A stretch of DNA of 63,605 nt, the filler included, from Basidioascus undulatus (taxonomy: Eukaryota): assembly GCA_000826855.1 (NCBI GenBank). It is 4 parts of 4 records of this genome, joined end to end, with 100 filler letters (N's around TTAATTAATTAA, not from the genome) between each part and the next. Parts side by side here need not be neighbours in the genome. Positions count along the whole stretch, not along the records: positions 1 to 31,777 come from JTLS01000100.1; 3 more parts are not named here. One strand, written 5' to 3'. A program made the position numbers and the translations under genes. Of this stretch, positions 1 through 63,605 are shown piece by piece (positions within the stretch are counted from its first letter, which is position 1; the number at the start of each line of letters is the position of its first letter). Below the pieces are notes generated by a model that had not been told where the DNA came from, did not search any database, and worked only from the letters and a program-made list of their open reading frames with translations.

Positions 1-2024
1 AAAAAAAAAAAAAAAGCTTCAGTAACCTATCGTTGCGAGGGTACACGTCAGCAAGCGGAAAACAGACCTTCTTCCCCTCTGGCCGGCGCTGGTTCCGGCG
101 CAGCGTCTCCATGCACTGCCCAAGAACCATGAGCGACTTGTTGATGTTTCCCGCCTCGCGGAGGCGGTCGCCTGTACACCCCGCCGAACCTGATCAGCCT
201 TCACGCTGAGGATCGCGCTTGCCAAGCAAAGAGTCGAACGCACCAGTGTTGCCCGTGTTCTTCGTCCGCTCCGACCCCGCGAGGTCCACTATCGAAAGCC
301 GGGAAGTCGTGACGGAGTCGGGGTCCTGCAATCAGCCAAATTAGCGGGAGCGGGCGGGAGGCGAGACAGCGAAGGACACGAGGAGACAGACCTTGGGCGA
401 CCCGCCATGCACGCGCATTATGCGGATGTTGAAGATCGAGTGCGAGCGGGACGACTGGCGGTTCGCGAGCGTCGAGAAGACCTGACGGTTGTGCGTCCCG
501 AGCTCGAGGAGCGCGCGCGCTTCCTACACATCGCCCCACACCCACAACTCCTCAGCACCGGCCCTGCCAAATGACGAAGAGGGGCGGGAAACCAAGCCAA
601 CAACGCACCTCCGGCGAGTCGCACCTGACCTCCCTAAGTCCATCAACGTACTTGGCGTCGGCATCGCGGTCCGCGCGCAGGCTGAGCGCCTTGCGCTTGA
701 CGACGATCACCTTCTTGCTCCCCGCGCTGGCGGTGCTGCTAGTCGCGGACGACGCAGCGCTGAAGCCGCTGGAGGTGGAGCTGGAGGCGTTCATAGATGA
801 GGAGGAGGAGGTCGGGAGGGACTCGAGGAGGTCATAGATCTTCTCGTTATACACTTCCGCGTACGAGATCCAGACCGAGTACTTGTAGTTGCGATCGAGG
901 GGGATCGCTGTGGAGAGGCAGGGTGAACTAATCGCGCTGGGAAGGGGTAGCGGAGTTGGGAGGGCGCACAGGTCGACTCGGCCGGGGGGAACGGGGGAGG
1001 CGGGCCGCCCTGTAGGCGAGGGAGGTGTGAGTGTCCCTGGTTCAGGAAGGATTGAGTGTGAGAAGGGCGTACAGGGAAGACGTCCGCGAACGATTCGGTG
1101 TGGTGCGAGTTTGAGCGCGGGATGCCGAGGATGGTAGAGGACGTCTTTGTCGACTCGACGCCGCAGACCTTGCTCGGGCGGAACTGTCCACGCACTTCCT
1201 TCCTTCAGTCTCCGTCCCAGTCCCCGCCAACGGAACGCAGTGAGGTGCTCACCTCCGGCCCGGCCCTCAGCTCCCCAACGCTATTGAACACGACATCGAT
1301 CGCGCGGGGAATAACGCCCTCCTCGCCCCTCCCCTGTCCTCCCTGAATAGTATACGTCTTCCCCGAGCTCGTAACTCCATACGCAAAAAGAAGCGCATTC
1401 TGCCCCGCCTGGAGGACATCATACAGCAGCGGGAGGGTGGTCTGCTTGAAGAACTCCGACTGCGCCTGCGTCTGGCTCGCGGGCAAGGGGGAGGGGAAGG
1501 GGGAGAAGACGTGCGTGAACGCGTAGCGCTCGGACGTGAGCGCCTGGCTCTGGTGCGTGTGCGGGGCGGAGGAGAGCCGCGGGTGCGCGGCGTGCGCGGC
1601 TGAGGAGGGCTGCTTGAGCTCGATCTCCGTCGGCGAGAGCACGCTCAGGTAGGGCTTTTGCAGCGGCCGCTCGGGTGGGTTCCGCACGCGGAGGTAGGTC
1701 TGCGTTGGCCCGCCCACCCATCGTCAACACGACCTCGCCTTTCGATGTCCTACAGAATGAAAACATTTGAAAACGCACCTTGATCGGCTCCTTATCCGGC
1801 ACATACTGCGCGATGCTAAGCTTGCCTCGCACAGGCGCGGGCGTCGACCCGCCCTCTTGGACGACGACCCGCCGCTTGCTGGGCGTCGCGGTGGTGGCGG
1901 GGTTGCCGGCGAGGGATGAGACGCGGTTCCACATGGGCGGGGCGGGCGAGGGTGCGGGTGCGGCGGCGGCGGCGGCGGCGGCGGCGGCTTTCGAGCGCGT
2001 TGTGCGGGGCGGAGGAGGGGGCAT
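1..2024 (-). CDS. Kinesin motor protein (kinesin-6-like), spliced, 3' part runs off the window
   Basis: ATG at 2024 (MPPPPPRTTRSK-polyAla). Exons give TYLRVR, P-loop AYGVTSSGKTYT, EVYNEKIYDLL, switch I NRQSSRSHSIF (~430-470), switch II SIVDLAGSERT (~262-297) and LREAGNINKSLMVLG (~120-165). Subfamily is inferred from the long insertion inside the motor domain. Confidence 0.92.
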
Positions 2025-2472
2025 TCAACGATAGTGCGGGAATGGAGGGGGGAGAAAGAGAGAGGGAGATGAGGAGGCAGGGAAGAGGAGGCGCGGGGGA
2101 GGGACACGCGCTGGGGCACGTGACTGAAATACAGCCACAATGCAACGCCCGACCAAGTCAAGTGGCCCGCGTACCAGAGACGATTATTGCAGAGGATTGT
2201 TTTGAGAAGCAAAGGCTTTATAACGAATGTGATGGGGACCAGAGATAAGCGCACTCAGAGCGCATGATGAGCAATCCGACACGGTGGCTGTCGACGGCTG
2301 CTGCAGAGCAGTGAGACTGCGGGTGTACTTTTTCGACTTACAGTCGACGAGCATAGATAACAGTGCGCATGCCGGTCAAGGGCAGGCATACGTGCACAGC
2401 ACAGCACAACAGTCTATACTTGCAACACGCCCCACCGCACATCATCAACCCTCTATGTTCCCCTCTCCCCGC

Positions 2473-2880
2473 CTACTCCTCAAACTCCTTCCCCACCAGC
2501 AGCCTGTACGCCTCCCTATACTTCTCCCCCGTCCTGCGCACCACATCCTCCGGGAGCTCCGGCCCGACCTCCGCGTTCTTGTCAAATCCGACGCTGGTCA
2601 GATAGTCGCGCACAAACTGCTTATCGTAGCTCGCTTGGCCCTGGCCGATGGCATAGCCTTCCGCGGGCCAGAAGCGGGACGAGTCGGGCGTGAGGAGCTC
2701 GTCGATGAGGATGAGGCGCGGGGTGCCGGGCGTGGGGTTGTGCGGGGACGAGGGCGAGAGGATCCCGAACTCGAGCTTCGTGTCCGCGATAATTATACCG
2801 CGCGAGGCGGCGTACTCAGCCGCGCGCGTGTAGATGGACAGGGCGGCCGCGCGGATCTGCTGCGAGAGCGGGGCGGGGTC
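2473..2880 (-). CDS. ADE1: SAICAR synthetase C-terminal half only, in frame with the upstream GT31 gene
   Basis: RGIIIADTKLEFG, LIDELLTPDSSRFW, SYDKQFVRDYL and KYREAYRLL match PurC/Ade1 C-terminal motifs. Stop at 2473-2475. No N-terminal GKVRD/DRISA part was found in the window. Confidence 0.9.
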   Translation of the reverse strand, partial: DPAPLSQQIRAAALSIYTRAAEYAASRGIIIADTKLEFGILSPSSPHNPTPGTPRLILIDELLTPDSSRFWPAEGYAIGQGQASYDKQFVRDYLTSVGFDKNAEVGPELPEDVVRRTGEKYREAYRLLVGKEFEE

Positions 2881-4944
2881 GAGCGTCGAGCGCCAGTTGT
2901 GCACGCCCCAGTCGGCGAGGAGCGCGATCGCCGTCTCGTAGAACCACTCGTGCCGCTTCAAGAAGTGCACCACGACGGTCCCGCCCCACTGCACAAGATC
3001 CACAACCATCACGTCAGCCAACTATAAAGTTCCACTCCACCAGGTGCTCGCACTCACCGGACGGTTCTCCATCCGCTCCGCGAGGCTCTCGCGCGGGCTG
3101 CCCTTGGCGCCCTGCGCCTTCTCGTCGTCGCGCAGGCTCTCCTCGGCGCCCTCGACGAGCGCAGCGACCTCGTCGCGGAGGGACATGCCTTCCCGCGGGG
3201 GCACGTACTTGCGCCCCCACTTGGTGACGGTCGAGTACGCCTGCATGCGCTCCTCGCCGCCGCGGCGGAGGGACTCGTGCCGGGACAGGCCGAGGTCGCC
3301 TTCGGTGCGGACGCGGCTGACTTCGGAGGGGAAGAGGAAGCCGTGCGAGTAGACCTGCGCATGGCAACTTCAGCGGCGAGGTTTCTTGTCGCGACCGGAA
3401 CGAAAACGGGAAAGGACGCACAGTTGGCGACTTGGGGTGGTTGTAGATCCAACACCGCTCGCTAGCCCACTTGACCTCGTCGGCGCGGGGATGATGCCGC
3501 ATCCACTTGGCCGTCTGCTTGTCCTCGGCGCCGCGCGTGAGCTGCCGGACGACGGGCGAGCCCGCGACATAGTCGACCAGGTCGCGGCTGAGCGCGTAAG
3601 CCTCGCCAGCCATGAAGCGGTTCTTGACGAGATCTGCGAAGCGGTCATTCCAAGTAAGCTCAGATTATCTGCCGCCGAGATAAGGAGAACCCACAGCCCC
3701 AGTACGTCATTTCCTTCGGTTGGACGCGAAGGTGACGCTCGAGCTCTCCGAGCATGATGAACGAGTCGTCGTCCGCCTTGACGACAAAGTCCGGTTTCCG
3801 CCAGGTCTTCTTGTCCGCAGGCGACGCCGGATCGGGAACGGACGCATTCTCGGCTGCCCACGAGAAATACGCGTAGGTCTTGCCGCCATTCATGTTCTCC
3901 GTCGTGTTGAGGACGATCAAGTCGCCGAAAGCTGTGCAGCAGCCCGCCTGTCAACCAAAACCTGCCACAAGCGTGGGTCAAGTGAAGCCACGCACCTTCT
4001 TGCTCGAGCATGATCTCGCGCGCGAGCTTCCGGCTCGGCTGGCCTAGCACAAACCGGACCTGGACGTTGCGCCCGTCTGTAGGCCCAGCACCGCGAGCCC
4101 ACGTCTCGCGGATGACCATCCGGCGCTCGACGGCCCTGTCCACGGACATGATGCCGACGAGGACGGCGAGCGGTGGGAGCGAGTCGGCGAGCTCGTGGGG
4201 GAACGGCGCGGCGTCTTGACAGTATGTTCGCCATGGTAGGGGTGTTTTATCGGGATTAAGAATGTAGATGATGAGTTGGACAACGGAGAAGATGAAGAGG
4301 CTGAGCGGAGAGGGAAGAAGTTGAGCATCATCGAGAAGCGAGCGAGTGGACAGCAAGGTTGGGTGGGGAGGGAAGACGAAGACGCACCCGACTAGAACGG
4401 CCGACAAAATGATTGTCCACGCCTGCGTAGGAACGTACGGCCTAGTCGTGAACCAGTCCCACGCCCGGCCCATTCGTCTTCGCATCCTCGCGACCGGTCC
4501 CCTCCGCTTCTTCCTCGCCAGCAAGCTCCCCCCCTCCCCAGCTGCCAGTCCGCTCAGGCTGCCGCTGGACGAGCTCGAGCTCAGCCTCCCTCGCGGCTCG
4601 GGCGCGCCGCCGTTCGAGAACCATTTTCGCTTCCGGCGCGAGGGCGAGCCTGGCCTTGACGCGACGGGGGTCACCTGACCGGAGCGGAAGTAGAGAGCGT
4701 CCGTGACGGAGGACTCTATGGAGGTTTGACGGGACATCGCCGGAGAGGCGACGCCCGACGCTGAGGCGCAGCCGGGCGGGGGCGCGTAGAGGTGTGCGTG
4801 GTTGTAGGAGGAGTGGGAGCGGACGGAGAGGGAGGGGGAGGAGCGCGGGCGGAGGAGGTGGCCCGACTCGGTGTCTGGCTCGGAGGACGACGAGTCGTCT
4901 GCCGAAGAGAGCTCGAGCGCCGGGCGTAGTGGACGTGACGGCAT
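2881..4944 (-). CDS. GT31-family (beta-1,3-galactosyltransferase-like) type II membrane glycosyltransferase, spliced; no stop of its own
   Basis: ATG at 4944; TM segment (TIILSAVLVG..LFIFSVVQLIIYIL); ERRMVIRETW, VRFVLG, ENMNGGKT, DFVVKADDDSF (DxD motif), YWG, FMAGEAYALS, GAEDKQTAKWM, terminal GGTVVVHFLKRHEWFYETAIALL. Introns include 4301-4387 and ~2989-3057. Confidence 0.88.
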
Positions 4945-7900
4945 GGCAGGAATAGGAAACTAGGGAGGAGATGCGCAGCGCGACGGGGATGCCGCAGGAT
5001 AGCAGGATGCTGGCTGGCGCGACGCGGAGAGGAGCGGAGAGCGCGTCGCTGCGGACGGTGATACCACGTTAGCTTGACAGACTGCAGGGCGATGTATGCA
5101 GCAAATAAAGAACTTGCCTGCGGTTGATTCCGCCAATCGGCGACTGGGTCTTCGAGGAGAGCGCGAGGGCAAGGGATCGACGGCGTGAACTGGAGGGTGG
5201 CTCAGAAAGGTCAGTCGTCTGACGCTGCCGCACAGTGCCACAGGCTCATGCGCTCAGGCTCGTCGCCGAGCGAGAGGGTGGTGAAAGTCGAGGGTGCATG
5301 GACCTTCTACTAGTGTAGATCTGCTCCCTGTTCGCATGGCATCATGCCGCAGCGCCAGACCCCCTGCTAGCCCGCCATCCCTTGGCTGCGCAACTGGTGC
5401 AGCAGCAACAACACCACCTTTATCCACCGCCTTCGTCGTACCACTGCCCAGTCCGGACCGAGCGCAGCGTCGAGTACTCACAAGGCGCCCAAGCGAGGAA
5501 CGAAAGTCGGCCAAAGCCCCTCAGGAGGCCAGTCTGGCGCGCCTACGAGTGGCGAAGACGGGGCCGGGCGCGTGCGGGTGGACGCGCGCGGTGGACCTGG
5601 AGGGCGAGGTGATATCAGGATCGCTGTCAGCGGTGGCGAGGACGGCGTCGAGAATGGAGATTTACAGGAGTGCAAGGAGTGGAAGGCAGTGGATCTGCCG
5701 AGACACCGCAAGGAAGCGGACAGGCCTGTGGCCGAAGCTGGGGCCCCTCCGCAGCAAGTGCAGTAATAGACGCCGCTCCTTGTGTGTGGCCCTGCTCGCG
5801 CAACAGTCCTCCTTCCCATGCCAACAGCAGGCAAATGCTCACGTGAATTGAGACTGTGAATTATACTCTATACTGTCAGAGAAACAAATGAGTGTGAGTG
5901 ATCGTATCGAAGAGGAACGACGACGGCGGGAAGCGGTATCCACGCGAGCGTGTATGGAAGGCGCCATCCATATTCCGCTTGCAGTCGAAAGTCCGGGCCG
6001 GATTGGTTGCTGAGAATACCCTCTGCCTGCAGCATTTTCAATGTTCCCTCTCATATTGGGATACCTCAACAATCCCAAAATACGCATTGTTGTAGCCATT
6101 GCCCGGCCAGACCAGGGGAAGTTGAGCAGCCACGCGGCCTTGTTGAGTCCAGCGATCTATTTTCCATGATGTGCGGAGTGCTCTGCTGAGTGGAGGCAAT
6201 GCCATGTCGTTGTGCTGAATGTTTTCAGCTGAATAGTAGGCGTGTATTGATTATGCGAAGTGCATGTAAGCATATTTGCAAACTTCAGGTTTTCCTGGAT
6301 CTCCGGAGGTTGCAAGTCAGAGTAAGAGTCACCGCCCCAGTGGGCCTCGCTTCGAACTACATGAAGGTATGCAGTCCAAATCAGCAGACTTTCAGCCACT
6401 AGATACTTGAGAATTGCATAAACCAAGTTGAGATACCAACGTTCAACGTAGTGCTCGCTTCCCATAGAGACAAGAATGAAAATATGAGCGGGTGGCACAA
6501 GTGCTTTTTCGTCTTCCTTTCCTCTCGAATGCAATCACTGTGATGAGCCGCAAGACAAACAACTGCGTATTCTTGTTTCTGATGCACTGTGCAGTGCAAG
6601 GTGAGGCATGGCAACTGAGTCGGAGGTGAAAGGCAGTGCTGTTTGTTTCCATCAAGCTTGAAGAGTGGCTCGATGCCGAAACGGCAAATGCTACTCTACA
6701 CTGAAAGAATTTTGTTTGTGAGCAATGAACTCTCATCTCGGGGCATAGTATAGCGACACAGGTGAGGGTACGAGGCAACGAGGGCATAGGGCATAAATAC
6801 ATGCGAGACTTACGGGGACGACATGGAGACATTTTCCTCGTGGTATTAAAGAGGTACGAGGACTACTCATGGTCAGATAAATGTATGTCAAATATTCCTC
6901 TATCAGGCGAAACTGTGAGATATGGGGGGATCCAGAGGCAAGTCGGACGGGATGCAAATGCACGGGCAGTGCGCAGTCCACAGAGGAGGGTGCAGCCCAA
7001 GTGCTAAGCGCGTGACCAGGACGAGAGAGCAGCGAGGGAAAATCTACGAGATCACTGGCGACGAAGTCCCGCATTGTGAACTCGGGCTTAAAGAGAGAAG
7101 GAAGAGTGCGAGCGGGCGGGGGGAGAGGAGAGCGAGTTGAGTGCCTTGTCCATGTTCAGCAGACGCGCTGTCCTGTTCTTGTCGTGCCTTTGTATTTCTG
7201 AGGACCAGACGTTACCTATCTGATCTGTTTCCTCCCGATCCCGTCCCTTCTGCGCTCATGTTTTCACAACAAAGGGGGTTGGTTCGGAGCGAAGATCAAC
7301 TGAGTGGCCACGGAAACGTCCCCGTTTAAGAAAGATCACCTGTATACCCATGAAGGCTGAATAAAAGAACTCACAGTGGGGGGGATCTCCACACAGTGTA
7401 CTTGGGCTGCCTTGGCTGCAGTGAGCGGACAGGCCAAGCTGAGAGTGAGGTGCGTGATGACTGACTGGTAAGTCTCTTGACACGTGTTTCTGATGTCAAA
7501 CTCAGCTTTGTTAAATTTGAAGTTGTTCATATCGTCTTGTCCAAGAAGCTTCAGTCCTGTACACCTGAAGAAGTGAACGTATTTGGTCTACGTGCATCAT
7601 ACCACATCGGCACGTCCGCAATTACTCCCAGCCCACGCCCGTTTGCTCACGGAGGGAGGGAGCTGTCTTCAAATTCAGGCTCAGTAGATTTCAAGGCCTT
7701 GCTACCGACGACGCTTGCGTTCAAGTAAATTTTACTCGAGGTGTCACACATTTTTCTTATGCCACATTTAAAAGAAGCACCACCAGTGTAATAATAGCGC
7801 CGAAGTGAATCTCGAGTACAACAGGCGCAATGTCGCAGATTTCGAAGCCCGTCGTATCACGGCATTGAACACCTTTGGGCGCAGCCGCTCTTCCGGTTCC

Positions 7901-8809
7901 TTCACAGATAACAGTGGTTCTAAAGTGTTAACTACTGTAGACTGAGGGACCGTTTCACACTGGTGTCCGGAACAACAGCCTTCGGGGGCGTGTCGAACTC
8001 GGTGCAGAAATGCGGTGGCATCCGTTTCCTGACGGAGGTAGAGAGGACCTGTTTTGACTGGGCGGGATACCCTGGCAATGGAACCAGCAAAACAAGAACA
8101 AATATTGCTGCTAAGAACTTACCGAGCATGCGGAAGGGCGATCTGGGAGCTGGTCCATGGTCAGCGTTACAAGCAAACTTCGAGACGCTTCGACTTCTTC
8201 GACACCCTAAGATTAACGTCTCAAAAGCGTCGAGATAAGATAAGTTGAGCTTATGCTGCCACGGTACCGGTGAAAAAAGTTCATTGCCTCGAGGTCTATC
8301 TGTTTGAACCTCAGCAAATTATATGAAGCACGCAGCGTCTTACATTGCAACGTTCAACGGTGTGACTATCAGATATGTAGCATTTTCGACTGCCTCTCAG
8401 TGATTCTTCTCGCAGCCAATGAGAGTCGAGCTTTCAGGCACGTTCTGCTTGTACCTACCCCAACCTGCCCCGCTGGAGTCCCCGCTCTGGGCTGTCGCCA
8501 AGCTGGACGCCATTCCCGAAAGTTTCCCAGGCAGCGGAATCGCATCCTGTCATCGGGCGAGTGTACTCTCTTTCGGGTGTAACAAATTTCAATAGAAAAA
8601 TGCCAAGTCCAGACGCGTCGAGGCGGGTCTATTCTAGGGTGGCTTTGCTCGTGTGACCGCCACCGAAAGTGGTCGCACGACCACTTGCACTAGCTGCGCT
8701 GCGTCTTCTGTTGTCCTTCCATCTCCCTTTCCTCCCGCGTCTTCAACCCCGGGCTACCTTCCCTTTCCCTCCAATCCGCACCGTCCCTACCACCCTTTGG
8801 AGGACCGAG

Positions 8810-11212
8810 ATGGACGCCTTCGCCGGCAAGCCGGTCAACGAGGAGTCGGGCCTCGCCGAGGTCGAGCGCGACGAGCGGCCCACCTGGCTGGTGCGTCTTT
8901 TTCATTTTCTGGCCCTCTCTGCCACAATACTGATATTCTGCGGCAGTTGACTTGGCCTGAGGTGAAACTGCTGGGTATCGCTGGCACAGGGTTCTTATTG
9001 GACGCCTATGACCTCTTCGTGTGCGTCTTCTTTTCCCTGTTCGCTCGCGGTGGCGCCCATCTGACGGTTGCGGTGTTGACTGCAGCATCAACCAAGTCAT
9101 GCCGATGCTCAAGCTGCGGTGAGAATATTATTCAATTGGATTGCTGAGATACGGCCTCTTATGGCAACTGTGACACGCAGGTACTTCCACGACCCGGCCC
9201 ACCCGCTCGACCCTGCTTTGCAGGACTTCGTCAAGGCCGGTGCCAACGTCGGCTGTGTAATTGGACAGCTTCTGTTTGGTTACCTTGCCGACTCCCTCGG
9301 CCGTAAAGCGGTCTACGGGAAAGAGATGTTGGGTAAGGGCTCCAAAGCTGCTGCCAACGAGTCTGCAGTCGAGAAGCTGAATCTTCGGAACGCCTGTCAG
9401 TGATCATCTTCGCGACGATCTTGACTATCTCGGTGCCATCATACCTTAACCCGACGGGCGTCATGGTCTGGCTCGGTGTCTTCCGCATCGTCCTTGGAGT
9501 TGGGTGGGTCACTTCGCCAATGAAAGTGCACGAGCTTCTGCTTATGGAGCGGCGGTGCCGATGAACAGTATCGGCGGTGATTACCCCATGAGCAGCACCA
9601 TCACGAGTGACCGCGCGTCCATCCAGCGCCGTGGTGTGCTCTTGACGTTCATCTTCGCCAACCAGGGTGTGTTTCACCTTTTCACAGACAGCACACTGTG
9701 GTGGCTGACCTTCCGTGCGGTCTAGGTTGGGGCTCGCTTTTGGCCTCCCTTATCACCATGATCGTCCTCGGCGGCTTCAAGTCGTCCATCGAGCACGACG
9801 TTAACAACATTGACAAGGGTCTGTTATTGCGCGGCCTTGTACCCGTCTCGACGCTGACCTCAGTTTGACATCTCAGCCTGGCGTGTCATTATCGGACTCT
9901 CGCTCGTTGCCGCGCTCTCTGTCGTCTACCAGCGCCTGACGCTGCCGGAGTCGTCCAAGTTCAAGCAGTCGCAACAGATGCAGGCCGAGGGCGACGATGC
10001 GGTTAAGAAGGGCACCGTGCTCGGCGTGCCCGAGGAGAAGGACGAGAAGGAGCTGCAACAGGCGGCAGAGCTCGCGGAGAAGGATCGCGAGGCCGAGGAA
10101 CTCAAGCAGAAAGAGGTCGAGCTCGGCGCACGGCCTAGCCACGCGAACGAGTTCGTGACCTACTTCTCCGAGTGGCGCCGTACGTCCCTCTTGTCACACT
10201 TCCCACGTTGCAAAGCGTTGGCTTACATTATTTCATTTTTCAGATGCTCGCGTCCTCATCGGTACGGCCGGGACTTGGTTCCTCATTGACATCGCTCTGT
10301 AAGTAATTAGAACTGCTGCAGGAATGCCGGTGCTGACCCACGTCGACTGTAGGTACGGCATCAACCTCAATCAGTCTGTCGTACTCGAGACCATCGGTTT
10401 CGCCGGCAAGAACGGGTCGGAGTGGCAGAAGCTGTTCGACATTGCAACCGGCAACCTCAGTGCGTTGGCCGTTGGCTTGCAGCTGTCCGGTCCGGTCTGG
10501 GCTCACCTCTCCTTCCGCGCCCGTCGCAGTCATCACTGCTCTCGGCTTCCTGCCGGGTTACTACGTCACGCTCTTCTTCATCGAGAAGCTCGGTCGCAAG
10601 TGGATCATGATCCAAGGCTTCCTCATGAACGCGCTCTTCCTCGGCATCCTCGCCGGCCGGTTCCACAGCCTGAGCAAGGTCCCCTTCGTCGTCCTCTTCG
10701 CATTCCTCCAGTTCTTCTTCAATTTCGGCGCCAACACCATTGTAGGTCTCGATATTCTTCTGTCGAAAAATGTCACAGGTACTGATTCTGCACCCAGACT
10801 TACGTGATCGCTGCGGAATCGTTCCCGTACGTTGACACTTTTCGTCTCCGCTCGACTTACTCTCTGCTCACCTGCTTCCTTCACTCAACAGGACTCGTGT
10901 TCGCGCAAGTGCACACGGCATATCAGCTGCCTGTGGCAAGTGCGGAGCCAGTGAGGAATATAATCTTTGCCGCAGGCTGTCCCGATGCTGACCGATCTGC
11001 GTCCCCCAGTCCTGGCTGCGTTCGCGTTCAACACCCTCACCTCGAAGATCGGCACCGACGGCGTGCTCTGGATCTTCCTGGGCGTCTCCTTTTTGGGTGC
11101 TGCCATGTCATTCCTCGTGAACGAGACAACGGGTGTCGACCCCGACGTCCGCGATGCTCAGGAGCGCCAGGCGGCACTGCTCGCTCGGGAGCAGGCCGTC
11201 GCGGCGCAGTGA
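8810..11212 (+). CDS. PHO84: High-affinity inorganic phosphate:H+ symporter (MFS, PHS family), many introns
   Basis: [73 protein letters not shown]. The exons I checked join in frame through GT-AG introns. Confidence 0.92.
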
Positions 11213-12575
11213 CCGCGTTTCGGGCCAGGTATCTTGAGGGACTTTTCTGGGGTTGTACCTCTTCACTGTCATGACTTCACGCATCTCTCATTTGCATGTA
11301 CTCTGACGCATTCATACACTCGCTTCGCATTGTAACGGAAACTGGCTGGGTCAATTGCAGGGACGTCTCGATGAGACTGCATGAGGAGAGTCTGTTCTTA
11401 CCAGAAAAATATCCCAGAAATGTGACGAAACGCTCAGAGTCAGTAACTACCAGTGGAGGATGGGCAGGTGCAGCCACTGCAGAGCGTAACAATGCCAGAC
11501 GGCGATGTCGTGCAGGATCAGCGAGAGCGTGCTTGGACGGAGAATCTGAGGGGACGCAGCTATCTGCTGGATGGTAGCGTATCATGGTAGACGAGGTCGG
11601 GAAAAGTAGCAAGAAGCTCAGCGTACAGGTGCAACCGCGTAACAGCTCGCCCCACACATGCTGACCCATTTCGAGAGCAGTACCGCTCGCATGTATTTTT
11701 TTATTCCTATTTTTTCCCGTCAAATTGCCAAGGGCGGAAGGAAATGACGCTTGTACGCAGACCGGCGGAGAGTGCATAAACAGAGGGACCGCCTTGCGTC
11801 CTTCCCTTCCCAATCCCTCACCAGGTGGTGTGCGTCGTTCAATTCATTTGATGGTGGTGAGGTGCCCACCTCACCATCAATTGAATCCCCGATCTTGCCA
11901 CGGGGTGTCCAGAGCATGTGTGGACTGCTGCGTTGTTCTTGCAGAACTCCCGTGCCGAATTGTTGAGCAGTTTAAGCACCGTCCACAGAGAATTTCCAAT
12001 AGCATCACGTAGGCAATTGCCGGCGCGACTGATCCTTAGCCGAGCGACCGTGTCGTGCAGGATTGGCGACAGTGTGAAAGGAAGGAGTCGAAATCAGATC
12101 GGTAGCCGGGGATCCTGATACCTGCGTCGTTTCGAGCTGTGGACTATTGTGGCAAGTAAGAGAAATAGATGCAACTCTGTAAGGTTAAAACTGAGCGGGT
12201 GCCTGCAGGTAGCGACTCCTGTGTTGCGCCTTCTTCTGTCCATGGAGATTTTATCACTCTCCCATCTGTGTTCGATCTTTCCTAAGGGAATTTTAAATCT
12301 GTTGAGAGGTTATGTAAGCACTGGCTTTGGAGACAGCTGATGTTGAGGACAGCGTTGTGAGCTTGAGTTGACGTAGTCGCATCTCAACCTCTCCCTCTGA
12401 GACAACGACACGCGTTTCCACCTTCTTTGTCCTTCAACCGTGGCCCACAGCAGCCCACAGACTAGCTGAAGCTGTTCGTACATTCCGGTGCGGAGTGTTG
12501 TTGGGCAGAAAACTGCCCACGCAGAATCACGCATCGGCAAGCATTGGCCAGATGAACTTCTGATAAGGACTAGGT

Positions 12576-15500
12576 TCATTCCCCTCGTCCACCAATTTTC
12601 TCCTGAGCCTCAGCCTTTTCCAACGCCTCCCGCAGCACCAGCCGCAGCGCGCTTGGCGTCGCCAATCCCGCAGCGACCTCAGGCCCACACTCCGTCCGCA
12701 CGAGGTCCCAGAACGGCGAATAAGCAGCAACGACCGCATCCTGATCCGCGATGAATGACAAAACCAGATCCAAGTAAGTTTCGATCCTCAATCCTGCTCG
12801 CAAAGGATAGGCATAGAAAACGTACCAGCATCGGCGGCCCCAGCACCTTGACCGTCTTCTCGTCGTCGAGCCATTGCTTCATCTTCTGCACGGTCTCGCC
12901 AACCGCGCGCTCAGCCCCGCGTCGGAAAGCGTCGTGAGCCTGCGAGAGCTTCTCGGGCGCAGCCCACTCCTGCTCGGCGAGCCTGCTCCTCTGCGCGGAG
13001 GCCGATGCGGACGCTGCGAGGAACCCGGACGCCTGGGAGAGGATAGGCGAGAGCGGGGCAGACGCATCAGCGGCGCAGGAGGAGAGAAGGTCTTCGCAGG
13101 CCGTTTTGAGGGCATGGTCGATTTCCTGTAAGTGAACCGCTACGCGTCAGCCCAGGGATGCCGCGGTGATGCAGGTAACGCGCACCATCTTCGCGTCTGT
13201 CAAACTCTCCACGACCCTCGGGATGGCCCTCGAACCGAGTGCGAACAGCGCGTTGGGGTTGAAGATAGCCGACCGATTCTTGAGCAACTCGCTGAGCGCG
13301 TCTGTTTGTCCCATCCTCCCGGGCGTCATTGTCAACATTTTTCTGGTCCTCCGTCATCCGTCCATGCACGACTGAGAATCACACACACCTCCCACACCGG
13401 AAAAGTCAACGCCGCTCTCGCGCTGCACGAGCTCCATCCGGGCCGTCATCTCTTTGAGCACGAGCAAGTGGCGGATGAGGAAGAGCGTCCCGCAGTCCTT
13501 CTGAGCGCCGTCGCGGGCCACGAGCGAGACGGCCGCGGTAGATAAGGAGGCGCGGCATAGAGAGACGGCTTCTTGGGCGAGATCGTCGAAGATTGCCGGC
13601 TGTCACGCAACGGAAAGCCCAGTTCAGCACTCGAGAAAGTTGATTCAGAAAGAGAGCAGATGACGGACGTCAACGAAGGAGTGCAGGCGGGACAAGACCC
13701 AGAAGGTCTTGCGCAGCGTCGGGTACCACGCCTCTTGGACGTCAGACGCCGGGAGATCGAAGAGCTCGTCCCTCGAAGTGTCTTCCCTCCCCTCCGGCAG
13801 CGCAGGCGCCTTGGCCATAGCCTCACGCGCCGCTAGTAAATTAAAATACCACCGACATCAATGCGCATTTCAAGAGAACGGATATCGAGGCCGGGCGTAC
13901 CTTCAATCTTCGCCGGGTAGTCCAAGTCCGCATCCTTCGGTACGTAATGTTGGATCTCGCTCTGGAGGACGCTCTGCGCTCTAAACACGAGACGCGTCTG
14001 CGCATCCTGAAGGAGAGGTCGGAGGAGCTCGGCGACCTCGAGGCTCGGCCCGAGCTCGCCGGTTCCTTCCGGTGTCGGTGCGGCGCTTTCCGCTTCGTCT
14101 TCGCCGTCGCCGCCCGAGGACGGGACCATGAGCGCTTGGAGCACTGTGCAGACCTCGCACAGCGTGTCGAGCTTCGGCTCGTGCAGGATGCGCGGGCGGA
14201 GGTGGTCGTGCAGGTTGTCGGAAAGGTTCGAGAGGAAGTCGCTGTTGAAACACCCAAACGCAATGAGCATCACGTCGCTTCATAAAATGACGCGTAAGGA
14301 AAGATGTACTAGAACTGGTCTTCTCCCGATGCGAAGAACTCCTTGTACAGCTCGAACTCGTCCACGGACAGCTGCTTGATGTACCCGCAACCCATTCGCG
14401 TCTACGGAGCTCAGTCGAAGTCAGCGAAGCCCGGTCAAGACTGGTTCTCAACTACGAAAACACACCAACCCGACCAGTTCACCCTCGCTCAAATCCAGCC
14501 TCCCGACCTCTTCCTTCACCCCCGGTCCGACAACCTGCGCGCGGATGCCCAAGTATGCAGCCCAGCATTCAGTGAGCAAGCTCTCGTACTCGTCCGGCTG
14601 ACGCTTCGCGCGACGCTCGAGCTGCTGGATGAGCACACGCAGGGGCGGGGCGGCCGCTCGGAATTTGGCGTAGAGAAGGTGAGACTGCGTGGCGGACGAG
14701 ACGGCGAGGAGGGGCGTGATGGACTGCGCGAGCGAGCGAAGGGACGTGATGAAGTACATCTTGATGAGGGTGAGGGAGCGCGTGAGACATTGTTGGAAGC
14801 GGATGAGGTAGAGCGAGGCGTCTTTGTAGGATCGCTAAAGGGGGGCAAGAGGCGTAAGTGAGAGCAACTGAGGCGAACAAGAAAAGCAGAACGCACGTGT
14901 GAGTCGAGCCAGGCCAGACATTCATCAAGGCGGTTGAGCATCGAGAGGAAATCGTCTCGCATGACGAGCGATTCGCCGGGCAGGTTCAGCAGGCGGGTCG
15001 CGTGCTCGAGCTCCTTGAAGTAGGCCAGCCGCGCAGCAATATCATCGGTCGCTTGGAGCAGGCGGTCCTAGGTTCCGGGAGGCGCTTGTTCAGCGTTCAT
15101 CGCGCCTCGCCTCATCGTGTGGCCGCGCAACTCACCTGCTCCTCGAGAAGGTTCTCGCACGCGCTCTTCAAGCTGCTACTCCGCTCCTCCACGAACCTCC
15201 AGCCCTCGAGCATCGCCCCCACCCGCTCCTCCGCCAGCTCGAGCTTCTTGAGGAGCGCCGCGCAGGCGTCCTCGTAGCCCTCGAGCTCGCTCAAGTGCGC
15301 GCGGTAGATGTCCTCGTGCTCATGCTCCATCGCCTGCTCGACGCGCCCGAACCACTCGAGGAACTGTTGTGGCGTCGCGATTGGCTGCTGCTGCTGTGCC
15401 TGCTGCTGCGCCGGGGTGCCGGGTCGAGAGCCGGGTGGAGTGCCCGTCAGAGCTGCGAGGTTGAGCATAGATCGGGTACGCCGAGGGGACGAGGAGGGCG

Positions 15501-15799
15501 TGCTGCCGTTTGGAGAAGTTGGACGAAGGTGTGAGGGGAGCGCGGGGCGGGGCGTCTCGGGTGTTTGGGGCCGGGTGAACTGGAAAAACAGACGACTTTC
15601 AATATTAAAAGCTGTGCATCGAATTGAGGGAAGTACGCACCTTTTCAGGAAGCGGCCTCTCCTTCGCGCGCTCGCCCATCCACGCGGCGCTCCGCTTCGC
15701 AGACTCGCTCAGCGGCGCGTTCGCCTCCCACTCATCCAGCGAGAGCGTGCGCGACCCCGGAGAGGCGGTAGTGCTCCGCCGTGGTGCGAAGGAGGCCAT
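12576..15799 (-). CDS. COG3: Conserved oligomeric Golgi complex subunit 3 (Sec34), spliced
   Basis: LSLDEWEANAPLS; TPQQFLEWF; YFKELEHATRLLNLPG; YLIRFQQCLTRSLTLIKMYF; LRPRILHEPKLDTLCEVC; LLQDAQTRLVFRAQ; DLDYPAK; DGRLFLIRHLLVLKEM. Confidence 0.92.
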
Positions 15800-18700
15800 G
15801 TTCTTCCGAAATCAGGCGAGTTGTCCAGAGGAAGACGGGCGATGAGATTGAGGGTCAAGAAGCGCGCTCGCGCTTTCACGTGGCATGCAGACTGTTGGCA
15901 TTACTCAGCGCCAAACTGCATGCTCAGTGATGTGTACACTTGGACTACTCTATCACTAAAAGATTCTTTCTCGGGAATTCACAAAGAACAACCATGCCAC
16001 GGAAAAATTCGGCGCGACGACCATTGAGCTAAGGCTAGTCAATATACAAAGCAGCTCGGCTGTGTCAGCGACTTGTCACTCACATGAGAGGAAGGTACAT
16101 CGTCGCCTTAAGTCGCCTGGACCGCAAACCTTCAAAATTTTGCCAATCGTTTAACGATACTTAACAACATCCTGTGGCGACATATGACAACACCAGCCAG
16201 CCTTCAAGGGTGCTGCATTGCAATTGGCTCTGTGTGGACCCCAACCCTGCGCATTCGAATATGGCGACTGTTTGATGTGGACATCTTAGTTGGTGACTGG
16301 TAATTACTTAGCGTATACCCAGTCAAAATGTGGAGTATGTTCTGAATTATCGTGATTTGACGAGCAGCAATGGCAGACATCGGGTACCTCCGCAGTGGAC
16401 TCGAGTCGCTTCCATTGGCCTTCACCGCAAGAATGCTTGCAGTACGTTGCAACCCCTGGGGAAGCCCTTATATCAATAAAAAATTGCTATATACATCAAG
16501 TTGTGTTGGTTCTCTTTGTGGCATCGTGCACAGAGCGTGACCAGCTGCGGAGTGGTCACAGCGGACGCCTTGGGCCCCCGTCTCGTGGATAGCTTGGTGT
16601 CTGCCTGTTTAGTTAAATGGAATGTACAAATATAAGCTTATGCCCGGCTTACATACAGCCACTCGTTTACGGAATCCAGAATCGTGAGCAGAGGCGGAAG
16701 ACCCGCAGTTGCAGCCTCAATATGCTGCCCAAGCACACGCGCACATGAGTCGCCACTGTACTGCAAGCTGGGCATTTTACGGATTGCGTCAGTGCAAATA
16801 TAAAGGGTCATTTTCTACCAAGTGTATGAGGTTATAGGCGTACCACAGCGCAATTAGCGGACTCCAATTGAATGAGGCTGTGACACATGGACGGAGATGT
16901 AATGTTACGACATTCACCTCCGTGAAGCCGAATGGTACACGATGACTAGAGCTATACATGAAAAGAGACATAGATCTATCTCTTCTCAGCAAGACGGGAA
17001 GCTCACACGCAATGCTTGTAAGCAAGTGACCTGGCACTACTCTGGAGAGTAAAGCTGTGCGCCACCCAGCGCGGAAAAGCATTACCGTTCTCCTTTCCAG
17101 TAGTATATAATATATATAGGTGATAAAATTGGCGTATTCAGAGGCGATGAAGCTTTCCATGCTGGGAGAAGTGGATGTGCGTAACAGAGTATGAGAGCGT
17201 GCCAGTCTCACGACGGACCCCGCGGAAAGAAGTCAAAAGAATTCCTGCCTTTCGATGATCAGTTCAACATCAACAGGATGGGAGGAAACTCCACTAAACT
17301 TACAGTCATAGTACTGTACTGGGTACTTAAGAACAGCAGGGTAGCTTATCGAGATGGTGGCCTGCCGAGGAGGAGAATGACGCTGTGCAGCTCACCACTC
17401 AGATTCATTCCACTTTTAAAGGAGCTTTCCCTCCGGTCCTCTAGTATGTAAACCTTGGAAACATTTACAAATTGTATAGGCCAGTGCCTGTACAATGGCG
17501 CTAGGACTCAGCACAGACTAAAGTCCAAGGTGACAGAGGGCCGCGCTGCAGTCGTTTGCGTGATGCACCATCCACTTTGCTCTCGCGAGTCTTCCATGAA
17601 CATTCACGTTACATATGATATATATAAGCCAAAAATGTATGTTACGACTTATCTGCGCTACAAGGGGAGCGCCTGAGTCCCTTTCTCTTCGTGTCGTCAG
17701 CCCCACCACCTCCTCTTCCGGTCCGTACGACGTCCGCATCGCATCATGTGATGGAGCTGCGGAAGCTCGGCGTTGCAAAGCATCGTGCTCCCCGGCCCCT
17801 CCGCGTATGCCCGGGCTCTTGCGGGCTCTTTCGCTCATGCTGCACCAGCAAATGTAGCCTGGGAAGGCGAATTTCACACGTACAGTTGGTCATATGTTGG
17901 CCCACCCGTCGCTTGCAGTGGTCACCTCACTTGGCTGCTTCACTTGGCAATGTTTTGTGGCCGTAGTCCAGGAGCCCTTCGCGGCGTTCTCTACCGCAGT
18001 ACCGCGACGGGTTATCGTCATTGGGTCAACCCCCTCAGAGTCGTCGTCGTATCTGACCGAAGCGTTCTGCTGCAGGTATAGGGCGCAAGCGTGATGTCGG
18101 GCGCTCTGAGCCACCGACATTATTGAGTGGTCTCCTGTCGGGTATGTCCGTGTTCTCCTATTGCCCTTTGCATCAGATTTAAACAAAACCGGGTGGACCA
18201 ATGTCCGTCAGCTATTGCAGAGTCAGCATGCAAGCCGCATGCGAAACCACGCAGTCCTCATGTCACGGGCTTTCGAGAGGCCGTCAGTACACAGTGCACT
18301 GCACGCCTCATGAACTTCAAGCACCTGGCACTTTCCTCATTCAGTTCAAGAGTATCCTTCGGGAAATTGAGTTCACTCGCGAACAAAATACTTGCCTTGG
18401 GGATGCGTTGTTTCTGAGAGACCGCTCGCCTTCTGCCGGCACTGGCATGGATAGCCGAATAAGTGGTGTGTACAGTACGATGAGGAAGCGATGCCTGTTT
18501 TCAGGTCAGGCAAGTCAGGACAAGCGGTAGGTAGTACTTTAGTTTCGATTGATATTTGCCCAAAACGTCAGGGGCGATGCAATCGGCGGCACGGTGGCCG
18601 CCTCTCGCACGCGAGCCGGCGGTTGGTTCCTGGCTTCAATGAAGAGCTGCCTGAAACGGCAATTCGTCCAGTGCGACAGCGATTCCATCGCGGATCAAGC

Positions 18701-19175
18701 CGTCATTTTGAACGGGGAAGCTTGTCACATATCTGTAGGCTACGTCAACGCTTGCAGTATTCGATTCATTCTCCTCCAAACTTTGATGAATCTTGATGAA
18801 ACTGCCCCCAAAAGCCCAAGACAACGCCAGCCCGGAGAAATGTCCGCTTACGGCCGGCGCTCGGGGAGGGCCGGATATGGGACGGGCGTCGCGGCCGTCG
18901 CTGATGCACACTGATGGCTTGATGCTTGATGGCTGCACCCCGCGTCGGTCTCTCTCGGAATGTGGGCGCCCACGATATCCCGATATGAGAGCCGCCCCGC
19001 CCCGCCCCACGCCCTGAACATATGTCTGCAACCCGACTTGATCCCGACGTGTGCTGGCAAGCCCGTGCCCCTCTGCGGCCTTTTTATCTTGACGATCTTG
19101 CGCAACCATCCTCATCTCATTCAATTCACATTAGACCGCATTCCAACACCACCAAGTATCTCACACACACCCAAA

Positions 19176-20072
19176 ATGTCGGCCACTTCTGCATACCCGA
19201 CCCCGCCGCCGGAAACGCGCAAGTCCGCGTCTTCCTCGTTTTCGTGCTCCCGTTCGGCCGCGACGAGCTCGACACACAGCCCGCTGGCGTCCATGGCGGC
19301 GCGCTTTATCCACTCGCTCTTCCAGTGTCCGCTCGAGGCTGCCGGCGGCGCACCGTCACTCGAGTCGTTCGTTGCGTACACTGTGCGTGTCTGGCTAGCT
19401 TTGTGGGCCAAGAGAATCAGGGCAGATTGGGACTGACTTGAAGCCTGGTCGGCTCACCAGCTGTATCGCACGCAACTCCCCCCTTCCGTTACCCTCTCCG
19501 CACTTGTCCTCCTCCACCGCCTTAAAACGCACTTCCCAAGCGCGACCGGCAGCGCGGGCCAGCGCCTCTTCCTCGCCGCCATGATGCTGTCGGCAAAAAG
19601 CATCCAGGACGACACAGTGGGTCTCTTTGTCATAACGTTGTCCTGTCTAGTCATGTCTGATCGTTTTTTATATGTTTCACTCTAGTTTGCAAACAGCTCC
19701 TGGGTCATTGTGTCCAGAAACCAATTCACTTTGCGAGAAGTGAATCAGAGTGCGTCTTCTTACCTGTCATTCCGCGTCCTCGTCTCACACACTAACGCCA
19801 TCTCCCGTCCTCTAGTGGAGCGCGAGCTCTTCCACCACCTCTCCTACAGCGTCGTCGTCGACCAAAAAGAGATCGAAACCCTCATTCGCGTCCTCTCGTC
19901 GACCCGCGCCGCCCTCCCCCCCTCTCCAAAAGCCCAAGCCGCCGCCGCCGCCGCGTACCCTTCCCCACCCGTCACGCCCTGCGGATCCGCCGCGTGCTCG
20001 CCCGCAGGTCCCTCTGACGTGCATCCTCTTCCGTCCTCGCCTCAACGAGGAAGGGCGTTTGGACGGTCCTGA
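19176..20072 (+). CDS. Pcl/Pho80-like cyclin-domain protein, 3 introns
   Basis: Spliced product SLESFVAYT|LYRTQLPPSVTLSALVLLHRLK..RLFLAAMMLSAKSIQDDT|FANSSW..FTLREVNQ|MERELFHHL fits the Pcl-type cyclin box. Confidence 0.82.
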
Positions 20073-22831
20073 GCCCTTTCTTCCTGCACGCATCACATCG
20101 CATCATCGCATCGATACCCCTACCACTCATCATTATACCCTTCCCTTACGCTGTTGAACGTATTAGACATGTTGCATTGCTAGAATCACTACCCGACGAC
20201 CTAATGAGATCTTAATGAGCCCGATCAAATCATGCTATCCGGTGCTATGTCCCCAGCGCAGATGCGTTACGTGCCGGCAGGAGTGGCTCTTTGCAATCCT
20301 CTGGATTGGTCTGGAGGATCCCTTCTATGGGCCGAACTTGGTCGGACAATGCCCATAGGCAGAGCAATACTCGCCTATGTATTTGGAGTCGTTCAAAGCA
20401 TGGGCACCGATTGGCCACAGCACAACTACTGTCTTGCCGTCCGCAGAGAGGCTTGCCACGCCGCTTAGCCGAAAATTCTAAGAATTGAGCTTACAGGTAA
20501 TTCAAGTGTATGTACAAGGAAAGATTCGCACCGCTTACTGCGGCGCAGAGCCTCATGCTTGGGAAGGGCTGAAGGCACGCTGGTATCAGACAGGGGCCTG
20601 CTAGACCGTGGGTCTCTGGCGGTGCAAGGCGGCGACCACAGGCTTCAGAATGTTTCCCGCAAACCATGTCATCTGGCGGTCGCTCCTGGAAAAGACCGAG
20701 AGAGGCCAAGATTGGGTCAAGACGGGATTCTTGAGCTTGCACGTCTCTTCCATCAGAACAGACACGGTTGCTCGCTATGCAGAGCGTTCGCTAAGATCAA
20801 GTAGGATTGCATGTCGCAATTTATTTGACTGAGTGCCGTCTACTTAATGCCCTTCATCTTTCTTGATTTTCCCATCTGAGGACAGTGTCTTTTTAAACGA
20901 GGCGACCTGTTTGGAGACGACAGATTCGGTCCCCGGCTACCGACCTCTTTGATTCACTGTATGTCGTGTCAATGTAAAATGCTACCTTTATATGTTTTAT
21001 AACTAGGACTTTAAGTGGGGTTGAGCTCATATCCTTTCCCGTCCCAAAGCAATTGAAGCCTATCTACTCAGGAGGACCGGAGGCCGTGAAGCAGAAGCAA
21101 TACGTTGAAGCACTGAAGGTATCGACGACCTCGCAGATCATCAGTGGGAAGCAGGTGTTTGTCTCCGAGTTCAGTATGTAGCAGCGCCTGGTGCTGTACC
21201 CCCAGCAGTTTGAGATACAAAGGTACGGAGAAGTCTGACCTCTTTGTGTCGTGGACATCCGACTCACCCAGCGCAGACGACGGCAGCGACGGCAGCGGAG
21301 GAGGAAGAAGAGGGATCGGCGACGACCGCGGTTGACCGGAGACCCCAGACGGAAGGAACAGTGGTAGAAATTGTTGCACGGGGGACCTGCTCCTGTTGAA
21401 CGAGTCTGAAGCGCCTAAGAAAGCATTGCAAGGTGAACACACGGTGATTGCCTGCGGCGCTGGTGCTGCAAATGCCAACGTGAGCATGGAAGTGGAGGCG
21501 GCTCGGACTCTTATCATTACTGGACGCAGTGATTTTGAAGAGGATGTTGGGAACCATCGCACAAAGAGAGTGGAGCGGTACCTTGAGCGAGGCAGACGGG
21601 AAAGTTGCATCGCAGTCTCACCACCAGTGTCTGCGGACAACTTGATGTCTCACATTCTCTTCAATCTGTCAGGACGGTGTCTTGTTACCGGGACACAGAT
21701 ACCGGTTAAGGTGGCAGTGCATGCCAACGCACAATGACTGAACCGTCCACCTTGACAGCACGCAAGGTGCCCGTCGGCAGCGCATGTGTCCGAGCCCAGA
21801 TAATCACCAATGAAGTGCTTGTCATTCGCAACGTGGGCCGAGATACAAGTGCTCTTATCCAGGTAACAATCAACATAATCAGAGACTCGACGGGGCGACT
21901 GGGCGTACTGAACACTTAGCTTGTGCCAAACACCTCGGACAGCCAGGCTGAAGAGATGCTCTTTTTCCGAAGGACCCACTAAGGACACTACTTGGGAGGC
22001 GAAGCGTTACTTGAAACAAAGAGGTAGCTGCAGTATCTTACCAAAGGGATGAGTTGACGAACAATGGTGGAGTCAGACTGCCGCGGCACGGACGGATTAG
22101 AAGTGTTGAGTGGCCCAAGAACGTACAACCAAGCTTTCCACCGCTGAGCACCAGCGCTCATCACATGTTCAAAAGAAAGGTATGCTGAGAATTCCTATGT
22201 TTCACGGGCAGACACCATTGGCACTTCGCGACAATGATGGTCTGCGCAGCGGTTTACACGATGCTATCTTCCGAACACTGGCAAATATAGAGGATCGTGC
22301 TTCTGAGCCTCTGTGCCCCTTCTCTATAATGATTCCATCGAAAGTAATGATTATGGTCAGGAGCATTCTTTTGGCAACCCGAGTATATAACCTTTGAAGA
22401 ACGTCGCTCTCAGTCTGAAGACCCCACTTCCTCGCCAGGGCTGGCGAGCACAAATTCCGGTTGTTTAAACGCACCCAATGCCTTTTAGGGGCGCTTATAA
22501 CATTCTCGTTGATTTCTTTGTTCTGGTAGCCCACCCGTATCTGCCAGCCATACTTCTGCGCCGTCGTGTGCTGGCATGCCCAGAATGAGGTTGAACGCCT
22601 ACGGAAGGCGTCGTATTGCTGAAACAAAAGTTGATAGAGGAGGTACATCGATGTTTGGATTTTGCCAGACAGGGCCATGGAAAGGAAGACAGCATTCGAG
22701 AGACCGACCTCGTCACTCACAAAGGGAGATGAGCAATGGGCAGCCAAGGCGGCAGCGGCGCCAGGTGGCCTGGAGGAAGCTTTCTTCCATCATCTTGTGC
22801 CGTCTTGCGCTCGCTCGCGTATCAGCCGCCC

Positions 22832-23839
22832 ATGGACCGCCTGCCCGACGAGCTGCTTACACAGATATTATCCTACCTCCTGCGTCCCACTACCGCGGAC
22901 ATTCTCGCGCTCAAGAACGTCTACCGACGCACACCACCCGCGCACCGATCGCCATCTTCTCCCATCTCACCCGTCCGCACCCTGCCCCTCGTCTCGCGCC
23001 GCTTTCGGTCGATCACCCCTGCGATATCCAGCACGCACCTCGAATTCTGGTGCACGCGCGATGCCCTGCTGTACAACCGCCCGCAGCCGCAACCTTTCGA
23101 GCGACGCATCAGCTCGCTTGTGCTGAGCCCCAACGTGGATGCACGGGAGACATACCTGGCGTTGGTCACCTGTCGCCGGGCGCTCACGACGATCAATGTG
23201 TCGTTCGAAGGCCTTTCTCCCGCGCACACGATCATTCTCCTCACCCTCCTCCGAATCCTCCGCCCCCGCTTCGTCCGCTTAGCAGCCGAGCCCACCGCGC
23301 ATCTCCCGCTCTCGGATTTGACGCGCATGCTAGTCGACTGGGCCGGAGCCGGGCTCGAGGGGCTCGTGTACCGCGGAGACTGGCGGAAGCTGGGCGGCGT
23401 TTGGGAGCAGTTGAAGGGGGTCGGATGGGTAGGGCTCAGGGTTCTCCAGAGCAAGGAGGATCTGGTAGTCCTGGAGAGTGCGTTAAGCGCCGCGGGGTGT
23501 GAGCTGGAGTTGGATGAGGTGGAGCCCTCGCTGGTGGAGGAGCTGGTGCAGTGGGGTCGGAAGTTAGGGGATAAGGCGAACAAGGTGAGGTGGGCGATGC
23601 GGGTCGGTGGAGAGTCGGTGGAGAACGGGGAGTACCTAGGGGAGCGAAGATGGAGAGGATTTGGCGAGAAGGACGCCAAGGAGGCAATACGAGAGGCCGA
23701 TGAGATGCTGGAACGAGAACGGGAGAGGAGGAGAGCTTGGGAGCTGGATGAAGAGGAGGAGGATAGAGATCATTACGGTGCGTGTCTTTATTTTGCACAA
23801 GCGTCCTCTGCAATGCTTGCTTACACCGCTCTTCCGTGA
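22832..23839 (+). CDS. F-box-like hypothetical protein (3' end may be spliced after ~23777)
   Basis: Long GC3-rich ORF starting MDRLPDELLTQILSYL (F-box-type LP.E....I..Y) followed by LPLVSRRFR. Confidence 0.6.
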   Translation: MDRLPDELLTQILSYLLRPTTADILALKNVYRRTPPAHRSPSSPISPVRTLPLVSRRFRSITPAISSTHLEFWCTRDALLYNRPQPQPFERRISSLVLSPNVDARETYLALVTCRRALTTINVSFEGLSPAHTIILLTLLRILRPRFVRLAAEPTAHLPLSDLTRMLVDWAGAGLEGLVYRGDWRKLGGVWEQLKGVGWVGLRVLQSKEDLVVLESALSAAGCELELDEVEPSLVEELVQWGRKLGDKANKVRWAMRVGGESVENGEYLGERRWRGFGEKDAKEAIREADEMLERERERRRAWELDEEEEDRDHYGACLYFAQASSAMLAYTALP

Positions 23840-24837
23840 ATCAGGTCATGGAGATTCTGTTGAACCCGGTCAGTCTTCGTCATCCCACTCGTCGGTGCTA
23901 CCAACGCTTCTGACGCATCTTTGCCCTGAGGCAGACTAGACGCGCTGCTACGAACATACACTGCGTTTTCGCCATGAGCTAGGCCATGATGCCCTTCTTG
24001 ATTGCCAGCGCTCGGTACTTCGGTTCGTGCGGCGCAATGACTTATCCACATCCTCGATCGTCAGCCTACACATAGAGCTCGACCTTTCGCCTATACTCTT
24101 TCGACAGCCTCGCAATCGCATTCGCCAATTTGCAGGCACTTATCTTGACTAACGCAGCGGCGTCCCTTGACACCATGATGTGGATTCCGGATGACCGCCT
24201 CATGCAACATCTGCGTCGTCGCGCTGGGCTGGTTGTGTATGAGTTTGGGAAGAACAATCTAAATCTGTGCGCTGCTTCGCATGCGCCACATAGATGCTTT
24301 AGCTTTTCCGGCCCATTCGGTTTTTTGCGGCGGTTCTGAATCGCTCACGGGAGCAGCTTATGGCCATTCAATTGGCGAGCCCCTCCCCGCCCCACGGCGA
24401 GGTAAATTTTTGCTAGTATGCTTTTCGAGTTTGATCAACAGTATAAGCTATGCATCAGTCGAACGACAAGGAATCTGCTTCGAATTCCGCACGGCCAGCT
24501 TGTACCCTATCTCGAGCTCTTGCTCAGACTGCGACTCGCCTCTCTCAACGAATTCTGCCCATGGAAAGCTAGTCTGATATGTTCAGATGTATGATGCACG
24601 CGGGGCTTCACTTCACGAACGCTGACGCTGGAGAGCACAAGTCCACCAACTTGCATGGGCAATGGACGCTGACACAATGGCCGGGAAAACATCACGACGA
24701 CATCAACAACTACCCAAGAAAGTCCCGGTGTACTTTCAGAGAACGCGAGATCAAGTCTACGAAATACCCTCAGCACGCTCAGATCTCGAGCCGGCCTGCG
24801 TCATCGAACGAAAGCAAACTGATCAATGAAGAACACA

Positions 24838-26998
24838 TCATGGAGCCGCAACCGGGGCCTCCTCCTTCTCCGCATCCTCCTCGTACCCCTCGACCTTGAT
24901 GTCGTTCTGCAGCCGCAGTATGTCAGCGAACCGAGCTCAGTGGATCCCCTCTCATAACGTCACCGACGCACCAGACCCAAGTCCTCGTCCTGCTCGAACG
25001 ACCGCGTGTATTCCTCAATCGTCATGTTGGGATCGGGATCGGGCGCGTAGAGGTTCTTGAGCAAGGAAGCGATCAAGTCAGCACACAGTCGCAGCGAGAA
25101 GAAAGAGCTCGTGACACACCTGCATGTAGGAGTTGGCCAACGGGTCGTCGAGAATCACGGTGAACGGCTCCTCGGCAGCGAGGATCTAACGAAACAAGTG
25201 ATGTCAGCGCACGGGACGGCGATCACGGGCGAAACAACGGATCGAGGCGTACGTTCTTCAGCTTGCCCAAGAACAGCTCGAACTCGTTCAGCTGCGCGAT
25301 GTCCTCGGACTCGCCCTCGCGCGGCTTGAGCGAGTCGCCACCGCCGGCAGTCCGGCCGGAGACGAAAGCCTTGGTGGAGAGCTCGTCGTACACCTGCGAG
25401 AGTAGGCCCTCGAGCGTGGTGAAGCGACCGCCGAGCGTTCCGGGCTGGAGGGTGAGGGAGATTTCGGGGATGGAGAGACCGGCAGTCTCGGACTGAAGAC
25501 AAGCGGAGGAGATCAGCGAGGAAGCGGCAGGGCGATCATATCATCAACGAAGACGGGCGAACCTTCAAGATGTCGCGGGAAAGGTCCTCCAAGTCCTCGA
25601 CCTTGAGCGTGATGCGCTTGCCGTGAGTGGAAATTGCACCGCCCGACTTGATCTCGTTGTCCTTGTAACCGCAGTTGTGACAGTGCGTTGACATGAGAAG
25701 GATGTCCTGCACCAACGCCGTGGGGTCAGCGTTGTGGGTCGAGCTTGAAAGAGCGGGAGAAGACGCACCTTGAAGTACGGGATGTTGACCTTCTTCATGA
25801 GGGTCGGGCAGTCGCGCCCGCAGCTGGAGCAGTTCCCCGGGAAGCTGAGGACCTCTTCGGGTACCTCGCCCTCCTCAACCACGTGCTCACCCTCCGCAGG
25901 CGCTGCCTCCTCCTCATCTGGGTTGACGAGACCCAGCGCAATGTTCTCCTCCCGCGTTCGCGGGAACGACCGGAAGCTCCACTTCGGGTCCATAGGCGAG
26001 CCCTTGAACGACGCGTGCGAGTTCCCGGACGGGTCTCGTACGAGAACGGTGAAGGGAGTGAAGGGCGCGGCGGGAGCGTCCGCGGCGGTAGAGAAAACCG
26101 GAGCGTCCGGTCGTGCGCTTCGCTCGGACGCGGCCGCGAGAGAAAGCTCGGGCTCCTCCTCGTCCTCATTGTACGACGAGCCCAATGCCCCATGCAAACG
26201 GGTGATAAGCGCCTCGATCTTGTCGTGCGTGTCGGCATCGAGGACCTTGCTGTGAATTGCGGGAACCTTCCTCATTCAGCATCACAGTCAACCCAGCCAA
26301 ACTTTTCCCAATCACGACGCACCGCAGCGGTTGGTCGATCCTCAGGTCACGGATCGTGTCCCGGATGAGGCCCTCGACAGTCGTCAGCTGCCCGCGACCC
26401 TCGGGCACGGTGAGCGCGAACTCGGGCAGCGTGACGGTCGCGCGCTCGGACTTGACGATTTGGCGGTCGAGGTCGTCGGGGGAGGTAATGTGGAGGGTGT
26501 GCAATGATCCGCGCTCTGTTTGATATTTCAATGTTAGTGCTGAAAGCCCTTATTTAACCGAGATGGGTCCGAGGCGTACCCTGGATCTCCGACGCAGATT
26601 GGATCTCAGTGTTGGAGTTACCGCAGTGCGGGCAGCGGAAGGACATGAGGATGACCTGAACGTGGTTCCCGAGGGACTGTCAGCATCATGTAGCTCAGCA
26701 GGCTAGCGAGCTGATGCGCACCTCCTTGAAGTAGGGTATCATCGTGAGCAGCAGGCGCGTCGTTCCCTGTGGTCCACGCCCTCCACATGAGCTTCTTCAG
26801 GTGCGCTGTCCCCCGGTCGATCGCACAAGCGCAACGCACCGTCTGATGGCATTCCATGCACAGACTCTCCACCTCCTGCACCGGGCTCGTCTCGAGCTCA
26901 TCCCCCTCAGCGCTAGGCGCCTGGTCCTGCTCGACCATGGCGCCGATCGGCTGGAACAGCGACTCGTCCTTGGACGCGGTGGGTGTGTGGATCGACAT
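24838..26998 (-). CDS. ZPR1: Zinc finger protein ZPR1 (eEF1A chaperone), spliced
   Basis: Two C4 fingers (ESLCMEC..FRCPHCG; GNCSSCG..THCHNCG), each followed by an A/B domain ([23 protein letters not shown]). Ends [26 protein letters not shown]. Confidence 0.95.
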
Positions 26999-27635
26999 GG
27001 TCGCTCTAAGAATGCAGTTGAGATAAAGGGAGAGCGTGAATGTAAAGAAAGGCGAGGAGAGAAGAGGCAAGGAAGGCCGGCAAGCAAGCAAGTGAGAAGG
27101 TCCAGGTCCCGGCCGCAAATCTTGATGATGTAAGCCGAACACCAGACGGCTGACAGGCTGTTATCACAAAAGGCACTCGATGAGTCTGGTCTGGTCGTTG
27201 GTATTCCAGGCTTTCGAAAAAATGGAATAATATCCAACATAAAACAATAGGGAGTTAACAATGAAGGCATTGTGCCTGTTGAGCGGACGTGGAGCGGGTA
27301 GCAAATCGATCGCTCTACGGAATCAAGTTCGGAGAGCGGGGATCACCTGAACTCATCTGCATAGAGGGATGTGAAACGACAAATTGATCAGTGGCGCCAG
27401 AATCGCTGGCACATTGTCATCAGCCGACGAGTTAGCGTTTGTCATTTACAATTGCAGAGTGCTTCCGTCAAAGAGACCTTGAGTGACATTGAACCTGACG
27501 AATCTTGGTACGAGATTTCCAAGAGGACGAAGAATGATTGCATGGGGTTTTCGGGACCAGCCGGCAGCTACAGGAAGAGGATGTTGTAGCGATATCCTTA
27601 TCTCCTCAGGAAGCGTGCGCGAAGGTGGCTGTCGC

Positions 27636-28400
27636 CTAGAAGCGCGCAGCGATGAAGTCCGCGGCCGTGTTGGCGTCGTTGCCGTACGTGAGGAGTGCAG
27701 AAACGTCTGCACCACTGAGAGAAGCAATCGCTAGGTAGGTGAGCGAAGTCAACAGTATAAAGGGGCAGGCACGTACTTCAGGCACACCAGGTCCCCTTGA
27801 TGGCAGATAGACAGCACATCGCTGCTGTTGTTGATAGGCCAGCCCTGCTGGGAGTTTTTCTGTTTCCGAGAGAATTGAGTAGAGCTCACTGATAGACATG
27901 CATGAGACACGCACGTAAGGGTCGCCAAAAACAGCAACAGCGATCACTTTGTCCTTGACGTTATGCTCGAGTTGCCCGTCTATGGAGGAAGGAAGCACTG
28001 ATCAACACACACAGATATCACCCCAAATATGCAGGACAATTTGAACGTACTGTGTACAATCATGGCACCCTCGCTGTATCCCGAAATGGCGAATTTCTGG
28101 TCCGGGCACGCCTGAACCTGAGCGGCGATGTGCTTCTGAAGATCACGCGTCCCCTCCTGAGGCGAAATCGCATAGTTGGTGTCGGGCGGGTAGTCCAGGC
28201 CGTACGAGGTAATACTGGTTGAGGAGAGGACGATCAGCTCGTCTCGGAAGGGTACAAGGGAGCGAGCGCCCTACCCAGAGATCCGGCTAGCTGACCGGGC
28301 AGCCCTGAAATCTGAGTAACCCGCTTATGGCTGAATTGAAGTGAGCTGAACTGGGGCTCCCCTGGCTACTGCAGCAATTAAGCCCAGCTGATGCCTGCTC
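27636..28400 (-). pseudogene. Cutinase (CE5)-like gene, degenerate: catalytic His replaced and N-terminus not recoverable
   Basis: GLDYP..QACPDQKFAISGYSEGAMIVH, VIAVAVFGDP, SICHQGDLVC, then SALLTYGND where AHLTY is expected. The upstream signal-like LGLIAAVARGAPV is followed by TAA and no ARGT motif was seen. The 5' boundary is approximate. Confidence 0.75.
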
Positions 28401-30384
28401 CGCGTCGCAGCACTGCGAGGGCGCTGCACAGAGCCGACACTGTCAGACTCGGAGAGGGCGGGGCACCTGAAACTCTCCTGTATCCTTCAAGAGCTCTCAC
28501 TGAGCTTTTGGGGTGTCTGTATTGGCGGTACTCGAGGAGAACGACCCACCGAGCTTCATGGACTGGGATTAGTGATATGCTGTCAAAGCTCTGTTGGAAA
28601 CTCTTTAGGCACCGGCACTGTGTGTTCCAATTCTTCCCTCCCCCTCCGTACCCCGACCCAAGACAAACTGTACCTCCAGTACCTTTCCGTCTGAGCAGCT
28701 GACTGTTCGTCGTCTATACAGCCACAGTGGCAGTATGCACAGCAAACCTCCGCGAATCTGACAGCCCCCGCAGCCGCGACAGAGGAAATAATTACTCGTA
28801 CCACACCGGCAGATTTGACCTACGCGCTCACTAAATAAAGTAGTAACCCTCCCTGCACCGCATGTTCGCCTCCTCTCTCCTCGACATCTACTCTAGCCCT
28901 CTAACCAGCTCCCCCCCAACCTGCAGAATATCCAGCACCTCCATTTCCCTGCTCTTTCCCCTCTACATCAGCCTCTTCTTTCCTCTCCCCAACTCGAACG
29001 AAGAAGACGCACTTTCGGAATTGCACTCCAAATGCGCCCTCGCGCTTCCAGAAGCGCCGCCACCGGACGAGTGCGTCGTGGTAGGCCTTGTGCGTGAGCG
29101 AGTGTTGGTGCGGGGATGGGGAGGGGGAGACGGAGGGGAGGAAAAGGAGGGTGGGGGACGCTGTGGGAAGCAGAGAAGGTGAAGTGAGTGGGGATTTGGG
29201 TGGGAGCAGTTAAGGGAAGACAGGAGGGGTAGTACGTTGATGGGAGGGGTCGCAGGCGGTGGGTGGAGCGTGATTTCAAGAGCTGGGCGTTTCCGAGAGG
29301 CCATACCCTGGCAGGCGTGGTTTGGAAGTGTCAGCACTCAACCTAGCAGGGTTACCGTTGCACGAACGACTCACCGTAACCCCAGCAATCTCACCCCCGC
29401 CCACCGTCCACTCCTTCCCTCTACAGCCCCACCGCATCCCCGCCCCCGCCTCACAGTAAAGCACCCACACCCGCTCAGGCATAGAGTGGTAGGTCTCTGT
29501 ACCGTTGCTCCAGTTCCCGAGCGGGAGGGGCGGGGGGTCGATCGGGGGCAGGATGAACGTCTTCTTGGCCGCAGGGTGGTGGGCGAAGCACGAGTACTAG
29601 AAGGGCGGGGTTGCGGTGGTTGGGAGAGCGGGCGCATACTTTGTTGGGTAGGATGATAGTATGATGGAGTATAAGAGGAGAAGAGGGGGAGAAGAACGAT
29701 GTTTCCCGGCAGGACGGGCTGTGTGAGCGACGTTCTGAAAGCGGGCTGCCCGCAGCGGCCAGTGAAAGCGAAAGTGTGGACTGTCAGCTCCATAACCGGC
29801 TGCTCGGTTTCATCTTCCTCGATGCCCTGCACCACCTCCAGGTTCTCAGAGACTACTTCAGTCAATTTCAATGCTGGACGGCGTACAGATCGACCTTACA
29901 AGGCAAGACGTTTTTACTGCAAGCAGCGCCGGATAAAGTCAACCAACTACAATACAGTACTGGACGCGCAGCTCTCCCCGCTCCGCGCTTGTTCTCTTGC
30001 CCTCATCCACTCACCCATCCTCGCTGCATCTCCGCGGGCGCGACATATAAAGTCGATCATCTGCCAAGGTGGGTGTTGGACCATCTTGTACTCGCCTTGT
30101 GAGTGCGTGTTGCATCTCTCAGCTGGAGAGCCAGGGCGCGAGATGGGAATGGGTTACGCGTCGGGCTCAAGCTCTGTACGCGCTCTTGGGGCGTTTGCTG
30201 CTCCTCCTGGGGAGGTAATGAGTTGGAGAAGGACGTTTGGTCGATATACTCCAGCGTGCGATCGGTTGGCGCGCTGGGGACTACTAAAAACTGTGCATAC
30301 AACCGCAGCGTCTTCCGTCGATGCGCCCGCCCACATGCTGACTGTGGTGCGATCTCGCCATTTAACAGGTCGCGCCTGGCAGAG

Positions 30385-31777
30385 GATGTCCTACTGGTCC
30401 TACAACTACAACCCTGCGGACCCATTCTTACAGGGATGCCCTATCACACCCAGCCGAAGTATCCTCCCCCCGCGCCGCCGTACGCGTACGGCCCTCCTCC
30501 GCCCAATTCCGCTCCCGCCCGCCGCCGTACGGCCACCACCAGCCCTCCACAGCAGCACTACGCGTACCCCGCAAGACGCTGCTTGTGCGTAAGCGGCGTA
30601 CAAAGATGCGCATAGCGGTGGCGGAAGCGGCGGCGGCCAGATGCCTCCTCCGCCCGCCGCTGCCACCTAGCCGTCCCCTCCCCGCTCGCGCCCAAGCTCT
30701 ACAAAGTACCCGCTGTGGAGAACCCCGCGGCCGGGCTCGCCAAGCGGGGTACACGCTGCTGGTGACACGCTGCTGGTGAAGGACCTCCCGGGTGGGACGA
30801 CCGCGTCCGACCTACGCGCCGCGTGGTGCGAGCCCGTCAAGGCCCTGCACGGCTTCGCGTCCCGCTCGGCGTTCGTCACCTTCTCCGCGCCTGCGCCGCT
30901 CTCACGCGCGATGCAGGCGGGCCCGGAGGTCCCGCCCGCGCGGGGCGGGATCTGGCGCGCACGCGCGCGTGGCTCACGCTCTTGCGGGCGGCGCCGCAGG
31001 ACGCGGGTGGAACAGTGGTGGAGCCCGGAGGGCGAGCGGGAGAGGGAGAAGGAGAGGAATAGGGGAAGCGGGAGCTCGGACATAGCGTCGTCGCCTACCG
31101 TGCCAGCTGCCCCACGCCCGCCGGCGCGGTCGCCCGTCGTGCGCGACTTTACGGTCCTCCTCACGTCCCTACCTGAGGGGACGACCATCGACGATGTCCT
31201 GCGCGCATAAGCGTTCTTCGGGCCCATGTGCGTCCTTTTCTCCCCACCCATCTCCCTCCCTCCCTCCTTTAAATAATCAGGTTCCCATCCCTCCAGCACC
31301 GCCGTCCACCTCTACTCCTCCTCCGCCGCCCTCATAACCTACAAGCTCCCCGCCGCCGTCGAACGCGCGCTCAAGGCATCCGGGCGCGTCCCGCCTCGAC
31401 TGGGTGGGATCTGGGCGACGGTGAAGAGCAAAGTGCAGCGGCGGGCAGCGAAGGCGGGGGACGAGAAGGACCTCGGCGCGCTCGTGGGCTCCCGGACTGC
31501 CGATCCTGCGTTGGGCGAACTCGAAGTCCCCGCGCAGGAGCAGGCGCCGGAGCGAGCGGAAGCGGGAGCGGGAGAGGAGGGAGCACGAGCGCGCGCTGGG
31601 CGAGCTAAGGGGGAGGTTTGAGAGTAAGATGGAGAGAGCGCGGAGGATGAGTCTGTTTGAGGAGGAGGAGGAGGAGGTTGCGGTTAAGAGGGAGCTGGTG
31701 GAGGATGACGTGGGGCTTGGGGTGGGGCAGGGTGGAAATTTGAAAGCAGCGGCTTGGCCTGGAGGGTTCTTAGACAT
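30385..31777 (+). pseudogene. Protein with two RRM-like domains, disrupted; truncated at contig end
   Basis: RNP2-like YTLLVKDLPGGTT (after removing a 14-bp duplication) with SAFVTF; second domain FTVLLTSLPEGTTIDDV..AALITYK. Both end in (V)PP..GGIW. In-frame TAA at 31208-31210. The start is uncertain. Confidence 0.6.
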
Positions 31778-31877
31778 NNNNNNNNNNNNNNNNNNNNNNN
31801 NNNNNNNNNNNNNNNNNNNNNTTAATTAATTAANNNNNNNNNNNNNNNNNNNNNNNNNNNNNNNNNNNNNNNNNNNN
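31778..31877. other. Artificial contig spacer N44-TTAATTAATTAA-N44
   Basis: 100-nt linker with stops in all six frames; identical linkers at 43387 and 54984. Confidence 0.98.
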
Positions 31878-32650
31878 GCTCCGCGTTCACTAGCGTGCCT
31901 CCCTCTGCCTCCGCCTCTGCCTCCGCCCCCTCATCGACCTCTCTCCCTGCCCGTCCGACCGCTATCCCGGCCTCAACCGCTGCGCACCTGACCAACTCGG
32001 CCGGGTCGCTCGCGCTCCTCTCGCCCTCCCCGCCGGGCGCGTCAGACGCGCAGCTCCTCAGCCAGAAGCGCGACGCACAGGCGATCGCGGGCGAGATCGA
32101 CGCGCTCCAGCAGAGCATCAACGCGCTCGTGGGCAGCATGCGCCTCAGCCCGGAGATAATCGCGCAGCTCACACAGGGCTCCTCATCATCATCCTCCGCC
32201 GCGGACGCATTCGGCGCCGCCTGCGGGGGTGCAACATCCACCGCTCTCGCGCAGCCGTACGGCGCGTCCGCGTCGGACCTCTCGCCCGACTTCGACGTCG
32301 ACGGGTTCCTCCAGCAGTGGAAGGACGGCTCGTACCCGGGCAACATGGCGGGCGGGGATCTCTCGAGCGCGGATGACTTCCTCGACCCGACGGGCGGCGG
32401 AGGCGGCTACCTCGAGCCGCACGAGAGCCCGCTCCTCGCGCCCACGAACGCGTCCGCGTCCCTCGGCGAGGTCCCCGCCGACGCCGCGGCTGCCCTCCCG
32501 CATAAGCGCAAGTCGGACGCCGCGGGCCTCGAGCAGGCTATCGCACCTGTACCCGCACCCCCTTCGCCCGCCGTCAGCACCGCGAGTGACGGTCGCCGCC
32601 GCTCGTCCCGGACAACAGCTGCGAACCGCAAGAAGGCCGCTGTCGGCTAG
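31878..32650 (+). CDS. 3' fragment of a low-complexity protein, possibly the heat shock factor C-terminus
   Basis: Open, GC3-rich frame from the contig edge to TAG. Heptad AIAGEIDALQQSINALVGSM followed by DFDVDGFL and a basic tail resembles fungal Hsf1 C-terminal regions. No DNA-binding domain is in view. Confidence 0.4.
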
Positions 32651-33190
32651 ACGAAGCGGCCGCGCCTGCGTCCGTCATCTCCCTCCCTAATCCCTCCGCA
32701 TCTACTACCCATTCCTCGCCGCATCCCCCGTTCATCCCGTTATACTTCTCTTCTCTACCCTCCGTTCTTGTGTTGCGTTGAGTAGTTAGGTCTCGCGTTT
32801 CGTCCGTTCTTGTTGGCATCTGATCGTTTAGTTCGCCGGTTGTGGGCACTTTGGGTTACTGGGCATGTTTCGCAGGACTCTTCTCCGCTCCTCCCTCCAC
32901 CCTTCCATGCTTTTAGTTCGCTACATCGCATCTATATCCGCAATCATCTTCACGCCCCGCTTCGTCCGCGTCCGCGCTCGCGCTCTTGTACAACAGCCTG
33001 CTGCATGATCGTTCGTATAACCGTGAAGAGCGCAGACTTAGCGGGCTCGAACACCGCCAAGGGAGTGCAGTTTCATTCCAGGGAGTGAATCTATCGCAAT
33101 GCGATGAAAAATACGGGAAACGCGGGGTATACAGCATAGGAACGACACTCAATGAACCCAAAAGAAAAACAGCAGCGACGATACGAGAGC

Positions 33191-34609
33191 TCATGCTGAC
33201 CCGTCGGCATGCCCTGAAAGAAGGAACTGGGCGATACTGTGACGTAAAACAGGGGTGTCTTCGAGTTAGAAGCTGCGGATGCGAGACGATGCAGTGCTGA
33301 AAGCACTGAAAGCAAGCCAGACGCACAGCGGGTTGATCGATGCCGCTCCCGAAGTGGTGAACGGCACCCAATGAGCCCCTCCTTCGATCTCGATGAGCTC
33401 CGCCGGGGAGTTGAAGAGGCAGGCCAAGTGCTCCTGTGTTCTCTGGAGCAGTCAGAATAATGTTTCATTGGAGAAGACGAGAATAGAGAAACGGACTTTC
33501 GCAGAAGCTAGCGGCTGGCTGACATCCTCGGCTGCAGTCACATTTGCATTCAGTTTTCATTCGAGCAGAGGGAGGACAGAGTTATAGCAATTACTTCCTC
33601 GTATGATCAGCATCGGTGTCCGCACAGTGGCCAGATCCGACACGCTAACCGGCGCGTCCTCCGTGACGCTCTGACGGAAGAAGCTCCGCCGGGCCTCCAT
33701 CCCGCCGTCGGCGTCCTGGTAGAGCTGCACATCGCACAAGTCGACGAGGAGGCTAAGTATCTGGTCTGAGTGGTTGTCGCCCAGGAAGGCGTATGACATG
33801 GCGGTACTGATACGCGAGGTGGGGACGTGCTGCGTCGATTCGCGAAGTGGGGAGAGGGCGCCGTCTTCGTCGTCGTCGGGCGAGAAGAGGTAGACGAGCA
33901 GGTCGTGGAACTCGACGCGGATGTAATCGTCCTGAAAATAATTTAAATAGGAAGTAATTGTCAGGAGGGTCTTATCGGAAGAATGATGGTTGGACTTGCC
34001 TTGCGTAGCGCGATAGGGCTCATGAGGACAGCGGATTGGAACCGCTCTGAGTACTGCACGAGGATGTATCTGCTCGCCAAAGAGTCTGTTAGCTTACTCG
34101 AATGAGTAATTTGGAAGAACTACAGAGCTCACTTGATTATGAGGGAGCCTATCCCGTGCCCGAGCAAGTGGACGGGTACGTTGGGCGGGACTATAGCGGA
34201 CACGGCGTTGTAGAGGGTGGTTGCCAAGTTGGGGACCTGGTGAAGAGTTTTCGGGGGTGGCAGATGGGATGAGGCACCAAATCCAGGAAGGTCGAAGGCG
34301 AGCTGAAGAGGCCGGTGAATGTGTCAGTAAGGGAAGCATGCGCGTCTGTAATAACGATCAGGCTTACCAAAGTGAAGTGCGATGTGAGGACTTGGTCCTC
34401 GAACTGCTTTCGGAAGAGAGTAGAGTCACCGGGAGCGCCGCTGGATTGAAGCATAGCAATGAAGAGTCAGCGTATGCACGTCAAGAAAGGTTCAGATGGT
34501 CAACGGACTGTATGCAGAGCAGTATTGGCTTGATTTGGCTGCCAACATCGATAGGAGCAGTAGCGACGTATGAAAGGCGTTCGCCAGTAGGCAGTTTGAC
34601 GTAAGGCAT
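33191..34609 (-). CDS. Alpha/beta-hydrolase-fold protein with non-canonical nucleophile elbow, spliced
   Basis: MPYVKLPTGERLSY..KPILLCI; LFRKQFEDQVLTSHFTL; VHLLGHGIGSLI; LATVRTPMLIIRG; ELIEIEGGAHW; ends IAQFLLSGHADGSA*. Confidence 0.7.
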
Positions 34610-35587
34610 GATAAATGAGGGTACACCGCGCAGGATGAGATGGAAGGTGAAGAACGAGGTCGAGATGGAAGAGGGAAAGTGAAGGTCCGGAGGGGAGCTC
34701 CTTTAAGTCTGCAGGATATCTCACGGCAGAGATTCCGTACAAGAGGCACCAAAATATCGACGTGGATGGGGTTGCGCCCACTGCGTGCGATACGCAAGAT
34801 TGGCATGGACAGCGGGGTCCGTGCCAGTTTCTGGGGGCTGCGAACGCTGCGTCGTGACAGTTAGGAATGCTTTTGCGTACTGTCTACGATCCGGCTGTGT
34901 CCCGCCGCAACCTTCTGTGCGAGCTGGCCTCGCAAACAGAACAAAAAGGGCGTACCCCTGCCTATGCATCGCGGAACAAACGCCCTGGGCTGCTGCCCCG
35001 GTGGCGCGGTGCAACGCGCTGCGCTGTCTTGCTACTGTCTGCACGGTTCTGGCTCGCGCGAATACTTACTTGGCCTTGCTATAGAACTTGTGGATGCTGC
35101 ATTTTCTATCGAGGGATATTGACCGTGATTGCGCCATTGTGCACAAAGAAGGGGGCAGTTTCCGTTGTGGCAAGGCAAACCTACGATTGAACGTCTGCCG
35201 CTTCGAGCTGTACCTTGCACGCGCACATATCGCTCCCGGATTCCCTCGAATTCTGAACCTTCTCGTACCGCTGGATGATCTCCGGTTCGAATCAAATATT
35301 TTCCGAACACGTATTGTAATCCAGCTGCCTGCATCTGTTCTCGTTATTTTTGCTGTGGCCGAAGGATCAGCGAGAGCGCGATCGATCATCAAGAGCAACT
35401 TGCTTGCAACTATCCTGCGTCATTAAGTTGAGCCCCCGCATCTCCCCAAGTTCTCGCCTTCGGTTGGAGCCAACGGCGATTGTTGCCTTCTCGTCCTCGA
35501 GGTCGTTCTCAGCCTGTTGAACTCCAAAGACTGCTTGATCGGATCGAAGGAGCATGGATGATCGCCTTATAATAGCTTCTGCCAAGC

Positions 35588-38368
35588 TTGCCTTCTTCGC
35601 AACCTACTCCCACTTCCTCTTGCTTCCTCATCGCTTCACCACATTCTCATCCAACCCCTCGACTCCGCGCCGAGAAGAGCGCCCGCCAGGGAGCAAAAGC
35701 TTCTGAGAAGCGGCCACAAACGGAAGACGGGCTTTCAAACGCGACGCCTCGCTCTCCGACTTCCCAATCCTCGCGTTCCTCCGAGCGTACTGCGGTGGGA
35801 GGCACAGGCGAAGGGGATGGCGGGGAGAAGGGGAAGGATCCTTACCTGGTGGACTGGCAAGGCGATCGCTGGTATTAGAGTCGAGGGTTCCAGACTCATT
35901 TCAGACGTTGAGATATGGACCTGACGACCCGGAATGCCCGTTAAATTGGACCGTCGGGAAGAAGGTCTTCACAGCCTTCTATCTGTCTACTTAGTACGTT
36001 TGTTTTCACTCTTCTTTTCTGAAGGTTGTTGCTGACTATGGAGGACGAAATTGCCTGCAGAAACGAGGTGCGGTGTGAACCCTTGCTCGCTCTTCGTCTG
36101 TTGCGGTCTCACTCTTCATTGTACACACGCAGCGTTTAGGGCTCAGCAATATACTCTCCGAAATTGAACTGTAGGCTCTCGCTTCCTATTCTGCTTGATG
36201 GGAGCTCACCAATGTTAGTGGCAGAGTCATGATGCAGTTCAAGATCGGGCAAGTCCCAGCCCTCGGGCTCTCTCTCTTCGTTGCCGGGTACGGCATCGGT
36301 CCAATGTTTCTGTCACCTCTAACGTAAGATTTTAACCACATGGTTCCTTCATGCAGAGCTGATCCTCGTTTTACGCAGCAAAATACCTGCCGTCGGCCGC
36401 AGTGCCCCTTACCTTATCACCCTCGCGATCTTCGTCGTCCTGCAAGTGCCCACAGCCCTTTCGAAGTCTTTGGCTAGGGACCTCTGCACATTTTCACATA
36501 ATTTTGGGCTAACCGACTCCCCCGGTACTTTGCCCATTCTGCGTTTCCTCGCAGGATTCTTCGGTTCCCCGGCTTTGGCTACGGGCGGCGCGACCATTTC
36601 TGACATGTTCGAGCCTAAAACGCGAGGTCTGTCGGGTTTGTTATCTCAAGAAGTCGTCGTATGCTGATTCGTTTCTTTGGCATGTGCGATGGGAATCTGA
36701 GGTATGTCGTAACAACTGCCACCGATCTCGCAGTCCCCTGACGACCCCGTCGGCCATGCAGGGATCAGTGCCGTCGCTGGCCCCATACTTGGTAAGTTTC
36801 AACCCTGATAAAATATTCCTTCAAAATCTTACAAGCCTGTTGACAGGTCCCCTGATTGGCGGCTTCCCGATCGAGTCCAGGGGGTGGCCAGGGTGCGTGT
36901 TTATGACCTCCAACATTGGTCAGGTACCCGTACTGATCTGTTGTCTAGGCGTTCTGTATTCTGTACGGAATATGAATAGGGACCTGTCCGAAAGATAAAC
37001 TGAATTTCTCCTCACAGTCTCTGGCTCGACGGCATTACCCTCGTTTTGTTGTTCTTCCTCATCCTCGTTCGGCGGGCGCGTCGCCTCCGTAGGCTTACCG
37101 GTAACCAAGAGCTCAAGTGTGAGGGAGAGGTCGAACAAGCGGAAATTACGCCAAAGGACATCGCCATGATGACGCTGGCATGGCGCGTTCACCTCTAGGC
37201 GGAAGGTCTCTCCTCACAATATTTTCTCTTCAAGGTTCGCCCTTTCACGCTCACCTTCAGGGAGCCTATTGTATTATCACTGAACATGTACATCGCCTAT
37301 AAGTGTTTCAGTGTCCTACTGTCTTCTAAGAACCGTGCTGGTCGTATCTGCCTCACAGTGGTCTACGTAATTCTGTGCGCACATTATCCACCTTCACTGC
37401 TCATTCCATCTTCTCAGACTGAAGGTCTGACCGGAACTTCCATCGTTCATAGATACACATGGTTTGAAGCCTTCCCACTTGAATTCGGGCCTACGGGCAT
37501 ATACGGCTTTACTTCAGGTCTTAACGGTGTCGTTTGTGCGCTAAAACAAGATCTTTCCCTGTCGTACCGACGCAGCTGAACAGTGTCCGGTGCGCCGCAG
37601 ATATCGGTATTATGGTGGGATAGCTCATTGGATTGGTCTCGTTTGCCGTGTGGAGCAAGGTCCATATCGAGCCGAAATTCGACAAGTCTGGACGGCAAGA
37701 TCCCGCCCGAGAAACGACTGTAACCCCCCATGATCGGTTGCTTCGGGCTACCGATATGCCTCTTCTGGTTTGGCTGGACGAGCAGAATCTCCATGTGAGT
37801 TCCGAAGAGTCTGAGTAATACTTTGCGTTCTCATCCGCCTTTTGTTTCCAGTCACTGGATCGTACCAATCATCGTCAGCGCGCTCTTTGGCCTAGGCACC
37901 AACCTTCTGTTCCAGTCGATCCTCAACTATCTTCCGGATGGTGCGTCCCTAATGAAACACGTCTTACAACCAGTTTGTATAGCTGACATTTCCCACCGCA
38001 ATGCGGTAATCTCAGCGTACCCGCGCTACACAACCTCTTTGCTCGCGGGGAACGACCCTTTTCCGCTCTGTTTTTGGCGCAGGGTTCCCATTGTTTTCTG
38101 GAATCATGTTCAGGTGCGTAGCTACCCTTCCCAAATACCATGGGCAACGGGTGACACACGACCGACTTTCTGTCCAGGCATCTCGGCATCGGCTGGGCGT
38201 CATCTCTGCCTGGCTTCATCAGCGTTGCAATGATCCTCATCCCGTTCGTCTTGGTCAAACAAGTGTCAAAATTTTACCTTTCCCAGACTGTTCATCTCTG
38301 ACTGCCGACTACATATACCTGTCCAGTACGGCCACTGGCTGCGGGGCAAGTCCAAGATGGCCGACTGA
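35588..38368 (+). pseudogene. MFS drug:H+ antiporter (DHA1, MDR1/FLR1-like), disrupted
   Basis: [79 protein letters not shown]. Lesions: frameshift ~37690, TAA 37721-37723 (PEKRL*), frameshift ~38057-38062. Start not resolved. Confidence 0.85.
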
Positions 38369-38671
38369 GTAATACGACTTACTCGCATATCAAACACAGA
38401 CGAGTACAGAGACAATTTCGTTTATACCCCCACAAAATTAATAGATATTTTGTCAAGATTTTGATGATGCGTTAAGACCGGGAAAGGTCCCGCTGTGCTT
38501 CGGCTTGCATCGCCTTTCTGCCACTGGCACTGGAATGAACGTAACTCGACTGCACTAGAGCGTGCGAACCTCAGCGGCAGTGCTTGGGAGACCGGGAAAA
38601 GGGGAGAATTTAACGGAGAGATTGCGATCGTGACTACAAGCGGCTGTTCTGCTGTGGCAGTGGCGAACCGA

Positions 38672-38701
38672 GGCAGAATCGCGGTCGGCAGAATCGCGGT
38701 C
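38672..38701. repeat. Perfect 15-bp tandem duplication GGCAGAATCGCGGTC x2
   Basis: Read directly from the sequence; intergenic. Confidence 0.9.
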
Positions 38702-39133
38702 TCTGGGCCCTTGCTGATCTTCGGTTTTCAGGTAAGCTGGAAAGGCCCAATCTGGTGACCATTCAAGACCGCCGTGTTAAGGATTTAGTGGGACAATAAG
38801 CATGCAATGTTGGTGTAAATGTCAGTGAGACCACGGATGCCTGCCTCCAAACTCATTCAGCCTCGGCGCCTCACTCGCGACAATCTCAATAACGGCTGCC
38901 TCGAAGCGGTATTCTGATGCCATGGGACATAATCTAACGTAAATGGCCGAAGTTCGGTAGGTAGCCACCAGACACCAGCACTCACGAACAGCTGCTTCGT
39001 CGGGCTGCAGCCATCCGGGCCGGGCGTGCCGCCTGCATCGAACGAGCCGGCTTACCAGATTCAGCCAGCCGAATACAAGAGAGTCCATCTTGACTTCCCC
39101 TTATACAGACCCACACCCAGAGAAAGACTCTCG

Positions 39134-41858
39134 ATGACCACGAGCATGCTTGATCTCCGCTTTCCGTTCAACGACAACCCGCTGTGCACACGCGCCGATG
39201 TTGCTGCGGCTCTCGTGTCGCTCCTTGACCCGCTAGCCACGAGGACGTCTCCTGGAGGAGCCCTGGTAAGTTCAATTTCCGTCTGTCTGTGACAATTTGA
39301 AGAGCACAAGCCGACATCGCAACAGGTGAAGCTCGGAAGCACTGGTACACACTAAGACGAGATCGCCGCGCAGATCGAAGGATACGCCCGTCCGCTGTGG
39401 GGCTATGCGCTCTTCTGTCGGCCTCGCCCGACGCGTATCCGGACTTCAATCGGTACATCAGAGGCCTATTATCGGGGTCCGATCCGTGAGAGCATCCTCT
39501 GTCATGTTTTCGGTGCTTGCGAGCTCACAGGTGTTCCAGCTCCTCTCATGAGTACTGGGGTCAGATCCGCGATCGCGAGCAGCGAATGGTGGAATGTGCA
39601 CGAATCGGGTGTATAAATAGTTTGAGCTCTCCAGGCCTCCATAAGAACTACCCACCCCCCCCCGTCCCAGGTTCATGTTGGCCATCCTTCCTCAGCGAGT
39701 CGGGGAGGACTGAGCGAGCAGGAGCGGCAAAATGTCGTGACATACTTGACCGAGATCAATCACCAGTCCGTGTCACAGCTGTATTTGTGGAGGGCCAAGT
39801 CCTTACATCATCACTTAAACATTTAGCGAGATGCCGCCCACCAATTGGCTCTTCTTTCGAGTACGTCGCTACCAAATCCTCCTCACATTTGCTCTTGACA
39901 TGTTATCGTCGCATTGCAAGGTTCTTGCCAACCTTGGTTTGAGCCGGATAGGCGCTCCTCGCTCGCCAGATCAGATCAAAGCCGACCTGGACTGTCAGTG
40001 TGCACCCTTGTGTTGACGATGAGCAAAACGCTGAGCCCACCACGCAGGGATGGAGAAGACGTTCTAACTCGGTGACGTGCGTGAGGCACGGCGGTGTCTC
40101 TTTCTTGACGGAGCTAACAAAGGGATTTGATTGCGGGGATGGCTTACCGACGGGCTGAACGGTGTGCGGCAGCTCGATTACTACAGCAGCTCGTATGCGC
40201 TGCATTCGCGCCGCTCATCTATGCCAAGCTGTCCGGCGAGTCGGATCCAGAGCGAGCGAAGGTTTTCAAAGAGTGCGCTGCCCGCTTCGCTTTGGATTTC
40301 TTCTACTACTTCGATGCCGACGGTGACTGCTGGTACAGGTCGACCGCAACACACAGCTGAATATTCGAGACTTTCAGGCTGCGCCATCCCGTTCGGGCGC
40401 AGCATGACTTGTAAAGCCATCCGAACATGACTTCGTCCTTCCCTTGTCTATGAAACTTATACGACACATTGTGCTCCAGATCGCTTCGCCATGTCCGCTC
40501 TGTGGGGTGCACTGGCCTATGCGGATACCGAGCTGCCCGCGCCCTTCGGCTGGGGTGTGGTGAAGGGTATGCTGCTCCGCAACCTGCGCTGGTGGTCGAA
40601 ACAGGTCAGCTGGCCGGTAGAAGACTCGGTGGGCTTCCACTTTCTTACGCTTGTTTCCCCAACACCTACAGGAGACCTTCCAGAGCGACGACACCCTCAG
40701 CTCGGCTTCACGTACACCAACCACAACCAGACCGAGAACTACAACTCGCCGCAGTCTCCGTACTGGGCGTTCAAGGCTTTCATCTCGCTTGCGCTTCCGG
40801 AGACGTATCCTTTTGTAAGCGGTTCCCATTTTTTGGTGACACAATACAGCTGTTCAAATCCATACTTTCGCAGTGGACTACACCTGAGGAACCGTATCCC
40901 TCACACGTCCTCCCTGCAATCAAGCCTCTTCGACACCCCGGACAGACGCTCATCCGCTCGGGAGGCCACACGTTCATGCTCAGCTCTGGCCAGGCCTGTT
41001 CGTACGCTCTTCGGCACGGTGCGGAGAAGTACGGGAAGCTGGTAAGTCTTGAAGAGCTGGACTCTTAGTCTTTAACTTCTCATCTCAGACTCATTGATAC
41101 CCGCTGTATCAGGCGTACTCTAGCCACTTCGGCTTCAGCAATCCCAGCGGCACGTTCTTCCTCGAACAGCACGCTGCCGACTCCACGCTCGCGCTGCCGG
41201 ACGACCAGAAGCGCTTGCGCGTGCGTCGAGTGGTGCTTGACGCGACGATCGTGAAGAAACCGGCGTTATCACTTCGTGCTGGGAGGCGTGGCCGGACGTC
41301 GAGGTCAAACTGCCCAAACCAGTCCCCTTCCTTACCTGTACGTTTCCATACTGATTTTAATCGACAGACATGGCTGATACCCCCCACGTCTGAGCACCCG
41401 CTCTGGCACATCCGTGTCCATCGCGTCAAAACTGCCCGTCAAATCTGATCCGCAGACGGCGGCTTCGCGATCTACTCGCAAGGCAAGGACGGGCGTATCC
41501 TGCCCGCCGGCTGGACAGCCTCCGACTCAGGCGAAGGGCGAGAGGAGGCGCCCGGGAACGCCCTCGCCCGCTCGCCGAAGGGCGTCAGCGCTGTTCGCGA
41601 CCTCGACAGCGCCGGGCTCGAGGGAGGAAGGGACGGCCGCGTCGTCCTCGCTGAGGCGAACAGCAATCTTATGAGCCCGTGGACGTGGATTCCGACACTC
41701 ATAGGTCGCACGCCCCAGAATCGACCGTCTGGCTCGTGACGGGCATCTTTGCGCTTCCGGCGCGAGAGGATGCAGTGGGAGCAGCGCCGCGTTGGTCGCA
41801 GCAGTGGAAGGACTTTCCTGAGCTTCCGAGGTTCTTGAAGGGAAACATGGCCATTTGA
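39134..41858 (+). pseudogene. DUF2264 family protein, disrupted
   Basis: [75 protein letters not shown]. Lesions: TAA 39353-39355, frameshift ~39402, TGA 41446-41448. Confidence 0.85.
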
Positions 41859-42695
41859 AACCTGCTGAAAATGTTAAACCATATCAAACTTGATCGTTCA
41901 ATTCGACTGCCGACCATTCGCATGCCACCAGAGTGCCGCTGTCGAGATGATGACGAGGAAGGCTTATCTCAGGTTTACCTCTCACTGGAGTGTAATACAT
42001 TTTATAAGAGGGCATTGTCTCAAATACACTCTTGCGCCGAGCACGGAACGAGATGCTTTGGATTACATAGACGTTACAGTCGCGCAGTCTTTCGTCATCG
42101 CCGGCGAGTGTTCCGAGTAACTGCAGTAGAAGTCGGGGGAAAGATTAACTTTTTGGTATTGTGTCTCCAGATATGTAGCTCTTAAGCGTTAACGATCACC
42201 CTGCAGGCCTGGTTTACCCTCACATGAACGAACGGAGAGTGGGGTCCGGTTGCAGTTAGAGGGCAGGCATTTCTCTTTGTGCAAGGGCACTTGTAAGCGT
42301 CTCTGTCGGGTTAAAAGTTGTTTTTGCAACCTGGAAGACTTGTCAATGTCAGTAAGCTACTGAACGCACGCATCTTCGCATTGGACGAGCCATGTTTTAC
42401 TGCGAACCTTGGGACAGCCACCATCCTAGCCTCCGCTGCCCACTCATCATGTTTATTTGAATACAGGTACACCTCTAAGCTTTAATTTCCCCCACAATCC
42501 TTCACTTTCCAAGTAATACATCCAGTAAGAAAGTCTGGCGGAATGGTGCAGTCTCCGCTTTCGCGAACGGCGCGGGCATAAGCATTTCATTCCATACGCG
42601 CTTGACCTCTGATTGCCGCGAGCGCACTGCGACTTGTTCCCGCCCATGATCCTCACCATCTCTTACTCACCTTCACACCTCACACAACTCACAAA

Positions 42696-43132
42696 ATGGC
42701 GGACAACCAGGACCGCGAGGTGCGCGGTGACCGCAATTCCTGGCTATCCGTGCTCTGCTCACGCGGGCGCGCTTGCAGGCTCTCGAGAACGCCATCTTTG
42801 GTGGATCCGACTCGGAGCTGTCCGACGACGAGAGCGGTGCGTTGTGTCCCCAGCATCACCACTGTCTCCTCCCAGCCTGCTTAGCTCTGTAATATGTGAC
42901 AGTGAACGAGATCCAGCCCGTCACGCAGCGCTCCGCGACCCCGTCCTCGCGCGGCGGGTCGCCCGCACGTGGGGGTGATGGCGACGACGGGGCGTACGGC
43001 GAGGAGGGCGGGGATGAGGACGACGAACGGAGGAAGTTGCCGAAGTTCAAGAGGGAGCGGCGAGCGCGTGAGGGCGGGGAGGATGGCGGGGCTGGCGAGC
43101 GGAAGAAGAAGGCGCCGAAGTGAGTCCGTGCG
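42696..43132 (+). CDS. 5' fragment of an acidic/basic nuclear protein, possibly Iws1/Spn1
   Basis: [47 protein letters not shown], then donor GTGAGT at ~43119. The rest is replaced by bacterial DNA. The family guess rests on N-terminal resemblance only. Confidence 0.45.
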
Positions 43133-43290
43133 ACGGGCAGGCCGAGATGGGGCGAGCCGCCCTTACCCGGGGAGGTGCCGCCGACCATCTGCGTGCCATA
43201 GGCGATCGCCTGCTCGGAATGGAAGGTGCCGTTCTTGCCGGTGAAGCCCTGGCAGATGACCTTGGTGTCTTTGTTGATGTAGATCGACAT
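43133..43290 (-). CDS. sucD: Bacterial succinyl-CoA synthetase alpha subunit, N-terminal fragment
   Basis: [53 protein letters not shown]; homology stops abruptly after LGLPV. Confidence 0.93.
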
Positions 43291-43320
43291 GATGCTTGTC
43301 CTAGTCAGTCGGGAAGGTCG

Positions 43321-43386
43321 TTACTTGACGGCTGCAACGATCTTCGTCGCGGCTTCGGCCATGGTGTCTGCGGCGATGATGGGCAG
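43321..43386 (-). CDS. sucC: Bacterial succinyl-CoA synthetase beta subunit, last 21 aa
   Basis: LPIIAADTMAEAATKIVAAVK* ends 30 nt upstream of the sucD ATG, the operon arrangement. Confidence 0.88.
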   Translation of the reverse strand: MPIIAADTMAEAATKIVAAVK

Positions 43387-43486
43387 NNNNNNNNNNNNNN
43401 NNNNNNNNNNNNNNNNNNNNNNNNNNNNNNTTAATTAATTAANNNNNNNNNNNNNNNNNNNNNNNNNNNNNNNNNNNNNNNNNNNN
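43387..43486. other. Artificial contig spacer
   Basis: N44-TTAATTAATTAA-N44. Confidence 0.98.
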
Positions 43487-43487
43487 C

Positions 43488-43560
43488 GGGCATTTGGTGT
43501 AGGGGCTATCACATCTCATTCGCATTGAGGGGGTCCCCGGTTCAATTCCGGGAATGTCCA
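43488..43560 (+). tRNA. tRNA-Ala (anticodon CGC), intronless
   Basis: Acceptor stem GGGCATT/AATGTCC with G3:U70 and discriminator A; anticodon arm TCTCA-TTCGCAT-TGAGG; T-arm CCCGG-TTCAATT-CCGGG; oligo-T Pol III terminator just downstream. Confidence 0.95.
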
Positions 43561-44624
43561 ACTTTTTGCTTTTATTGTTTCATACCTGAACGCCATTGAA
43601 GATCGGCGCGCTCTTGCCATCAATTTTGGATGGCAATAAATTTTTCCGCCGTGGTCGAGGTGGTCGTACACCTCTGTCACGTCGTCACAAGACATGAACA
43701 ACGATCATCTTTGTAATTGCTTCATTAAGTTGCCGGTCATGATGAGGACATGAGGCCTGACTCCAATCAGAAGCATGATAACCTGGAAGTGACCCCACCA
43801 AGGTACCGATGTTTCTGCCAACAACCAAGGTGGCTACGGCGGAGGACCTCTGAGGACAGTTTACGGAGGCTCAAAGCTTTGAAGCTCCTCATTAACTGGG
43901 TGTTTGCTGCCCCGGGATAACAAGGATGGTGTGATATCCAGTGCACGATTGCACCGCTGGACAATGTTCCCAACAGAACTTCATATGTATGAGGTCGCAA
44001 GCACTGTACGTGCATCGTCGCAGACAGCACCACTCCCTCGCGCCGCCAGACCTGGCCTCACCTACTGCTCACACAAGCTCAGGTTTCGCCAGACCTCGTT
44101 CTTCCACTTTTTCTAAATATAATTTAATCAATTTGATGCTTCCCTTTCCTTCGTTCTTCATCACCCGGCTCGACAACGCACATGTTCTGCCTGACCACTT
44201 GCGGCCTTGCCGACCGGCCACCTCCACAGCACGTTGGCAACGTGCGCATTGTCACTCGAAGCAAATTGTATATGGATATTCTAGTAAAATAAGCCCCGGC
44301 TGCCGACACAATGGAAACAGACAGTGAAAGGAGCCGGTATGAGTGATTGAAACGGAATTCGCCGCGTGATCACTCCCACGACGTTGCCCTAGTCGTTGTG
44401 GTTTCCGCATTATACCGCCCGATCGTCGTACTGCTGCTCTTGGCTACTGGGCGGAGGCATTTGAGATCTCTTCCAAAGGAGTAACCCCCATCGTCCAACC
44501 GGAGCGGTGTTTTGGCTTCTCAATGTGCACCTCATGATGGTCTATCTCGCTTCAGTGGCTCCACTGCCAGTTTCTGTAAAGCCTTGTCGGATGGTGGTGG
44601 CCTTTCCTCACTAACCAGCTCAAC

Positions 44625-45151
44625 TTGTCTTCGAATCCTGGTTCCACCCTCAAATCCGTCCTCGACTCAGCCGTGTCTGACGGTGCGGCCCCAAACCTCA
44701 TCGCTGTCGCGCTCGATCGGTCCGGCCCCATCTTCGCGATCGCCTCCGGCAACCACCCACCCACCGAAGGCGACCCGCTTAAGAAGGTTACTGTGGAGTC
44801 TACCGGATGGTTCGCGAGCCAGAGCAAGCTCGCCATCTCCCTCGCGGCCCTTGCTGTCATGGAGCGGCGCGTAAGTGGGTTTGCCTTATTCCATTAAATT
44901 CGACCTGGTAACAGTCTCTGGCGGGCTAAATCGCCTCCCAATCGCCAGCTCGTACTGGTGGGTTGACCGCAAAGCCGGCGTTGCAGGAATCGTAAGACGC
45001 TCCCACTGCTTTCAAACCCCCGGATTCTGATCTCACCTTTATGCTCCTTGCAGATCGGAACCCAGCTCCTTCCTTCTATGACTCGGAAGTCATCGCTACG
45101 CGCAACGAGTTTGTGAAGGCGGTGTATGCATCGGTCGGAGGCGATGCTTGA
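44625..45151 (+). pseudogene. Beta-lactamase/class VIII esterase (LovD-like) serine hydrolase with central deletion
   Basis: The N-terminal exon with SxxK (WFASQSKL) is followed after one intron by C-terminal exons SYWWVDRKAGVAGI|IGTQLLPSYD..FVKAVYA*. The start codon is TTG. Confidence 0.75.
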
Positions 45152-46267
45152 AATATTAAAGCTCTTGGATATCCTTGCCGGTACCGCTGCTCCGAAAGAG
45201 CCATTTTTTTGATATGATCAATGAAAGCTGTGCCAGACTTGTCTTTACTTGCAATGATCCGAGCAGCGTGGCAGCAGGCTCTCATTGCCAAAGACTTCAA
45301 GGAGAACGGGTATAGCATTTCTCACTTTCTACTCAACTAAACGGAGAGCCTGTATTTTTCCCTTTCAGCAGCAGAATACAGTGTGCTCTTCCTCGAGGCT
45401 ATGCCACAGGCAAGCACGCTGATTGGCTGGTTTGGGACTCAGAGGAGCTCTGCGTGCGTAGAGCTGACGCTAGCTTCACCGTACGATACTGTTCTTACTA
45501 GGCTTTCACCTCGTATAGGCATGCATGGTACTGCTACCCAAGTGCATCATGGAAAACTACGACGATCTAGTCCAACCGACTGATCACGAGTTTACGCTCG
45601 AAGTGCTATGCCGGCTCCAGCGCCAAACTGCTGACGGTCCGACTATCGGAAACCAGATTTACATTTCATATTCACCATAATCCAGAACATTCAATCATTG
45701 ACATTGAATGTACCCCGCAGCACGTCAGCGTTTGTACCGGCTTGCACCGAGCCGCCGCCTCTCAGCGAGCAGCAGACAACTGTGCGCAACTATGAGCTCG
45801 GTAGTCTGCTACGCTAATGAATTTAACGTTAGTGAAGAAAGATCTGTTAAGGTCCTATGTGGCATATCACCAGCAAACGGAAGACAGAGATCATGGGTGG
45901 GCAGTCGAAGACCGCTCGCTTTCTAACCATTTCAAACGACGCTTGGCCTCTCGCACTGGCATCGTCTCTCTTTCACTGTCACTACCGTACTCCATCAATC
46001 GTACAACAATCGTACTGTCAGTTTCCACAGTGCTTCCCTGCCTTTGATGTTCGATCTGCCAATGGAACTGTCCAAAGATGCTGCAGGTTCGCACGTGACA
46101 ATATCTGGGCCTCGCGATAGGGCTCGGAATGAGACTAGCCATTATAGCCGTGCCACCACACCTCCTGCCACCTCCTCCCCTCGCCCATGCACTCCTCCAA
46201 TCTTGACCTTCCTTCACTACCACAACACTGACTACATCAGCTCTATCGATCGTTCTCATCCCCTCGT

Positions 46268-48131
46268 ATGCCTCTCCGTCGCAAGCTCATCCTTACGCCC
46301 CTGATCCACTCGCTCTCGGTCCGAGAGCTACAAGTCATCCCCCGCGCTGCGGTCGTCGTCTCACCCGAGGGCATTATCGAGGACGTCCGGACCGTTGCAG
46401 ACAACCAGGAGGAGGCGTATATCGTATCCGAATGGGAGGGAAACGCGGAGCTGGAAGTTGTTAGGGCGGGCGAGGGTCAGTTCTTGGTGCCAGGATTGGT
46501 CGATACGGTGAGTCAATCCTCATTTCGGCGTGTATCCGGCTCTCCTCAATTGGTCACGTACTATAGTGAGTTACCGCTGTACTATCGCGATGGCTGAACC
46601 TTCTCCTATCCATACAGCACACGCATGCTCCACAATACCCCAATCTCGGCTACGGCCATGATCTTCAGCTGCTCGACTGGCTGTCGCAAGTCACTTTCCC
46701 GACCGAGGCGCGTTTCTCAGACGCCGCATACGCTCGGCGAGTATACGAGCGTGTCGTAGACCGGGTGCTCAGTTCAGGGGTGAGTCCTGGTCTCTACGGT
46801 TACCGCGAGGCGCGATGCAGTGCCTGACGCTGACTGCTCAAATCGTGTCCCATGCAGACGACTACTTGCAGCTACTATGGCACGCTTCATCTCGAAGCGA
46901 CCAAGGCCCTCGCGGATATTTGTCATAAGCGAGGTGAGCGTCGAGGTTCTGGGACTGTCCATGACAGATACTCACTCCTGGAGCCTCTCAAGGACAACGC
47001 GCTCTCATCGGCAAATGCAACATGGACAGCCGATGCCCCGAATCTTACACCGAAGCATCATGCGAGTCGTCTCTCTCCGACACGAAATCCCTCATCACCT
47101 ACATTCGGTCCCTCCCCTCCAACGCCGCCTCCCCGACTCCTCCCCCGACCCCACCTTCCTCAACAGCGACCCTCATTCCTGCGCCCTCCTCCTCCTCTTC
47201 CTCGGCCCCCATCCCGTCGCTGCCCTCTTGCTCCTCCTCCTCCTCCTCCTCTCTCGTTCACCCCATCCTCACCCCGCGCTTCGCCATCTCCTGCTCCTCC
47301 GAACTCCTCTCTAGCCTGGGCGAGCTGGCGCGCGCGGACGAGACGCTGCGCGTCCAAACGCACTTGTCCGAGAACGAGGGCGAGATCGCGTTCACGCGCG
47401 AGCTCTTCCCGGACGCGACAAGCTATACGGACGTGTACGACCGGTTTGGGCTCCTCGGGCAGCGCACGATTCTGGCGCACTGCGTGCATCTGAGCGGGGA
47501 GGAGATGGACGTTATCAAGGCGAGGGGCGCTGGCGTCAGCCACTGTGCGAACAGCAACTTCAACTTGAGGTGAATTCCTTCCTTGTCCCGCGATAGAAAG
47601 CTGTCCCTCTTCTAGCTGTAAGCACGTGACGCTCACGTCTGGTTTTGAACATACAGGAGCGGCATAGCGCAGATCGACGAGATGCTGGACCGCGGCTTGA
47701 AAGTTGGGCTCGGGACCGACTGCTCCGGGGGCTATGCCCTGGGCATCCTCAGCGCCATCCGGGCCGCCTCGACCGCATCCAAAGTCAACACGTTCATCCG
47801 TCCATCCACCACCCCCTCCCCCTCTTCCGCCCCTTCAGCATTCGCGTCCACCCACCTACCGCTCCCCGCCCTCTTTTACCTCGCCACCCTCGGCGGCGCG
47901 GAAGTCTGCGCGTTCTCGGACCAGATCGGAAACTTCGTCATTGGCAAGGAGTTTGACGCGCTCCTCGTGGACACGAAGGGCGGCGGGAACCCCGCGCTGT
48001 TCTGGACGGAGGACGACACGCTCGAGAGGCTGTTTGAGAAGTGGTTGTTTACGGGCGACGAGCGCAACTTGCGGGACGTGTGGGTCAGAGGCAGGCGCGT
48101 CGCTGGGAGGGGCGAGAAGCTGGTGGAATAG
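46268..48131 (+). CDS. GUD1: Guanine deaminase, spliced
   Basis: FLVPGLVDT|HTHAPQY, LLDWL, TTTCSYY, RALIGKCNMD, ILTPRFAISCS, QTHLSEN, ILAHCVHL, SHCANSN, VGLGTDCSGG, GKEFDALLV, GDERN. Confidence 0.95.
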
Positions 48132-48440
48132 ATGGTGGGACTGCGGAGGATAGACGTTCCAGGCTGTGGTCGGGACGACCGCGTCGGCGCGAAGGCTAGA
48201 CTTATTGTATCATATGATGTTGACTGTGAGCGATAATGAGTCATACTAAGCGGAGTTGTGTGCTTCTCCCGGATTGAAGTTCCCAGATCTGTTGGTAGCC
48301 GTTGTGCTATGTTACAAGGTGTGCCGACGACGACTGCGACAACGCATGGTCTTTCGAAGTAATTGATCTGGTGTACTGGTCTTGCTCAGAGGCCTCTCCT
48401 TGTAAGCCGCGAATATCCACTTGTTTGATGGTGCAACGCA

Positions 48441-48487
48441 ACGCGAAAGTTAAATGACGCGTCGCGCTTTCTTGCCCCTGCACGCGC
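48441..48487 (+). promoter_or_regulatory. MCB/SCB-like G1/S elements upstream of dUTPase
   Basis: ACGCGAAA (48441), ACGCGT (48457) and ACGCG (48482) lie within 90 nt of the ATG of an S-phase-type gene. CGCG is common in this GC-rich DNA, so support is limited. Confidence 0.4.
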
Positions 48488-48527
48488 GGTTCCTTCCTTG
48501 CCTTCCTTCCTTCACCACCTCCTTTCC

Positions 48528-49379
48528 ATGTCCAAGCGCCCCTCTTCGCCTTCTCCGCCGTCCCCATCGCGCCCAGCCAAGATGTCCGCTACCGCCACAG
48601 TCCCCGTCGCCGCCGCGTCGTCCATCCTCGTCCACCGCCTCGTGCCCAACGCGCGCCTTCCCACCAAGGGCAGCGCGCTCGCGGCGGGGTACGATCTCTA
48701 CAGGTTTGTCTCTTCGTCGCCTTCAGAAGGCCAGGACAGTCCACAAATGAACCTTATGATGTGGCGAACAGCGTGGAGAAGAAGACCATCCCTGCTGAGG
48801 GCAAGGCGCTCGTCGACCTCGGCATCTCCATCGCCGTTCCCGCAGGCACCTATGGGCGGATCGCCCCTCGTTCGGGCCTGGGTGAGCATCGCTCACTTGT
48901 CAGCTGAGCCACGATGGGTCTCGCTGACTTGTTGTCGCCATTTCAGCGTCCAAGCACAGCATCCACACCGGCGCGGGCGTCGTGGACGCTGACTACCGCG
49001 GGCGTGTCTTCGCGCTGCTGTTCAACTTGGGAAAGGAGGACTTCGAGGGTATGTCCCGCATGTTCCAAAGCAGGAATACCATAAGTGTGCTGAGTTACAC
49101 CGTTCCGTTCCAGTGAACGAGGGCGACCGCGTCGCGCAGCTCATCCTCGAGAAGATCGAGACCCCGCCCGTGGTCGAGGTTGAGGTTCGTACCGCCCTTC
49201 AACTGCTGTTTCTGTTCTTTCATGAGTGTCCGCTGACGTCCAACCCCTGGGGGTCCCATTGCGAACAGTCCCTCAATGAGACGAAGCGTGGTGCCGGGGG
49301 CTTCGGCTCTACTGGTGGGTTCGCTGGGGAGGCGCTCAAGGCTCGGGAAGAGGCAAAGGCGAACGCGGAGGGCGCATAG
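48528..49379 (+). CDS. DUT1: Trimeric dUTP pyrophosphatase, 4 introns
   Basis: Motifs [30 protein letters not shown] and [10 protein letters not shown]. In-frame ATGs at 48528 and 48582. Confidence 0.96.
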
Positions 49380-49951
49380 AGCTGTATTTATGATGCAGTA
49401 TTCAATAAAGTTGAAGCTCTCAACTCCCTTGCGGGCAATGCGTCACGTTCTAGGGCCTTACCGCGAGGGGAGAGCGCGCTAACCACCTCCTCGTTACCCG
49501 TTTGTCGGGGTATGCCTTCTCACCGCTTGCGCAAAGCATGAGAACATGCTCAGTTGCCCGAAGCGGCCTTCCGAGCGTCAATTCTTGAGGTGCGTGCTCG
49601 CTTGGTGCTGGCGATCATGAATCTGCCAAGGTGCCCGCCCGGACTTCCCCCGCGTCAGCATATTCAACTTGCCGTCCAGGCAGCCAAGCAGACCTGTATC
49701 CTACAGTGCTTGATCACATGTTTTCTTCCAGCATCACTGTTCTTATTTCATAGTCGCAAACGTGCCGGCGCCCGGTACGGTGCTTGCCTGATTTGGTGGC
49801 GGTCCGGGGATGATCTGCGAGAGCGTCGCTACCGCTTCAAGCGGCCCGGGAGGCTGCATAACTTATGAGCAGTCTACACGCTAGCCTGACCTCCTCACTT
49901 GCTTCTTACCTTCAAACTCGGTCATATACGAATCATCTCGCTGTTGTCGAC

Positions 49952-52900
49952 ATGCTCATCGACCGGCTGACGCTTGCAGCCTGGGCAGCGCTCATGCCCT
50001 TGCCTGTCGCTCACGCCTTCGCTGTCCCGCCATCCTTACTCCCCCGCCAAGAATCGAACACCTTTGACGAGTTTCCCCTGTACAAGGATCCCACTGCCTC
50101 CATCGAGGATCGTATCGCAGACCTCCTCCCGCGCATGACGCTCGAGGAAAAGGTCTCCCAGCTAATTCAGGGGGATGTCAAGAATTTCGTCAACCAGACG
50201 GACCCGACCGACACCACTCTTGCATACGTAAATCGCTATGTATAGACCGCTTTAGCAATTTGGTCATCGTTAAATGAAGTGTGGAACTCCAGAACGAGAG
50301 CGGCATCGTTTGGGAGCTGAGCCGCAAAGGTGGCAGCGTATGGTTCGGCAACCAAAGCCCGTTGGAGAAGATCGTTTACGCAATCAACATCACCCGTGAG
50401 TCCCATTCGAGCCGGGAGCAGGGAATTCTGCTGTGCTTTTTCTCGCTTGACTCCGGTATGGCAGAATGCTACCTACTCGAAGAAACCCGGCTCGGCATCC
50501 CTGCTTTGATCCAGACGGAAGGACTGCACGGCTTGTTACCGCACGGAACGGTGCGCTTTTTTCACCGGCTAAACTTTTCAGGCCAGACCTACATATCTTC
50601 TTTGGCTGAAAGATCTACCCTTCTCCGCTCGGAGTGGCGGCGTCCTTCAACCCGGAGCTGTGGAGGCGCGCAGCCAAGGCGATGGCAGACGAGGCAGAGG
50701 GGATCGGGTACGCAGAGCTTCTGGTGTTACAAGGATTGTGTGCCATCTGACAGATTGGATCTTGCAGCTACAATAACCTATTTGCCCCAGTCATCGATCG
50801 TGAGCTCTCGATACAGGAGGCATCACCGCATATCCAGAGCTGAACCCATCGGCTCGAAGCTGGTCGCGAACTGCGTTTCGGGCGCCTTGAACTAGGTTCA
50901 TGCCTTCAATCTAATACAACGGCTTACTTTAACTGTCTCTCAGGAATCATTTGGTGAAGATCCATACGTGAACGGTGTCTTTGGCAAGGCCTACGTCGAG
51001 GGTTTGCAGACTGGTCGCAGGAGAAACACGTCCGAGACCGCCATCGCACGGGTCGCAGCCATGTGCAAAGTATGTGCGGATTGCTTTCGTAAAAGTTAAA
51101 CCATCAGGATGAATTACTCGACCGTCCCCCAAGCACTTTGCAGCTTTCAGCGCGCCTCTCGGTGGCCTCAACATAGCTCCTGTGCAAGGTGGCGAACGCG
51201 AACTCCGGACACTCTGGGCTTCGGCCGTACGACATCGCCTGCCACGATGCTTTGTCCATCATGGTGACCGCCCCTAAATAGGAATGCAAGCTACCCCTAC
51301 TGACGGTGTTCCGGCCCTAGACGGCCTACAGCTCGTGAGGCCTTCAACGACACTGGCTTCATCAGTCACTGCTCACTCGCGAGGGCGTCGATTGAGAACA
51401 GGTACGACGGCATACCTGCGACAGCCGACAAACATCTCATGATCGACATTCTCCGTGAAGAGTGGGGCTGTAAGTCCTTTTTTAGTGGAAACAGCCATCA
51501 CTCCGCAGCTGAAAACACTGCGCAACTCCAGACCCATACTTCGTGATCAGCGATGCCGGCGTACAGTACCTCTTGTCTTTCAAAGCGCCCATTCTTCTAA
51601 CTGCGCATTTGCCTGTAACAGTCGGTGGAGCTCCTGCAGACGAAGCACGGTATCTGTGGAGACCCAGAGTGTTCAGCAAGGACGGCTCTCACACGCGGGC
51701 TGTCTGCTGAGATGGGTGGTGGTTCGCCGGGATAGTGAGTTATTTTTCCGGATTTATAAAGTTGAATGCCGCTATTCTGATTGTCCTCTCCTAGCACCTA
51801 CCTCACCCTTGTCGATCAAGTCAACAATGGGACGGTGGACGTCAGCTACATCGACAGGACCGTAGAGTACACACTGCGGTGCGTCCAGCAGAGCCATGAC
51901 CTTCCGAGAAACTAGACAATAAGCTCATTGTTGCTTTCCAGGACGAAATTTGCGCTTGGTTTGTTTGAGAGTAGGTCGTTTTAGCTATTGTACCCTCGCA
52001 AACCGACTTACGTGTCGGCCCCAGACCCGTACCCGTACGATGACTGGCGCGACACTTTCCGTACAGCCGAGACGAGCGCTATTGAGCGCGAGCTCGACAC
52101 GGAGCAGATAGTCCTACTCGATAATCGCAACAACACGCTGCCGCTTAGTCTCGAGAGCGGGTCGGTGGCGTTGATAGGAGCGCATGCTGCCAATGTTACG
52201 GTGAGTCGGCTGCCTTACTCTTCAATGCAAGGCGGCTGACCTTCCCGGATTGGGGAAATAGTACGGGGATTACACATTCCCCGGGCAGGAGCTCTTCGGA
52301 GGTGATCGTGACATATAGTTCCACCGAAATGCATGCCACTAACAAGAGACATTTTCAGTATCTCCGCTTGATGGTTTCCGCGCTGTCCTCAACGGCACGG
52401 GCGTGACTCTGAACTTTGCCAAGGGCTTCGAGCTGTGATCTAACGACGAGAGCGGGTTCGATGAGGCCATTTCAGCAGCCGAAGCAAGTGATGTTGCTGT
52501 TGTCTTAGTCGGGACATGGACGCGCAACCAGATTGAGCTGTGGTGCGTACTCTCTCGGAGCAAAACTTTGACTGATTCGTATGCTGAGTCTTGTAAGTGG
52601 TTCAGGCAGGGCCTCAATGCGACCACGGGAGAGTGAGCAAAGGCTTTCTGTTGGTTCTGTTCCTCCAATCAGCGTTAACGGATCAAACAGACACGTTGAT
52701 CACGCCGAGCTCGAGCTCGTTGGTGCTCAACTGCGGATGGTGCAAGCTATCAAGGCGACCGGCGTGCCCACAGTCGTCGTCTTCGTTTCGGGGAGGGTGA
52801 CCCGCTTCTGTTACCTACTCGGAGCTATCGAGTTACTTGCTGACATTTCACAAGTACACAGCCTGTCGTCGAGCCCTGGATCTACTATCACGCAGACGCG

Positions 52901-53856
52901 ATCGTGCAGCAGTTCTACGGTAAGCTGTTTCTCTGCCCTCTGTATAAATCGAATATCTCTCTGATCAAGATGTCCATCAGGTGGTGAGGCTCAAGGTCTT
53001 GCCCTGACGGACATCATTTTCGGTGTCCAGAACCCGAGCGGGAAGATGCCTGTGTCCGTTCCTCGCAGCGTGGCAAACTGTGAGTCTGCAGCGCTTCTCA
53101 CCGTACTGTAATCTGGGGCCTTAGCTGAAAGTTTGGCTGGGTGTAGTTCCGACGCAGTGGTACGACTACCTGAAAGGAGGTCGATTGATTGATCCGGGCC
53201 GGGAGTATGAGAATGGCACTCTGGTCTTCGGTCATTCCGTGCGTCCCTCAACCTTTCTAGTTCCGCACTGCGAGCTTTTCAGTCTAACGCTTGTAACCTG
53301 CCTTTAAGTACGTCCTTGACACGCCCTTACCATTCTGGTCCTTCGGCCACGGCCTGTCCTACACGACCTTCAACTACACCTCCCTCGAGCTGTCGACGCA
53401 AGAGCTGACGCAGGAAGGAACGCTCGAGGTCTCTGTCACGGTTACCAACACCGGGGACCAGGATGGCAAGGAGGTTGTGCAGGTATACTCTTGTGTCGTA
53501 GAAAGCATTGAGGACAGCGTGATTCTGGAGCTGACCATGCTGCGCAATCAGGTCTACATCACGGACGTCGTCGCCAGCGTCGTGACTGCGAACCAGTTCC
53601 TGGCCGGTTTCGAAAAGCTTGACATTCCGTCCGCCCTCTTTATCTGTTTCACCCTCGATCGCTACTTACTTGCGCATACTCATGTTCCACCGACGACAGG
53701 GCTGGCGAGTACCGTACCGCGAGCATTTCCATCCCGGCGTCGAGCCTCGCCGTATGGTCGTACGATAACAAGTGGGAAGTCGAGCCCGGCCTCTTTGAGC
53801 TCAAAGTCGGGAGCAGTGAGAAAGTTCTGCTGAACACGACGTTCTATGTCGTCTGA
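49952..53856 (+). pseudogene. Secreted GH3 beta-glucosidase/xylosidase, disrupted
   Basis: Signal peptide; RMTLEEKVSQL, EGLHG, FGEDPY, K|HFAA, VISDAG, NPSGKMPVS, FGHGLSYTTF, GKEVVQ|VY. Lesions: extra G at 51216-51218, TGA for Trp at 52436-52438 (GFEL*SND), and a probable lost donor (CTAGGT) at ~50892. Confidence 0.87.
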
Positions 53857-54429
53857 TACGGAGGAAAGGAATGTTGGGGCGATGAGGTGGCATGGAGCTT
53901 AAAACACTGTATGAATACTGAATGAACGTTGGCGGTGAATCACCAATCTTGCATTCTGCGTTGGAGCATACACTGGCGTGAGAGAAGTTTTATCGCATGG
54001 CAGTCTCAATAAATTCGAATCACAAGCAAGCAAGCCCGGCGAGCTACTAGCTAAGATGACAGGAGCGGGGGATGGGGGGACGAACGAAGAGTGGGGGAAA
54101 GGGTTGGAGGACCAGATCCAAGCGGCACAGCCGAATAAAAACATCCAAGCAGGAGTAGTTAGGTAGGAAGGGTGAGAAGAGTTCGTTACCGTACGTGCGG
54201 GCGGGCGTCAGTAGAGTAGTTACGTTGAGAGGGAGGACATGACGAAGAGCGTCTCTGGGGTCGTTAGCGTAGACAATACTAAGGGTGTGGGGAGAGTAGA
54301 ACGAAGACATAGATAGAGTGAAAAGTGACCCAAGCCCGGGCGGGAGAGAGGAGAGAGGAGAAAGTCCTAGAACGCCGATGAGACCGGAATAAAGGAGAAG
54401 AGCGTCCGCCGAGACCTAGCTCGGAGCGC

Positions 54430-54983
54430 TCAGTAGAACGGATCGCGCACTGCGCCATCCGCTGTGCGGACGAGAAGACGGCCTGCCTGAGCGTGTGCGT
54501 GTGCATGCGCGCGCGGGTCGACCACGGGCGCCGCCGGTGCGCTCGTGTGTCCGCCGCCGCCGAGGCGACGGTTGCCGAGGATGCGCGAGAAGAGCGTGGA
54601 TGCGCTTGACTTGAGGGGCGGTGCCGGGGCGAGAGCAGCCGCCGGCGGGGGGAGCGGGACGAGGATCGGGGCCGCGGCGCGCTGCTTCGGTGCGGGGGTG
54701 GGCGACTTCGGCGCAGGCTGGCTGCTGTACACCGCCCGACGCTGCTGCGCGTGCGCATGGTAGCCGTAGGGCGTGTAGCGCGCCGTCGGGAGCTCGGGGG
54801 AGGAGGCGCAGGTCGAGCTTGACGCCGTCGAGGCGATCGAGCATGCGCTCCGGGTCGAGCCGCACGAGTCGCGCCGGGAGAGCAGGGGGCGCGACGGGGG
54901 AGCGACGAGCGCTGTGCGGAGGGCGTGGTGCTTGTCGTCGGAGCGGGCTTGCTTTGCCGAAGACGAGGAGGGGAGAAGGGGGG
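54430..54983 (-). CDS. 3' fragment of a Pro/Ser/Ala-rich hypothetical protein
   Basis: GC3-rich frame ..SSPELPTARYTPYGY..STLFSRILGNRR..VRDPFY* running from near the contig edge. No recognisable domain. Confidence 0.4.
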
Positions 54984-55083
54984 NNNNNNNNNNNNNNNNN
55001 NNNNNNNNNNNNNNNNNNNNNNNNNNNTTAATTAATTAANNNNNNNNNNNNNNNNNNNNNNNNNNNNNNNNNNNNNNNNNNNN
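54984..55083. other. Artificial contig spacer
   Basis: N44-TTAATTAATTAA-N44. Confidence 0.98.
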
Positions 55084-56649
55084 TGATTCAGAGGGGAGCG
55101 GGGAGAAGGCGGGGCAGATGAGGCAGTGTTGGTCAGAGAAACCACTGCGCTCTCCTATAAACCTGTATTTAAATCCATGGAACTGTCCCAAATGGCTGAA
55201 CCCAAATAAAAATCTACGAACAGCACCTGCGAGCTGCACAGCCTTCCAGCGCGAAAAGTGGGTCCAGCTGAGCTGACTGCATCGGTGTAAGAGTCCCAGC
55301 ATTTAGTTTTCATTTTCACCTTTCTACACAAAGAGTAAGATACAGTAATGAATTTTTGAACCACTTGTAAACTCTTTGCAAACTTTTTGCAGTAGTGCAA
55401 GATTTCGTGTGCACAAGTGCCCCAGCAACCTAGGCTGGGCTCAGCAAACCGGATTCAACCTCCCACTTGTTCTTTCACGATTTCTGGTGCAACCACGAAC
55501 ATACCGGCCTCTAAGAATAAAAACCAAAGACCTCCATATTCGTGATGTCTAAAGTTGAGTGCACAGCCGATCCGTGCAAAGTGGCATGGACAAGAGAAGA
55601 CATTTTCAAGAGTTCTCATGATGTGCCCATGAAGGCTGGTGTGGCCGCTCTCGATGGCTTGTGAAAACATAGTACCTTTATACTTTGACACTCAGCTAGC
55701 CAGTGCCAGCACGAGAACTGGCAGAAGGAGATGAGATGCATACATCCAATGCGCCAATGCGCACACATCACAGTGACAACAACGGCGGTGGATTTGCTTG
55801 TCACCAAGGTCGTTGCATGTCTGATTGAAAAATTCCCAGCGAAAGCATACAAGCGCAGCTGTTTCTCAGACATATGCTCGCGATAAATGCCTGGTTAAAC
55901 TTCTCGTAACGAACACGGGCTCAAGGGCGCTCCGTCTGCACTGGATGATTGAGCGTCTGCAGCCTGATATGCCAGACCCTACCCTGAGGGATCTTGATTA
56001 CAATCCATTGACTCTTATACAAGCCCCGCCGGGCACCGTGTCCTCCTCATGGGTCGTGCATCCGCCCTCGCAGCCCAGAACATCAGGCAGTTCGGTTTGC
56101 CACACACAACGCCGTTCTCTCTCATCCCCAGGAAAAAGAACTGCTCCTCTCATGGCTTACGACATATCCGGAGGTTTGTTGAGCCTCTGAGCTTCCCGCC
56201 AACGCGCACAGCTGTGTGTCGCCTGATCGGACTATCAGCATAACCGCTCCTGCGTAAGTTTTCCCACCTAATCCTCAACGAAGTCGGATCTAGCGGCCCA
56301 ATATTACTAACGAGAGCCCGAACTGACTGCGAAGAGCACCCAAGACACAGACTGCCAGCGTACTTCGTTGCATCCCGCGCATAGCCGAGTCCCGGCACAC
56401 TACCCGCACCCGGCGTGTCGTGTGCATGTTTATGTTTCTGCAGCCTGGCGCCTGCCTTCTCTTACTCACCTTTGTTTCTAAAAAAGAGTCCGTTAAATAT
56501 CTCTCTACGCTGACAAGCGCCGGAGGGACCATGATCCATGATCCATCGCTGCGTGGCTTGCAACAGCGCAACAAGCCTCGCATTTTCTTTCACCCAAATC
56601 CGAACAACATCCCAGCCCCTGCCATCTTACCCCACCCTCATCTCCCCAA

Positions 56650-58017
56650 ATGCCGAACTTAGCATCTCTTCCGAGCGACGTACATCTTGAGATTGCCTCG
56701 CATGCGGACTTCGAGAATCTCATCGCGCTTTCGCGGGTGTGCCGCTCGCTGCGCAGCGCGCTCGCAGCGGTCTTGTTCGCCACGGTCCGGTTTGGCACGG
56801 ACTATGAGGGCGGGGGCCATGGGTGTAGCGCACTGAATATCCTGGTCTCGCCGACGACCAACAAGATTAGGAGGCTGCGAGAGGCGCTGAAGGGGGTGGG
56901 CGGGCATGTGAGGTGAGTTGATCCGCCCAGCCATCTCTAGCAGCCAGCACACAGCGCGACTGAACCGAAATGATACGCGATGAGGCACTTCCATTTCGAC
57001 ACGATCATCTGCACGCCCACCGAGTTCACGAGCACCGCGCCTGCGCTGCTCTCGCTCCTGCCCTCACTCGCAACGCTCGACCTGCGCACGTCCATCCCAC
57101 GCTTCGCCGAGCTCTCGCCGCACATCTCCACGCTCACATCCCTAACCGACCTGCGCCTAAGCCTCGACCGCTGGACAGATAACGACGATGCTTCCTCCTC
57201 CTCCTCGTCCCCCTCCGCAGAGCCCGACACGCTCCTCTTCGTGCGGACGCTCGCGCCGCTGCGCAGCCTCCGCACGCTCAGCATCATGCCTCAGCGGCTG
57301 GAGACGGTGCTCAATCCTGTCCTCCCCCTCGGGACGCACCCGGCCCTCGCGGCGGACTTCCTGCCCGAGCTGCAGACGCTGACGATCCACCGCGTGAGCG
57401 CGGCGGACGGGGTGCTCGGCTGCCCGAGGCTGGAGGACGTCAACCTCGTCGAGGACGGGGGCGGGCAGGTTGGCGTGCGTCCTGTGGCCATGCGAGGAGG
57501 GGAGCAGGAGGAGAGGCTGCGCGTCCTGCTCGGACGAATGGGGAAAGAACACGTCAGGCGCCTCACCATATCGACAGCGGACGTGTCGGAGACGTTCCTG
57601 GAGGTCCTGGTCGAAGCATTGCCTGCGCTCGAGTACCTCGACATCTACGCCGACTCAGACCGCGGCCTTCAGAGGGACTCCTTGCAGGAGCTACTGGTTA
57701 GTGACACTCTTGCCTCATACGGACAAGATGACAGCGTCCAATAACCAAATGACCCACAGGACGCCTTCGCCGGCCCGCTCAGCAGGCTCCACAGCCTCCG
57801 AGAGCTCCGCTTCAACTTTCCCCTTCCCAAAATCGGCTGCGAAGAGGACGAAGACAAGCCCTTCCCGCTCGAGACGGTAGCGGTGGGAATGGCGGAGCGG
57901 TTGGGGACGCTCGAGGTGCTGGGGTTGTATGAGGCGGACGAGTGGCAGCTCTGCATGTGGCGAGCGATGCGAGGCGCGAGAGGGGAGGTGTCCATGATGC
58001 CTGTGATCGAGACTTGA
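56650..58017 (+). CDS. F-box/LRR-like protein, 2 introns
   Basis: MPNLASLPSDVHLEIASHADFENLIALSRVCRSLR (F-box) and repeated LxxLxL units (LPSLATLDL, LTSLTDLRL, LPELQTLTI, LPALEYLDI). Introns ~56913-56984 and ~57697-57759. Confidence 0.72.
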
Positions 58018-58137
58018 TAGATGGATGTTCGATCGAATTGTGAGTGTGCGGAAGAATGTGAGCGATGGTCCGTAGAGATCATGCGCGGCAGACGACACGC
58101 GCCCCGTATACTGAGCAGCGAGTCCATGCGCCTCCAA

Positions 58138-58584
58138 TCACCAGCTCGCCTTCCGCACACCCGGCAGCTCATTCCGCAGCGCATGCAACCGGAACTGGAA
58201 CTGCAAGTCCGAGAACCCAGCGCCCATCAGCCGCCACCATCTCAATCCTAGGAAACCGAAAGAGCGACTCACCCGGCAAAGCCCCTTCAGCAACCCCCGG
58301 CCCTTGCCCGATGCAACACAGCGGTTCTTGACGGCGTGGGGACGCGTGTACTTGTCAAACGCGTTGAGTTGGAGCTGCGCCTGATGCCGCACTTGGGAGG
58401 GGAGGGTCGTGTTCCGGGAGACGAAGATGTAGGCGCGGCTGTGATTGGGGGAAGACTGGGTGAGCAGGGGAAGGGGGGCCGGGTTGGGAAGATCGCCGGA
58501 AGCTCACCGGAGGAGCTCGTTCTTGGCGACACCCTGGCGCATGGCCATGTCCCGAAGAACACGGGCGTTGGGGCGGGTAGGCAT
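58138..58584 (-). CDS. MRP2: Mitochondrial ribosomal protein uS14m, 2 introns
   Basis: MPTRPNARVLRDMAMRQGVAKNELLR|RAYIFVSRNTTLP..AQLQLNAF..VKNRCVASGKGRGLLKGLCR|FQFRLHALRNELPGVRKASW*. Confidence 0.92.
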
Positions 58585-58964
58585 ATCGGTGAAAGTGAGG
58601 GTGGGTGTGGGTGTGGGTGTGGGAGAAGGCAAGTGGGAAGGCGGCGCCCTGAGGCCTTTCGGCGAGGCATTTCGGCCTGAGCGAGTTCATGCGCCTGCTT
58701 CGCGAAGACCCCGGACCCTGCCCCGCGTTGCCCCTTCGTCGACCACACCCTCATCCTCGCCGTTCAGCACAATCTCTTGCCTGACGCCCCGCTGGGGGAG
58801 AGCAATGCGAACTACCGGCTGTCCCTAATACCCGCCCTGTACACTCCCTCTAATCCCCTCAAAAGCATCTCGAGAGTACGCGTCTCCCCCCCTGCCTGCT
58901 CCCGATCTTTACACTAACACCATTGCAACTTGGTCTGAAGCAGCTCAGCTCCACACCACCGGAC

Positions 58965-59207
58965 ATGCGTTCCTTCCTCAGCGACCTCCCCCGCCCGCGC
59001 TCCAGCTTCACCTCGACCCTCTTCCTCCTCACCTTCGCCGGCGCCGTCCTCACCGTCTCGACCTCGGCCCTGCCCTGCCCCGCAACGCACGACGGTAGGC
59101 GGCAGGCCGCGCTGGACGGTACCGAGGCGACTGGCGAGGCGCGCAAGGTGGAGGTCATGCGCAGGAGTAGACATACGTTCTTGGAGGAGGTCAAGCCGGG
59201 GCGATAG
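58965..59207 (+). CDS. COA2: Cytochrome c oxidase assembly factor Coa2-like small protein (80 aa)
   Basis: PRSSFTSTLFLLTFAGAVLTVSTSALPCPA: basic N-terminus, one hydrophobic segment and the LPCPA motif characteristic of fungal Coa2. Confidence 0.65.
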   Translation: MRSFLSDLPRPRSSFTSTLFLLTFAGAVLTVSTSALPCPATHDGRRQAALDGTEATGEARKVEVMRRSRHTFLEEVKPGR

Positions 59208-60003
59208 ACGGTTGAGGTGGGCGGGGTTTGATGGTTCTGGATCGGAGGAAGGGGGAGGATGGAGGTGGAGGGATCGGAGGTCCGTCGCATTTGCATCGCA
59301 TTACACCACGTTCGCATTGCTTTGGTTGAGGATGCTCGTCTGCGTTTGGAGGCAAGGCGCTTGGTGGAGGAGAGGGAGGTAACCACTGCACTGCACGCGT
59401 TGCCCTGCATCCCCGTCGACTGTACCCGAACACTTTAGGCTCTAACAGTTCCACGCATCCTTGATAACAGAACATTGACACAGGCTTTCTTGTTCATTGC
59501 TCCCATCAGCTCACTTTACCTCGAGCAAAGACACTGTCAGGTACTAACCCTGCGCCGATCATCGTTTTCAACCGCGTCGACGAATCCCCTCGACCTCTGC
59601 CGACCTGGGTCTCAGTGCACATATATCGCCTGGATACTCGGGACTTTGAATGTCATGGACGATAGTTAGATGAAGAGCACCCGCAGGCGACATCCGATGT
59701 AACCGCATCCGATGTGAACCGACTGCTTTCTCGACCTGCCTAGGGGGGATCGCAAATGAAGCTGGATTTCGTTTTTGCTGCAGTTACTTTTCAAATTCAA
59801 GAGGGTCTTGGATGATGATCTTTGTTTCTTGAGAGTGCGTGGAGCTACCTAGCAACCTACTTTCCTCGCATTTGAAAGGCGCTCGAGCAACACAATTGAA
59901 TCACGTGAAGCAGGTCTTACCACGAAATTTGGGCGACGGCTTCCCCTGCCTGTCTTCTCCCTTCAACGCTTTTCACCCCCACACCCTCATTCTACGCGCC
60001 ACG

Positions 60004-62971
60004 ATGGCCGGCCCTATGACCAGGTCCGCAAGGCGAAACGCCAAACCGCGCACTTCCAACGCTTCCATCTCTTCCGCCGCCGCGGCCCCCCCCCCTCCTC
60101 TCGCGCCCGCCAAGTCCGAGAAGCGGAAGCGCGACTCCGCGCCTGCGCCCCAGGCCGAGGCGCCGCTCGTGCAGGCCGAGGGCGGGATCGACATGGGCTC
60201 CGAGGGAGAGGAGGAGGAGGAGGAGGATGTCGACTTCGTTACTGGCGCGGAGCCGGCGGAGGAGGAGGACGACGACGACGAGGGGGCGTTCCCTGAGCTC
60301 GATCTCGAGGACGGCGGGGCGTCGGGCTCGGACGAGTCTGGGTCGGGCGACGAGGACGAAGATGAGGATGAAGATGAGGACGAGGACGACGCGTCGTCCA
60401 TAGCGTCCTTCTCCACCGTCGCGTCCTCCGTCTCGCAGCTCTCGGACCTCATCGCCAAGAACACGGTCAAGCCGGACGAGTCGGATCCGTCCATCCCGCG
60501 GCGGCAAAAGCTTGGCTTCGAGGCAACGGCGCGCATCGTGCGCAGCCAGGCGACGGGCGAAGACCGGGTGGTGTATGACGAGATTGATGCGGGGTACGGG
60601 AGCGAAAGCTCGACGGAGGACGTGAGCTCGTGTTTTCCTTTTCCTACAGCGTGCGGACGTTTGGATGAGTGGGATGCTGAATGGATGAGGGCGCAGGCTC
60701 CCAACACCATCGGGAACGTACCGCCAGAGTGGTACGACGATATGCCGCACATAGGTTACGACGTGAACGGCAAGAAGATTCTCCGTCCGGCGACGCGCGA
60801 CGAGCTCGAGCGGTTCCTCGAGAACACGGAAGGCGAAGCGTGCGTTGTTCCCCTCCTTCACTCATTCCGCGTCTATCGTGGCACCGGCTCACACTTGTTG
60901 CTTCCCACAGCAACACCGTCCCCTCCGAACTCATGCAGACGGACGTGCAGCTCACGCCCGAGGAGCTGCAGCTCATCCGCCGCCTCGAGAAGGCGCAGAT
61001 CCCCGACGCCGACTACGACCCGTACCAGCCCATGGACGAGTTCTTCACCGGCAAGGGCAAGGAGATGGTCATGCCCATCTCGGGTCGGGAGGAGCCGAAA
61101 CGTCGGTTCGTCAAGTCCAAGTGGGAGCACGAGAAGGTGCGTCTCTTTCGCCCCATCTCAACTTTCCACGAGACTTTCGCTTACGGGACGTGACGGCGAG
61201 CACAGGTCATGAGGATCGTTCGTGCGATCCGCGCCGGTCGGATCGTCCCCCACAAGCCGAAGGCGCCGCCGAAGCCGCAGTTCTACGCGCTCTGGTCTTC
61301 CTCAGACGTCGCGCCCGCGCCACACGCGATGGACGCGCCGGCGCCGCAGCAAGCGCCGCCGACGACGGCCGAGTCGTACAACCCCCCGGCGGAGTACCTC
61401 TTCAACGAGGAAGAGAAGCAGGAGTGGGAGGCGCAGGAGCCGGAGGACCGCAAGCTCGCGTTCGAGCCGCGCAAACACGGCGCGCTGCGCCTCGTGCCCG
61501 CGTACAAGGACTTCCTCAAGGAGCGCTTCGAGCGCTGCCTCGACCTGTACCTCGCCCCGCGCGTCCGCCGCACAAAGCTCAACATCGACCCCGAGAGCCT
61601 CGTCCCCAAGCTGCCCAGCCCGCGCGAGCTCCGCCCCTTCCCCGTCTCGAACTCCATCACCTACCACCACCCTGACAACGCCCGCGTGCGCGCGGTCTCC
61701 GTCGACCCGACCGGCACGTGGCTCGCCAGCGCATGCGAGGACGGCGTCGTCCGCGTCTGGGAGCTCGCTGTTGGCCGATGCGCGTACAGCTGGAAGCTCG
61801 GTGGCGGCAGCGTTGGCGCTGCGCACGCTGTCGAGTGGTGCCCGGACAAGGAGATCGCTCTTCTGGCTGCCACCACGTGAGTCTTGCTTTGATCTCGCCC
61901 TGGGATTCACTTCATTGCTGATCGTTCTGCCCCTCCTTAGCACCAACCACGTCCACGTCCTCTCTCCTCTCCCCATCCTCTCTCCCGCTGTTGCTTCCGC
62001 TTCCTCCAAGCGCGCCGGGGCTGCATTCGCCAACCCCGTCGCGGGCACGACCAAGATGGCCGAGGTCAAGTGGACGCGTCCGAACGAGTCGGAGCGCGAG
62101 CGCGGCATCCTTGTCGCAATCGAGCTGCCGGGCACGCCGAAGCAGGTCACCTGGCACCGCAAAGGCGACTACTTCGCGACTGTTGCTGGTGACGGTGCGT
62201 TTCTAGGCTGTCTATCTGGCACAGGGACGAACGCTGACGTTGCTTTTGCGCGCGCTCAGCTGGCAACAAGGCGATTCTCATCCACCAGCTGTCGCGGCAC
62301 CAGACGCAGAGCCCCTTCAAGCGGACGAAGGGCTCCGTGCAAAAGGTCGCCTTCCACCCGACCAAGCCCCACTTCTTCGTCGTGGTGCGTTCATTTCCCT
62401 TTACTAACCGCGGATCAGTTCCTGATTGACACGACATGGCCAGACGCAACGCTACATCCGGCTGTACGACCTCGTCGGCCAGACGCTGCTCAAGACGCTC
62501 ATGCCCGGTCTCAAATGGCTGTCGAGCGTCGACATCCACCCGGGCGGCGACAACCTCATCGTCGGAAGTTACGACAAAAAGCTGTGTTGGTTCGACCTCG
62601 ACCTCGGCGACAAGCCGTTCAAGACGATCCGGTGCGTTCCCCCCTCCTCCCTCCCTGCCATTCCAACTTATCCCCGCATCGACTTACGCCCTTCCGCCCC
62701 GCGCAGCTACCACTCGCGTGCCCTGCGCTCGGTCAAGTTCCACCCGACGCTCCCGCTCTTCGCGTCCTCGTCCGACGACGGCACCGTGCAGATCTTCCAC
62801 GGCACCGTCTACTCGGACTTCAGCTCCAACGCGCTCATCGTCCCGCTCAAGGTCCTGCGCGGGCACGGCATCCGCGACGGCCTCGGCGTGCTCGACGTCC
62901 GCTGGCACCCGCGCGAGCCGTGGATCATCACCGCCGGCGCGGACGGGACGACGCGCTTGTGGTGCGAGTGA
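60004..62971 (+). CDS. ERB1: Ribosome biogenesis WD40 protein Erb1/Bop1, spliced
   Basis: [104 protein letters not shown]. Confidence 0.97.
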
Positions 62972-63605
62972 GCGCGTAGAGTTGGTGCAGGTGGACACGA
63001 TGCATATTTCTTATACCCAGCCTTCGAGTGGCGTATGGCATTGGTTTGCGGCGCTCTCTGGTCTTGTAGCACTTGTAACAGAAAAGGCATCCGCAGCTTG
63101 CTATCAATTGCAACGACTACGCTCGTCCTGGCCTGGCTGGCCTCGTTTCCCACCGCCCTCCTCATCCCCTCTCTTCGCCTGCGTCTCTCTCGCATCTCTG
63201 TCGCTGTACCGTTCTCATTGTTCTCGGCCTGACGAAGAAGATTCTGTGTTACATGTAAGTCTGAAAGTCAACTGTCAGATCCATCTTTGCCCATCCTTTG
63301 CCACCTTCCCGGCACAATCCTGGCACAACCGCTCGCGTTTCATGGCAGACCCGGCAGGCCACGACAGAACGGAATAAGAAGCTTCGTGCGAGCACCGAAC
63401 AAGTACATTAATCGCTTTAAGCTCATCATCAAAGAGCACCACAACCTCGGAAGACAACAATATTCAACACCGAACAACAATTTGTAGCGACCACATCTAC
63501 ACCCTCGCTTTCCCTTCAGAGCTTTCCCTTTAGAACTCCATAGGCAGCGGGAACTGAGGCGCGGGCCCCTCGATCGACGCCGGCGGGGCCAGTCCTCCCT
63601 CTCCC

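Follow-up and report, generated by a model that had tools for sequence, protein, structure and literature searches.

Animal PAICS, which we take to be a natural purine-pathway fusion of AIR carboxylase and SAICAR synthetase, joins the whole of SAICAR synthetase to a pathway partner. In the stretch of Basidioascus undulatus DNA considered here (63,605 nucleotides from assembly GCA_000826855.1; hereafter, the window), by contrast, only half of that domain is found, lying behind an unrelated, putatively Golgi-type transferase, and the join between the two is very probably not real. The window likewise differs from full SAICAR synthetases, in that only the C-terminal ~40% of such an enzyme is present, and from fungal GT31 (PF01762) orthologues, which end in variable tails that include no Ade1 domain. 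A further described situation to which the locus can be compared is the chimeric contig formed at a short shared word, where two unrelated loci are joined, independent contigs diverge at that repeat and each side runs into its own gene. Relative to the usual chimeric contig, the join in the window is distinguished by falling in frame inside two coding exons, thereby mimicking a fusion. Were the fusion real, an odd new chimeric protein and a purine-requiring fungus would be implied. The analysis presented below leads us to consider, with high confidence, that the apparent GT31-Ade1 fusion is an in-frame assembly chimera and not a real feature.

Direct reading of the window bore out the sequence-level description, given in the original prediction, of an open frame leading from GT31 into Ade1. 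The minus strand contains a six-exon GT31-type gene, the last exon of which passes without interruption into Ade1/PurC, of which it encodes the ~130 C-terminal residues. This exon starts at 2988, behind an acceptor at 2990-2989, and reads WGGTVVVHFLKRHEWFYETAIALL, then ADWGVHNWRSTLDPAPLSQQ and then SAICAR synthetase, with no stop being encountered before the codon at 2473-2475 (minus strand) that closes the GT31-Ade1 frame. The minus-strand frame at 3021..2473 was found to be open over 182 aa. Within it, the GT31 copy is cut 17 residues past a conserved motif and is then spliced onto Ade1. The 7-bp tandem repeat that had been described in the junction zone, namely TCGAGCG x2 at 2879-2892, is present in the window as stated.

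The Ade1 nature of the downstream portion was considered using both profile and protein comparisons. Pfam SAICAR_synt (PF01259) matched residues 53-145 of the frame (E value of 2.3e-25; 90.2 bits, versus a cut-off of 20), with only positions 143-223 of the 233-position profile being covered. Saccharomyces cerevisiae Ade1 (PDB 1a48) aligns with window positions 2476-2871, such that residues 186-304 of the 306 in the yeast protein correspond to exon residues 40-169, with one 9-residue insertion and neither stops nor frameshifts. The earlier statement that the Ade1 part contains no lesions thus holds. Bacterial PurC proteins are 53-61% identical to this part of the window. Using the last exon as query, at least 240 PurC matches were obtained, with identity not exceeding 61% among those listed, and no near-identical Ade1 or GT31 protein of the same organism was found by this route. 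No extra domains were seen in the PurC proteins among the 240 matches listed, a set that covers few fungal proteins and in which PF01259 alone was detected. The top protein match, P0002, presents the C-terminal half of PurC twice in tandem and was not considered an informative relative. The absence of the N-terminal half of Ade1, as originally claimed, was confirmed for the 63.6-kb window, given that tblastn with five full-length PurC proteins returned matches at 2482-2916 only, all others having E values above 0.5.

The GT31 identity of the gene that precedes Ade1 is putative and more weakly supported. When its exons were scanned singly rather than as a joined protein, PF01762 (Galactosyl_T) aligned with exon 2 over profile positions 1-44 (15.6 bits) and with exon 3 over positions 76-103 (14.4 bits), below the cut-off of 23 in each case, although the two matches are collinear. 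A protein search with exon 2 returned six proteins, including P0242, a 990-aa protein of Ustilago nuda that is 53% identical to the exon, P0243, a 740-aa protein of Plicaturopsis crispa that is annotated as 'glycosyltransferase family 31 protein' and is 40% identical, and P0246, of 702 aa. PF01762 was detected above the cut-off in P0242 (36.3 bits) and P0243 (31.5 bits), while P0246 scored 22.2 bits against the same cut-off of 23. Exon 3 encodes the sequence KADDDSF, which we assume to be a DxD-type metal-binding motif typical of GT-A transferases; KADDDAY and KVDDDSF are found at the same place in P0242 and P0243, respectively. In addition, a C-terminal motif, GGTVVVH..W..ETA.A, is common to the window gene and these two orthologues, with the motif at the start of the last exon sharing 17 of 23 residues with P0242 (residues 865-887) and 15 of 23 with P0243 (residues 681-703). 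After this motif, the three orthologues continue with unrelated tails, 103, 37 and about 40 residues long, and in none of the three (P0242, P0243 and P0246) was SAICAR_synt (PF01259) found. As such, the original proposal that ETAIALL represents the usual end of this GT31 subfamily was only partly upheld: the sequence does end the conserved region, but it is not the end of the protein, as the three orthologues extend some 37 to 103 residues further.

Public sequencing runs were next used to follow each side of the junction. Four runs matched the region 2300-3400, namely X1 (sample S1, study P1) and X2 (sample S2, study P2), each with 98% of the sampled words, X3 (sample S2, study P2), with 77%, and X4, with 9%. 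X1 and X2 are flagged only as possible sources of the assembly from which the window comes, while S1 and S2 are two samples from two studies, 11 years apart. Logan contigs of the four runs were aligned to positions 2050-7000; such contigs speak to the presence of a sequence and not to its absence, and the filter applied can omit records. X4, a soil metagenome, contained short relatives of the Ade1 part only (e.g., 2637-2869, with 6 differences in 233 positions), and is silent on the join.

In all three remaining runs, the contigs that cover the Ade1 side follow the window as far as 2887, where they diverge from it, and those that cover the GT31 side match from 2866 and diverge beyond that point. 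The Ade1-side contigs are of 954 nt in X1 (record 1), 7,696 nt in X2 (record 6), of which 6,768 nt lie past 2887 and contain no GT31 sequence, and 991 nt in X3 (record 12), of which 510 nt lie past 2887. The corresponding GT31-side contigs are of 29,455 nt in X1 (record 3; 1,675 nt past 2866), 69,895 nt in X2 (record 8; 23,236 nt or more to each side) and 2,210 nt in X3 (record 13; 303 nt past 2866). The consensus of the loose ends before 2866 is identical in X1, X2 and X3. Behind 2887, the loose-end consensus is listed for X3, with the divergence of X1 and X2 being seen from the contig coordinates. The two sets of contigs overlap solely at 2866-2887, a word of 22 bases that is unique in the window, and in none of the three runs was a contig found that crosses it. 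The clipping at the junction that had been put forward as a sign of misassembly was, therefore, encountered in its contig-level equivalent, with three of three runs diverging at 2866/2887 and none bridging. Of the options originally listed, it is misassembly that these observations support.

Depth was consistent with this picture. In the bins 2714-2879 and 2880-3045, the summed depth equalled that of the listed contigs (17.6 and 18.7 in X1, 49.9 and 45.9 in X2, and 77.9 and 37.6 in X3), and hence no unlisted contig bridges the join. Moreover, the Ade1 part and GT31 showed single-copy-like depths (14 versus 18.1 in X1 and 40.2 versus 44 in X2). An intact ADE1 together with a fused extra copy would call for twice this depth over the Ade1 part, and its presence is thus ruled out. 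A related idea, namely that a fused allele, present in a minority of genomes or in one nucleus of a heterokaryon, exists alongside the intact genes and was dropped by the assembler, draws on the fact that contigs do drop rare variants. Still, a second path of appreciable depth would have broken the contigs at the join, yet these run through kilobases on both sides, and the single-copy-like depths likewise speak against such an allele, which we regard as highly improbable.

The same contigs address the suggestion that GT31 and ADE1 were once tandem neighbours and that a real deletion took away the tail of the former, the 5' half of the latter and the spacer between them. Although the two genes are found on the same strand and in the same frame, as such a deletion would have it, they are not neighbours in the contigs: no GT31 sequence is present in the 6,768 nt upstream of the Ade1 part, nor is the Ade1 part present downstream of GT31 over at least 1,675 nt in X1 or 23 kb in X2. 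No second piece of those contigs falls on 2050-7000, the depth accounting is closed, and neither of the 30-letter continuations that lead away from the join was found in the 63.6-kb window, even with up to three mismatches allowed. The tandem deletion, contradicted as it is for S1 and S2, is almost certainly not what happened. A local rearrangement inside the window was also considered and rejected, given the absence of both continuations at up to three mismatches and of any repeats upon self-comparison of the window.

Transcript-like data were provided by X3. In this run, the GT31 contig lacks five introns, at 2989-3057, 3353-3419, 3634-3694, 3932-3995 and 4301-4387 (CT..AC on the plus strand), whereas splice joints of this kind are absent from X1 and X2, which are DNA runs. 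Because of this difference, X3 behaves as RNA-derived. No run catalogued as RNA was listed among those matching the region; X3 itself is labelled 'DNA?', but its contigs are spliced. The X3 joints confirm the GT31 gene model, including the last intron as originally placed (2989-3057). The features thus delineated are listed in Table 1.

Table 1. Features at the junction between the ADE1 and putative GT31 genes in the window (GT31 is used throughout as a predicted identity)
Feature	Positions	Strand	Basis
22-base word, switch from ADE1 locus to GT31 locus	2866..2887		Ade1 contigs end at 2887 and GT31 contigs begin at 2866 in X1, X2 and X3
ADE1 CDS, 3' part, about 137 codons plus stop at 2473-2475; true fragment, with 5' half cut off by the very probably chimeric join	2473..2887	-	PF01259; yeast Ade1 alignment; contigs continue upstream
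ADE1 3' UTR, to the limit of the RNA-like contig	2407..2472	-	X3 record 12 covers 2407-2887
GT31 exon 6, portion held in the window: conserved motif GGTVVVHFLKRHEWFYETAIAL plus start of variable tail	2866..2988	-	Orthologue identities; X3 record 13 extends 303 nt past 2866
GT31 exon 5	3058..3352	-	X3 joints 2988>3058 and 3352>3420 (GT..AG, minus strand)
GT31 exon 4	3420..3633	-	X3 joints 3352>3420 and 3633>3695
GT31 exon 3, with KADDDSF	3695..3931	-	Contig joints; PF01762 profile 76-103, 14.4 bits
GT31 exon 2: second half of membrane span plus start of catalytic domain	3996..4300	-	Contig joints; PF01762 profile 1-44, 15.6 bits; 53% identity to P0242
GT31 exon 1, coding part, ATG at 4944; Ser/Pro-rich cytoplasmic N-terminus	4388..4944	-	Frame; X3 record 13 covers 4388-5048
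GT31 5' UTR; upstream GC..AG intron at 5049-5117	4945..5048	-	X3 record 13; joint 5048>5118 (CT..GC on the plus strand)

In X3, the GT31 (2,210 nt) and Ade1 (991 nt) contigs are separate, with each leaving the window sequence at the join, and no transcript spanning the junction was found among the RNA-like contigs of this run. Accordingly, RNA read-through from GT31 into Ade1, which had been suggested as a check, was not seen. The same observations bear on the proposal of a new chimeric protein. In the most novel version of such a proposal, a translocation through the 22-base word in the assembled isolate would have given birth to a GT31-Ade1C chimeric gene in one laboratory lineage, placing the C-terminal, substrate-binding half of Ade1 behind the lumenal end of a Golgi-type GT31 and disrupting ADE1. 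With the junction found in none of the three runs and with separate transcripts in X3, the proposal of a chimeric protein failed to gain support, and such a birth is deemed very unlikely.

Both genes were seen to continue beyond the join with sequence of their own. On the Ade1 side, the 30 loose letters past 2887, when translated from the minus strand in frame with Ade1, encode DENISIEQY followed by two letters, with base 2887 completing the codon. The PurC proteins P0003, P0009 and P0015 all contain a conserved HDENIS, and 29 residues separate DENIS from the LY/IY of the following helix both in the reads and in P0009. Since DENIS thus falls in the correct frame and at the expected distance, ADE1 extends upstream of the join, in frame, as sequence of its own. 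The Ade1 contig of X3 extends 510 nt upstream of the join, of which 30 letters were read, with DENIS in frame; the completeness of ADE1 rests on the existence of these 510 nt in X3 record 12, 30 letters of each continuation having been read. The N-terminal half is probably missing from the window through the misjoin and not from the organism. On the GT31 side, the frame remains open for 10 codons (DSSPELEPHP) in the 30 loose letters before 2866, in agreement with the variability of the tails seen among the orthologues. The true exon 6 of GT31 continues elsewhere than in the window.

The nature of the shared word can account for the appearance of the join. Read on the minus strand, positions 2866-2887 encode TLDPAPL in either gene, and it is because the two genes share the reading frame of this word that the join looks clean, in frame and free of lesions. 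TLDPAPLSQQ corresponds to native Ade1 sequence, with LSQQ aligning to LSRR of the yeast protein. Two features of this zone that might be taken for signs of a past event were examined and set aside. The pyrimidine-rich CAG that follows CCGCTCTCG, offered as a possible old splice acceptor, belongs to the native coding sequence of Ade1, and in X3 the RNA-like contig of this gene is unspliced through it. The 7-bp repeat is not a deletion scar: it falls entirely within the GT31 contig, for which no differences from the window were seen over 2866-7000, and as such is native GT31 sequence. Shared words of this length are to be expected by the dozen in a genome of this size: for 17 to 35 Mb, a random-composition model predicts 27 to 113 pairs of shared 22-mers, and 8 pairs are present in the window by itself, far above the model. 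One difference in the Ade1-side contigs is unplaced and, if it were to fall within 2866-2887, the shared word would amount to 21 of 22 bases.

Comparison of the contigs with the window also revealed how closely the samples are related. The GT31 contigs of X1 and X2 cover 2866-7000 with no differences in 4,135 nt, while the Ade1 side shows one difference in 838 nt, and for this reason X1 and X2 represent the same strain as the window. This bears on a scenario in which a real translocation, mediated by the 22-base microhomology, was confined to the assembled culture, with X1-X3 retaining the parental order. In keeping with such an event, the join is in frame and clean, 22 bases of microhomology could mediate recombination, and X1 and X2 are no more than possible sources of the assembly. 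Nonetheless, X1 and X2 are of the same strain, on the basis of the above counts, and the two samples, taken 11 years apart, are both unfused. Loss of ADE1 leads to a requirement for adenine, and loss of the 5' half in the translocated culture would create such a need unless a reciprocal product were to restore the gene. The record is, moreover, a draft concatenate of contigs. A translocation private to the assembled culture is thus held to be decidedly unlikely.

The reading of the record as a draft concatenate derives from three copies of a linker of the form N x44 - TTAATTAATTAA - N x44, found at 31778-31877, 43387-43486 and 54984-55083 and described along with the window as filler that separates joined parts and is not genomic. 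The linker is presumably of the six-frame-stop type used to string contigs into a pseudomolecule. Because three such linkers are present, the record was taken to be a draft concatenate of contigs, which fits contig-level errors.

An assembly chimera, then, is the explanation that we favour, and it very probably came about in the following manner. The sequence at or below 2887 would originate from the ADE1 locus, comprising a kinesin-like gene and then the 3' half of ADE1, while the sequence at or above 2866 would originate from an unrelated locus that houses the putative six-exon GT31 gene. The two loci would have been joined by the assembler at a 22-base word native to both genes, with the word probably having been used as an overlap. 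As 22 bases is shorter than the overlap that most assemblers accept, the join is more likely to have arisen during contig merging or gap closing. In the organism, ADE1 would continue in frame upstream of the join and be transcribed separately, as would GT31, with its own tail.

For those working with this assembly, several consequences follow. A gene model drawn over 2473-4944 yields a GT31-Ade1 fusion protein that is false, ADE1 will seem to be cut short or absent, and the first 2.9 kb of the window are not truly syntenic with the remainder. More generally, where a join falls on a short word common to both sides, an in-frame junction free of lesions does not count as evidence for a true fusion. 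As regards the organism itself, neither a chimeric protein nor purine auxotrophy is implied, and there is no new biology in the GT31-Ade1 join.

Downstream of the ADE1 fragment, which is the 3' part of the SAICAR synthetase gene, lies a kinesin-motor gene (see table), likely starting at the ATG at 1934. Directly upstream of this gene lies a (GCC)n run of approximately 9 units (~1961-1988). Those contigs of the two DNA runs, X1 and X2, that match the window on the ADE1 side stop near this run, 90-91 nt below 2050.

In the RNA-like run X3, joints in and upstream of the 5' untranslated region of the GT31 glycosyltransferase gene fall within 5049-5664 on the minus strand. Apart from the tabulated intron in the 5' untranslated region, these comprise, further upstream, the alternative joints 5189>5304 and 5189>5482, as well as 5594>5664. 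This pattern points either to splicing within the leader region or to another transcript that lies upstream on the same strand.

Features of the window and the evidence for each
Feature	Position	Strand	Evidence or remark
Kinesin-motor gene	1205-1934	-	PF00225, E 8.6e-18 on 1205-1723
GC..AG intron, GT31 5' untranslated region	5049-5117	-	RNA-like run X3
Artificial spacer, 44 N + TTAATTAATTAA + 44 N	31778-31877		identical to other two spacers
Artificial spacer, 44 N + TTAATTAATTAA + 44 N	43387-43486		identical to other two spacers
Artificial spacer, 44 N + TTAATTAATTAA + 44 N	54984-55083		identical to other two spacers
tRNA-Ala, anticodon CGC	43488-43560	+	one base past linker

Given its three artificial spacers, the window must consist of four or more contigs strung together. 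Each spacer, TTAATTAATTAA together with its flanking N, is a six-frame-stop linker for pseudomolecules, and adjacency across any of the three is meaningless. The lengths of the two inner pieces (11,509 and 11,497 bases) suggest that the contigs were ordered by length. The tRNA-Ala gene stands at the very beginning of its contig.

When the last, ADE1-containing exon of the GT31-ADE1 frame was used in a protein search, the best-scoring match was a 301-aa ENA protein in which the C-terminal half of PurC appears twice in tandem, preceded by an unrelated N-terminus. This protein is probably itself an artefact of assembly or gene calling. Sequences resembling the ADE1 fragment were also found in a soil metagenome, X4, which carries a small share of the words sampled. 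Here, short contigs were ~97% identical to the fragment over 2637-2869 (6 differences in 233). Judging from this sequence similarity, soil may be home to a relative of Basidioascus undulatus.
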